From positions 3,844,001-3,908,000 of the forward strand of contig CATNEN010000029.1 of the NCBI GenBank assembly GCA_950097015.1: a stretch of DNA of 64,000 bases, given 5' to 3'. Under the pieces are notes generated by a model. It saw only the letters and a list, made by a program, of their open reading frames with translations. It was not told the origin of the DNA and ran no database searches. This DNA is from Macrostomum hystrix (lineage: Eukaryota > Animalia > Platyhelminthes). A program made the position numbers and the translations under genes. How positions within the stretch are numbered: the first letter of the stretch is position 1; the number at the start of each line of letters is the position of its first letter. Of this stretch, positions 1 through 64,000 are shown piece by piece.

Positions 1-46
1 AAGTTCCTAACTTTAGTAAGACTTTAGGTTGAGACACAGCTAAGGT

Positions 47-506
47 CTCCAGCTTCGGAAGATTCCAGCTCAGGAAGATTCCAGTTTGGGAAGATTCCAG
101 CTTAGGATGATTCCAGTTTGGGAAAATTCCAGCTTAGAAAGATTCCAGTTTGGAAGATTCCAGCTTAGGAAGATTCCAGCTTAGGAAGATTCCAGCTTAG
201 GAAGATTCCAGCTCAGGAAGATTCCAGTTTGGGAAGATTCCAGCTTAGGATGATTCCAGTTTGGGAAAATTCCAGCTTAGAAAGATTCCAGTTTGGAAGA
301 TTCCAGCTTAGGAAGATTCCAGCTTAGGAAGATTCCAGCTTAGGAAGATTCCAGCTCAGGAAGATTCCAGTTTGGGAAGATTCCAGCTTAGAAAGATTCC
401 AGTTTGGAAGATTCCAGCTTAGGAAGATTCCAGCTTAGGAAGATTCCAGCTTAGGATGATTCCAGCTTGGGAAGATTCCTGTTTAAGAAGATTCCAGCTT
501 AGGAAG
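47..506. repeat. 16-bp tandem minisatellite (GGAAGATTCCAGCTTA)
   Basis: Unit read directly; variants such as AGTTTGGGAAGA and GGATGA recur. Confidence 0.95.
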
Positions 507-1165
507 CTATCGGGACAGTTCGATCCAAAGAACTGCTGTGTGGGAGAAATTGTGGAAAGGAAGGAATGACTTGGCGCCGGAACTTCGACGCAAAGTTAGC
601 TAACTAAAATTGGGAGAGCGGGTCGAGGGCAGGGAGGAACTGCAGTTGCGAGTAACTCAGCCAAGGCAGGTGGCAGTCGGCGCGCATTTCTTATTCAATT
701 TCGGGCCCTCTGCGGGGGGCTGCCGCCAAAGGAGGGACGGATTGGCCCACGATCGATAAGGGGATAGTGGGGGAGGCAGGGACAGCAAATATAAGTTTCG
801 CATTTAATCGCTTACTCCTTCTCCTCGGCTACCCCCCCCCCCAGTGCCGCCCGAAGGCAAAGTGAATTTTCAGGCCGGGCCGCCCAGTTGACTAGAAGTT
901 CTTCATCAACTTCGTCTGAGTCTGCGGACGCCCCAGTTGGTCGCTATCAGCATCCCCAATCCTTCCCATCTCGCTTCTTCACCCTTGCTCGGACTCTATT
1001 GGCTATTGGCCATCTCAAACAGCCGCTCACTCATCTCAAATAGCTCAGGCTGGTGGCGGATTTGCTCAACTGGAACTGGGGCCGTTTTCTCTAGAAATAA
1101 ATAATACTTGGGACAGAAACTGTAGGACACAGGCAAAGAGCGGACACGGGTCAACGGCTGCGGCA

Positions 1166-7635
<6,470 letters not shown>

Positions 7636-7669
7636 GTGAGACTAAGCTATGAGGTTGCTAGTGTTAAGC

Positions 7670-7697
7670 TTAGGGTTAGGGTTAGGGTTAGGGTTAG
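7670..7697 (+). repeat. Interstitial (TTAGGG)4
   Basis: Four perfect telomere-type units. Confidence 0.9.
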
Positions 7698-8810
7698 TTT
7701 TGGGATAGGTGTAGCTTCATTAAATCTTCCTGACTAAATAAATTGCGCCAAAATTTTCCATCCACAGAGCCTAAGTAACGCCATTGACTACACAATGACC
7801 ATCGATTGGTTGTTTGCGTTTCAGCGCAAGAAAGCTCAAAAGAAATGCCCGATCAAGTTCATCTGGAGGCTGAAACCAGGACTATGATCTGAGGAATCAT
7901 TGTGCAGAGACTTTTCGTTGAGTGGACACTAGCCCTTTTGCTTTTTGTCTAGCAACCGTCCTCGGTCTCTGATCCCAAAGATATCTTCCATCTCCTGATC
8001 CCATAGCACTTGTCTCTCCCCTGATCCCATAACCTGTAAATATCCCATGATCCCAAACCTGTAAATATCCCATTATCGCAAACCTGTAAGTATCCCATGT
8101 TTCCAAACCTGCTGTCTCCCAGTTACCAGGTGGATTCGGTCTGGGAATCCCGATTCGAAATATTTAGTCCCAATAAGTAATTCTCTGATTCCCAACACCC
8201 AAGCATCCACTTTAATCTCTAAAACACTTTGTAGACCAAGTAATGTATTTTTGTTATTATGCTAACGGTGCATTTTCCTTCCAATGCCTCAAAATAGTTG
8301 TTTTACATGTACAAAACAATGTCCAAATGTTAAGCTACATAAATTAATAAATTTCCTTTTGAAAATAACTTTGATTTGCTAAGTCATTTATTTTGCTCTT
8401 CTTTCAGATCAATTTAAACCAAATAGAGAATTTCATTATTTAACAATAGAACCGATAGACAAAAAAGTTTCATTTCGTGAGATTTAGTACTACTTATTAC
8501 AAAGTAGTTTTTGCGCATCAATGAAAGTATGGAACGATGGATTAGTTCCGTCAATTAGCAGCACTGAAGCTTTAATAAAAATTTCTTTGATCCGAAGGAC
8601 AGCGTTGAGAAATAAAAAAAGAAAAATGATGGATAAGAATCAGTAAACTGCTCAAAATCTCATGGCAAGGTTGTCATAGGTACAATTTTAGGATTCCCTG
8701 GTTACGCTTGATTGGGAAACAAGTACAAAAATAAGTGTTTGACGGCAAAATTAGATTGATTCTAGCTTCTGAGTGCAGCTGCTCAACGAATTTCTGGCGG
8801 CTACTCAAAG

Positions 8811-9787
8811 TATTGGTTTTTGCATGCTAAGTGAGCCTGTTTTCTAGCAATCTGGGACTAAGCATAGCAAAAATGCGTTATAGTCTATGGCCAACCCTCG
8901 CCTCAGCAGGCAAAGTGAGAATTTTTTAAAGCTAGGTAAGAAAATTCAAATTTTTGAATTCCAAAATGCTGAATCTTAACAAGATGAAACAAAGAGATGA
9001 GACAGAGGAGAGATGAGACAGAAGAGATGAGACAGAGAAGAGATGAGACACACGATAGACGAGACAGGGGAGGGATGAGACAGAGAAGAGTGAGACAGGG
9101 AGAGATGAGACCGAGGAGTGATGAGACAGAGAAGAGTGAGACAGAAGAGATGAGACAGAGAAGAGATGAGACAGAGGAGTGATGAGACAGAAGAGATGAG
9201 ACAGAAGAGATGAGACAGAAGAGATGAGACAGAGAAGAGATTAGACAGAGAAGAGATGAGACAGAGGAGTGATGAGACAGAGAAGAGATGAGACAGAGAA
9301 TAAATGAGACAGAGAAGAGATGAGACAGAGGAGAGATGAGACAGAAGAGATGAGACAGAGAAGAAATGAGACAGAGAAGAGATGAGACACACGATAGACG
9401 AGACAGGGGAGGGATGAGACAGAGAAGAGTGAGACAGGGAGAGATGAGACCGAGGAGTGATGAGACAGAGAAGAGTGAGACAGGGAGAGATGAGACCGAG
9501 GAGAGGATGAGACTCTCCATCTCCAGATGAGAGAGATGTGACTGGATGATATAGGTGTTGGAAGGGGCAACGGAACGGATGTGGGACCTTCGAGGGCCGC
9601 ATCTGGGCCGCGGGCTATTTCAACTGTACATCATTATCGAATTTTGTTAAAAACCGCATTTAATTTCGTTAAATCACTTGTTTCTCACTTGACTTGCTAG
9701 GATGATAGGCTGAGACGAGGGTTGGCCATAGACTATAAAGTCACAGATTGCTAGAAAAAAGTCTTACTTAGCATACAAAAACCAATA
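8811..9787. mobile_element. Fold-back/MITE-like unit: inverted arms 8811-8907 and 9709-9787 around an AG-rich satellite
   Basis: The right arm reverse complement aligns to the left arm with a few substitutions and one ~19-bp indel. No TSD found. Confidence 0.6.
8990..9520. repeat. AG-rich degenerate satellite (GAGATGAGACAGA..)
   Basis: Direct reading; a ~100-bp block is repeated at ~9043 and ~9380. Confidence 0.9.
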
Positions 9788-9939
9788 TGAAGTGTCTTGC
9801 ATAGGTGTCTACTCTCTATTTAGACATCTCTATATATATCTATGGACTCACTGCGCCTGATAAAGCTCATCTATAGTTCCATCGCTACTATCGGTTCAGG
9901 CCAGGTCAAATTGCGGCAATTGCCTAGCTACCAATGTGA

Positions 9940-11172
9940 TCAAGCCTGATTAACGCAAACTCTCTTAACAGCCAAGCGCAGTTTTTTGTCCTTCTGGTCA
10001 GTGAGCTCGATGACATCGACATTGCCGTCGCCACCGGCCAGCTGCTGCAGCTGGGCTAGGCAGGTGTGCCGGCTGCCCAGCAGTCGATGAGAGCCCCGGG
10101 AGCCGCGGCGCCAGCATTCGAGCCGCAGCAGGCGGGTGGGATCGCCGCGGCACAGGGTGAACAGGGACATGTTGGCCGCCTGGAAGCTGCCGGTGTTCGT
10201 CTGGTCGCTGCGGTGCGCCAAGCTGTAGGCGGCCGAACAGACCCGGCCGTAGTCCGCCAGCGTCGCCGCGTGGTCGGCCCGATGGATTTCTAAAAAAGTC
10301 GGACTGCCCTTCAAGCCGTCGGCGTCGCTGCAGGCTTCGAATTCCATGGACACAACGCCGTCTAGCTTGACGTCGTAGAGGGTCGTCTTCAGGGTGACGA
10401 GGCCACAGTCCTTGCCTAGGCTGGCTGTGAACACCGGGCTGGTCACGATATCCGACAGGTGAAAGTCTGCGCGGCCTGCGGTGCATTAAATATGTTTGCC
10501 GATGTGCATGCCCATTTGGCTACTCACAGTAGAATATTAGCGTTAGGGAAGATAAAAACCTTGAAGATCGGAGTCAAGCAGCACGGATCGTTTATTGTTC
10601 CTGATATTTCTTGACTCCAAGTCCTGCCCTACTGGTGGCTGTATTTCTCCGTCAACAACGATCGACGACTGTCGGCTTTGCAGCCAAAGAGCGAGACTTC
10701 TGCCAGAGGAGAGGTGAGGTACATGGGAGACAGAGGGGAGGTGAGACAGAGGGGAGATTACAGATGAGGCAAGGAGGGGTACGTTCTGCTAGGGGCATGG
10801 CGAGCTATGCGGTTTTCGGTTGCTGACCCTTCCTATAGGGGCTTCTAGACTATGCACCATGGAGGCGCTCCCGACCAAGACCGGCTCCTCACCAATGAAC
10901 TCCTGCTCAGCAATCTTGTCCAAGTCCTGAAAGTTGTCAATGTCCACCACAGCCACGCGCAGTTTGGGATTCTGATCCTGGCCAGCGGAGAGGCGAAATT
11001 TTCTAGCGAACTGCGGACTCAAGCAGTCCTTGATGAGCTCGGTCTTGCCCAGCTCCACGAAGCGCTTCGAGTTGGGCACATTCTCCAGAAGAATCAAGAC
11101 CGGGTCTGACTTGCTAAACAGGTCTTTGTCCGCCAGGTCTTTGCAGCTCACAGCCACCTCGAAGTCGGGCAT
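9940..11172 (-). CDS. Copine-like tandem C2-domain protein (271 aa); exons 11172-10893 and 10475-9940
   Basis: VSCKDLADKDLFSKSDP..GKTELIKDCLSPQF..VVDID..QEFIG|RADFHLSDIV matches copine C2A. Phase-1 GT-AG intron; a degenerate second C2 is followed by a stop. Confidence 0.85.
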
Positions 11173-11417
11173 GGCTAAAATCTGCTAAAAGTGTTTGATA
11201 GGTCAGGTGTAAGATCGTTGCAGATCGAAATTTGGCTTTGTATCAAAGTTTGAGACTTGGTGTGATTACAGGGCATTTACGAATTAAACTTCCAAGAACG
11301 CCAGAACGAAGTGAATCGGCTTCTTATTCTTATTTGATACTGACACTGCCAGCAACGGAGAGGAGAGCCTGGTGGGGCTGCGACCACAAGAGGCTCTGCT
11401 GTATTCGGAATGGCAGA

Positions 11418-12329
11418 CAGACATCACTGTCGCAGACATCACTGTCGCAAACATCACTGTCGCAAACATCACTGTCGCAGACATCACTGTCGCAAACATC
11501 ACTGTCGCAGACATCACTGTCGCAGACATCACTGTCGCAGACATCACTGTCGCAGACATCACTGTCGCAGACATCACTGTCCCAGACATCACTGTCCCAG
11601 ACATCACTGTCGCAGACATCACTGTCGCAGACATCACTGTCGCAGACATCACTGTCCCAGACATCACTGTCCCAGACATCACTGTCCCAGACATCACTGT
11701 CGCAGACATCACTGTCGCAGACATCACTGTCGCAGACACCACTGTCGCAGACATCACTGTCGCAGACATCACTGTCGCAGACATCACTGTCGCAGACATC
11801 ACTGTCGCAGACATCACTGTCGCAAACATCACTGTCGCAGACATCACTGTCGCAAACATCACTGTCGCAGACATCACTGTCGCAGACATCACTGTCGCAG
11901 ACATCACTGTCCCAGACATCACTGTCGCAGACATCACTGTCGCAGACATCACTGTCGCAGACATCACTGTCGCAGACATCACTGTCGCAGACATCACTGT
12001 CGCAGACATCACTGTCGCAGACATCACTGTCGCAGACACCACTGTCGCAGACATTACTGTCGCAGACATCACTGTCGCAGACATCACTGTCGCAGACATC
12101 ACTGTCGCAGACATCACTGTCGCAGACATCACTGTCGCAAACATCACTGTCGCAGACATCACTGTCGCAGACATCACTGTCGCAGACACCACTGTCGCAG
12201 ACATCACTGTCGCAGACATCACTGTCGCAGACATCACTGTCCCAGACATCACTGTCGCAGACATCACTGTCGCAGACATCACTGTCGCAGACATCACTGT
12301 CGCAGAAATCACTTTCTGTGACATCACTG
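11418..12329. repeat. 15-bp minisatellite (CAGACATCACTGTCG)
   Basis: About 60 copies; all long ORFs here are repeat-derived. Confidence 0.98.
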
Positions 12330-13099
12330 GTCTCGGACATCAGAAACGGCTTAGTGAGTTACCTCGTGCCCTTTGTTTCGTCTTCCAGTCAAGAACAGTT
12401 GTCAAGTACTCAAATATCGTCGATATCGGCGAATATACGCAAGGAACGGTCTCGACAACAAAATACTGACACAGAAGCAAATCATGCGCAGAGATTCCGA
12501 AGTTGGTCGATCAGCACTTAAAGCCAGTGCACTGTTGCAGACTGTACAACTATAGACTTTGCTCTGAGGAATAGAATGCCCCCAACTAAAACTAGGCAGA
12601 CAACAGAGAGGAATGTACGGCAACCCCTGCAGCGAAATAAAATGGCGGGACAGAACAGAAGGTCGCGGGCACACAGGCGATTGGTCCACCTCTCTCTCTC
12701 TCTCTGCCTCTTCGAAATGAAGTGACGCCTGTGCAGTGTGCGCACTTTTTTGGTTCGCTCTCTCTTCCGCTTTGCTTTGGTCGTATTCGGCTGTATGTAG
12801 ATTTTCTCACCAAGATTCTGTTCCCCGGCTAAAAAACTGCCTTGACATTGCGTGCGGCGCGAACGAACCTCCGCAGCCGCATGCAACCCAATCATCACTT
12901 TGCTATCGATACATTGTACAAAGAATCGGTTGTATTTACACAGAATCTAATACCTCAGAAGCCAATTATTTGCTTCGCAACTATAGAGTTCTGGGACAAA
13001 ATCTACCTGTTGGACAGGTTTAGATAAGCGAGCTGGTATATGTTTTACTATCCCACTATAGGCAATAGCTGAAACACTGACTGCAGGAAGACAAATATA

Positions 13100-13423
13100 G
13101 GCATAATTTTTCTGCTCTCTAAATTTCATTGTAGCTCGTATAACCATCGAATTATTTTTTATATTTTATTGATTATGTTTTTACTTTTTTATTGAACTAA
13201 TATGGATCCACCATAGAGGATTATACAGAGCAATTTTAGTTGTCCTTGTACCCAGGGGTCTTCGGCAAGAATTGCTGAATATCTTGACGATGCTGACGTC
13301 GGACGGCTTTGAAAGTGAAAGATCAATATGGTCGACTTTCATGAAAGACACGTCATTCGGTTAGGGAGCTATCGTCAAGTAGGTAGTGTGTATTATTTTA
13401 CCTCCCCGTGGTCTTTCTACTGT
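13100..13423. mobile_element. Diverged partial copy of the TIR element at 16611-17182
   Basis: Shares ATGGATCCA.CATAGAGG, TCTTCG.CAAGAAT.GCTGAATATCT and GCTGACGTCGGACGGCTTT, and ends in GGTCTTTCTACTGT. Confidence 0.7.
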
Positions 13424-14096
13424 TAGGGCGCATGCAAAAATTGTCAGGGGGGTTCTACTCCCCTTGATCTACTTGTTCTACTTGTTCTACTTGTTCTACT
13501 CCCCTACAGCTCGTACAGTTAAGGTAGCTCTTTCACTGGCGCAGCTGTGGCAGTTGTTCAGCTTGCACCGACCCAAAATTAAACTTCAAAGAATGTGCTA
13601 CTATAAAATAATGTCAATGAAGCTGCCTTTCTGTTTTTCAAGGTCACTGATATTAATTTTCTTCCCTGCACCGAATGACTATCATTAAGTGGAAGAGACG
13701 GAATGCAAGGAAAAGTGAATTAATTTTTGTTTGCACAGACAAAATCGAAAAATTGAATTTGACTCAGCTGAATGAGTTAACAGAAAAGGATAAATTCTGG
13801 ACTGGGAATGACAAAAATAAAATCGAGAATGCAAGCAAGAACCCATGAGGTTTCAGGTTGCAGTTCTGAAATAAAAAGCGACTGAGAATTAAAAGGGGCT
13901 CTAATGTACAGCAGGTGCTACTCTACGAGTAGTCGGCGCGTATTATGCGTGTGCAATTTACCTCATCTTTAATTAAAAAGGCGCACAAAGGTAAACCGAA
14001 CAAGTCCACCAATGAAAAGAAATTAGGGCTGCAGTTTTCATCAGAAAAAAGTGCAATTCGAAGAGCAAAATCAATTTTCTCTGTCGTGCATCGAGC

Positions 14097-17000
14097 TCAG
14101 TCTTCCTCGTCATCTTCCTCTTCCTCCTCCATTTCAAAGAGTTCTTCCTGGTCTTCCAGCATGGACAGCGAGAGACGGTTGGCCTTGAGTGCCTCCTTGG
14201 AGTACTCGCAGAGCTTGTACTTGATGCGCAGCTTCACCAGACATTTCTCAACTGTCGTGCGCCGCTGCACGTGACTAGTGATGTACTGCAGATCGGCGGC
14301 TCGCATCTCCTCCAGCTCCTTCTCTGGCTGCTGCTGCTCCAGCTGCAGTTGTAGGCTGGAATTCGACTCTTTGAAGCAGGCCGCTATGCAGCGTCTGATG
14401 ATCCACCAGATGCCCCTAGCAATGGCCAGTGTAGTCTGCGGCAGCGGGGTGAGCAGGTTCAGAGGTATCGGCAGCACGAGGCTGTGGTATGGCCGCAGTA
14501 GAATCAGCTTCAGTTGTCGCCGCATTCTGCCAAACAGCCACTTGTCGTTCTTGTTGGCCTGGATGTCCTCGAAGGTGACGGACATGAGTGCTATCAGCAG
14601 GTTGACTGCGACCACACTGGCTATCAGGATGTATCCGCCGAATAAAAAGAGGCCTGCAAATATTTACAGTATGCTTTCCTGAATATAAATCGTATCGCTT
14701 CTAACATTAAACAGACAGACGCTCGTGCAAGTGTTAGCTTCTTCCTAGCGAGAGTTCCTGCGAAATTCAGGTAATAAATGTCTCTAATTTGAAAGCTTAC
14801 CAAAGTTCGACACGAACTGCGTCACGGAATCCCTTGACAGTTTGTTGCTGGTCAGCTGATATGCGGTGATGTCGCTCATTGCGTAGATGCCCCAGTATAA
14901 AACGTTTGTAGTGTTTGGGAAACTGTCGAAAGGTGTGGTATTGCAGCGGAAATTCTGGTACATCGTGGTCAACGCGGAGCCGAAGCCGAGCAGAACAAGC
15001 GCCATGAACACAAAGAACTGGCCAATGTCCTTGAACATTTTCTGCACAGTGAAGGTGAGCACTCCTGTGATCTTGTGCATTTCAAAGGCGTTGCCCAAGC
15101 TGAGGAACAGCAGTAGGTGACCGATGGATAGCAAGCTGCTGCCCAGCCGCTCAGGCACTGTCCACTCGGCGATGTAGCGAATCTGGCTGTCGGTCATGCA
15201 CGTGTGCAGCTGACAGATCTCCTGACCCTCTATTAAGCATGAGTGATTTGAAACGCGGGTGTTAAGAAAGTATTACTTGTTAGCTTTAATAATAATAATA
15301 ACAAAAATAATTGCAGGAGGGCTGCAGGCAAAAGCACACCATTCGGTGACAGTAGAAGCGCAGCCAGCGGAGACAATTCTGCCCATTTTGCTTTCTCCTG
15401 AGCACACACTCACACAGATACCGTACGCAGGCACACACTCACAAAGTTGTGTACATCTGCCCTGAATTTCTCATCGTCGTTGCAATGTACACTCTCAATG
15501 TGCCTTGGAGAGTTGGCCCTCTATGGCATAAATTGCAGGCACGCCCCCAAAAGCCTTTCCACCATGGCTGCGCCCCAAATTAATGTGGCTTCGCCGCGGA
15601 ATCGAGTTCAGGAACTTTGGTGCGAAAGGTAAACGCGTTAACGTTCTGTTATGTACTCACCCACTGCTCGTTAAGTATGTACTTGCAAGTACCTCGTATT
15701 TAGGGCGTACAATATTGAAAGTAGAAGAAAAAATAAACAACCATTTAACTTACGAGGGTAGGTAGCGTTGGGCACATTGCACAGATTGCGAACAGCTTCC
15801 TGCACAACAGGATCAGTGGGGTGGTTGTTGCGCACTCGAGTGACACCAGTGAGTAGCGTGACGACTCCAGCCAATTGGAAGGCGTTACTAATCGACAGGC
15901 ACCTGTCGAACATGTTGATGTGATTGAGTCCCGGCCCAAGCCAGAACATGTCGTAGGCCTCGCGACAAATGCGACCGAGGATAAAAGATGACATAATACT
16001 GTATGACGCGTACACAGCTGCCATGCTTCCTGCCGTCCAATCGGAGCAAAGGTTGCTCGAGCTGGACAGATTCTGCAACACAGTGACAAGAACGCTAGCA
16101 ACGTTTGCGTAGGTGGAGATGAGCTCAAGAACAGAAGCCACCGGTCTGGCCTTGATCAGACCGACCAGTTTTGGGTGCGGAAAAAGAATCACTAGAGGCG
16201 AGATTATGGCAAAGCAGAACAGAGACGTCAGGTACAACAGCATGGATTGCAGCATTGGCGAGTGGATGCGCTGCAGCCAGGGCAGGTCGTACATCCACAC
16301 GTTGTTGACGAGGCTCTGAGTGGCCCTGTGGACGGCTGGGCTGCGCAGCTTCATTTCCAGGAACAGCTGCACCCGGCCGAGGCGCGGCTCGAAGTTCTCC
16401 AGGCCCTGTAGGAGGCCGTGATCGATCTCGTCTATTAGTACCGTCTGGACCTCTTCGTAGTTCTCGCAGCAGTCCATCAGGGCGCTGATGCTGTTCTCCA
16501 CGCATTTGCGGAGCAGCCTGCAAAATGCGGTTAAATGACAATGATAGGACTCCACGAACTCATAAAGCCCGCGGATATTCTTTAAATTTATGAATGTTTT
16601 GCATACTTAAACAGTAGAAAGACACCGGAGGTGTATTTCAATACCCCATATTGCTATTCTTTCTAAACGCGCCGTATCTCCTAAAATATTCAACCAATCG
16701 CCATGAAAATCCGGAGCACGGGCTAACATTTTACGCCTTATCCAATTAAACAACTTCCAGAATAACAAAACGTCAGCATCGTCGAGATATTCAACGTTTC
16801 TGGTCACGGTGTCTGGTGACAAAAACCAAAAAGGAAAATGTAATGTTTCTGCAAACAAAATTTCATGATTAACCATGTTTGCTATAATTTTTGATCAAAT
16901 TCTATTGATTATATTGTTAATCTTTCATTGCACCAACATGGATCCATCATAGAGGTTTATACAGAGTAATGTTCACCAGGGTCTTCGACAAGAATCGCTG

Positions 17001-18011
17001 AATATCTCGACAAAGCTGACGTCGGACGGCTTTAAAAGTTCATCGTAAAGGGCGGTCAAAGTGTTAATCCATATGGTGGACTTTCACGAAAACCGGTCGT
17101 TCGGTTCGGCTACCGTGAAGTAGGCAGTGGTAGTTTAAATTCGTCTATGGTCTTTCCCCAGGGAGCGTGGTCTTTCTACTGTTAATAATGTAGGCTTTTT
17201 TTCTCGAATGGTATACTGCGGTTTGCTTAATATTCGTATTAGATTACCTTTCTGCATTTCGTAGCAGTCCATGGACTGGGGATCATACTCTAATCAAATT
17301 TCTACCCCAGCTGATGCTGGTATCCATTTTACAGATGGACTGACCTAAAGTAATAGGGATTCAAGTGTATTGCTCAGAGGCACAAACTACTTCGATTAAT
17401 TGGGCTGAGATTTGAAAGCTCTAACCATTTGGCTAAACGATACCTGGGTGTCAAGTAACTCTTTAGCGTGTATGCGAGTGTTTGAGTTAGACACTACAGA
17501 TTTTCCTTTAAAGCACTATGCTAAATTAGTATTTATCCCCTGTTTGTGCTAAGTGAATCACAATTATAATAAAAACAATTTACCTAAAGTGGCTTCGACT
17601 GTGTCGCATAAGAGTATAGCGCAACTCAGCGATGCGTCGAAAGCACTCCAGATAGTAGTCCAGTGGATCCACGTTCAATGAGAAGATGTATATTGGTGAC
17701 ACCAAAGCCATAAGCACTCGACGCGTGTAGACCTGCGCGAAGCGCCTATCATTATTGAGTAGGATGCAGAGCTGGCAGACGCACGAGGAAGGATGCGGCA
17801 TCGGTATGCGCATCGATCGCTCGTGAATGAGGTAGGCAACAACGTCTGGCTTCTTCCATAAGACAGCATACACCAATGGACTGTCCAGGCAATCTTCCTG
17901 ACCAAGTGATGGCGTTATGGTGTGCGTCTCGAACCAGCTGCGCACCTTGGCCACTCGGTTTTTACGGATGTTAAACCGCAGCTCAAGGTCGAACTGGCTC
18001 GCTGTTGTCAT
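14097..18011 (-). CDS. TRPC-like transient receptor potential cation channel (~725 aa); exons 18011-17584, 16517-15754, 15229-14801, 14653-14097
   Basis: Ankyrin-like SPLVYAV, TRPC zinc motif PHPSSCVCQLC, pore-helix VLYWGIY, S6 VAVNLLIALMS and TRP-box-like KWLFGR. All intron phases are compatible. The frame is open upstream of ATG 18011, so the start is uncertain. Confidence 0.88.
16611..17182. mobile_element. 572-bp TIR element, TAA TSD (PIF/Harbinger-like MITE)
   Basis: ACAGTAGAAAGAC at 16611 and its reverse complement GTCTTTCTACTGT ending at 17182; TAA on both flanks. Confidence 0.7.
17262..17435 (-). mobile_element. Degenerate SINE remnant related to the SINE at 29033-29335
   Basis: CAGTCCATGGACTGGGG..CCAGCTGATGC is the reverse complement of the SINE body; an A-box-like TAGCCAAATGGTTAGAGC lies on the minus strand. 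Confidence 0.6.
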
Positions 18012-18771
18012 GCCGATAGCTAGCTTCCTAGCTGCTTCAAACAGGGCAGATTCAGTTTGACAGAATATCGACTTTCTGGCTTGGCTTCCTGGCCAAGGAT
18101 ATGCAGTCCTCTCTGTATATCGTTTTTACAATCGACCCCCACCCTGACTGTACAGTCCAGTGTGCAACACTTCAACCTCTTCCCTAGTAGCACCCTAAAA
18201 CCCTAGTTCGCCTATTCTCTAGCGCTATAGGGATTCGAGAGAAGAATTGAGGAAAAAGTCGGTGCAGATTTCACGCGGGGCGCTAAGACGGTCAGTTAGG
18301 TAGATTTCTTCCCGATTCTTTCTGACTAAAGCAAATAAGTATATGAGTACCATGTGCACAAACATGTATCGCCTAAACTGCGTTCTCAAATGAAAATGAA
18401 AAAACTTTAATTTTAAAGGGAAGTTACAACAGAACACAACACAACACAACATGCGATACTGTAAAGCGACATAACAAAAGGCGGCGCATATCACTCTTGG
18501 ACAATATCCTAGCCTAGCCAATGAGCACGGGTGAGCTAAACTAGTGCAGTCAACTGCGTGTGCACATAAAACACTCTTTACGTACACTGATACGAAGTGT
18601 ACACTTAACACAAGCTGCCTCCGCACAGAACCTCCCTTTCTTTCCCAGGGGTTCAGAGGGCAATTTTAAAAGTAAGTTCTATGAGCTATATAAAGCTACA
18701 AGACTGTCGGACCACCAGCAGAGCGAATCTATTATCGAGGCACCCGAACCGCAAGCGACAAGTCCACTAAA

Positions 18772-19290
18772 ATGGAGCGTTATTGGGACGCGTTCTTTGC
18801 CTTGTACTTTATAATCCACATTCCAATCCTGTTGCTGTTTGATGCTCAGATTGTACTTCCAGCGTGGCTATTCCCTGACGTCCTCCGAAGCATGACTTTG
18901 GAGTACGGACGCCAGTTCAAGGACAGCATGGTTTTGAAGCCACCGGCCTGGTACAAAAGCCTCTGCGTGTGCGAGGTCACTCTACAGGCGCCTCTAATAT
19001 TCCTGTGCACCTACGCATTCGTTGTCGGCGGTCGCAGGTGGATTCGTATTCCGGCGATCATCTATGGAACCCATGTGGCCACGACCCTTATCCCAATATT
19101 GGCTCACATTGCCTTCCACAATTTCGCTGGAGAAACACCCGAGGGACCTGAGACGCTGGAGGACAGACTCAAGGTGGCTGGAGTCTATCTACCGTGGTTT
19201 ATTTGGCCGGCCCTGCTGGTCTGGCGCATGTCTGTCAGCCCTTTCTACTCTGGTCGCGGAGGTTCCTCGACCAAGCAAAAGGCTCAATAG
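18772..19290 (+). CDS. TMEM97: Sigma-2 receptor/TMEM97 (EXPERA domain), 172 aa, intronless
   Basis: YFIIHIPILLLFDAQ, FKD..PPAWYKS..CE..Q, WIRIPAIIYGTH and YLPW..P motifs. Confidence 0.9.
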   Translation: MERYWDAFFALYFIIHIPILLLFDAQIVLPAWLFPDVLRSMTLEYGRQFKDSMVLKPPAWYKSLCVCEVTLQAPLIFLCTYAFVVGGRRWIRIPAIIYGTHVATTLIPILAHIAFHNFAGETPEGPETLEDRLKVAGVYLPWFIWPALLVWRMSVSPFYSGRGGSSTKQKAQ

Positions 19291-19746
19291 TAGCGTCACC
19301 AAATGCTTATAAATTATTGTTTTCTGATCTTAAGTGGCCGCCAGATTGGTAAAATCCAATAAACATTTTCCCAACGGCCCTGCTGGTCGATTGGCTACTC
19401 AGCATAAAAACAATATATTTAACACGACTTTCATGTTGTATGTCATAATTTAAATAATCAACTTAATAGCTGCTTGGATAAATATTTGGATAATTACGAG
19501 TATCTAGGCTCACAAAAATAGCTGTTTATCTTTTTTACACCATGGAGCACTGTAGCTAGTATAACTGTTTTACAACAGAGGTTCTTGATTTGCATATCGT
19601 ACGTCAGATTTTTATTAATGATCTTCGTGTACACGCAATTAAAGCTGCTATTATTCCAAATTAAAAAAAAATTCTTTTTAAAAACAAAAGCAACACTTTA
19701 TTTTATTTGGAACGTCTTGGTGCCAAACCGACTTAGATCCGCAGAG

Positions 19747-19931
19747 CATAGGCGTAGGAACAGGGGGGCAGTGGGGCCATATGGCCACAATTTTTTTAAG
19801 TGGGGGGCATTGATTACTTTCTACTCATATATTTTGTTTTGCCGCTTTGCATGAATGCATGGTATCATAGGCGTAGGAACGGGGGACAGTGGGGCCATGG
19901 CCCTACTTTTCTAATCGTTCCTACGCCAATG
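19747..19931. mobile_element. 185-bp hAT-like MITE
   Basis: TIR CATAGGCGTAGGAAC / GTTCCTACGCCAATG (14/15); 8-bp TSD CCGCAGAG at 19739-19746 and 19932-19939. Confidence 0.85.
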
Positions 19932-20580
19932 CCGCAGAGGTTTTGATTTTGTGTTATGAACCATATGTAGACATTAGAAAAATAGCTAGATTGCAAATAG
20001 TAGTAGAGTATATTTGGCGTACGTAAATAAACCTGATGGGAGTAGTCCTTGGATAGAAATACCAAAAGAGTAAACTATAAAATAACACTGCTTCGCTCCA
20101 GAAAACTAGTGCGATTGTAACAATATTATTTATTTTTTTGTTAATATAATACATTTATACGAGATAAATATCCAGTGCAAATCTAATATCTGGTAATCTG
20201 GTATACATTTTTGCCCAACAGAGCAAGAGTCTCGTTGTGCATCAGATCTCGAAAAGCTACTGGAAAGTCGATAAGATTTACATATTAAGCTGTTACTAAT
20301 TAGAAATATATATTTTTAAATTTAAATTTATAAAAAAGTACTGCGATGTTTAAAAGCGTTAGAATAAAAAGTGCAGTATAAGTTTTTGTTTTATGCTACT
20401 GAGATGATTTCGTCAATACAGTGCAATTTAATCACGCAATTGTTGTGTAAATCCACGTGATAACAATTTTATACGCATCATATATAAAAAACACAATTTA
20501 TAAACTCTTTAAGTGGATTAAAACCCTTAAATTTAAAGCAAATCTAATAACACTAAATCCATAGCAATTAATCGTCCAAC

Positions 20581-23500
20581 ATGAGTTGGGAAGACGAAGC
20601 TATTAAGTTAAGCAGTGATGTTTCTGGACTAAACATTGACGCACCCGTTTTTGTTCCTGGGTGCAACATCAACGCGCCAGCTTTTGTGCCTGGTCAACCG
20701 GCTTTCCGCTCTCCACAAATTCCAGCAGCTACAACAGCAAAAGAAGAAAGTAATTTAAAAGAAGCGAGTGGTGGTGAGGCTATGGAGGAAGAAAAATCAA
20801 CGACAGAAACTGCAGCAGCTACAAATGAACCTGACGATTGCATGATCGAATCTGAACAAACTGAAGCATACCAAGCCCACATAAGGAAAAATGTTGAAAG
20901 TAGCGAAATGCAAAAGGTTGCATCAGATGCTTCTCTTTTGTCATCAGACACTGAAAGAGGTAAGCATTTTTGTAAATTTATTACACATTGTCTAACTTGT
21001 ATTTTGTTTACTTGATTACTTGTATTTAAAGACTAAGTTCTCTATACAGAAATACAGAAGATAATAGATTATGATATTTTGAGAAGTCTAGCTATTTCAA
21101 CTACTTTTCATACTTTTTATAGGCATATCTTTGCAAGTTAAAACCTATTAAGCAAAGCAATAAAGTGCTATAAAAATAATATCTCTAGTTTCTATAGCTT
21201 TCTGACACTGTTAAAAAGTAGCTCATTTCTATCTAATCCAATAAAAGAAATGTTACTAACTGTCAAAGGCTAGGCCTAATTTTTCATTTGTTTTTATTAC
21301 TTATGGCAGCCTAATGTATATTAGACATGTTAAATCTAGACTAGATTAAGGACAGCAATGTTCTACTTCTGTTTGTTATATTATTTTTTTGTTTGCAAAC
21401 AACTGTTAATGACTAAAAACTAGTTAAATAATAACAAAAAGTCAGTAGTTTGGTCAGATAGTTCTGAAAAGTCTTGGTCAGTCTTTCTTCTTTCAAACCG
21501 GGTAAGTGCCTAATCCAGCAGAGGAAGGCACCAAAGCTATTATTGGGATATAGATGGCACCATTAGAATTCTTTGTGGTGGCTTTCAAATAGAGCAGCAC
21601 TTGTGCCCTACATTTGATGTAGCTTGGCCTTTGCAAAATCTTCAGCTGCAGAATTTCTGTGCCTTAGCTTCCTGTTCCACCATATATGCCAGATTTTGCC
21701 ATCGACAGATCGGCTATCCTGCATTTTCGTTCGTTAAATTATTTTTTCACGTGGAATTAATTTTACATGATCTCACAAGTTCAGCACAGGTAATAAAAAT
21801 ATTATGGGACATACAGAACACCCGAAAAGTTTAAGAAAGTTTGTTATAGTCAAGTCAGTTTAAACGTTAGTCTCCGGATTACAGTGGGTAGTAATGGGTC
21901 ACCCAGTACAGAAAGTTGCCGAAATGATGCTCATTTGGGTAGAGCCGGCGCCACAGGAACTCCTGCAGGTGCGACTCGAAGAGCCCATCGCTGGTACTGT
22001 GCCCCTGATTTAGCTTGGCCTTGCAGTGCGCCCAGCTGCCCTCGATTGTGTTGGTGTGCACTGTCGGGTCCTATGGGTCCACGAAATTGAGTCTATGGTT
22101 GACACTCGCATGGTTGAAGCCCATGGCAGCAAGGCCGTTGTACGACTGCCATCCGTCAGTGATGACTCGGGAACCGGGCAGGATGTACTGCTGCAGAATA
22201 GATAGCAGTGTTTCGGCACGTCGATTCTCAACCACCACCATCATGCATTTGTTACTGCCACGCTCTACCATTCCAAGCACCCAGTGGCCCTCACGATAGT
22301 TGCCGACATGGTACTTGCAGTGGAAGAATTTGCTCTCGTCCACCTCCACTTTAATGTTCGGGCCACCAAGCTGCATTGGGTGGTCAATGAGTACCTGGGC
22401 ACACACATCGCGGCAGAAGTTGGCCCAGTCGACACTGGTATGCGGCTGCTGGATGTCACACTGCAGCATGATGTCCTTCAGTGGTGTCTTCAGTGCCCAC
22501 CAGTACACAAAGTCCACCAGTTGGTTAAGCGCTAGGTGGCTTCTCTCGAAAAAGGAGCCCTTCCTTATGGACTCCTGGCCGTGACACTCCTTGCAAGCCC
22601 AAGCCCAGCCATCCACATACCGGTCACCCTGACGACGCTGAAAGCGCATTTGAGGTGCAGCAGGGCAATGACACCGACGCTCATTTGACAGCAGCCAGTA
22701 TTTGGCCAGCCAGCGCATCAGAGACAGTGTGTCAGTGGTCAAAAGAGCCAAGTCCCGCATCCTTATGAGCGGCAGGTCGCATAGTTCCGCAGTAGGTCTT
22801 ATCTCAGCTGGTGGGATGATAGTAGTGGGAGCAGCTGGACGACCCGCCATGTGGATGTGCAGTGTGGCTGAAAAAAATGAAAAAATAATTTAACAAACGA
22901 AAATGCAGGATAGGCGACAGATCTATAGGCCTGCAAATGTGTCAAAGCAAAGCCATGTCAGCACAACTTTTTCAAACTCAGAATGCACGTGTGGCACAAA
23001 TTCAAATGAAAAAATAATATAAGAAATGGAAGTAGAACATTGCCTTAAGGACAATAACTGAAATTAATGTTGGGGTTAGATGGTAATATAGTTTTTGGTA
23101 TTTACTATAGCAATATATAAATATATGGGTAAATCCAGAATTTAGTAGAGATATGCTGTCTTTTCATAATTTATTCTCCAATTTTCATCAAACTTACCTA
23201 AATGATAGACAGTGTCGTACTATAGTGGAAAAAACTGTTTATGAGCACCAGAACAATAGTAGCCAATACTTTTTAACTTCCTTTCGACTTCTTTTTCGGC
23301 TTCGGGACAATGGGTCTTGGCTTCAGGACAAAGGGTCTCGGCTTCAGGACCCAGGCTTATGGATCTTGGACAAGAACAGCAAAGGTCCAGATGTTCACCA
23401 AATAGCAACGCAACAAAAATTGAAGAAATACAGTTTCATTATTAAACTTTTTTTGTATAACGTTCATACTAACATCATTTAAAAACAAACTGGGAACACA

Positions 23501-26500
23501 TTGATTGCTAAATGCAAGTTGTACATTGTACTTTCATTTCACACATGTTCAGAGAGCATTTAGTGAAAGAACAGATGCAAAGTACATGTACATTGAAAAT
23601 AACAATGAGAGAAATAAATGCAATTTTATGCAATATGGTTCTCAGATGCATTGTATGCATACCATGTATTATTTATATACAGTAAGTAGTAACTACTAAC
23701 AAAGTACTAAAACTATTAAAATGCTGCATTGAAGTTATAAAAACTGGTAAAAAGGCCAATTTAAAGGAAGGCTGCACTGGTGATAAATTGTAAAGAGCAT
23801 CCGAGTGAAGAATATTACACACACAAATTACTAGTCATCAATGGCGGGGAAAATATCCTCAATGCATGCACACTTGTAATCTGCCAGACATATCCTAGAG
23901 CAGCGGCGGGTTGAGGTGCCTATCAGATGCTCCAGAGGACTTTGGCAGATGGTGAGCACAGAAGCAGCTGCTATCAAGTCTGTTTGGCTTATGCAGCCAT
24001 GAAAACGTCTGATCTCTTCCATGCCACATGTAGTTGACGTGGATATTCCTATCAAACACTGCTGTCACCTGTCCTAAATACCACTTGTTGTATGCTACGG
24101 CAACAAATTCCTTCACCTCTGGTTGTTTAGGTAGCAGAGATAATTTGTTGACTGTAACATTAACACCAGCATCAGCTGCAGCAGTGTTGGTCGCAACAGT
24201 GCCGGCCGCAGCAGTGTCAGTCACAGCAGTACCAGCCGCAGCAGTGTCGGTAGTCACAGACTGGCCCATAGACACAGCGCAATCGCAGGTATGCTTTATT
24301 GCGGTGCCGACGCCATCAGGAGCACCCTTTCCGTGCCCAGCCTCCATAAAAATCCATTGCCAGGCACTGATCCCTTGTAGGGCCATTTTGCACTAAAGGA
24401 ACTTTGTTCCTTTATTCCTGTACTTTGGCGTGGGCGAATCAGTAACCATTGTTACAGCCTGCAGATTTGGCTCTATCATCTGCATGTGGTCTAGGATCAG
24501 CTACAGGTGAGCCTGAATTGCTGCCAATGTCTTCGACTTCTCCATCGAGAGGGTGGCAAACAAAGCTGGCTCAGCGCCCTGAGTAATTTTGGTTTGGGTT
24601 CACTTTGCAACACACTGTAAAAAGTTTGCTTACATAAAGGATGGGTAAAAAGTTACACATTGATACTCAACCAGACTTACTGCAATGTAGAAAATGCCCT
24701 GATGAATAACAATTTCGGCGCAAAATCCAAAATGGGCAGATTGCGTCTCGGAGCCATATTTTCTGGAGTAATTCTCCAAAAAATCTATGTGCAGCATCAC
24801 CTGTCCTGGCAACAGGATGGCGCAGATATGGCGAATAGTATTGAGCTGGTTTTTTACTCTCAGAAAGTGAGCACAGTACTTTGCCAGCAGGTCATTGAAC
24901 TTGTCAATGGCATCATGCATACTTGACGTCTTCTGTTAGTACAAATATAATAGTAATATATTTATAACTTTGAACGTTTCATGCCTCTATCATAGAATTT
25001 AATTTTTCAAGCTTGCCTTCACAAGCTGAGTCGACCTAAACTGCATCTGCTGGTCGGTTGTCAGCTCCCACTGCTGATACGTGACAGTCTCTGGCATAAC
25101 TTCTGGCAGAGGCTGCAGCACGCTATGGTTATGGCAGTTCAAGCAATTGCGGTACATGCGCAGGTATGATTCGGTGCTGCACACTAGCTCCTTGGCCAGG
25201 TGGTGCTTCTGGCGGGAGTTTTGAACCTTCTGGCAGAAGAGTGCATTGATGATCAACTGCGAATGCAAAGAAGATAGCAGGTGCAAGTTAATTCGAGGTG
25301 GTATAACGAGTTATTTAATAAAGCTAGTGTGACAAAGACATTCAAAGTAATCTTCCCACACTTACATCAAGATTTGTGCAGCACAAACATAAGCAAAGTC
25401 TCCGATCATTAAGCTGCAGCTGAATGATAAAGAAGGCCTTCCAAAGGATGTAAAAAGTAGAGTGGCTAATTTTCTTCTCTGGAAACTCAGAGAGAAACTT
25501 TTCATATAGAACTTCAATCGAAAAGTTCAGATAGCGCTTTTGCACTTTAACCCCTTTGCGGCACACAACCTCGTTTCTTCCCAAGGCCATGTGAGAGTTT
25601 TCGTTCCTTGAGAGGAATTCAACAACACTCAACTTGAGGCTTGACGTCTGTTGGCAGAGAAGGCTGCTACTTCCAATGCTTTCATGACTTCTGGCCAGAG
25701 CAATATGAGCATTTTCCTTTGGACATTGACTAGACAAAGCCTTCTTCTGCCATTGTAGCCATTTCCACTCTTGCTCGTACTTCCTTGATGCTTGTAAATC
25801 TTGCTCTGAAGCCCCAGCCTTTTTCTTAGCCCATGCATCTCGGCAACTTTTTGCTTTTTTTGTATAATAGAGGCTAGCATTTTCAGCCTTTTTCTTTTCT
25901 AAATATCGGTGGTCCCTTTTTTTCTCAAAAGTGCTTCACCAGTAGACTGTGCCATCTGGCCTAGCTGAAATTAAATAATTAAGTAAAAAATGTGTCAATT
26001 AGAATTTTATTTAAATTAATTTTTGTTTATCATCAATTGAGTTATTACTTAAAAAGAGTAGGCCTAGCTAAAATCTAACTTGAGAAAAATCACTAATACT
26101 AATAGGCCTAGCTAGCATAGGCTAAGATACCTAATATTAATATAATATAAATAACAGAAATATAAAATCTTACAATAGATCAAATAGAGCAAAAAATAAT
26201 ATCTTTATTTCTTAGCCACCAAGTTATCTTTCATTTAAACCATAAAATAAATTTGACAAAAGTTCTCAAGTAATAGCATACTAAAATGAAGTACAAAAGT
26301 CTCAAATGCAATAACTAGGTCTAGAAAAAAGGAAAAATATTTCTCACTCAATTTTCATTAAACTAATCAAATCAAATCAAAACTAATCATTAAACAAGAC
26401 CAATGTGTTTTTGACATGCACTTCATGCACTTTTTCAAAGTTCAAATGGCAATATTTCTAAGCATACATGCGCAACCTCCCAAATCTTAGCTGGCCTTGC

Positions 26501-27016
26501 AACTTAGTTTTTGCTCTCATTTGCAACTTAGTTCGTTTCATTGCTCTATTTACGACTTGGTTTGCTCTCATTTGCTCTCTTTTTCTCTCCCTTTTTTCCT
26601 TTTCTTCACACCTTCCTTTTTTGTCCCTTGGTCCCCCCTTTGATTTTTTTGCGCTTGGTCGATTGGTTTTTGCGACTTACCTTGCTTGGCCCTCGTTTCA
26701 TTCAGCCGGGTCGGCCGGGTGTTGCGCATGTATATTTCTAAGATGATTGCGCCTTTCATCGTTTCATTTTTCAAACACAATAGACAATTGCTAGATCCTT
26801 CAATTAATACATAATACAGGTGAAACGAGTCTTCAAAAATTTTTTTCTACAGGCTAAAGACATTTTTTCATATCTGTACTAAATTTTGGATTTACATTAT
26901 ATATTTCAGTTTAAATTTTGGTATTCATGTTCATTTACCATACCGGCGGTACTGTACGAGCATATGGTATACTATACAATAGTATTATCTATGCTGTCAT
27001 ATTCCCTAAGTGGGCA

Positions 27017-27059
<43 letters not shown>

Positions 27060-30000
27060 ACTACTATATTTAAATTGCATATTACAATTCTTATAATGAC
27101 AGCAATTAATAGTAATATTATAATAGAAACAGTTTAATGTTTATAGTCATCTAAAATATTATAACTAGCATTAAAAGTTTTATTTGTGGTTGTACCATTA
27201 TATCAGACCTGAAAAAAATAAAGCAAGTCTGAGTGTTTTAATACCAAACCAATTATCAGTAGATCTACTATTCCAATTCAGTCACACTAGATTTTAGTTA
27301 TTTTTGGTATAATATACAACTTCTAATTAACACTTTTAGTAGAATGCCATACTATATATGAACTTTTAGTTGTTTCTATTATCTGTTTCCTCTAGTTTCA
27401 CTGGTTCTATTTATATGCCAGAGCAAATTTCCTAAATTCCCTAAAAATTTCAGAACCATCATTTGTTTCTATTTTTAGATAATAATTTAAAAAATTATAT
27501 CTATTGTCTTACTATTGTCACTGAGCAAAGCTAAAAAGCCAATAGCAAATATGGTACTATATATTCCATATGTTGCCATGTTCGTGTACTTTTACAAAAT
27601 GTTAAGACTTTTCTTAATGACAGACATCCCAATTGTAGTGAATCTAAAAAAGATGTTTATACCCAATTAGGCACTAAAGCATGTATGTAAGCAAGCTCTG
27701 GTCCTAGGCACTTTTAAATCTATTCTTGCACTTAATTGATTTCCTTGAGCATATAAGATGCTGTTTGCCCAGACCCCCATCTGCTCTGATAGCAAAAACC
27801 TTGTAAAGGTGTAAAGAACTACACCTAGCTATGTTATATAAATTGCATGTGTGGGTTGTCTTACTTTGCAATTATGGATTATTAGTTCATATTCTCTAGA
27901 CATTGCATGATTGACTATACTCGTATTTAACTATTATCTTCCACTTTTTCTGAGGTCTAATATATTCTTTTTGTAGTTACTTATTAATTTGTCTATTAGG
28001 ATCATTTTATAGCAAGACAATTACCTGCATGTAGGGACTCGTTAGATGTGTTAGATGTGATTCGTTAGATTCACTAGCTTGTAAATTCACTAGATCTTAT
28101 CTCAACCCTATTTTACTTGGCAGTTTTAAAATAACTTGCGCATAAACAATAACAGTGCTTGATACAAAATGAACTAGCTAATAAACATGTGAAGTTGCTG
28201 GTGGCTTATAATAGACGAATTTTGACATACTACAGCATCGCTTATAATTATTTTTTTATTCTCTGATAGCAGCTTTTACAAAAATGCATAGAACTAATTG
28301 CTGTCTCTGATTGCTAACACAACCAGGCGATGATGAGGCACCGAGGCGCATCCCGGTGAAGTTGGACACTCGCAAGGAGCACCTCAGCCTAGTGTTTGTT
28401 GGCCATGTAGATGCCGGCAAGTCTACTATTGGCGGCCACCTGCTCTACCTAACTGGCATGGTGGATCAGCGCACATTAGAAAAGTATGAACGCGAAGCCA
28501 AGGAGAAGAACAGAGAGACCTGGTATCTTAGCTGGGCGCTGGACACCAACGCTGAGGAGCGCGAGAAAGGCAAAACTGTAGAGGTCGGTAGGGCCTATTT
28601 TGAGACTGAGAAGAAGCACTTCACTGTTCTGGACGCGCCTGGTCACAAGTCTTTTGTGCCTAATATGATTGGCGGCGCTTCTCAGGTAACATTCTCATCA
28701 TCATATGTTAATATGAGACTTGAGTAGGGTATGAGATGGACAGTCTATGGGGCTGTTAAGAGAAATACTTTAGTTGCTTTATATCGTTAAAGATTGTCTG
28801 AGTCGTTAGAGTGACGTTTGAGACTTGGGAGAGATGTTTGAGTCGGTCGTTAGGGACCGCTATCGGGGCTGTAGCCATGCGGTTAGAGCGTCGGACTCAC
28901 GATAGTTAGGGACCGCTATCGGGGCTGTAGCCATGCGGTTAGAGCGTCGGACTCACGATAGTTAGGGACCGCTATCGGGGCTGTAGCCATGCGGTTAGAG
29001 CGTCGGACTCACGATAGTTAGGGACCGCTATCGGGGCTGTAGCCATGCGGTTAGAGCGTCGGACTCACGACTTAACGGTCGGGGGTTCGATTCCCGACTC
29101 CACTGGAAAAATTTGTGTTCTTGAGCAAGTCCTTAGCTCTAAATTGCTTCAGATCACCCAGATGTGATAAGGGTAATAGCATCAGCTGGAGTAATTAAGG
29201 ATGGGTGTGGCATCCCCCAGTCCATGGACTGAACTGCCGTACGCAGCCTTCATATGCGCCGCGCAATAGCTGCGGCTGTACTGTCGGTTGCACATTTGGC
29301 CCAATTGAGACACGTGTAATCAATTATTATAACTATGTTGCTATACTTAGTGAGACGTTCTAGTCGGTAGAGATTTGTTTGAGTCGTTAAAAAAGATGCG
29401 TCCGAGTCTTAAACTACTTCGTCACTAAGCCCTCATTCAACTGTCGATACTTATTTGAATGCAACAGCGAAACGTTGGTTTCAATCGCACCCGACGTCCC
29501 TACCCTGCTAGGCTGACCTGGCCATCTTGGTGATCAGCGCGCGCAAAGGCGAGTTCGAGACCGGCTTTGAGAAGGGTGGCCAAACTCGCGAGCATGCTAT
29601 GCTAGTGAAAACTGCCGGTGTACGCCACCTGATTGTGCTAATCAATAAGATGGATGATCCCACTGTCCTGTGGTCCGAGCAGCGCTATGAAGAATGCAAA
29701 TCTAAGCTGACGCCCTATCTGCGCAAGTGTGGCTTCTCTGCTAACTCTCTGTACTTTATGCCGTGCAGCGGCCTAACTGGAGCCTGGCTAAAACACTTAG
29801 TACCAGAGGATGTCTGTCCGTGGTACCGCGGCCCGACTCTGCTGGACTACCTGGACCAGATGCCGAAGATGTCGCGCCTATCGGAGTCACCTCTGCGTCT
29901 GCCCATAGCCGACAAGTATAGGGATATGGGCACGATTGTTATGGGCCGCGTGGAGGCCGGCCGGCTGCGACTAGGCGATCAGCTGCTCATGATGCCTAAT

Positions 30001-31793
30001 CGGGTCAATGTGGACGTTGTCGGCCTATGGTGGGACGAGATGGATGTTAACCAGGTGATTCGATTACTCTGCTCTGCTTTGTATTATTTTCTTAATAATA
30101 TGTATAGCCATAAAACTACAAAAATAATATTTGTTTAAGTAATATAAAGCATATAACCACATGCCTCTAGGCTGAGAGTGGCGACTCTGTCAAGCTAAAG
30201 CTGCGCGGCATTGAAGAGGAGGACGTCTCGTCCGGATTTGTACTCTGTCACCAGCCAACCCCCTGTCACGTGACGGATATTTTCGACGCTAAGATAATGA
30301 TTTTAGAGCACAAATCAATCATCTGCGCCGGCTATTCGGCTGTACTGCATCTGCACACTTGCATTGAGGAGGTCAGCATCAAGCTGCTCATCTGTGTGCT
30401 GGATAGGAAGACACAAGAGAAGCAGCAGGTGAGATATATTACAGTTTTATTGTATTTGCTGGCGTTGCAGCGAGAATGAGCACTAATCTCTATAGACATT
30501 CTTGCTTCTAGTCTTCTGAACGGCCATTTAGGTTTACTGTTCTGACCCTCAGGCTCACTGTTCTTGAATTTCAGGCTCCCTAATCTGACCGTCAGGCTCA
30601 CTGTTCTGACCCGCTAAAAAATAGGGATGTTTCTTTGGGTGATTCCAGTTGGAATCTGCGGTGTTTCCAGAAAAAGAAACAGCTGAACGCTGGAAACATA
30701 CCAATCGGATGATTCCATGCTTAGAATCTACCCAACTAGGCGTTTTCTCGGTGCTTCTTGGTGGCGAAATGGAATCACCCAAAGAATCCTCCAGTTCGGA
30801 AGATTCCATGCTCAGAAACCGCCGAGGAATCGCCCGTAAATAATTCTCTGGTTGTCCCATTGGCCAATGGTTCGGTTGATTCTTCGGCGGTTTCCGCACA
30901 ATTTACGGTTACATCGGCTGCTTCCTGGGTGTTTTCTTTAACTCTTGCGAGATAGGGGGGATTTTGGTAGATTCCACTCCTATTTTGCACAAAAAACCCG
31001 CCGAAGAAGCAGCTGAATTTTTTACAGGGGACCTTAGGCTCACTGTTCTTGACTTTCAGGCTCACTGTTCTGACCCTCAGGCTCACTGTTCTTGACTTTC
31101 AGGCTCACTGCTCTTGACCTTCAGGCTCACTGTTCTTGACCTTCAGGCTCACTGCTCTTGACCTGAAGGCTCACTGTTCTTGACCTTCAGGCTCACTGCT
31201 CTTGACCTTCAGGCTCACTGTTCTTGACCTGAAGGCTCACTGTTCTTGACCTGAAGGCTCACTGTTCTTGACCATCAGACTCACTGTTCTTGACTTTCAG
31301 GCTCACTGTTCTTGACCTTCAGGCTCACTGTTCTTGACCTTCAGGCTCACTGTTCTTGACCTTCAGGCTCACTGCTCTTGACCTTCAGGCTCACTGCTCT
31401 TGACCTTCAGGCTCACTGTTCTTGACCTTCAGGCTCACTGTTCTTGACCTTCAGGCTCACTGTTCTTGACCTGAAGGCTCACTGTTCTTGACCTTTAGGC
31501 TAACTCTTCTTGACCTTCAGCTCTATCTCTTCCGTCAGATTTTTTGCCGTATTTTTTATTACTCAAAGCCATTTAACCCATGGACTTCCTAGGTGAGGCC
31601 GAAATTCCTGAAGCAGGACCAGACTGCAATCGTTCGACTGCAGGTGAAAGGCGGCAACATCTGTGTGGAATGCTTTTCAGATTTTCCTCAGATGGGCCGT
31701 GTCACATTGCGCGACGAAGGCCGAACGGTGGCCATCGGTTACGTTGTGAAAATCCTGCCGCCAACCTCCAGCGTGACTCCCGCCGCCGAGTAA
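20581..31793 (+). CDS. GSPT1: Eukaryotic peptide chain release factor GTP-binding subunit eRF3; exons 20581-20959, 28327-28685, 29512-30054, 30171-30428, 31593-31793
   Basis: Tandem PAM2 motifs (LNIDAPVFVP, NINAPAFVP), GHVDAGKST, RETWYLSWALDT, DAPGHKSFVPNMIGGASQ, INKMDD, FPQMGRVTLRDEGRTVAIG. Phases are consistent. Confidence 0.96.
21354..23044 (-). mobile_element. Merlin (IS1016/IS1595-like) DNA transposon, 1.69 kb, in eRF3 intron 1
   Basis: TSD TTAAGGAC at 21346-21353 and 23045-23052. Inverted arms (A/G)GCAATGTTCTACTTC..TTATATTATTTTTT (21354-21388 vs 23009-23044) and 21705-21748 vs 22878-22925. Confidence 0.88.
21879..22850 (-). pseudogene. ISXO2-like/Merlin DDE transposase with one in-frame TAG at 22071-22073
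   Basis: N-terminal Cys motif, VEVDES, VITDGW and TNTIEG; the frame continues after FVDP*DPTVHTNTIEG. Confidence 0.9.
23129..26895 (-). mobile_element. Decayed Sola2-like DNA transposon
   Basis: Fragments LHIDFLENYS..QSAHF and WQWIFMEAGHGKGAPDGVGTAIK, plus CLCLCCTNL and CLNC motifs, broken by stops, frameshifts or introns. A 25/27 inverted repeat lies at 23129-23155 vs 26869-26895. Superfamily call is from recalled motifs. Confidence 0.65.
28849..29070 (+). repeat. 4 x 56-bp tandem repeat containing the SINE A-box half
   Basis: Units start at 28851, 28907, 28963 and 29019. Confidence 0.95.
29033..29335 (+). mobile_element. tRNA-derived SINE in eRF3 intron 2
   Basis: GGGGCTGTAGCCATGCGGTTAGAGCG..GGTTCGATTCC head, then GTGTTCTTGAGCAAG core-like body and an AT-rich end. 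Confidence 0.75.
30535..31520. repeat. 22-bp minisatellite (CAGGCTCACTGTTCTTGACCTT) interrupted by a MITE
   Basis: Copies at 30535-30609 and 31030-31520. Confidence 0.93.
30610..31029. mobile_element. 420-bp non-autonomous TIR element with 2-bp TSD (CMC/EnSpm-like)
   Basis: CCCGCTAAAAAA..TTTTTTACAGGG termini; GA on both sides; removing it restores the satellite unit. Confidence 0.7.
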
Positions 31794-33198
31794 GAAGCCT
31801 ATTATAACAACAAGTCGAATCGTTATCGTTGATTGTAGTATGCGGGAGACTCACCTAGCCACATTATTAGTTTGCGCACTGATTTCTTTCATGCCTACCC
31901 TAACTACATACTGCGCTGCATTCTGTTTCGTGCATCTTTTTTCGTGTCGCTTTCGAACGCATCTTGACCCGTTTTTTGGTCTGCCAGTTGAGTCCGCTTA
32001 TGATTAACAGTTTATCTTAAACACTCACCCTCAGCCAGCTTCGGGATATTTTAGTCTTAGTTGTAACTGGGCAACATTCTCACTATCAGCCTATATAGGC
32101 GGGCTGTTGTCATGGCAACTGTTTATGCCAGACCGTTTGTAAGAATGCCACTGTTTGATTACTGATCTATTGTTCAGTCATTTCTATACAGCCTTATATT
32201 ACAGCCTCTTATAGATGGCTCTTAGTAACTAGGCGGGACTAAATAAGTTTTTATTTCATAATAATTTGCTCTTTGTTTTATTTTTATTGTTGCTTAACAA
32301 CTTTACTTAGTAACCTTCTATATATATATATTTGACAGAACTAATTTTGAAGTAACATATTTATATTTGAGTATATATATTTCCGCTAGTTTTTCCCCGC
32401 CTATTTTCCAACCCCGTTGGCATGTCGCATTCTGTTCAGATGTACATTCAAATATTATATTCAATATGTTATTATTCAATAGTTAAAAAGGGTAATTAGT
32501 TTTCCTAAAACTAATTAACAGGTGTCCCAAGCGAAATGATGAATGTTACTTCTTATAAGTTGTGCTCAACCTGAAATATTTTAAATGCCATTTTAATGGG
32601 ACACTCGTTAATTTACAATGACCGCAAAGTTTCTTGCTTTCCACATCTGCCCACACTGTAATTGCTCTTCTTTAATTCTTAATTCTTTTTCTGCTTTGCG
32701 CCCTGTTCCTGTTTGTTCGATTGTTCTGTTAACAATGCTTCGTTTGTGGGCACTTTCTGTATGCGAAATTAATCAGTAACAAAAGTACTTTACAAAGATT
32801 TGACACTGCTTTGAAGAACACGTGAATTAATAAAAATGTGGAAATTCAGATTTGGGAATCAACAATGTTGTTTAGCGCATCTAAATACAGATGTCGATGC
32901 ACCGCGTTGGACTGCTTGTGACAGCTGCTCTTTTGACGACGGCTCTAATTTTGGGTGGCCTTCTTATATATATCTTCATTTTGACTATATTTATGTCTAG
33001 CCCAAGATTTGAATAACAAGTTCAGGTAGCCACTCCCAAGTGTCCTCTAACCAATTATCCCAACTGATGATTATCTAAAGGAAGATAACTATAGTTTTAG
33101 AATGTGCTTTATTAGAAAATCGATCCCTGCAGCTTTTTAGACAGATGATCCACGGTTTTGTTTTCTGGAAAGATTTTTCCCTTGTGTGTTTCATTTCC

Positions 33199-33352
33199 AG
33201 ATTATCCCCACGTGGATTTATTAGGCAGATTATTCCCATGTTGATTCCATAGGCAGATTATCGCCACCATGTTTTATTACGTAAATTATATCCATGTTGA
33301 TTAATTAGGTAGATTATCCCATGTTGATTTATTAGGTAGATTATCCCCATAG
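33199..33352. repeat. Degenerate ~28-bp repeat (TTAGGCAGATTATCCCATGTTGATT) upstream of NOP56
   Basis: About six imperfect copies. Confidence 0.65.
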
Positions 33353-33488
33353 ATGTTTTTAAGCTAATTTTTACGAAGTCCTTTTATTGGAAGATTAATT
33401 CTAGTCGTCTTTTTATCCGCACAGATTCACTAGTTTTGTCAAATTTCCCTCAACTAAGCTGGCGCCCTCACCCCACTCTGCAGCGCTC

Positions 33489-36400
33489 ATGTCGGCCGAG
33501 CCAGTGTACCTGCTGTTCGAGCACGCCAGCGGCTATGCCCTTCTCCAGGTGAAGGAGACCGAGGAGCTGGGCCTGATCTCAGCCCAGGCTGAGGCTGCTG
33601 GCTCGGATGTTGGCAAATTCAATTCGCTAGTGAAGCTAGTCGCCTACTCGCCGTTTAAAAGCTCGCTTAGCGCGCTAGAGAATGGCAACGCCATCTCGGA
33701 GGGCGTGCTACACGACGAGCTGCGCGCCTTCTTGCAGAACAATCTGCCCAAGTCTGGCCGGCCATTGCTGGGCGTGGCCCACACTAAACTGGCCGACTCC
33801 ATCAAGGAGGAGCTGGGAGTCCGCTGCAGCGCTGCCGGCTCCTTTCCCGAGCTCACCCGTTGCTGTCGGCAGCACTTTCCCAAACTGGTGCGCGGTCTAT
33901 CGCTGGTGGCCGAGAACAAGGCCCAGATTGGCCTGGCTCACGGTTACAGCCGTGCCAAGCTTAAGTTCAATGTTAACCGGGCCGACAATATGATCATCCA
34001 GGCTATTAACCTGTTGGACCAGCTAGACAAGGACATCAACACCTTCGCCATGAGAGTGCGCGAGTGGTCAGTAGTGGCCGCTATCTACTCAAGTCATTGG
34101 GCCATATCTAGCTTGGCCGCTATCTCCTCCCAGACATTGTGCCATATTTAGCTTGGCCGCTATCTCCTCCCAGACACTGTGCCATATTTAGCTTGGCCGC
34201 TATCTCCTCCCAGACATTGTGCCATATTTAGCTTGGCCGCTATCTCCTCCCAGTCATTGTGCCATATTTAGCTTGGCTGCTATCCCCTCCCAGTCTTTGT
34301 GCCATATTTAGCTTGGCTGCTATCCCCTCCCAGTCTTTGTGCCATATTTAGCTTGGCCGCTATCTCCTCCCAGACATTGTGCCATATTTAGCTTGGCCGC
34401 TATCCCCTCCCAGACATTGTGCCATATTTAGCTTGGCCGCTATCTCCTCCCAGACATTGTGCCATATTTAGCTTGGCCGCTATCTCCTCCCAGACATTGT
34501 GCCATATTTAGCTTGGCCGCTATCTCCTCCCAGACATTGTGCCATATTTAGCTTGGCCGCTAATAATGTAAATCATCTTCGATTCTCGTTTTGCCAGCGT
34601 AAATCGAACACTGTGAAATTGAATATTTTACTTTTAGGTACGGCTACCACTTTCCTGAGCTGGTGCGCCTAGTAACAGACAACCCAACCTACGTGGCCGT
34701 GGCCTCCTGTGTCGGCGATCGCAAGCAGTACCTGGCCGAACCAAAGACGGACGAGTTGGAAGGCATTGTGCAGGACACGGCCAAAGCTGAGGCTATTCAC
34801 GACGCTATGCGCTCCTCAATGGGCATGGATATCTCCGAGATCGACCTGGCCCAGATTCGCCACTTTGCCAGCCGCATCTCGGCCATGATGGGACGCCGAC
34901 GCGAGCTTCACGCCTATCTTATCGACAAGATGACTCTTGTGGCGCCTAATCTGTCCACCTTGATTGGCGACCAGGTAGCTGCCAGACTGATCGCTCACGC
35001 TGGATCCCTAGTCAATCTGGCCAAATTCCCGGCCTCCACCGTGCAAATTCTGGGCGCCGAGAAGGCCCTGTTCCGTGCGCTGAAGACTCGCGGCAACACG
35101 CCCAAATACGGCCTGATCTTTCACTCAACTTTCATCGGCAAGGCGGCGAGAGAGCACAAGGGCCGGGTTTCGCGCTATCTCGCCAGCAAGGTATGTGTTG
35201 AAGTTTAATATTAGCAGCCTGGGATTCAGTGTTCACAATCTGAGATACAATATTCACGATCTGAGATACGGTATTCACAATCTGAGATATGGTTTTCACA
35301 ATCTGAGATATGGTATTCACAATCTGAGATTCGGTATTCACAATCTGAGATACGGTATTCACAATCTGTGATTCGGTATTCACAATCTGTGATTCGGTAT
35401 TCACAATCTGAGATATGGTATTCACAATCTGAAATATGGTATTCACAATCTGAAATATGGTATTCACAATCTGAGATATGGTATTCACAATCTGAGATAT
35501 GGTATTCACAATCTGTGATTCGGTATTCACAATCTGAGATACGGTATTCACAATCTGAGATACGGTATTCACAATCTGAGATACGGTATTCACAATCTGA
35601 GATTCGGTATTCACAATCTGAGATTCGGTATTCACAATCTGAGATATGGTATTCACAATCTGAGATTCGGTTTTCACAATCTGAGATACGGTATTCACAA
35701 TCTGAGATACGGTATTCACAATCTGTGATTCGGTATTCACAATCTGAAATATGGTATTCACAATCTGAGATATGGTATTCACAATCTGAGATACGGTATT
35801 CACAATCTGAGATACGGTATTCACAATCTGAGATACGGTATTCACAATCTGAGATTCGGTTTTCACAATCTGATTCGGTATTCACAATCTGAGATTCGGT
35901 TTTCACAATCTGAGATACGGTTTTCACAATCTGAGATACGGTATTCACAATCTGAGATTCGGTTTTCACAATCTGAGATATGGTATTCACAATCTGAGAT
36001 ATGGTATTCACAATCTGAGATATGGTATTCACAATCTGAGATATGGTATTCACAATCTGAGATATGGTATTCACAATCTGAGATATGGTATTCACAATCT
36101 GAGATTCGGTATTCACAATCTGAGATATGGTATTCACAATCTGAGATTCGGTTTTCACAATCTGAGATTCGGTTTTCACAATCTGAGATACGGTTTTCAC
36201 AATCTGAGATACGGTATTCACAATCTGAGATTCGGTTTTCACAATCTGAGATATGGTATTCACAATCTGAGATATGGTATTCACAATCTGAGATATGGTA
36301 TTCACAATCTGAGATTCGGTATTCACAATCTGAGATACGGTATTCACAATCTGAGATATGGTATTCACAATCTGAGATTCGGTATTCACAATCTGAGATA

Positions 36401-37578
36401 CGGTATTCACAATCTGAGATTCGGTATTCACAATCTGAGATATGGTATTCACAATCTGAGATTCGGTTTTCACAATCTGATTCGGTATTCACAATCTGAG
36501 ATTCGGTTTTCACAATCTGAGATACGGTATTCACAATCTGAGATTCGGTATTCACAATCTGAGATATGGTATTCACAATCTGAGATATGGTATTCACAAT
36601 CTGAGATATGGTATTCACAATCTGAGATTCGGTATTCACAATCTGAGATATGGTTTTCACAATCTGAGATACGGTATTCACAATCTGAGATTCGGTATTC
36701 ACAATCTGAGATTCGGTATTCACAATCTGAGATATGGTATTCACAATCTGAGATTCGGTTTTCACAATCTGAGATTCGGTATTCACAATCTGAGATACGG
36801 TATTCACAATCTGAGATTCGGTATTCACAATCTGAGATATGGTATTCACAATCTGAGATATGGTATTCACAATCTGAGATTCGGTATTCACAATCTGAGA
36901 TTCGGTATTCACAATCTGAGATATGGTATTCACAATCTGAGATTCGGTTTTCACAATCTGAGATACGGTATTCACAATCTGAGATATGGTATTCACAATC
37001 GGAAATTCAAAACGAGTCAAATCAAGAAAATGCACATACCCACCTTGCTACTTGTGAGTAGAGGAGTTTAAAAGATTATATTATCAACAACCATCTTCGC
37101 GCAGGCGTCCATAGCAACGCGTATCGACGCATTCAGCGAGGTGCCAACCAACGTGTTCGGCGACCACCTGAGGCGCCAGGTTGAGAACCGGCTGACCTTC
37201 CTGGCCAGCGGCGAGAATCCGCCCAAGAATGCTGAGGTGATGGCAGCCGCAGTTGTTGAGGCCACGGCCGCCTCCAGCCGCCTGCTGCGCAAGCTCAAAC
37301 GCAAGGAGAAAAAGAAGAAGCGCGAGAGGGATAGCCAAATGGCCCAGCTGGCCGTTGTCGATCCGGGCGTCGATGTTGACATTGGCAACGGCAACGGCGA
37401 AGTCGACGATAGTCCCAAGCTGAAGAAGAAGGCTAAAAAGCGAACGAAGAGCGAGACGTCGGTTGACATAGACAAAGACCAGGTTGTGACTGTTATCGCA
37501 GACGAGCCGCCGTCTGCCAAAAAGAAGAAGAAGAACAAGAAGATTAGGGGCACCGGCGATGGCATTGAGCTGGGGTGA
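33489..37578 (+). CDS. NOP56: Nucleolar protein 56 (534 aa); exons 33489-34066, 34638-35190, 37105-37578
   Basis: [19 protein letters not shown]-type [63 protein letters not shown] and a Lys-rich tail. Phases are consistent. Confidence 0.97.
34076..34561. repeat. 40-bp intronic minisatellite
   Basis: About 12 copies of TAGCTTGGCCGCTATCTCCTCCCAGACATTGTGCCATATT. Confidence 0.96.
35218..36999. repeat. 21-bp intronic minisatellite (CACAATCTGAGAT(A/T)(C/T)GGTATT)
   Basis: About 85 copies. Confidence 0.97.
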
Positions 37579-38106
37579 CCAGTTTTCATAATGGGACACT
37601 CACTCCTCGGCCTGTACATAGTCTGAATTGCATTGAGAATTAACAAGTTCGCATTCTTTGTGCCGTTTTTTCAAGTCATTAGAAAGCTTAAATAAAACAA
37701 AGACTGCGCGCTTTTACTTTCCTAGCACTGAATTATGATAATACCTAAGCTATGACTTGTCAGCTAAAAGCTGCCGCTGCTGTTGCTGTTATCGTGTGTT
37801 GGAAGAATTATAACAGCAAAATATACACACTTCGATGTGTCATCTGGTCTACAGAATCTTCTCTCTCACCCTCTCCCTTCTGTAACGACCAGGCATTTTT
37901 GCGCTTGCGTACCAAATTCTGGATTGAAGAAAAACATTGACAGTCTTTTACTGCAGACTGATATGGCTGTTTGAGTGGGTTATTTGTATTAGGCTTCAAT
38001 CATTAACTGGATACCATGTGCGACCGCGCGCTCACAGCCTGAAATTCAGTATTTACAATAGAATATTGTCTTTTTACAGCTTGAAATTCAATATATACAC
38101 AGCTTA

Positions 38107-39449
38107 TGATTCGGTATTCACAGTCTGAGATTCAGTATTCACAGCTTGGGATTCGGTATTCACAGTCTAGGATTCAGTATTCACAGCTTGGGATTCAGTA
38201 TTCACAGCTTGGGATTCAGTATTCACAGCTTGGGATTCAGTATTCACAGCTTGGGATTCAGTATTCACAGCTTGGGATTCAGTATTCACAGCTTGGGATT
38301 CGGTATTCACAGTCTAGGATTCAGTATTCACAGCTTGGGATTCGGTATTCACAGTCTAGGATTCAGTATTCACAGCTTGGGATTCGGTATTCACAGTCTA
38401 GGATTCAGTATTCACAGCTTGGGATTCGGTATTCACAGTCTAGGATTCAGTATTCACAGCTTGGGATTCGGTATTCACAGTCTAGGATTCAGTATTCACA
38501 GTATGGGTTTCAGTATTCACAGCTTGGGATTCGGTATTCACAGCTTGGGATTCGGTATTCACGGCTTGGGATTCAGTATTCACAGCTTGGGATTCAGTAT
38601 TCACAGTATGGGTTTCAGTATTCACAGCTTGGGATTCAGTATTCACAGTATGGGATTCAGTATTCACAGCTTGGGATTCAGTATTCACAGTATGGGTTTC
38701 AGTATTCACAGCTTGGGATTCAGTATTCACAGTATGGGTTTCAGTATTCACAGCTTGGGATTCGGTATTCACAGTATGGGTTTCAGTATTCACAGCTTGG
38801 GATTCGGTATTCACAGCTTGGGATTCGGTATTCACAGCTTGGGATTCGGTATTCACAGCTTGGGATTCAGTATTCACAGTATGGGTTTCAGTATTCACAG
38901 CTTGGGATTCAGTATTCACAGTATGGGTTTCAGTATTCACAGCTTGGGATTCGGTATTCACAGCTTGGGATTCGGTATTCACAGCTTGGGATTCGGTATT
39001 CACAGCTTGGGATTCGGTATTCACAGCTTGGGATTCAGTATTCACAGTATGGGTTTCAGTATTCACAGCTTGGGATTCAGTATTCACAGTATGGGTTTCA
39101 GTATTCACAGCTTGGGATTCGGTATTCACAGCTTGGGATTCGGTATTCACAGCTTGGGATTCGGTATTCACAGCTTGGGATTCGGTATTCACAGCTTGGG
39201 ATTCGGTATTCACAGCTTGGGGTTCGGTATTCACAGCTTGGGATTCGGTATTCACAGCTTGGGATTCGGTATTCACAGCTTGGGGTTCGGTATTCACAGC
39301 TTGGGATTCGGTATTCACAGTCTAGGATTAAGTATTCACAGCTTGGGATTCAGTATTCACAGTCTGGGTTTCAGTATTCACAGCTTGGGATTCGGTATTC
39401 ACAGCTTGGGATTCGGTATTCACAGCTTGGGATTCGGTATTCACAGTCT
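38107..39449. repeat. 21-bp minisatellite (CACAGCTTGGGATTC(G/A)GTATT)
   Basis: About 64 copies; related to the intronic array. Confidence 0.97.
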
Positions 39450-40751
39450 AGTTGCTATGTGAGTCAGGCGAGCTCTGCGATACATGTAGTTGTTGATATT
39501 TTGGATGAGTCATCAACTTAACTTAGTCACTCTGAAGCTGACATGCATCGGGTTAGTGATTATATTTGCCTTTTGAATGACTAGACACTTGCAAATTGCA
39601 ATTTCCATTACAGGATTCTGATGTATTTATGTCAGTGGACCACTTGGCATTTGTTGTCATATATTTGACGAACATCTATAAAATATCTAGCTTTATCTTT
39701 ATAAAAAATGCTGACATGACAAAAGATGCAGTCCACGCATGTACTGTCATCGCTTGTTCAGTCCATTAAATCGAACTCCCGACCTGAAGTCCAAAGCTCT
39801 GACCACTGGACAGCAAGTTCATTTTCAAGCTGTCCTACAACACAAGCGACAGAAAACGTGTGCATTTCAGTTGCAGTGTGCGTGCAAACTGCTTTGTAAG
39901 CTCATTCCTAATGACATTGTATTGTTCAGCCAGACAGACAGCTCACAGCCAGGAATTCTAAAAATAGAATCTATGTGGGACTATCGGTGCTCCATTTAGG
40001 ACTCCTTGACCCTACGTACGAGTAGAAAGACCAGAAGATTAGAGAATAGCAATTTTAGAGAATCCAGTCTCTTGCCTACCCACAATTTCCTATAGCGGCC
40101 CTTCATACTTTGAACTCAGAAGTCCGCAGTTTCGACAGAATAAGAATGCAGTCTTAAGAAAATTCTTTCCAGCTGTTCTATCACTCCGCGGCGTAAATGG
40201 AATAAGCATTAATGTACCATTCTCAAGGTAAGTGTGTGCTTTACGCTCGTACTTACCTCGCCTTAAAGGCAGTCTGTAACCATGTTCTGTTCCTCAGGTC
40301 ATTGAGACTGACCTCCCCGGATCATTGCAGTTATTGAGACTGACCTCCCCGGTTATTGAGGCTAAACTCCACAGTTATAGAGGCTGACCTCTTTCGGTTA
40401 TTGAGGCTGACATCCCGTTGTCTTTGAATTGATTGAGTCCACATCCCACATCCCTACCATTAAGGCTCAATAAACTCTGATAGTGGTACGATTCCATATT
40501 CAGAGTTAATTAAAACTTGGACTGCTAAAGATTTTGTGCACCATAATTACCACAAGGGCGCTTTATTCGTGCAACCAAACGTCGTCGATCAATGAAAAAC
40601 GGACAGGATAATGCAATTAACGGAAAGCAAACTGCCTGTATGCAGGACAGTATAAAGGCCCAGTATAAGTCTAATTACTTGTGTGTGAAGTCATGATTTA
40701 TTTTATTCAAAGCGCTCTAGGTTATGGCTTATAGGTTATAACAATGTACAG

Positions 40752-41440
40752 TTAAAGCTCCCAAGCCAGGCGTGCAGACTGAAAGCCTCCATCAGCCAGG
40801 TCATCACATGCTGGTGACCGCCTCCGACACCGGTGGTTCGTCGCCCGTCCCGTCTTCAGGTGGGGCTCCGGCTGACTCCACTGTGCACTCTTGCCAGTCT
40901 CGCCATAGCATTTGGTGTCCAGATGCGAATGTCCGAGCTGGCCTGGACGCCTGTTCCAGCGCCGACTCCTGTTGTCGATGGCGGTTACCGACGAGCGACG
41001 GCATGAGCAGGTCCAGCCGACATCGCATTGTGCGCACCGTATTCCGACACTAGCGTCCGTGGCAGACCTTGCCGTGCGAAGATCTCGCGAAGGCAGCTGA
41101 TGGTTGCCGCGGAAGGCAGCTGCTTGACCTCCGGCTATACTTTCTGTGCGCATCGATGAGCACGAAGAAAGAGCGTCCGTCGACGGGGCCGGCAAAGTTA
41201 ACGTGAAGCTTTGTCCACGGCTCCGAAGGGAAGAGGCACGGGTGCAGTGGCGGATCAGCTTGGCTGAGACGGCAGGAGTCGCACGCCTTGACCGCCTTCT
41301 CCACGTCCTTGTCCAGGCCGGGCCACAACACGCAGCAAAAGACTTTCTGCCGAAGTGCGGATGGCACGATGATCTTGGAGCCCCACAGCAGACAGCCGAT
41401 GGAGAGCTTGTGCTGACGTTCAGCGAAGGGTTCGAGGAAT
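40752..41440 (-). pseudogene. Gypsy/Ty3 LTR-retrotransposon integrase relic
   Basis: GCLLWGSKIIVP, WPGLDKDVEKAVKACDSC and PWTKLHVNFAGPVDG..LIDAH, with deletions and frameshifts; no LTR pair found. Confidence 0.8.
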
Positions 41441-41902
41441 ACAGTCAATGCTAACTCAACACCTAACCCGAGCTGCAAGTATGCAACACGATTCGAGTCC
41501 AAGCACTGTTACGTCTTTTGGTCGTCAGTTGGTTTCACTCTGAGATGGCGCTTTAATTTTAAGCAAGCTTTTATAGCTACGGCTTTTATGCCAAGTATAT
41601 TTCTCCGCGTCTTGCGGTTTTAAGATAGTTTAACGAACGTTCTCTTATCGGCTTGAGCCTTGCGCAGGCTTGCGCATAGATACTCGTATAAAAGAATTAA
41701 ATACACATCAAGCACTCGGAAGCATCTTGAAGGCTTTAGAAGTGTAAAATTTAGGAATTCTTCGCGCAATGAAACTAGAAGCAGTCAAATTATCTGCAGT
41801 CAATTTTCGTATGCTAATTAATTAACATGGCACACAACCTCTCAACCAGGTCATAAATCTAAAAGCCGTTCTTCAGTTGGGAAATGGTTCTTCACAGCAG
41901 CC

Positions 41903-43615
41903 ATGCGCCTTCCGCGAAAGCATCATCTGCTTCTGGCAGCCATCGGTACTGCGTGCTGCATCCTACTGCTGCTGCGGCGTCCACCAGATGGGCCAGCGTT
42001 GCTTTGCAATTCGCCACCCATCATTGTCCCGGGAGGAAGACCGACCATATCGCCAGACGCTGCTTCCAGCACGTCTGCTAAGCCGCCTAGTAAGCAGATG
42101 GACAGATCGCCGGCAAGCAATCCAATCCATATTTCACCGCCCAGCTGTCGTGGCCTACTGGCTGGCCGGACCATAGACATCCATCGGGCGAAAGCCAGAG
42201 GCTCACTCAGGCCGGCCGATTTCATGGAGGACGTCGAGATGACGGCCCTGTCGTGCTCCCAGCTGACTGCTGGCTACTGGACGGGGCCTGTCAGCGACCT
42301 GGAGCTCGGCTTCCCCATCGCATTCAGCGTGGTGGCGCATCGCAGCTTCTACCAGGTCAGCCATCTGGAGCTTCGGCTTGGGCTGTTAAAAGCCAAGCAA
42401 ATTTCATAGATTGCTGATGTGGTTTTCTTCGCAATGAAATCGAACTCGTATATTTGTTTGTGATGCTCGCGAGCAATTAAAAAATAAATTAGTTTGTATT
42501 AGGGCGTTAAATCCCTCTAGCATGCAACTGTACCTTGGCTGGGATCGTGATCACCATAGACACAACTTTTGGGTGCGGATAGTCCTGATAGTCGAAGCCT
42601 TTCAGCGGCCTGATCACCACATCGAAGCCAGCCACTTTTGATTGCTTCGCAGGTGAACCGACTAATGCAGGCTGTGCACCGCTCTCACAACACCTACTGT
42701 CTGCACATCGACTCGAAGTCGTCCGCAAAATTCACGGCAGCGGCCAAGCGCCTGGCCAGCTGCCTCAGCAACCTTGTCCTGGTCGAGTCGCCTGTGGTCT
42801 GGGGTCAGGCTTCTGTCCTGCTGGCCGACTTGCGCTGCTTCAGTGCGCTGCTCTACTCTAACAGGGTGAGTGCATTGTTGCGTGGTCTGAAAATGAGCAG
42901 CTCACTGAATGCTAGAGAGTGTCCCGATGCTTTACAGACGTGGAACTATGTGATCAACCTGACCGGACAGGAGTACCCGATCCGAACCCTCATGGAGATG
43001 GTTCAGATCCTCAAGCTGATGAACGGCAGCAATAACATGGAGCGACTCATCCCAAGAAACTACAATCCCTATCCGAGAATGACCGACGACACGGGCCTGT
43101 CCGACCTGCGCTGGTACAAGGGCTCCGCACACGCCATCATCAGCGGAGCAGCCGTGCGCTACATGCTGGAAGACCGCAGAGCCCAGCTGATCCTGCAGCA
43201 CATTCAGAAGCACTACGTCAACGGTCGGACCATTCCGGACGAGACCTTCTACGCCACCCTCAACCACAACTACGAGCTGCTGGCGTTTCCCGGATCCTAC
43301 ACTGGCAACCTCGTCACGACGAACAGCGAGTACCGTCAGATCTACCGCTACAAGATCTGGTCGCAGAACTGCAGGTCAGGTCTCAGCGTTCGCGGCATCT
43401 GCATCATCGGCGCTGCCGACCTCAAAGACTTCAACTCGAGACCGGAGCTCATCGCCAACAAGATGTACTTCGACTTTCAGAGCGACGCATTCCTCTGCGT
43501 CCAGGAGAGGTTCTGGAACAACACGAAGGCCGACTACGACCCCAGGCTGAAGAAGACCTTTGTTGTTTCGCTAAAATTTTTCTCTGACCTGGAATTTGTC
43601 GTGCAGCATGCATAG
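41903..43615 (+). CDS. GT14 core-2/I-branching beta-1,6-GlcNAc-transferase (GCNT-like) paralog 1 (447 aa); exons 41903-42355, 42653-42865, 42938-43615
   Basis: Type II TM N-terminus, FPIAFSVVAH, YCLHIDSKS, WNYVINLTGQEYP, WYKGSA, IPDETFYATLN, LIANK. Confidence 0.9.
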
Positions 43616-44239
43616 GTCACTTGTTGAAGGACAAATTTGTCAATGGTATGATCTAAATTTTGCTCCCATAATAAAAAAGCATGAGCCGAGGACATGTTTT
43701 CGAATAGAACGAATTCAATCACAAAAAATTAGAGTATGCATTAGCGATCACCATTGTCAGTGTTTGTTTTTGCAACCATTCTAATGGGTTCAAAAATTGT
43801 ACACAGCCTTTCATTCATGACTTTTTAATAGATTTTTTGAGTTGTTTGTTATTGGTTTTCTCACTTTAGTAGCCAGTAGCCCGAAGGACTAAATTTGAGT
43901 CCAGTCTCTTAGTTGACGTTGCATGAGCTTTTCAAATAAGTTTGCTCTATTTTTTAGCATAAAAAGTTTAGCTCGTATGAGCTCGTAAAATAGCCAAGCC
44001 GATTCCAAGATAAGGCATGTTTGCAATCGAGTTGCATGGCTTTTGATTCTGGAAGCTTCTGATAAAGAAGTAAAATGAGCCCCGCTATATTTTAAGGACT
44101 GGCCTAGTGATAGGCTTGTTCATATCAGCGCAAACAAGTGCCCCCAGACTTGTGCTATTGCAGTAAAGTTGTGACTCGTGCAATCAGTTTTAATCACGGA
44201 GCCATTTAGCACCTAGATAAACTACTTTACTCATGCAGC

Positions 44240-47200
44240 GTGGCTAATGCTTCTCTGTAATATCTAATTACAGTATTGATCTACCTGTGGCTAATGCTTC
44301 TCTGTAATATCTAATTACAGTATTGATCTCCCTGTGGCTAATGCTTCTCTGTAATATCTAATTACAGTATTGATCTCCCTGTGGCTAATGCTTCTCTGTA
44401 ATATCTTATTACAGTATTGATCTCCCTGTGGCTAATTCTTCTCTGCAATATCTAATTACAGTATTGATCTCCCTGTGGCTAATGCTTCTCTGTAATATCT
44501 AATTACAGTATTGATCTCCCTGTGGCTAATTCTTCTCTGCAATATCTAATTACAGTATTGATCTCCCTGTGGCTAATGCTTCTCTGTAATATCTAATTAC
44601 AGTATTGATCTCCCTGTGGCTAATTCTTCTCTGCAATATCTAATTACAGTATTGATCTCCCTGTGGCTAATGCTTCTCTGTAATAGCTAATTACAGTATT
44701 GATCTACCTGTGGCTAATGCTTCTCTGCAATATCTAATTACAGTATTGATCTCCCTGTGGCTAATGCTTCTCTGTAATATCTAATTACAGTATTGATCTA
44801 CCTGTGGCTAATGCTTCTCTGTAATATCTAATTACAGTATTGATCTCCCTGTGGCTAATTCTTCTCTGCAATATCTAATTACAGTATTGATCTCCCTGTG
44901 GCTAATTCTTCTCTGCAATATCTAATTACAGTATTGATCTCCCTGTGGCTAATGCTTCTCTGTAATATCTAATTACAGTATTGATCTCCCTGTGGCTAAT
45001 GCTTCTCTGTAATATCTTATTACAGTATTGATCTCCCTGTGGCTAATTCTTCTCTGCAATATCTAATTACAGTATTGATCTCCCTGTGGCTAATGCTTCT
45101 CTGCAATATCTAATTACAGTATTGATCTCCCTGTGGCTAATGCTTCTCTGTAATATCTAATTACAGTATTGATCTCCCTGTGGCTAATGCTTCTCTGCAA
45201 TATCTAATTACAGTATTGATCTCCCTGTGGCTAATTCTTCTCTGCAATATCTTATTACAGTATTGATCTCCCTGTGGCTAATTCTTCTCTGCAATATCTA
45301 ATTACAGTATTGATCTCCCTGTGGCTAATGCTTCTCTGTAATATCTTATTACAGTATTGATCTCCCTGTGGCTAATGCTTCTCTGTAATATCTAATTACA
45401 GTATTGATCTCCCTGTGGCTAATGCTTCTCTGTAATATCTTATTACAGTATTGATCTCCCTGTGGCTAATTCTTCTCTGCAATATCTAATTACAGTATTG
45501 ATCTCCCTGTGGCTAATGCTTCTCTGTAATATCTAATTACAGTATTGATCTCCCTGTGGCTAATGCTTCTCTGCAATATCTAATTACAGTATTGATCTCC
45601 CTGTGGCTAATGCTTCTCTGTAATATCTAATTACAGTATTGATCTCCCTGTGGCTAATGCTTCTCTGCAATATCTAATTACAGTATTGATCTCCCTGTGG
45701 CTAATGCTTCTCTGTAATATCTAATTACAGTATTGATCTCCCTGTGGCTAATGCTTCTCTGTAATATCTAATTACAGTATTGATCTACCTGTGGCTAATG
45801 CTTCTCTGCAATATCTTATTACAGTATTGATCTCCCTGTGGCTAATTCTTCTCTGCAATATCTAATTACAGTATTGATCTCCCTGTGGCTAATGCTTCTC
45901 TGTAATATCTAATTACAGTATTGATCTACCTGTGGCTAATGCTTCTCTGCAATATCTTATTACAGTATTGATCTCCCTGTGGCTAATTCTTCTCTGCAAT
46001 ATCTAATTACAGTATTGATCTCCCTGTGGCTAATGCTTCTCTGTAATATCTAATTACAGTATTGATCTCCCTGTGGCTAATGCTTCTCTGTAATATCTTA
46101 TTACAGTATTGATCTCCCTGTGGCTAATGCTTCTCTGTAATATCTAATTACAGTATTGATCTACCTGTGGCTAATGCTTCTCTGCAATATCTTATTACAG
46201 TATTGATCTCCCTGTGGCTAATTCTTCTCTGCAATATCTAATTACAGTATTGATCTCCCTGTGGCTAATTCTTCTCTGCAATATCTAATTACAGTATTGA
46301 TCTCCCTGTGGCTAATTCTTCTCTGCAATATCTAATTACAGTATTGATCTCCCTGTGGCTAATGCTTCTCTGTAATATCTAATTACAGTATTGATCTCCC
46401 TGTGGCTAATTCTTCTCTGCAATATCTAATTACAGTATTGATCTCCCTGTGGCTAATGCTTCTCTGTAATATCTTATTACAGTATTGATCTCCCTGTGGC
46501 TAATTCTTCTCTGCAATATCTTATTACAGTATTGATCTCCCTGTGGCTAATTCTTCTCTGCAATATCTAATTACAGTATTGATCTCCCTGTGGCTAATGC
46601 TTCTCTGTAATATCTTATTACAGTATTGATCTCCCTGTGGCTAATGCTTCTCTGTAATATCTTATTACAGTATTGATCTCCCTGTGGCTAATTCTTCTCT
46701 GTAATATCTTATTACAGTATTGATCTACCTGTGGCTAATGCTTCTCTGCAATATCTAATTACAGTATTGATCTCCCTGTGGCTAATTCTTCTCTGCAATA
46801 TCTTATTACAGTATTGATCTCCCTGTGGCTAATGCTTCTCTGTAATATCTAATTACAGTATTGATCTCCCTGTGGCTAATTCTTCTCTGCAATATCTAAT
46901 TACAGTATTGATCTCCCTGTGGCTAATGCTTCTCTGTAATATCTAATTACAGTATTGATCTCCCTGTGGCTAATGCTTCTCTGCAATATCTAATTACAGT
47001 ATTGATCTCCCTGTGGCTAATTCTTCTCTGCAATATCTAATTACAGTATTGATCTCCCTGTGGCTAATGCTTCTCTGTAATATCTTATTACAGTATTGAT
47101 CTCCCTGTGGCTAATGCTTCTCTGTAATATCTAATTACAGTATTGATCTCCCTGTGGCTAATGCTTCTCTGCAATATCTAATTACAGTATTGATCTCCCT

Positions 47201-48588
47201 GTGGCTAATGCTTCTCTGTAATATCTAATTACAGTATTGATCTCCCTGTGGCTAATGCTTCTCTGCAATATCTAATTACAGTATTGATCTCCCTGTGGCT
47301 AATGCTTCTCTGTAATATCTAATTACAGTATTGATCTACCTGTGGCTAATGCTTCTCTGTAATATCTAATTACAGTATTGATCTCCCTGTGGCTAATTCT
47401 TCTCTGCAATATCTAATTACAGTATTGATCTCCCTGTGGCTAATGCTTCTCTGTAATATCTAATTACAGTATTGATCTCCCTGTGGCTAATTCTTCTCTG
47501 CAATATCTAATTACAGTATTGATCTCCCTGTGGCTAATGCTTCTCTGTAATATCTAATTACAGTATTGATCTCCCTGTGGCTAATTCTTCTCTGCAATAT
47601 CTAATTACAGTATTGATCTCCCTGTGGCTAATGCTTCTCTGTAATATCTAATTACAGTATTGATCTCCCTGTGGCTAATTCTTCTCTGCAATATCTAATT
47701 ACAGTATTGATCTCCCTGTGGCTAATGCTTCTCTGTAATATCTAATTACAGTATTGATCTCCCTGTGGCTAATTCTTCTCTGCAATATCTAATTACAGTA
47801 TTGATCTCCCTGTGGCTAATTCTTCTCTGCAATATCTAATTACAGTATTGATCTCCCTGTGGCTAATGCTTCTCTGTAATATCTAATTACAGTATTGATC
47901 TCCCTGTGGCTAATTCTTCTCTGCAATATCTAATTACAGTATTGATCTCCCTGTGGCTAATGCTTCTCTGTAATATCTAATTACAGTATTGATCTCCCTG
48001 TGGCTAATTCTTCTCTGCAATATCTTATTGCAGTATTGATCTCCCTGTGGCTAATGCTTCTCTGCAATATCTAATTACAGTATTGATCTCCCTGTGGCTA
48101 ATGCTTCTCTGTAATATCTTATTACAGTATTGATCTCCCTGTGGCTAATGCTTCTCTGCAATATCTAATTACAGTATTGATCTCCCTGTGGCTAATGCTT
48201 CTCTGCAATATCTAATTACAGTATTGATCTCCCTGTGGCTAATGCTTCTCTGTAATATCTAATTACAGTATTGATCTCCCTGTGGCTAATGCTTCTCTGT
48301 AATATCTTATTACAGTATTGATCTCCCTGTGGCTAATGCTTCTCTGCAATATCTAATTACAGTATTGATCTCCCTGTGGCTAATGCTTCTCTGTAATATC
48401 TTATTACAGTATTGATCTCCCTGTGGCTAATGCTTCTCTGTAATATCTTATTACAGTATTGATCTCCCTGTGGCTAATGCTTCTCTGTAATATCTTATTA
48501 CAGTATTGATCTCCCTGTGGCTAATGCTTCTCTGTAATATCTTATTACAGTATTGATCTCCCTGTGGCTAATGCTTCTCTGTAATATC
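44240..48588. repeat. 47-bp satellite, about 92 copies
   Basis: GTGGCTAATGCTTCTCTGTAATATCTAATTACAGTATTGATCTCCCT; no spacers. Confidence 0.98.
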
Positions 48589-48776
48589 GTTTAAAATTTT
48601 GAGTAAGGCAGGCAATTAATGGACTTAGATAGTTAATGCGAAGGGCAGCAGTTGATGAAGTCGACAAAGTCTATTGAAGTAGATTAGTAAGAGCAGTGAG
48701 ACTTATCAGTTGTTTTGCTTGGAAAGTCTAGTATCCGCTTCTGTTGCAGCTAAAGCCTTTTTCTGGGATAACTACC

Positions 48777-51536
48777 ATTTCAAACCACTTTCTATTAATT
48801 AGCATTCCGGTGCAAATATGCCGCGACCTCTGGGCGATGCTGGTCACCAGGCCGATGCTCGTCCAGGTAAGAAAGGTGAGCCGCGCCCTGCTCTGCTGCC
48901 TCTGCCTCTGCTGTGGCTTCTAACTGCGGCAGGACGGGAAGTCGGCGAGGACAGCGAAGCCCCCGGCGTCGCATCGAGCGTCGTCGAGAACGCAATTGGC
49001 GTGGACGACTGAAAGGCCGCCTCCGTCGAGCTGCTGGCAATGCAGAACTGCCGGCCCCTGCCCCTGTGGCTCTGCCGGGTGGCGCCGGCGACCGTGAGAC
49101 TCACCAACATCGGGTCCCAGCTGTGACAAATCATGCGCTAAAGCTAGCTACGTTCAACTGCCGAACCTGGTCATGCTGCAAGAGGTATCAATAACTGCTG
49201 AACCAGATCTTCGTCGTGAGGAGTTGGGGGCAGGCTGGACGCTGTACTTCACGTCAGCGGACGGTAGAGGTCGCGGCGGAGTTGGAGCGCTTGTCGGACC
49301 ACGGCTGTGCGAGAGCGTCTGCTGCTTCAGCCTCTCAGCCCGGCTGTTGCGCGTGGACTTGAGACTGCGTCGTCGCATTGTGCGGCTGTTCTGTGCGTAC
49401 GCTCCCACCGCTGCCCACGCGCAGGAATTTTTCGAGTTCCTGTCGGAGCAGCTAGAGATGGTTGCGCAACGCGACACCCTGGTAGTGCTTGACGACGTCA
49501 ACGCCGTTGTGCCTCAGTCGCAGCGCTCCCCTTTCGTGTCGCCACGCCAGAACGCTAGCACCGATGCGCTAGTCGACCTGATGTCGAGGTTCGACTTGGT
49601 GTCGGCCAACACGCACTTCCGCTAACCGCCAAATCGGCTGGTGACCTTCGCTGGGCGCAAGCGTAGGAGGCGGAAAGCGCGCGGCCGTTTTGCCACTACC
49701 CACTTGGCACAGCTCGACCACATGCTAGTGTGCTACCGCGAATGCAGCTGGCTGAGCAACTGCGACACAGTGGAACCGCAGGTCGTTCGATCCGATCGCC
49801 GCCTGCTCTACTGTGACCTGCGGCTCTCCGACCCGCTCTACAGGCCGCCGAAGCGCCCCCGACGTAGATATTTTCGCGCCCTGCAGGATCCCGGCACGCG
49901 GGGCCGCTTTGCGTACGCTTTCGCGGTGGCCCTGGGGTCTGCACAGGCGGCGGACTACAATTCAATAGGAAAGGCTATAACAACTGCCGCAGCCAAGACT
50001 CTGCCATTGATGGAGCTCGCGTCACGGCAGCTACCAGTTTGGGCGAGCGACCCTGAGGTCCGTGAGGCCCGGTGCACAGTCGAAGGACTGCGACGTGCCA
50101 GGCGCCCGACTTCCGACGCCGAGAAGGCACAGGCGGACATCTACGAGAAGCGGCAGCAGGCTGCTGTGGACGACGCCATCCGGGCAGTCGCGTCAGTCGG
50201 TCTTGATCGGCAAAACCGAGTCGTCTGGCCGGCCGTAAATGCCCTTACTGGTCAAAAGAAGAAGGCCGCGCTAAACCTGGCTGGTGACTCTGCGGAGGAG
50301 CGCAGAAATATGCTGCGCAGTTTCTTCGCCACCATCGTCAATGCGCCGTCACCGTCACTGCCTGCTGACCTATCGCTGCACCCCCTGATGTAGCACTGCC
50401 GAAGCAGTAGGATTTCGACATCCGTCCTTTCACTAGCACTGACGTTGTGGAGTTCGCTCGCAAAATGCCGGGAGGTCGCGCTATCGGCCCTGACGAAGTG
50501 CCCGTCGAGGCGTTGCGAGTCCCGAGGGTCGTCACTGAGGTGGCCCGCGTGATGAACGGCGTCTTGGTGTCGCAATATGCCGCAGCAGCTCATTACCGCT
50601 ATCATGGCGCTGTACGTGGACACCATCGCTGCGGTAGTGACGCCAGACGGCCTGTCGGACCTGTTCAGCATGACCTCGGGAGTGCTGCAGGGGGGACACG
50701 CTGGCGCCTTTTCTATTCGTTCTGGTGATGGACTGGGTGCTCCGGACCGGCCTGCCATCTGCGGACGACGGCTTCCTGCTGTGTCGGCGCACGAGCCGGC
50801 GGCACCCCGAGAAGAGGCTCTGCACTCTCGGCTACGCTGCTGCTGTCTTCGACGGTCGAAGGCGCCCAACGGCTGCTGGATGGCCTGACAAAGGCGGCGG
50901 CAAGAGTCGGTCTCATCGTGAACGCGCAGAAGACCGAGGTGCTGACGGTGCCGCACAATCTGCCGGCCGAGATTCTGCTCCGGGACGACAGCCGCCCCGG
51001 GACCCCTCTCCGAGGTGCCGCCAGTTCGTTTATCTCGGCGGACTAGTGCCGGACGTGAGCCACGATTTGGCGAGACAGTGCAGTGCGCACGGTGCTGCTT
51101 TCGGGCGCGCTGACGCACAGCGCCAGGTCGCAGCTTTTCTAGGCGGTTGTTGAGATGCTTAGACCTGGAAACGAGACGACCGACTCACTGTACAAGCGAG
51201 CGCGACTGACGCGGCCTTCCGACCAGCTGCGGCAGCGGCGCCTGCGGCTGGCTGGGTACGTGATCAGGGCTGAAGCCTACTGCCCTGAGCCGCTGCAGGA
51301 TGTGCTTCTGTGGACTCCGCAGGGACCGCGCAGGCGCGGACAGAGACGATCGGTCCGTTGTATCGACTTGCTCTTCTCCGACGCGCGCGCCCCGATCCAG
51401 GTTGACGGAGTGAAGCATGTCAGCGATGTCAACTAGGCCTTAAGCGCGCGTTTTGACGCTTCCCCCTTTTTCGGGCCACTGCGTGGCCGACGGGTTGCGT
51501 ATTATTATTAATATTATTACGATTATTTTATTATTA
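48777..51536 (+). mobile_element. Decayed RTE-like non-LTR retrotransposon (APE + partly deleted RT, (ATT)n tail)
   Basis: LKLATFNCRT, LQEV..GGVG, AYAPT, QLDHMLV, AIGPDEVPVE, GVLQG..LAPFLFVLVMDWVL, with stops and frameshifts. Tail ATTATTATTA at 51501-51536; possible TSD AACTACC at 48770-48776 and 51537-51543. Confidence 0.8.
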
Positions 51537-52173
51537 AACTACCGCCAAAAGGGGCTTAAGGGACGCCAAAAGGCTGTACTTACTTTCAGCTATCTTCTTG
51601 TATCCTCTGTGATTCAGCTGTTCTGCTCCCAAATATGGTCAAGTCAGGAAAGGAATATTTTTCCACCCGAAATCCCCCCCACACAACTGAATCCTCCGTG
51701 CCATCTGCCCTGCTCTACTCTCTTCCTCTAGTTCATCCCCTACTCAATGGGATGATTGCATGCGGACTGTGGTAAGGGATTCTAAGTTCATTGGAGCAGT
51801 TGACACGTACGCACAGTGTACAATTTGCAGCCTCCCCATGCGGGCAATAGTTCCAGATGTGCATACCTACATCTATATAGCAATCTTGCGCTGTTTGACG
51901 CTCGTACATATTAGCAAATATACCCGTATTTAGGTCATTCTAGAGGAGATCAGATTCGATACTGGAATCAAGAGGGTTGCACTCAGCTTCAGGGCACCGC
52001 AAGTTGCGTAAGACATCTCATGTGATATTCTTCTCAAGTGAATATACTGATTTCTTGCCAAATTTGACCAGACGCTCCATGTCACGCCTTCCCCTTCCCT
52101 TGCATTGTCTCCTCGTTGATTTGTCGTGCTCATGTTAAATGTACATAAATTTAACCGACAACAACAGGGAGCC

Positions 52174-53751
52174 ATGGCCGTGATACAGCTACTGCTTCAT
52201 CGCAAGAGGCTGCTGTTGTCCTGCGTGACCACTCTGTCGCTACTGGCTGTTGCGTGGCAGTTCTCTGCCGAGACTGACTTGCCGCACGGCTGCAAGGGCC
52301 TACTAGCCGGCAGCGCTCGCGAAGTCCTACGTGCAGAGGCCAGAGGCTCACTCAGGCCGACCGATTTCATGGAGGACGTCGAGATGACGGCCCTGTCGTG
52401 CTCCCAGCTGACTGCTGGCTACTGGACGGGGCCTGTCAGCGACCTGGAGCTCGGCTTCCCCATCGCATTCAGCGTGGTGGCGCATCGCAGCTTCTACCAG
52501 GTCAGCCATCTGGAGCCTCGGCTTGGGCTGTTAAAAGCCAAGCAAATTTCATAGATTGCTGATGTGGTTTTCTTCGCAATGAAATCGAACTCGTATATTT
52601 GTTTGTGATGCTCGCGAGCAATTAAAAAATAAATTAGTTTGTATTAGGGCGTTAAATCCCTCTAGCATGCAACTGTACCTTGGCTGGGATCGTGATCACC
52701 ATAGACACAACTTTTGGGTGCGGATAGTCCTGATAGTCGAAGCCTTTCAGCGGCCTGATCACCACATCGAAGCCAGCCACTTTTGATTGCTTCGCAGGTG
52801 AACCGACTAATGCAGGCTGTGCACCGCTCTCACAACACCTACTGTCTGCACATCGACTCGAAGTCGTCCGCAAAATTCACGGCAGCGGCCAAGCGCCTGG
52901 CCAGCTGCCTCAGCAACCTTGTCCTGGTCGAGTCGCCTGTGGTCTGGGGTCAGGCTTCTGTCCTGCTGGCCGACTTGCGCTGCTTCAGTGCGCTGCTCTA
53001 CTCTAACAGGGTGAGTGCATTGTTGCGTGGTCTGAAAATGAGCAGCTCACTGAATGCTAGAGAGTGTCCCGATGCTTTACAGACGTGGAACTATGTGATC
53101 AACCTGACCGGACAGGAGTACCCGATCCGAACCCTCATGGAGATGGTTCAGATCCTCAAGCTGATGAACGGCAGCAATAACATGGAGCGACTCATCCCAA
53201 GAAACTACAATCCCTATCCGAGAATGACCGACGACACGGGCCTGTCCGACCTGCGCTGGTACAAGGGCTCCGCACACGCCATCATCAGCGGAGCAGCCGT
53301 GCGCTACATGCTGGAAGACCGCAGAGCCCAGCTGATCCTGCAGCACATTCAGAAGCACTACGTCAACGGTCGGACCATTCCGGACGAGACCTTCTACGCC
53401 ACCCTCAACCACAACTACGAGCTGCTGGCGTTTCCCGGATCCTACACTGGCAACCTCGTCACGACGAACAGCGAGTACCGTCAGATCTACCGCTACAAGA
53501 TCTGGTCGCAGAACTGCAGGTCAGGTCTCAGCGTTCGCGGCATCTGCATCATCGGCGCTGCCGACCTCAAAGACTTCAACTCGAGACCGGAGCTCATCGC
53601 CAACAAGATGTACTTCGACTTTCAGAGCGACGCATTCCTCTGCGTCCAGGAGAGGTTCTGGAACAACACGAAGGCCGACTACGACCCCAGGCTGAAGAAG
53701 ACCTTTGTTGTTCCGTTGAGTTTCTACCAGAACTTGAATATTGTTCGTTAA
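52174..53751 (+). CDS. GCNT-like paralog 2 (402 aa); exons 52174-52500, 52798-53010, 53083-53751
   Basis: Same motifs and intron positions as paralog 1, with its own TM N-terminus. Confidence 0.9.
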
Positions 53752-54109
53752 CATTCTTAGACTTATTTTAAGGTATTTTTGGTCGCACTCTTCTGAATTC
53801 AAAGGAAGTAGCGCTTGGAAAATTTAAACTTTCAAACGTTTTCAACTTACTGGTTAAAGCCTTTCTTTTTATTTTTGTAAGTAAATAATCAAGAAAAAGT
53901 TTTTTCTTTTAATGAAGAACGTTTTTGGTCTTGGAGGGCTTAGCCGCAAACTGCTTAGCCGCATTGAGCAATCAATCCCAAAAAAGTGTTTTCTAAAGTT
54001 ACAAGGGGCTTGCGCACACTAGCAGAAATACTGAGGAAAATATAAAAAAGCAGAAAGGCGTTCCAAAAATAAAGAAAATAGATATTTCAAATAAATATCG
54101 ATCTTGAAA

Positions 54110-54285
54110 TCGACAAAAGCGCATGAGTGGGTGTCCCGCGCCCTGGCTCGGATTCTGTGCAGCTTCAGGCTGTCACGCATGGTGTCCACGTCCAATACGA
54201 CGAAGGTGAGCACACGCTGCTGCTGCCCTCTGTCGGCACCAGATTGACAATCTCGGTGGTCTTGACAGCGTGGGCTTCAGGCTTA
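54110..54285 (-). pseudogene. Diverged, deleted fragment of the LINE ORF1 (gag-like) family
   Basis: QQRVLTFVVLDV..MRDSLKL..HRIRARA vs QQPLLTFVALDV..MLRESLKLDITSVHRIRARA in the 57429-60101 ORF. Confidence 0.7.
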
Positions 54286-54294
54286 ATTTTTGTT

Positions 54295-55940
54295 AAAAAT
54301 AAAATATATAAAATTTTGACAGATCAGAAACTTCAAAAACCCTACTACAGCGACAAAGGATTCTTTGTAGGAAAAAATACAGCCACCAAACTCGCAGAAC
54401 TAAGTAATGAATCAATACAAACAGTTGAAAGATGTCTCTCTAAACAAGCAGTCTACCGAGTCTATTTCCCTGCACCTGTTAAATTTACAAGACCCCACTT
54501 TAACATCTATAAACCTAATGAGGCGCACCAAGCAGATCTTCTGCTTCTCCCCAATGACTCAGGCTACAAGTATGCGCTCACAGTTATAGACATTGCCTCC
54601 AGATATAAAGAAGCCAGACCACTTAAGACTAAGAAGTCAGAAGCAGTAGCAGCTGCCCTCCAAGACATTTACAAAAACTCTCCGCTCTAGGGATGCCAAC
54701 CGGTTTTAAAACCGGTTTAAAAAAACGGTTTTAGCAGGAAAACCGGTTCTACAAAAAAAACTTTTTTTGTCCGGTTTTTTGACGGTTTTTAATGGGTTTT
54801 TTATTTTAATTATGTCTCACAGAGTCACAATTTTTGCACTTTGGAGAAAAAATAACTGGTAACAAAATTTTTCTAAATCGTTGCTTTGTAACTTCATAAT
54901 CGTAATTCGTAGTTGTAGTTGTAGAGTCTGAATTCCTGAAAAGAATATGAAAAACCTCGGAGTCCGCAGGACTCAGTAGTACTCAGTGTCAGTATGGTAA
55001 TTAATTAATAATGTATGTATAGATGTATAGATTAATTAGTTAAAATTAAACTTGAAATTAAATCTAAGTTGAACTTGAAGTATAAATCTAAATTGGGGCC
55101 TAATATAAAACTATCTAAGTCTAAACCACAGACACTATAATAACTTATAGTATCTGTTATTACGAGTATAGTATCTGTGGTCTAAACCTAAAAACATCAA
55201 GGGTTCGCCGTTTCTAATCTAACCATCCCAGGGTACCGCCATTTCGAGACTGTGACCAGTTTGCCTTGGCCAAAATCTTTATATTAAGTTCGCATTGGGT
55301 CTTTATTTTAGTTCGCATTTAGTTCGCATTGGCTACGGAACAATTCCGAAGAAAGTCCACGGAAAATTTGAATTGGCGCGATATTCAATTTCCGCGAAAC
55401 CTAACTATAGCAAATTTAAAATTAATAATTCCAAGAAACTTTTATTATTACTTATCGGCACGCACACCTTTAACAAATTCACGATTGTATATAAGTTCTA
55501 TGTTCTATGCTTATATAGTGCTTTTTAAAAACTTGGCACACAAACCGGTTTTTAAAGACCGGTTTTCTTATAAAAGGCGGTTTTCAAACCGGTTAACCGG
55601 TTCTCAAAAAGGGCCGGTTTTTGGCATCTCTACTCCGCTCACATACCCGCAAAGCTTTATGACTGATCCTGGCAAATAATCCATGGGTGCAGTCAAATCC
55701 CTTATGGAAAAGAACAATACGAAAATGCGCTACGGAAGAACTGAGCTCCATATAGAGACCAGGCTTTCGTTGAAAGATTCAATCTAGCAAAGAGACTTTT
55801 CACAAAGCAGACAGCTGAAGAGCTGAAACAAAAAATTGGCCAATACCATACCAAGTGGGGCAGACCGGCTCCCAGCTCCAATAAATCAACTCAATAATGA
55901 AATTTCTCGAGTGTCGGGACTAAAGCCTTCTACAGCAATT
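54295..55940 (+). pseudogene. Polinton/Maverick-type retroviral-like integrase relic split by a hAT MITE
   Basis: HQADLLLLP..YKYALTVIDIASRYKEARPL before the MITE; TYPQSFMTDPGK*, RDQAFVERFN and LNNEISRVSGLKP after it, with a stop and frameshifts. Confidence 0.75.
54688..55632. mobile_element. 945-bp hAT-like non-autonomous element
   Basis: TIR TAGGGATGCCAA / TTGGCATCTCTA, subterminal AACCGGTT repeats, 8-bp TSD CTCCGCTC at 54680-54687 and 55633-55640. Confidence 0.9.
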
Positions 55941-56401
55941 CACCATTTCCATTTCCTGAATTACCTGGAATATATTCTCCAGAAATTAATATTAACTCGG
56001 CATCTTTTTGCTTCCTTTACTTATCAGGAGAGCTGAATTGGCAAGTAGATCCACTCCAACATCGAATCCATTGAAACAATCAAACACACAATATCACTGA
56101 TGAGAAAACAGGCTTTGCTGCACTCATGCTGATCTTCCTTTGCTGCACTCATTCCCATCATCACAGGGTGACCAACCAATACTTTTTTTCATAGACAATG
56201 CCTAAAGCAAATCCTGAGAAAATGGTCGAATCTTTCTTTCAAGCTCAAGTGTTTCAACATGGAAGTCAAGTTCTGCAAGAGCTCTGTCAGCAGATATTCA
56301 AAACAGATCCTGGCTTCCTCGGGAGCCATGCAATGCAGCAAGAAATTATTAAACAGCTTCGGTCTTCAGAGCAGTATCTATGAGGCACATCTAGAGCAAA
56401 A

Positions 56402-57360
56402 CTGGCTTCCGCAGCTCGTGCCGCAGCAGCTTTGGCCTCAGCTGCCGCCTTCGTCGCCTTGGTGTGCACCTCCTGCGCGACAGTGCAGACTCGGCTGGTC
56501 GTGCGGTGCTGACCACCGCAGTTGGAGCATGTCGCCGGGCCTTCGTGCTGGCAGTCCTTCCAGACGAGCGAGCCGCCACAGATTCGGCATGGCAGCTCCG
56601 CCTGGCACTGGGCGGCACGGTAACCGAACTGCTGGCAGCGCTGGCACTGCAGGGCGCGGACCGGCTCGTCGGTGCGGCTCTCCTCGCAGCTGAACTTCAG
56701 GAAGTCAGTGCAGATGCCTTCGCGAAGGCACTGGTCAAATGTCGCTCTCGACTTCGTAAAGATGCGCATGTACCGGGTGGCCTGCCCGGATGCTCGCGCA
56801 CGGATCCGATGCACACTCGTGATGTCGAGCTTCAAGGACTCGCGGAGCATGCTGGCAAATTCGGCCTCCGTGAAGGAAAACGGCACGTCGAGCGCCACAA
56901 AGGTGAGCAGTGGCTGCTGCCGTACTCTGTCAGCGCCAGTCCGGTTGTCCAGCGGCCGTGATCGTGCTGGTCGACGCTCGACACGGTGTCCGAGGAGGCT
57001 GTCCTGACGCAGAGCACCGCCTAGGAAAACGTTGTAATCCCGCTCAGTGGCCGGGAATACTAGGTAGGCGGGCTGATTGGCCATCTCGGCTGTGTTGATG
57101 GCACGAGCATCGCCGGCAAAGCTGGCCTACAGCAAGGTGATGAAGGCCACCAGCTTGCCTGCCGCACTCTGATGGACCTCGAAGACCACCGGTGGAATGG
57201 CAGCCTGAGGTCCCTTGGGAGGTGCGCGAGCCCAAGCCACTTGTGCATAGGGCCGCGCCGTCGTAGTTTGTGTAGTTGAAGCCGCCGCCGCTGCCGCCGC
57301 CGCCGACGCCGCGACGAACCCGTCACCGCGGTCGCCCACGTAGCCGCCGCACCCCGGCTG
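56402..57360 (-). mobile_element. LINE copy C: internal ORF1 fragment (gag/CCHC part), truncated at both ends, with stops
   Basis: Roughly 90% similar by eye to 57895-58845; contains a W-to-TAG change and a knuckle H-to-Y change. Confidence 0.85.
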
Positions 57361-60300
57361 TAATTTTCAGACCCGTTGTCTGGGTAATAGGGTTCCCATT
57401 TAAATTGAGGAATTTACAGTTTTCTGGTTTAGCTGCCTGGGCCCACGACCACGGTGGCGGTGGAGGCCATGCCAGACACGTCCTGGAGGACAGCCCGCAC
57501 AATGTCCTCAACCATTTTACTGGTCGATTCCACTGTGAGGAGCTCACCAGGCGGCCTGGACAGGGACCGCACAATCACCTGGGTCAGAGAGCGGGTGATC
57601 AGGGGCAACAGCATGCTCACCATCTGCTTCAAGTCAGTCTGCTGCTGCTGCTGCTGCTGTGGCTCACTGCCAGCATCCAGGGAGGGTGCAGCCTCATTGG
57701 CGCTCGTGCACCTGGCGCTGACAGTCTCGGCAGCCGGTCGGCAGCTGGCATCATCATTGCTGATGAACAGCGGCCGGATGGCGGCATTGACGGGCACGTT
57801 GCGGCGGCCTTGGCGCATCAGCCAGCCACTGTCCGAAGCGTCGGACATGTCGGCGGGCGCACTCGAGGCAGGCGGAGCATCCGTAGCCGCGGCTTCCGCA
57901 GCTCGCGCCGCAGCAGCTTTGGCCTCAGCTGCCGCCTTCGTCGCCTTGGCGTGCTCCTCCTGCGCAACAGTGCAGGCTCGGCTGGTCGTGCGGTGCTGAC
58001 CACCGCAGTTGGAGCATGTCGCCGGGCCTTCGTGCTGGCAGTCCTTCCAGGCATGCGCGCCGCCGCAGATTCTGCATCGCAGCTCTGCCTGGCACTGAGC
58101 TGCTCGGTGGCCGAACTGCTGGCAGCGCTGGCACTGCAGGGCGCGGACCGGCTCGTCGGTGCGGCTCTCTTCGCAGCTGAACTTCAGAAATTCAGTGCAG
58201 ATGCCTTCGCGAAGGCACTGGTCGAATGTCGCTCTCGACTTCGTAAAGATGCGCATGTACCGGGTGGCCTGTCCGGATGCTCGCGCACGGATCCGATGCA
58301 CACTCGTGATGTCGAGCTTCAGGGACTCGCGGAGCATGCTGGCGAATTCGGCTTCCGTGAAGGAAAACGGCACGTCGAGCGCCACAAAGGTGAGCAGTGG
58401 CTGCTGCCGTACTCTGTCAGCGCCAGTCCGGTTGTCCAGCGGCCGTGATCGTGCTGGTCGACGCTCGACACGGTGTCCGAGGAGGCTGTCCTGACGCAGA
58501 GCACCGCCTAGGAAGACGTTGTAATCCCGCTCAGTGGCCGGGAAAACTAGGTAGGCGGGCTGATTGGCCATTTCGGCTGTGTTGACGGCACGGGCATCGC
58601 CGGAAAAATTGGCCTGCAGCCAGGTGATGAAGGCCACCAGCTTGCCCGCCGCGTTTCGGTGAACTTCAAAGACCACCGGTGGAATGGCAGCCTGCGGTCT
58701 TCGCAATGGATCGCGGGCCGAAGCCACCTGCGCATAGGGCTGCGCTGTCGCAGCCTGGGTCGTTGAAGCCGCCGCCGCCGACGCCGCCGACGAACCCGTC
58801 ACCGCGGTCGCCGACGCTGCCGTCGCACCAGCCGCCGCACCTCGGCCGCCGCCGCCACCCCGCGTGCCTCGCTGTCTGCCGCCGCCGCCACCGCGGCTGC
58901 CTCGCTGCTGACCGCCGCCGCCGCGCTGACCACGTGCGCCGCGCTGACCACCGCCGCCGCGCTCTGCCTGCTGGTCCTGGGGCTGGCCTGGGTTGCCTTG
59001 CCGGTCGCTGAAGGGACCGCAGTCCAGTGGCTGGCTGTAGGTCGGGTCGTCGGGCGCCACCCTCTTGCGCCGCAGCTCCGGTTTGGTGACGCGGAACGTC
59101 AGCGAAATGCGGACGCCGGTCTGAGTGCGAGCTGCAGGCACCTGATGCTGCAGCCGCTTCTGACAATTTCCTCCCATCAGGATCAGCGATCCAGGGAGCG
59201 TCAGAAATCGGTGCGTGACGTTGCCGTCACGTCGACGCAACATAAAAGTGCGCTCAGCGCCGAAAGACACTGTCGCAATGGTCGGCTTGTCGCCGAGCTC
59301 CTCCTCGTCATCCGCATGCCACGGAATCCGGTCGTCTGGCTCGGTGTAGAAGTTCACCAGAACGGAGTTGAACTTCGGGACCTCGAGCCCAGCATCGTCG
59401 TAAAGGAAGTCACGAATGTCTTCGATTACGGGATGCCAGGTTTGGTTCTCCTTCAGCTCAACCCCGCTGTAGGTGTACGCCGGGCCGATCCAGAAGACAC
59501 GGCGCTGCTCGTGCGGGCGATGACGGAAGGCGAGTGGGAGCACGTCTTCTATCAGGCGCTGGTAGATCTGGTCGGCGACCTCGCCAAGAAAGTAGGGCGC
59601 ATAGACGATGTTGCAGTCACCCGCGTAGCTCGTCTTCTGACACTCGCTGAAGTCCGGCTCGTCAGGGAAGACGATTTGAGACACATCAGCCTCGGACTGT
59701 ACAGCGGTGGGCTTTGGGATAGTTGTTAGGGCACTTGCCATATCAGATGCCGTTGGCGCTGGCGCAGGTGCTGCCGCAGCCACGGTCTGTTGGGCAACCG
59801 TCTCGGCTGCCTCGGCTTCATCAACGGACATTTCGTTTAATTCAGCGGTCGCGGGGGCCGCAGTCCCTGCTGGAGGCTCGTCTTCGACGATGACAAGCCG
59901 ACCATCTGGCGGGCTGAGCGAGCCGCGGTCTTGGTCGCAGTTGGCCGGTTCTAAAATCTCGCTGGCCGGCATCGGAGTCGACATCAGCGCTGTCGCGACC
60001 TTCGGCTGTAGCTTGCGACTGGCATCCTCAGTGCGGCCGTACCGATGCTCGAGCGAGGGGCGGCCGTCGTGTTTTTTTGCAGTGGCGCTATTCGCAGCCA
60101 TGTGGTGTGATTTCTCACTAGTGCAGTCTGGGTGAGCAAAATAAACAAAGGGGGTAGGTGGCACGCAAAGTGCGCACTCAATGGAGGGGGTGGGGTGACA
60201 ACTAGACTAAAACAACAAGGACAGGGGGAGAGAAAAACATCAAAATAAAGCTAAAGCAGTAAAGAAAATACAAAGGACACTATAGGGAGCTTACTGGTGT

Positions 60301-60443
60301 ACTTTAAAAGTACCCCCTTCTAGGAATGGGGTTGCACAAATCAAGGAACACTCAATGAATGTACCTCTCCACGGAAATCTTTGTTGTTAAAACGAATTCC
60401 CCGAAGTACTGGGGAGCGGGTCAGTTCCGAGGAACTCTGCCGC
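57361..60443 (-). mobile_element. LINE copy B: 5' UTR, intact ORF1 and only the first ~70 nt after the ORF1 stop
   Basis: The sequence after the ORF1 stop matches copy A up to CTGAAAATTA, then joins copy C. The 5' boundary is inferred. Confidence 0.8.
57429..60101 (-). CDS. LINE ORF1 (890 aa from the first ATG): AlkB-family 2OG-Fe(II) dioxygenase (~59080-59610) + RGG linker + gag-like region with 3 CCHC knuckles (~57970-58134)
   Basis: FNSVLVNFY..WHADDE..IATVSFGAERTF..GSLILM..LQHQVP..RISLTFR; CQRCQQFGHRAAQC, CRICGGAHAWKDC and CSNCGGQHRTTSRAC; one uninterrupted frame with no introns. Confidence 0.92.
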   Translation of the reverse strand: MAANSATAKKHDGRPSLEHRYGRTEDASRKLQPKVATALMSTPMPASEILEPANCDQDRGSLSPPDGRLVIVEDEPPAGTAAPATAELNEMSVDEAEAAETVAQQTVAAAAPAPAPTASDMASALTTIPKPTAVQSEADVSQIVFPDEPDFSECQKTSYAGDCNIVYAPYFLGEVADQIYQRLIEDVLPLAFRHRPHEQRRVFWIGPAYTYSGVELKENQTWHPVIEDIRDFLYDDAGLEVPKFNSVLVNFYTEPDDRIPWHADDEEELGDKPTIATVSFGAERTFMLRRRDGNVTHRFLTLPGSLILMGGNCQKRLQHQVPAARTQTGVRISLTFRVTKPELRRKRVAPDDPTYSQPLDCGPFSDRQGNPGQPQDQQAERGGGGQRGARGQRGGGGQQRGSRGGGGGRQRGTRGGGGGRGAAAGATAASATAVTGSSAASAAAASTTQAATAQPYAQVASARDPLRRPQAAIPPVVFEVHRNAAGKLVAFITWLQANFSGDARAVNTAEMANQPAYLVFPATERDYNVFLGGALRQDSLLGHRVERRPARSRPLDNRTGADRVRQQPLLTFVALDVPFSFTEAEFASMLRESLKLDITSVHRIRARASGQATRYMRIFTKSRATFDQCLREGICTEFLKFSCEESRTDEPVRALQCQRCQQFGHRAAQCQAELRCRICGGAHAWKDCQHEGPATCSNCGGQHRTTSRACTVAQEEHAKATKAAAEAKAAAARAAEAAATDAPPASSAPADMSDASDSGWLMRQGRRNVPVNAAIRPLFISNDDASCRPAAETVSARCTSANEAAPSLDAGSEPQQQQQQQTDLKQMVSMLLPLITRSLTQVIVRSLSRPPGELLTVESTSKMVEDIVRAVLQDVSGMASTATVVVGPGS

Positions 60444-61058
60444 TATATTTTTTAATATATTTAATCGAAATTTATTTAAAATATACAAGCGTTTCGATCT
60501 GGATTATACGAATATTGAAAATAAAAATAAAACAATAAAACAATAATTCAATATTTGGCAATATTTGGGCACGCATTGGAAGATAAAAGGGGAGAAATAT
60601 ACAAAGGGAATCCCGCACAAAGAAGGGATCTAATAAAAAAGGGAAATCTAAAAAGCATGCATGCAAGATATTTGTGAGCGCAATTAAAAGCAATTAGAAT
60701 ATTTGTTAGCAAAAATAGAAAATAAAAATAGTAAATTAAACCATGAAATGCGAATTAAAAACATTTCTAGGCAATGCGGTACATATTACGTATAAAAATA
60801 GGCAAAAGTAAAAAGAAAGGATTTATTTGGGAATTAAAAACTCTGGTGTGTAAAGAGCTAGCAGTTTATGAGCAAATAGCAACATAACAAAAGCAAAAAG
60901 TACTTTTTAGGCAATAAAATCACGTTAATCAGTTTGAAAAAACGTAAAGAATATAATATCATAGCAGCTGAGCACTGCTCACCAGCCCTCTTGAGCTCAG
61001 GCAGCTATTTGAGTTTCATTTTGGTTTTTCTTTCAGGGCCATAGTTGTCAGAGACTGC

Positions 61059-61875
61059 TCAACCCTGGATTTGGAGTCGGTTCTGCCTGTTGATTTGTCC
61101 CCGCCTCAGGGTAGCCCACAGGACATTGAGGATGGGGACTCGGCCCGGAGCGCGAGGCAGCTCCGGCTCGATGTGGAAGCCGTGCAGCCGAGCTGCTCTC
61201 ATCTTGAGCAGCCAGGCCACACCGAGCTGTTTGACTCTGGCCGAGAGCATTGGCATGCCGGCCATTTTGTGAAGGTACTCGGTGCTCAGGTAGGAAGGCA
61301 CACCGTAGCAGATTCGCAGAGCAAGGTTCTGGATCTTTTGTAGCTTGATCTGGTTGGTGACGCAGATCAGAGTCAAGATTGGGGCGCCGTAGGTGAGAGC
61401 GCTCTCACCGTAGGCCCTGTACAGCATCTTGAGAGTGACGCTGCTCAGCTTGGTGATCTTAGCGATGCGGCACAGGGACATGACAATGGCCCTGCACGTA
61501 TTCGCCATGTTGTCGACGTGTTTATTTAGGCAAAGATTGGCGTCGAGGAGGACGCCTAGAAATTTTACTTCCTGACAGTAGGGGACCTCCGTCTGCCCCA
61601 GCTGCAGTTTGGGTCGCAAGTCGGCGCGAGCTGTCGGCTTGTAGTTGAAGGCGATGGCCTTGCTCTTGTCGGCATTCAGTCTGATGCCTTGCTTTCCGCA
61701 CCACTCCCAGACTTGTCTGAGGTAGCTCTGGAGGCATGTCCGCAGACCAGCAAAGGTGTCTGCGGAGGCCCAGATGGCCATGTCGTCAGCAAATTGACTG
61801 CGTTTCACGTTTGGATTCTCAGGAATCGGCATTGTGCTGACGTACAGCAGGTACAGGAGAGGACTCAAGATTGGT
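61059..61875 (-). pseudogene. ORF2 reverse transcriptase, C-terminal half only
   Basis: ILSPLLYLLY, QFADDMAIW, GIRLNADKS, VKFLGVLLD and LQKIQNLALR; no RNase H follows. Confidence 0.9.
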
Positions 61876-62975
61876 GAGCTTGCCGCTCTGGAAGGAAGTG
61901 ATTTCCCTTTTGATCCTGTTGGCCATTTGGTTGGCCAGCCTTTTAAAGTTTTCATCCCGGGTGCTGTTGAAGAGGCGTCTGAGTCGTCGGCGCTCTCTAA
62001 TCAGCTCAAGGATGTGCTTGGGCAGAGCATTTCGGCCACCACAGTCTGGCACAGTCGACTCAATGACCGTGTGGATGGCTTTTGTGATGAGCTCGACCTC
62101 GGCGTCGATTTGCTGAGCACTCGATAGGCGAGTCGGCTGTTCAGGAAGAAGGGCTTCACTGATCTTCAGCCTGAACTGATCCCAGTCGGTTTTGGAAAAG
62201 TTTTTCGGCTTAGCGGGACCTGCCCACTTTGCCGACTGAATGTTGAGGGTGAGGATGATTGGCAGGTGGTCGCTGTCCAGGTCGGGACCGACTGCAAAGT
62301 CCTGCACAAAGGGCAGAAAGTCCTCCGTGGCCAGGCCGAGGTCCAAGACATTCCTGGAAGTGACGCCATTCTTGGTGGCGATTCTGGTGAACTGGCCAAC
62401 TTGATTGAGGATGGTGGGCGAGGCCAGACCTTCAGAGAGCCAGTCGTACAGCTCATGGCCAGCCCTGTTGTTGCTGCTGTCACCGCCAAGGAAGCGGTGT
62501 CTGGCATTGAGGTCGCCAAGGAGAACACTGCGTCTGCGCGAGACCAGGCTCTTGAGCAGGTTCAGGTTCAGGTGGTAAGGTGCCGGAGACCTGTACACCA
62601 GAGCCAGATTAAAGTCGGCACCGTGGGAGTTGTCAGACAGGCAGACAGTGCAGGAGATGGCTTCATGGTTCACATTGTCGTAGTGCAAGCGAACATTTGT
62701 GAGTTTCACGCGCGGTGAGTGAGCAAGGAGCAGGCCGCGTCTGACATGCGGAGTGTCGTACCGGATGATGGAGTAGCCAGGGATCTGGACCGTGTGCGAA
62801 CTCTTGAGAATGGTTTCAGAGAAGAGAGCAATGTCTATCTCTTGACTAATGACCCATTGGGTGAGTTCTCTGCTTTTCGGGTGAAACCCTCTGCAGTTGA
62901 GGTGCATAATTTTCAGACCCGTTGTCTGGGTAATAGGGTTCCCATTTAAATTGAGGAATTTACAGTTTTCTGGTT
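61876..62975 (-). pseudogene. ORF2 apurinic-like endonuclease (APE) and tether
   Basis: LKIMHLNCRG, LFSET, VYRSP, LLGDLNARH, VLDLGL, SDHLPI, KTDWDQF. Confidence 0.92.
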
Positions 62976-64000
62976 TAGCTGCCTGGGCCCACGACCACGG
63001 TGGCGGTGGAGGCCATGCCAGACACGTCCTGGAGGACAGCCCGCACAATGTCCTCAACCATTTTACTGGTCGATTCCACTGTGAGGAGCTCACCAGGCGG
63101 CCTGGACAGGGCCCGCACAATCACCTGGGTCAGAGAGCGGGTGATCAGGGGCAACAGCATGCTCACCATCTGCTTCAAGTCAGTCTGCTGCTGCTGCTGT
63201 GGCTCACTGCCAGCGTCCAGGGAGGGTGCAGCCTCATTGGCGCTCGTGCACCTGGTGCTGACAGTCTCGGCAGCCGGTCGGCTCCTGGCATCATCGTTGC
63301 TGATGAACAGCGGCCGGATGGCGGCATTGACGGGCACGTTGCGGCGGCCTTGGCGCATCAGCCAGCCACTGTCCGAAGCGTCGGACACGTCGGCGGGCGC
63401 ACTCGAGGCAGGCGGAGCATCCGTAGCCGCGGCTTCCGCAGCTCGCGCCGCAGCAGCTTTGGCCTCAGCTGCCGCCTTCGTCGCCTTGGCGTGCTCCTCC
63501 TGCGCAACAGTGCAGGCTCGGCTGGTCGTGCGGTGCTGACCACCGCAGTTGGAGCATGTCGCCGGGCCTTCGTGCTGGCAGTCCTTCCAGGCATGCGAGC
63601 CGCCGCAGATTCGGCATCGCAGCTCCACCTGGCACTGAGCTGCACGGTGGCCGAACTGCTGGCAGCGCTGGCACTGCAGGGCGCGGACCGGCTCGTCGGT
63701 GCGGCTCTCTTCGCAGCTGAACTTCAGAAAGTCAGTGCAGATGCCTTCGCGAAGGCACTAGTCGAATGTCGCTCTCGACTTCGTAAAGATGCGCATGTAC
63801 CGGGTGGCCTGCCCGGATGCTCGCGCACGGATCCGATGCACACTCGTGATGTCGAGCTTCAGGGACTCGCGGAGCATGCTGGCGAATTCGGCTTCCGTGA
63901 AGGAAAACGGCACGTCGAGCGCCACAAAGGTGAGCAGTGGCTGCTGCCGTACTCTGTCAGCGCCAGTCCGGTTGTCCAGCGGCCGTGATCGTGCTGGTCG

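What the first reader, a model, noticed from the sequence alone, without database searches (positions are those of the whole stretch)
57429..60101. Non-LTR retrotransposon ORF1 fused to an intact AlkB-family oxidative demethylase
Seen: one intron-less 890-aa frame containing an AlkB domain with the Fe ligands HxD (59310-59318) and H (59145-59147), the 2OG-binding NxY and RxxxxxR (59091-59111), then an RGG linker and a gag-like region with three CCHC knuckles. It is followed by the start of an APE-RT ORF2 identical to that of the neighbouring copy. Known: ALKBH2/3-type enzymes remove m1A/m3C from DNA/RNA; AlkB domains occur in replicase polyproteins of some plant RNA viruses; LINE ORF1p coats its own RNA in cis; m1A/m3C impede reverse transcriptase. 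Inference: the element carries its own eraser to repair or demethylate its RNA or cDNA inside the RNP, or to counter host methylation-based marking. I do not recall this architecture as a characterised system but cannot check databases.
Basis: partly seen in the sequence, partly recalled or inferred. Interest (0 to 1): 0.93.

Follow-up and report, generated by a model that had tools for sequence, protein, structure and literature searches.

The report
LINE coat protein with built-in AlkB demethylase
A family of jumping genes (LINEs) in a Macrostomum-type flatworm, which live in U5 snRNA genes, has a complete and evolutionarily protected ALKBH3-like nucleic-acid demethylase built into its RNA-binding ORF1 protein. 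I could not find this accessory enzyme described for LINEs, and it suggests that methylated bases limit their copying.

Summary
Window 57429-60101 (minus strand) is one uninterrupted 890-codon frame. It reads: variable N-terminus, AlkB domain (Pfam PF13532, E 1.5e-22; HxD, H, NxY and RxxxxxR all present), RGG/Ala linker, two RRM-like folds, three CCHC knuckles.

One detail is wrong. This copy stops at the first base of the ORF2 start codon and has no APE-RT.

The architecture is not a one-off. The genome holds at least 10 copies with an intact ORF1, most followed by an intact APE-RT ORF2. It also holds several families only 25-45% identical that keep AlkB+gag in one frame.

AlkB is as conserved as the RNA-binding core. 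It is under strong purifying selection (pN/pS 0.06-0.16). All LINE AlkBs form one clade among ALKBH2/3-like enzymes. The closest solved structure is human ALKBH3.

The element sits in U5 snRNA genes in head-to-tail arrays. Seven of the eight U5 loci carry it.

Most likely function (inferred, not measured): an ORF1p-tethered eraser of methyl lesions or marks that block reverse transcriptase (m1A/m3C), acting on the element's RNA or single-stranded DNA.

I found no paper describing AlkB in a non-LTR element. The scan has already followed up this same family on other DNA (s1-300409, s1-366050).

The parts
57361..60382 (-). Copy B of the U5-resident LINE. It corresponds to reference positions 49-3102 of a 6572-bp full-length copy (U5 3' part, 5'UTR, whole ORF1, 68-nt spacer). 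It is cut at the first base of the ORF2 ATG, so it has no ORF2.
   Evidence: blastn against the full-length C3 copy, 94% identity; self-blast; sequence at the break
60309..60377 (-). 3' part of U5 snRNA (about positions 49-117) forming the 5' head of copy B. It is joined directly to the 3' end of copy A (...TTTTAACAACAAAGA|TTTCCGTGGAGAGG).
   Evidence: sequence; complete U5 (Rfam RF00020, 72-83 bits) at the head of the arrays and of single copies; 9 identical junctions in the genome
60102..60308 (-). 5' untranslated region between the U5 part and the ORF1 ATG
57429..60101 (-). ORF1, 890 codons plus stop, no interruption: N-terminal variable region, AlkB, RGG/Ala linker, two RRM-like domains, three CCHC knuckles, variable tail
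59673..60101 (-). N-terminal variable, low-complexity region (aa 1-143); 8% mean identity among divergent families
59052..59672 (-). AlkB (ALKBH3/2-like Fe(II)/2-oxoglutarate dioxygenase) domain, aa 144-350
   Evidence: Pfam PF13532 E 1.5e-22; human ALKBH3 E 1e-24 by sequence; model pLDDT 93.6, TM 0.77/0.83 to ALKBH3 8jnk; pN/pS 0.06-0.16
59346..59354 (-). NxY (N250, Y252), 2-oxoglutarate/substrate pocket; invariant in 13 divergent ORF1s
59310..59318 (-). HxD iron ligands (H262, D264). H is invariant. D is present in 12 of 13 sequences; the exception has E and is a copy with a degenerate gag.
59145..59147 (-). Third iron ligand H319, invariant
59091..59111 (-). RxxxxxR (R331, R337), 2-oxoglutarate-binding arginines, invariant
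58707..59051 (-). RGG-rich then Ala/Ser/Thr-rich linker (aa 351-465; 9 RG dipeptides); not conserved in sequence among families
58461..58679 (-). RRM-like domain 1 (aa 475-547)
   Evidence: AlphaFold model beta-alpha-beta-beta-alpha-beta; Foldseek hits to tandem RRMs, E 5e-7 to 1e-4
58167..58394 (-). RRM-like domain 2 (aa 570-645)
57972..58133 (-). Three CCHC zinc knuckles (aa 657-670, 676-688, 696-710)
   Evidence: regular-expression scan; Cys/His nearly invariant in the gag alignment
56404..57353 (-). Fragment C: inner piece of another ORF1 (reference 1628-2578: linker, RRMs, knuckles), 91% identical to copy B, abutting the truncated end of B
60378..64000 (-). Copy A (runs off the window; whole copy = window-equivalent 60378-65960). 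It has the 3' UTR ending ...AACAACAAAGA without poly(A), an ORF2 with a 938-bp internal deletion (APE piece 61819-63120, RT tail 61059-61955), and the ORF1 3' half from 62975.

Best explanation
SHOWN. The finding is one copy of a roughly 6.5-kb APE-type non-LTR retrotransposon family of a Macrostomum-type flatworm. Its ORF1 protein is a single polypeptide: variable N-terminus, ALKBH3/2-like Fe(II)/2-oxoglutarate dioxygenase, RGG/Ala linker, two RRM-like domains, three CCHC knuckles. The AlkB module is an ancestral part of ORF1 in a whole clade of such LINEs. It is selectively maintained and all its catalytic residues are kept. The family resides in U5 snRNA genes at loop 1 (CUAAAGA|UUUCCG). 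It carries the U5 3' part at its own 5' end, so a complete U5 is rebuilt, and it forms head-to-tail arrays.

INFERRED. ORF1p coats the element's RNA in cis through its RRMs, knuckles and RGG motifs. This holds the demethylase, on a flexible linker, next to the template. The enzyme oxidatively removes N-methyl groups that sit on the Watson-Crick face and stall reverse transcriptase: 1-methyladenine and 3-methylcytosine, the substrates of ALKBH3 on RNA and single-stranded DNA. It would act on the RNA template and possibly on the single-stranded cDNA or target DNA during target-primed reverse transcription. That would raise the yield of full-length copies. Whether the methyl groups are chemical damage or host-imposed marks is open.
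For: Architecture: stop-free 890-codon frame; PF13532 at 81 bits; two RRM-like folds plus three CCHC knuckles.

Family context: at least 10 copies with an intact ORF1 on 5 contigs, and seven of them followed by an intact 985-1014-aa APE+RT frame. A 12-17-bp target-site duplication flanks the C3 copy.

Depth of the fusion: families at 25-45% identity (815-aa, 1123-aa, 781-aa, 883/892-aa and 853-aa frames) keep AlkB+gag in one frame, with APE-RT just downstream where sequence was available. The same holds in M. lignano proteins and in contigs from other samples.

Catalytic competence: N250, Y252, H262, H319, R331 and R337 are invariant, and D264 is present in 12 of 13. They align residue for residue with human ALKBH3 motifs. 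The model has pLDDT 93.6; the top structural hits are ALKBH3 bound to ssDNA/3mC (TM 0.77/0.83), then ALKBH2.

Selection: pN/pS of the AlkB part is 0.06-0.16 between lineages, Fisher p 5e-5 to 2e-11, as low as or lower than the RRM+CCHC core in every pair. Among 7 divergent ORF1s, AlkB is 37% identical, against RRMs 35%, knuckles 37% and linker/N-terminus 8%.

Single origin: LINE AlkBs form one clade (98/93). The closest ORF2 relatives outside the clade lack AlkB.

Precedent: AlkB domains of plant RNA viruses demethylate RNA and are thought to protect the genome (PMC2553587). Established knowledge: m1A and m3C block reverse transcriptases, and AlkB treatment is used to relieve this in tRNA sequencing.
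Against: No enzymatic activity, substrate or expression was shown. The contigs of the runs laid on the stretch are of unknown kind, RNA or DNA.

Similarity to ALKBH3 does not fix the substrate. ALKBH3 has also been reported to act on m6A in tRNA, and the only TE-borne AlkB tested so far (orchid Ty3/Gypsy) erases m6A (PMC9289625).

The copy in the window has no ORF2. Its private changes are about half non-synonymous (10 synonymous, 12 non-synonymous), so this copy itself is probably a decaying, non-autonomous relic.

Most LINEs do without such an enzyme, so the need for it in this clade is unexplained.
Confidence: 0.55

Rival explanations
1. Epitranscriptomic counter-defence. The domain erases a regulatory mark (m6A or m1A) that the host puts on the element's RNA to destabilise, sequester or silence it, rather than repairing damage.
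For: An orchid Ty3/Gypsy lineage carries an active m6A demethylase, and its authors propose exactly this role (PMC9289625). m6A writers and erasers modulate L1 mobility in mammals (PMC7873242, abstract). Purifying selection and a tethered position fit this as well as they fit repair.
Against: The LINE domain belongs to the ALKBH2/3 group, not to ALKBH5/FTO. The top 25 structural hits are ALKBH3/2, and no ALKBH5 or FTO entry is among the 50 hits listed. Sequence E-values are 1e-24 for ALKBH3 and 5e-18 for ALKBH2. m6A does not block reverse transcription.
Confidence: 0.2
2. The enzyme acts mainly on DNA. It would repair 3mC/1mA in the single-stranded target or the new cDNA at heavily transcribed small-RNA genes. 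Alternatively it would remove 3mC that host DNA methyltransferases make as a by-product when they methylate new insertions.
For: ALKBH3 prefers single-stranded DNA as well as RNA, and the best structural matches are ALKBH3-ssDNA complexes. DNMTs generate 3mC, and M. lignano keeps DNMT1, DNMT3 and ALKB2 (PMC9246332). The targets (U5, 5S) are highly transcribed genes.
Against: The domain is fused to RNA-binding modules, not to ORF2, which handles the DNA. The host already has its own ALKBH3-like gene. There are no methylation data for this species.
Confidence: 0.12
3. The AlkB module acts on host RNAs rather than on the element, for instance on the small RNA whose gene it occupies or on tRNAs. 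The effect would benefit the element or the host, so the fusion would be partly domesticated.
For: Seven of the 8 U5 loci carry the element, and its transcript would start with a complete U5. ALKBH3 acts on tRNA in mammals (knowledge).
Against: No m1A/m3C is known in U5 or 5S. The domain is kept in families with different targets. The copies behave as mobile elements: target-site duplication, ORF2, many lineages.
Confidence: 0.07
4. Non-catalytic role: the domain serves only as an extra nucleic-acid-binding or oligomerisation module.
For: No activity was measured.
Against: Iron and 2OG ligands are invariant across families that share only 25-40% identity. A binding-only module would not need to keep them.
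Confidence: 0.04
5. One-off chimera, misassembly or a host gene next to a LINE.
For: The copy in the window is rearranged: no ORF2, and it is joined to another ORF1 fragment.
Against: The same open frame occurs at 10 or more loci on 5 contigs and in divergent families, in M. lignano and in unrelated assemblies. The host ALKBH3-like gene is a separate locus with an intron.
Confidence: 0.02

Closest known systems
Human ALKBH3 (and ALKBH2), Fe(II)/2-oxoglutarate repair demethylases for 1-methyladenine/3-methylcytosine
   Same: Same fold and the same catalytic and cofactor residues. Best sequence match E 1e-24 and best structural match TM 0.77/0.83, 32-34% identity. The LINE clade lies among ALKBH2/3-like sequences, next to metazoan ALKBH3.
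   Different: It is not a free-standing cellular enzyme. It is intron-less, multi-copy and fused in frame to a LINE gag-like protein. A sister relation to metazoan ALKBH3 is neither established nor rejected (p-AU 0.50). Activity is untested.
AlkB domains in replicase polyproteins of plant RNA viruses (Flexiviridae and others; van den Born et al. 2008, PMC2553587)
   Same: A selfish RNA-based replicator carries its own AlkB as part of a polyprotein. The proposed role is to keep the RNA template free of m1A/m3C.
   Different: The host is an animal, the replicator is a retrotransposon, and the fusion partner is the RNA-coating protein rather than the replicase. No viral sequences were in my tree, so the relationship was not tested.
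Orchid Ty3/Gypsy elements with an ALKBH5-like m6A demethylase (PMC9289625)
   Same: A retrotransposon lineage captured an AlkB-family dioxygenase.
   Different: Those are LTR elements of plants. The domain is ALKBH5-like and sits in a separate extra ORF, and m6A activity was shown. Here the element is a non-LTR element of an animal, the domain is ALKBH3-like, and it lies inside ORF1.
LINE ORF1 proteins with accessory enzymatic or other domains (type I ORF1p with RRM + CCHC; the esterase ORF1p of CR1-like elements, PMC3905857; Jockey-superfamily ORF1 modules, PMC4120745)
   Same: The RRM-like plus CCHC core matches the type I gag-like ORF1p. As with the esterase, an enzyme has been grafted onto ORF1p.
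   Different: AlkB is not among the ORF1 modules in those surveys: the term does not occur in them (occurrence counts).
Site-specific non-LTR retrotransposons of small-RNA and rRNA genes (e.g. Utopia/Keno in U2 snRNA genes, PMC4640811; R1/R2 in rDNA; NeSL in spliced-leader genes)
   Same: Insertion at one defined position of a multicopy RNA gene, probable co-transcription from the host gene's promoter, head-to-tail arrays.
   Different: The target is U5 snRNA, and I found no paper on a U5-specific LINE. It has an APE-type endonuclease, whereas PMC4640811's abstract links most target-specific integration to restriction-like endonucleases. The element rebuilds a complete U5 at its head. Its RT clade could not be assigned.

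Membership tests
AlkB family (Pfam PF13532), ALKBH2/3 subgroup | Profile match above the curated threshold | tested here: met
   81.2 bits against a cut-off of 31.2, E 1.5e-22; also met in five divergent families
AlkB family (Pfam PF13532), ALKBH2/3 subgroup | Fe(II) triad HxD...H | tested here: met
   H262, D264 and H319 align with the WHSDDE / QHRVP motifs of ALKBH3
AlkB family (Pfam PF13532), ALKBH2/3 subgroup | 2-oxoglutarate binding RxxxxxR and NxY | tested here: met
   R331, R337, N250 and Y252 are invariant in 13 ORF1s
AlkB family (Pfam PF13532), ALKBH2/3 subgroup | Double-stranded beta-helix fold closest to ALKBH2/3 rather than ALKBH5/FTO | tested here: met
   Predicted model pLDDT 93.6. 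The top 25 PDB hits are ALKBH3/ALKBH2 (TM 0.69-0.77), followed by ALKBH6, E. coli AlkB and ALKBH8. This is a prediction, not a solved structure.
AlkB family (Pfam PF13532), ALKBH2/3 subgroup | Oxidative demethylation of m1A/m3C | not testable with these tools
   Needs a biochemical assay
APE-type non-LTR retrotransposon (LINE) | ORF2 with apurinic-like endonuclease and reverse transcriptase downstream of ORF1 | tested here: met
   Met for the family: a 1000-aa frame with PF14529/PF03372 and RVT_1. Not met for the copy in the finding's coordinates, which ends at the ORF2 ATG.
APE-type non-LTR retrotransposon (LINE) | Insertion with target-site duplication and a fixed 3' end | tested here: met
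   The C3 copy is flanked by AAAGACATACTAAAGAC on both sides. All copies end in ...TTTTAACAACAAAGA.
APE-type non-LTR retrotransposon (LINE) | Assignment to a named RT clade (Jockey, R1, CR1, I ...) | not testable with these tools
   No reference RT set was available. The closest outside relatives are unnamed 30%-identical APE-RT proteins of insects and fish without RNase H. In the PDB, only L1 and R2 proteins match the RT region.
Type I LINE ORF1p (RRM + CCHC knuckles) | RRM fold(s) followed by CCHC zinc knuckles | tested here: met
   Two beta-alpha-beta-beta-alpha-beta units (model pLDDT 75.6) hit tandem-RRM structures, E 5e-7 to 1e-4. Three CCHC knuckles. The fold is predicted from a shallow alignment of 11 sequences.
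Site-specific LINE of a small-RNA gene (U5 snRNA) | Same insertion point in the target gene at independent loci | tested here: met
   Seven of 8 U5 loci are heads of copies or arrays. Nine array junctions lie at U5 position 48/49. Three heads share a PSE-like upstream box, so they are native U5 genes.
Site-specific LINE of a small-RNA gene (U5 snRNA) | Endonuclease cleaves that site specifically | not testable with these tools
   Needs an in vitro cleavage assay. One off-target copy lies at a look-alike ACTAAAGAC site.
ALKBH5-like TE demethylase (orchid Ty3/Gypsy type) | AlkB domain of the ALKBH5 subgroup | tested here: not met
   The nearest relatives are ALKBH3/2 by sequence and by fold.

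The most novel reading that the evidence does not exclude
Base methylation on the Watson-Crick face (m1A/m3C), whether damage or a host-imposed mark, is a real in vivo barrier to target-primed reverse transcription. A whole clade of flatworm LINEs that live in small-RNA genes (U5, 5S, spliced leader) answered it by building an ALKBH3-type eraser into the protein that coats their RNA. This would be a self-repairing retrotransposon RNP, and possibly the footprint of an unrecognised methylation-based anti-transposon defence.
Probability: 0.3. Interest if true: 0.85.

Novelty: new variant of a known kind. Interest (0 to 1): 0.72.

Why it matters
LINE ORF1 proteins are seen as RNA chaperones and coats. 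The only enzyme known in them so far is an esterase of unclear role. A conserved nucleic-acid demethylase in ORF1p would be the first sign that methyl lesions or marks on RNA or single-stranded DNA limit LINE retrotransposition.

It makes that idea directly testable with a natural system. The system offers many intact copies, several independent families, and an RNAi-amenable flatworm genus.

It also extends the 'selfish replicators carry their own AlkB' theme from plant RNA viruses and one plant LTR lineage to animal non-LTR elements.

The U5 snRNA gene residence, with rebuilding of the U5 sequence, adds a new target to the list of site-specific LINEs.

Tried and rejected
- Whole-ORF1 word-based protein search found nothing. 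Low-complexity words probably swamped it. The exhaustive HMMER search with the AlkB domain replaced it.
- ESM Atlas look-up of ORF1 gave no usable hit.
- Expression is unresolved. The run search listed no holder on record as RNA. Contigs of two runs of unknown kind cover most of ORF1 at 90-99% identity, which shows presence only.
The 3' ends of the divergent families were therefore not seen.
- RT clade assignment failed. PDB matches are only L1 and R2 RTs, and the database relatives are unnamed.
- Origin from host ALKBH3 is unresolved. The quick tree puts metazoan ALKBH3 plus Macrostomum proteins as sister (SH-aLRT 84). The careful subset tree does not, although forcing it costs only 0.86 lnL (p-AU 0.50).
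- The organism behind the Logan contigs with AlkB-gag ORF1s (SRR316283xx-4xx, SRR24204725) could not be named. A paper search for the run prefix gave an unrelated hit. These proteins are only 35-37% identical to anything in this genome.
- One PDB search failed on a frame error of mine and was not repeated.
- Antisense frames of 330-390 aa inside ORF1 (for example 57276-58448 on the plus strand) were judged by-products of the 60-64% G+C content and were not pursued.
Full report
1. WHAT IS IN THE WINDOW

On the minus strand, 57429-60164 is one stop-free frame. It has 911 codons from a GTG and 890 from the ATG at 60101. Pfam finds a single domain, 2OG-FeII_Oxy_2 (the AlkB family), at 81.2 bits against a gathering score of 31.2.

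- HxD at 59310-59318 (H262, D264).
- The distal His at 59145-59147 (H319).
- RxxxxxR at 59091-59111 (R331, R337).
- NxY at 59346-59354.

After the domain comes a linker with nine RG dipeptides followed by an Ala/Ser/Thr-rich stretch (aa 351-465). Then comes a conserved 280-aa region ending in three CCHC knuckles (57972-58133).

An AlphaFold model of that region was built on 11 family sequences and has mean pLDDT 75.6. It shows two beta-alpha-beta-beta-alpha-beta units, and their best PDB matches are tandem RRM proteins (Pub1, U2AF65, HuR, hnRNP A1; Foldseek E 5e-7 to 1e-4). The 'gag-like' half is therefore a type I LINE ORF1p core: RRMs plus knuckles.

2. THE COPY ITSELF IS INCOMPLETE

I compared the window with a full-length copy on another contig (C3:11172873-11179444, 6572 bp). 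The window holds the lower end of a head-to-tail array.
- Copy A spans window-equivalent 60378-65960. Its ORF2 has a 938-bp deletion and its ORF1 has one TAG.
- Copy B, the finding, spans 57361-60382 and corresponds to reference positions 49-3102.
- A 950-bp inner ORF1 fragment lies at 56404-57353.

Copy B ends at the first base of the ORF2 start codon, 68 nt after the ORF1 stop. The statement that it is followed by the start of an APE-RT ORF2 is therefore not right.

Copy B is also a mosaic. Its N-terminal part is almost identical to one lineage and its gag part to another. It has 22 private codon changes, 10 synonymous and 12 non-synonymous. It looks like an old, non-autonomous copy.

3. THE ARCHITECTURE BELONGS TO A FAMILY AND TO A CLADE

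A six-frame search of the whole 220-Mb genome gives 66 matches. Ten copies have ORF1 open from the shared ATG (890-898 aa). Seven of these are followed by an intact 985-1014-aa frame with APE (PF14529, PF03372) and RVT_1 domains.

Beyond this family, frames of 815, 1123, 781, 883, 892, 836, 816 and 853 aa match both the AlkB part and the gag part at 29-58% identity. For two of them the start of an APE ORF2 lies directly downstream.

Outside this genome:
- The closest proteins are Macrostomum lignano predictions annotated only as 'Fe2OG dioxygenase domain-containing protein', 80-86% identical in the AlkB part. This identifies the host as a Macrostomum-type flatworm.
- AlkB+gag ORF1s also occur on contigs assembled from other public runs, one of them a 9-kb contig with ORF1, a small ORF and an APE-RT ORF2.
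- Two of these proteins are only 35-37% identical to anything in this genome. They come from other organisms or from families absent here.
- The nearest ORF2 relatives outside the clade (about 31% identity) have no AlkB within 4 kb upstream. One has only a CCHC ORF.

4. IS THE DOMAIN FUNCTIONAL?

Conservation of catalytic residues. I aligned 13 ORF1s that share 25-40% identity with the window protein, apart from its close kin. The iron ligands H262 and H319, the 2-oxoglutarate arginines R331 and R337, and N250/Y252 are invariant. D264 is kept in 12. The exception has Glu and comes from a copy with a degenerate gag.

Conservation relative to the rest of ORF1. Among seven divergent full-length ORF1s, mean pairwise identity is 37% for AlkB, 35% for the RRMs and 37% for the knuckles. 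It is only 8% for the N-terminus and the linker.

Selection. Between the three lineages of the U5 family, pN/pS of the AlkB part is 0.06-0.16 (Fisher p from 5e-5 to 2e-11). That is as low as or lower than the RRM+CCHC core in every pair. The domain is under purifying selection in the lineages that give rise to new copies.

5. WHAT KIND OF AlkB?

By sequence, the best solved relative is human ALKBH3 (E 1e-24), then ALKBH2 (5e-18). The alignment matches WHADDE to WHSDDE, QHQVP to QHRVP and RISLTFR to RVNLTFR.

A model built on 102 sequences has pLDDT 93.6 and pTM 0.90. It superposes best on ALKBH3 bound to ssDNA/3mC (TM 0.77/0.83, rmsd 2.1-3.3 A), then on ALKBH2. ALKBH6, E. coli AlkB and ALKBH8 follow far behind, and no ALKBH5 or FTO entry is among the 50 hits listed.

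In trees of the best 150 cluster representatives from 1.8 billion proteins, all LINE-linked AlkBs form one clade: SH-aLRT 99 in the quick tree and 98/93 in the careful subset. This argues for a single capture.

In the quick tree the weakly supported sister group holds bona fide metazoan ALKBH3 (vole, emu, nemertean, crinoid) and Macrostomum proteins. Holding LINE and ALKBH3 sequences together is not rejected (p-AU 0.50), but it is not shown either.

The host has its own ALKBH3-like gene at C7:11818250-11820727. It matches in two exon-like pieces, 82-90% identical to the M. lignano protein, so it has an intron, unlike the LINE copies.

6. SURROUNDINGS: A U5 snRNA GENE RESIDENT

Rfam finds a complete U5 snRNA (72-83 bits) exactly at the 5' end of the single copies and of the first unit of each array.

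Inside arrays, the 3' end of one unit (...TTTTAACAACAAAGA, no poly(A)) is joined to U5 position 49 of the next (TTTCCGTGGAGAGG...). This junction occurs nine times in the genome, including at 60378-60382 in the window.

An exact-pattern scan finds eight intact U5 loop-1 sequences in the genome. Seven are heads of this element and one (C1:23711119) is free.

Three heads (C12, C1, C29) share a PSE-like box about 55 nt upstream and TAACTCT at -1, as expected for native U5 genes. The C3 copy lacks both, has a whole U5 at its head, and is flanked by a 12-17-bp duplication of an ACTAAAGAC-type sequence.

The simplest reading has four steps:
- The element integrates at CUAAAGA|UUUCCG in U5 loop 1.
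- It carries U5 49-117 at its own 5' end, so a complete U5 is rebuilt.
- It is transcribed from the U5 promoter as a U5-headed RNA.
- Repeated insertion into the rebuilt U5 produces the arrays.

A divergent AlkB family has a complete 5S rRNA gene about 800 nt upstream of its ORF1.

7. MECHANISM

Shown: a LINE ORF1p with RNA-binding modules and a catalytically complete, selected ALKBH3-like domain on a low-complexity linker.

Inferred: the enzyme works in cis within the RNP on the element's RNA and possibly on single-stranded DNA intermediates. It would remove 1-methyladenine, 3-methylcytosine and similar adducts, which stall reverse transcriptases (established knowledge; it is the reason AlkB is used in tRNA sequencing).

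The precedent is the AlkB domains of plant RNA viruses, which demethylate RNA in vitro and are thought to protect the genome (PMC2553587).

Rivals:
- Erasure of a regulatory mark, as proposed for the ALKBH5-like m6A demethylase of orchid Ty3/Gypsy elements (PMC9289625).
- Repair of 3mC on DNA. This includes 3mC made by host DNMTs, which Macrostomum retains together with ALKB2 (PMC9246332).
- Action on host small RNAs.
- A non-catalytic role, which the invariant ligands make unlikely.

8. NOVELTY

Five full-text searches combined AlkB with non-LTR, ORF1, CCHC, Repbase, Macrostomum and dioxygenase terms. They returned no paper describing an AlkB domain in a non-LTR retrotransposon. The surveys of ORF1 domain content do not contain the word AlkB. 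The library lacks most subscription journals and Repbase itself, so prior description cannot be excluded.

I found no paper on a U5-specific LINE either.

Two follow-ups of this scan have already reached the same reading for this family on other DNA of the same genome (s1-300409; s1-366050, the next units of this array). My tests were made independently and agree with them.

9. VERDICT

The copy in the window is a truncated member of a live-looking family.

AlkB-in-ORF1 is an old, selected feature of a LINE clade. Its enzymatic role is plausible but unmeasured. It is a new variant of a known theme: selfish RNA-based replicators that carry their own AlkB.

Noticed in passing
window 60309-60382; L007:4413-4531; L034:6143-6261; L037:5245-5363; L002:4390-4508; L020:2217-2332: The LINE lives in U5 snRNA genes. 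A complete U5 sits at the head of each array or single copy. Array-internal junctions join the element's 3' end to U5 position 49. Seven of the 8 U5 loci in the genome carry it. One off-target copy took a whole U5 with it and has a 12-17-bp target duplication.
   Followed up: yes
L029:596-714 (C39:12721099-12721217): A complete 5S rRNA gene (118 bits) lies about 800 nt upstream of the ORF1 start of a divergent AlkB-LINE family (815-aa frame; two copies 10.6 kb apart). The clade may generally target small-RNA genes.
   Followed up: partly
window 57429-60101 compared with C25 and C3 copies: Copy B is a mosaic of two lineages: N-terminus identical to the C25/C29-3932541 lineage, gag close to the young C3 lineage. 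This points to recombination, gene conversion or template switching between lineages within arrays.
   Followed up: partly
G000:C1:8053349, C9:1393399, C11:6331102, C38:31549410, C39:17476033 (853-aa frames), C15:1355169 (792 aa): Another apparently young family with an AlkB domain in an 853-aa open frame, with identical scores at five loci plus one 792-aa variant. No sequence was fetched.
   Followed up: no
G000:C7:11818250-11820727: Probable host ALKBH3-like gene. It matches in two exon-like pieces, 82% and 90% identical to M. lignano PAA75878.1, about 1.8 kb apart.
   Followed up: partly
L048:2120-7398 (Logan SRR19430222): A 1012-aa protein whose AlkB domain falls inside the LINE AlkB clade but has no LINE gag. 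It is followed by an ORF with DUF8422 and HTH_animal domains. The same AlkB may sit in another kind of element.
   Followed up: no
window 48000-48704: Tandem array of a 47-bp unit, with at least 10 overlapping 282-nt registers at 68-98% identity.
   Followed up: no
window 49641-51153, 52783-53751, 54127-54690: Other open frames near the array: fragments resembling another LINE ORF2, a 322-aa frame resembling a branching glycosyltransferase (my impression from the sequence, not tested), and a 187-aa frame resembling an integrase or transposase piece (not tested).
   Followed up: no
window 57276-58448 (+), 62897-63988 (+): Long antisense open frames (363-390 aa) inside ORF1 in every copy. They are probably a by-product of the 60-64% G+C content and codon bias of ORF1.
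   Followed up: no
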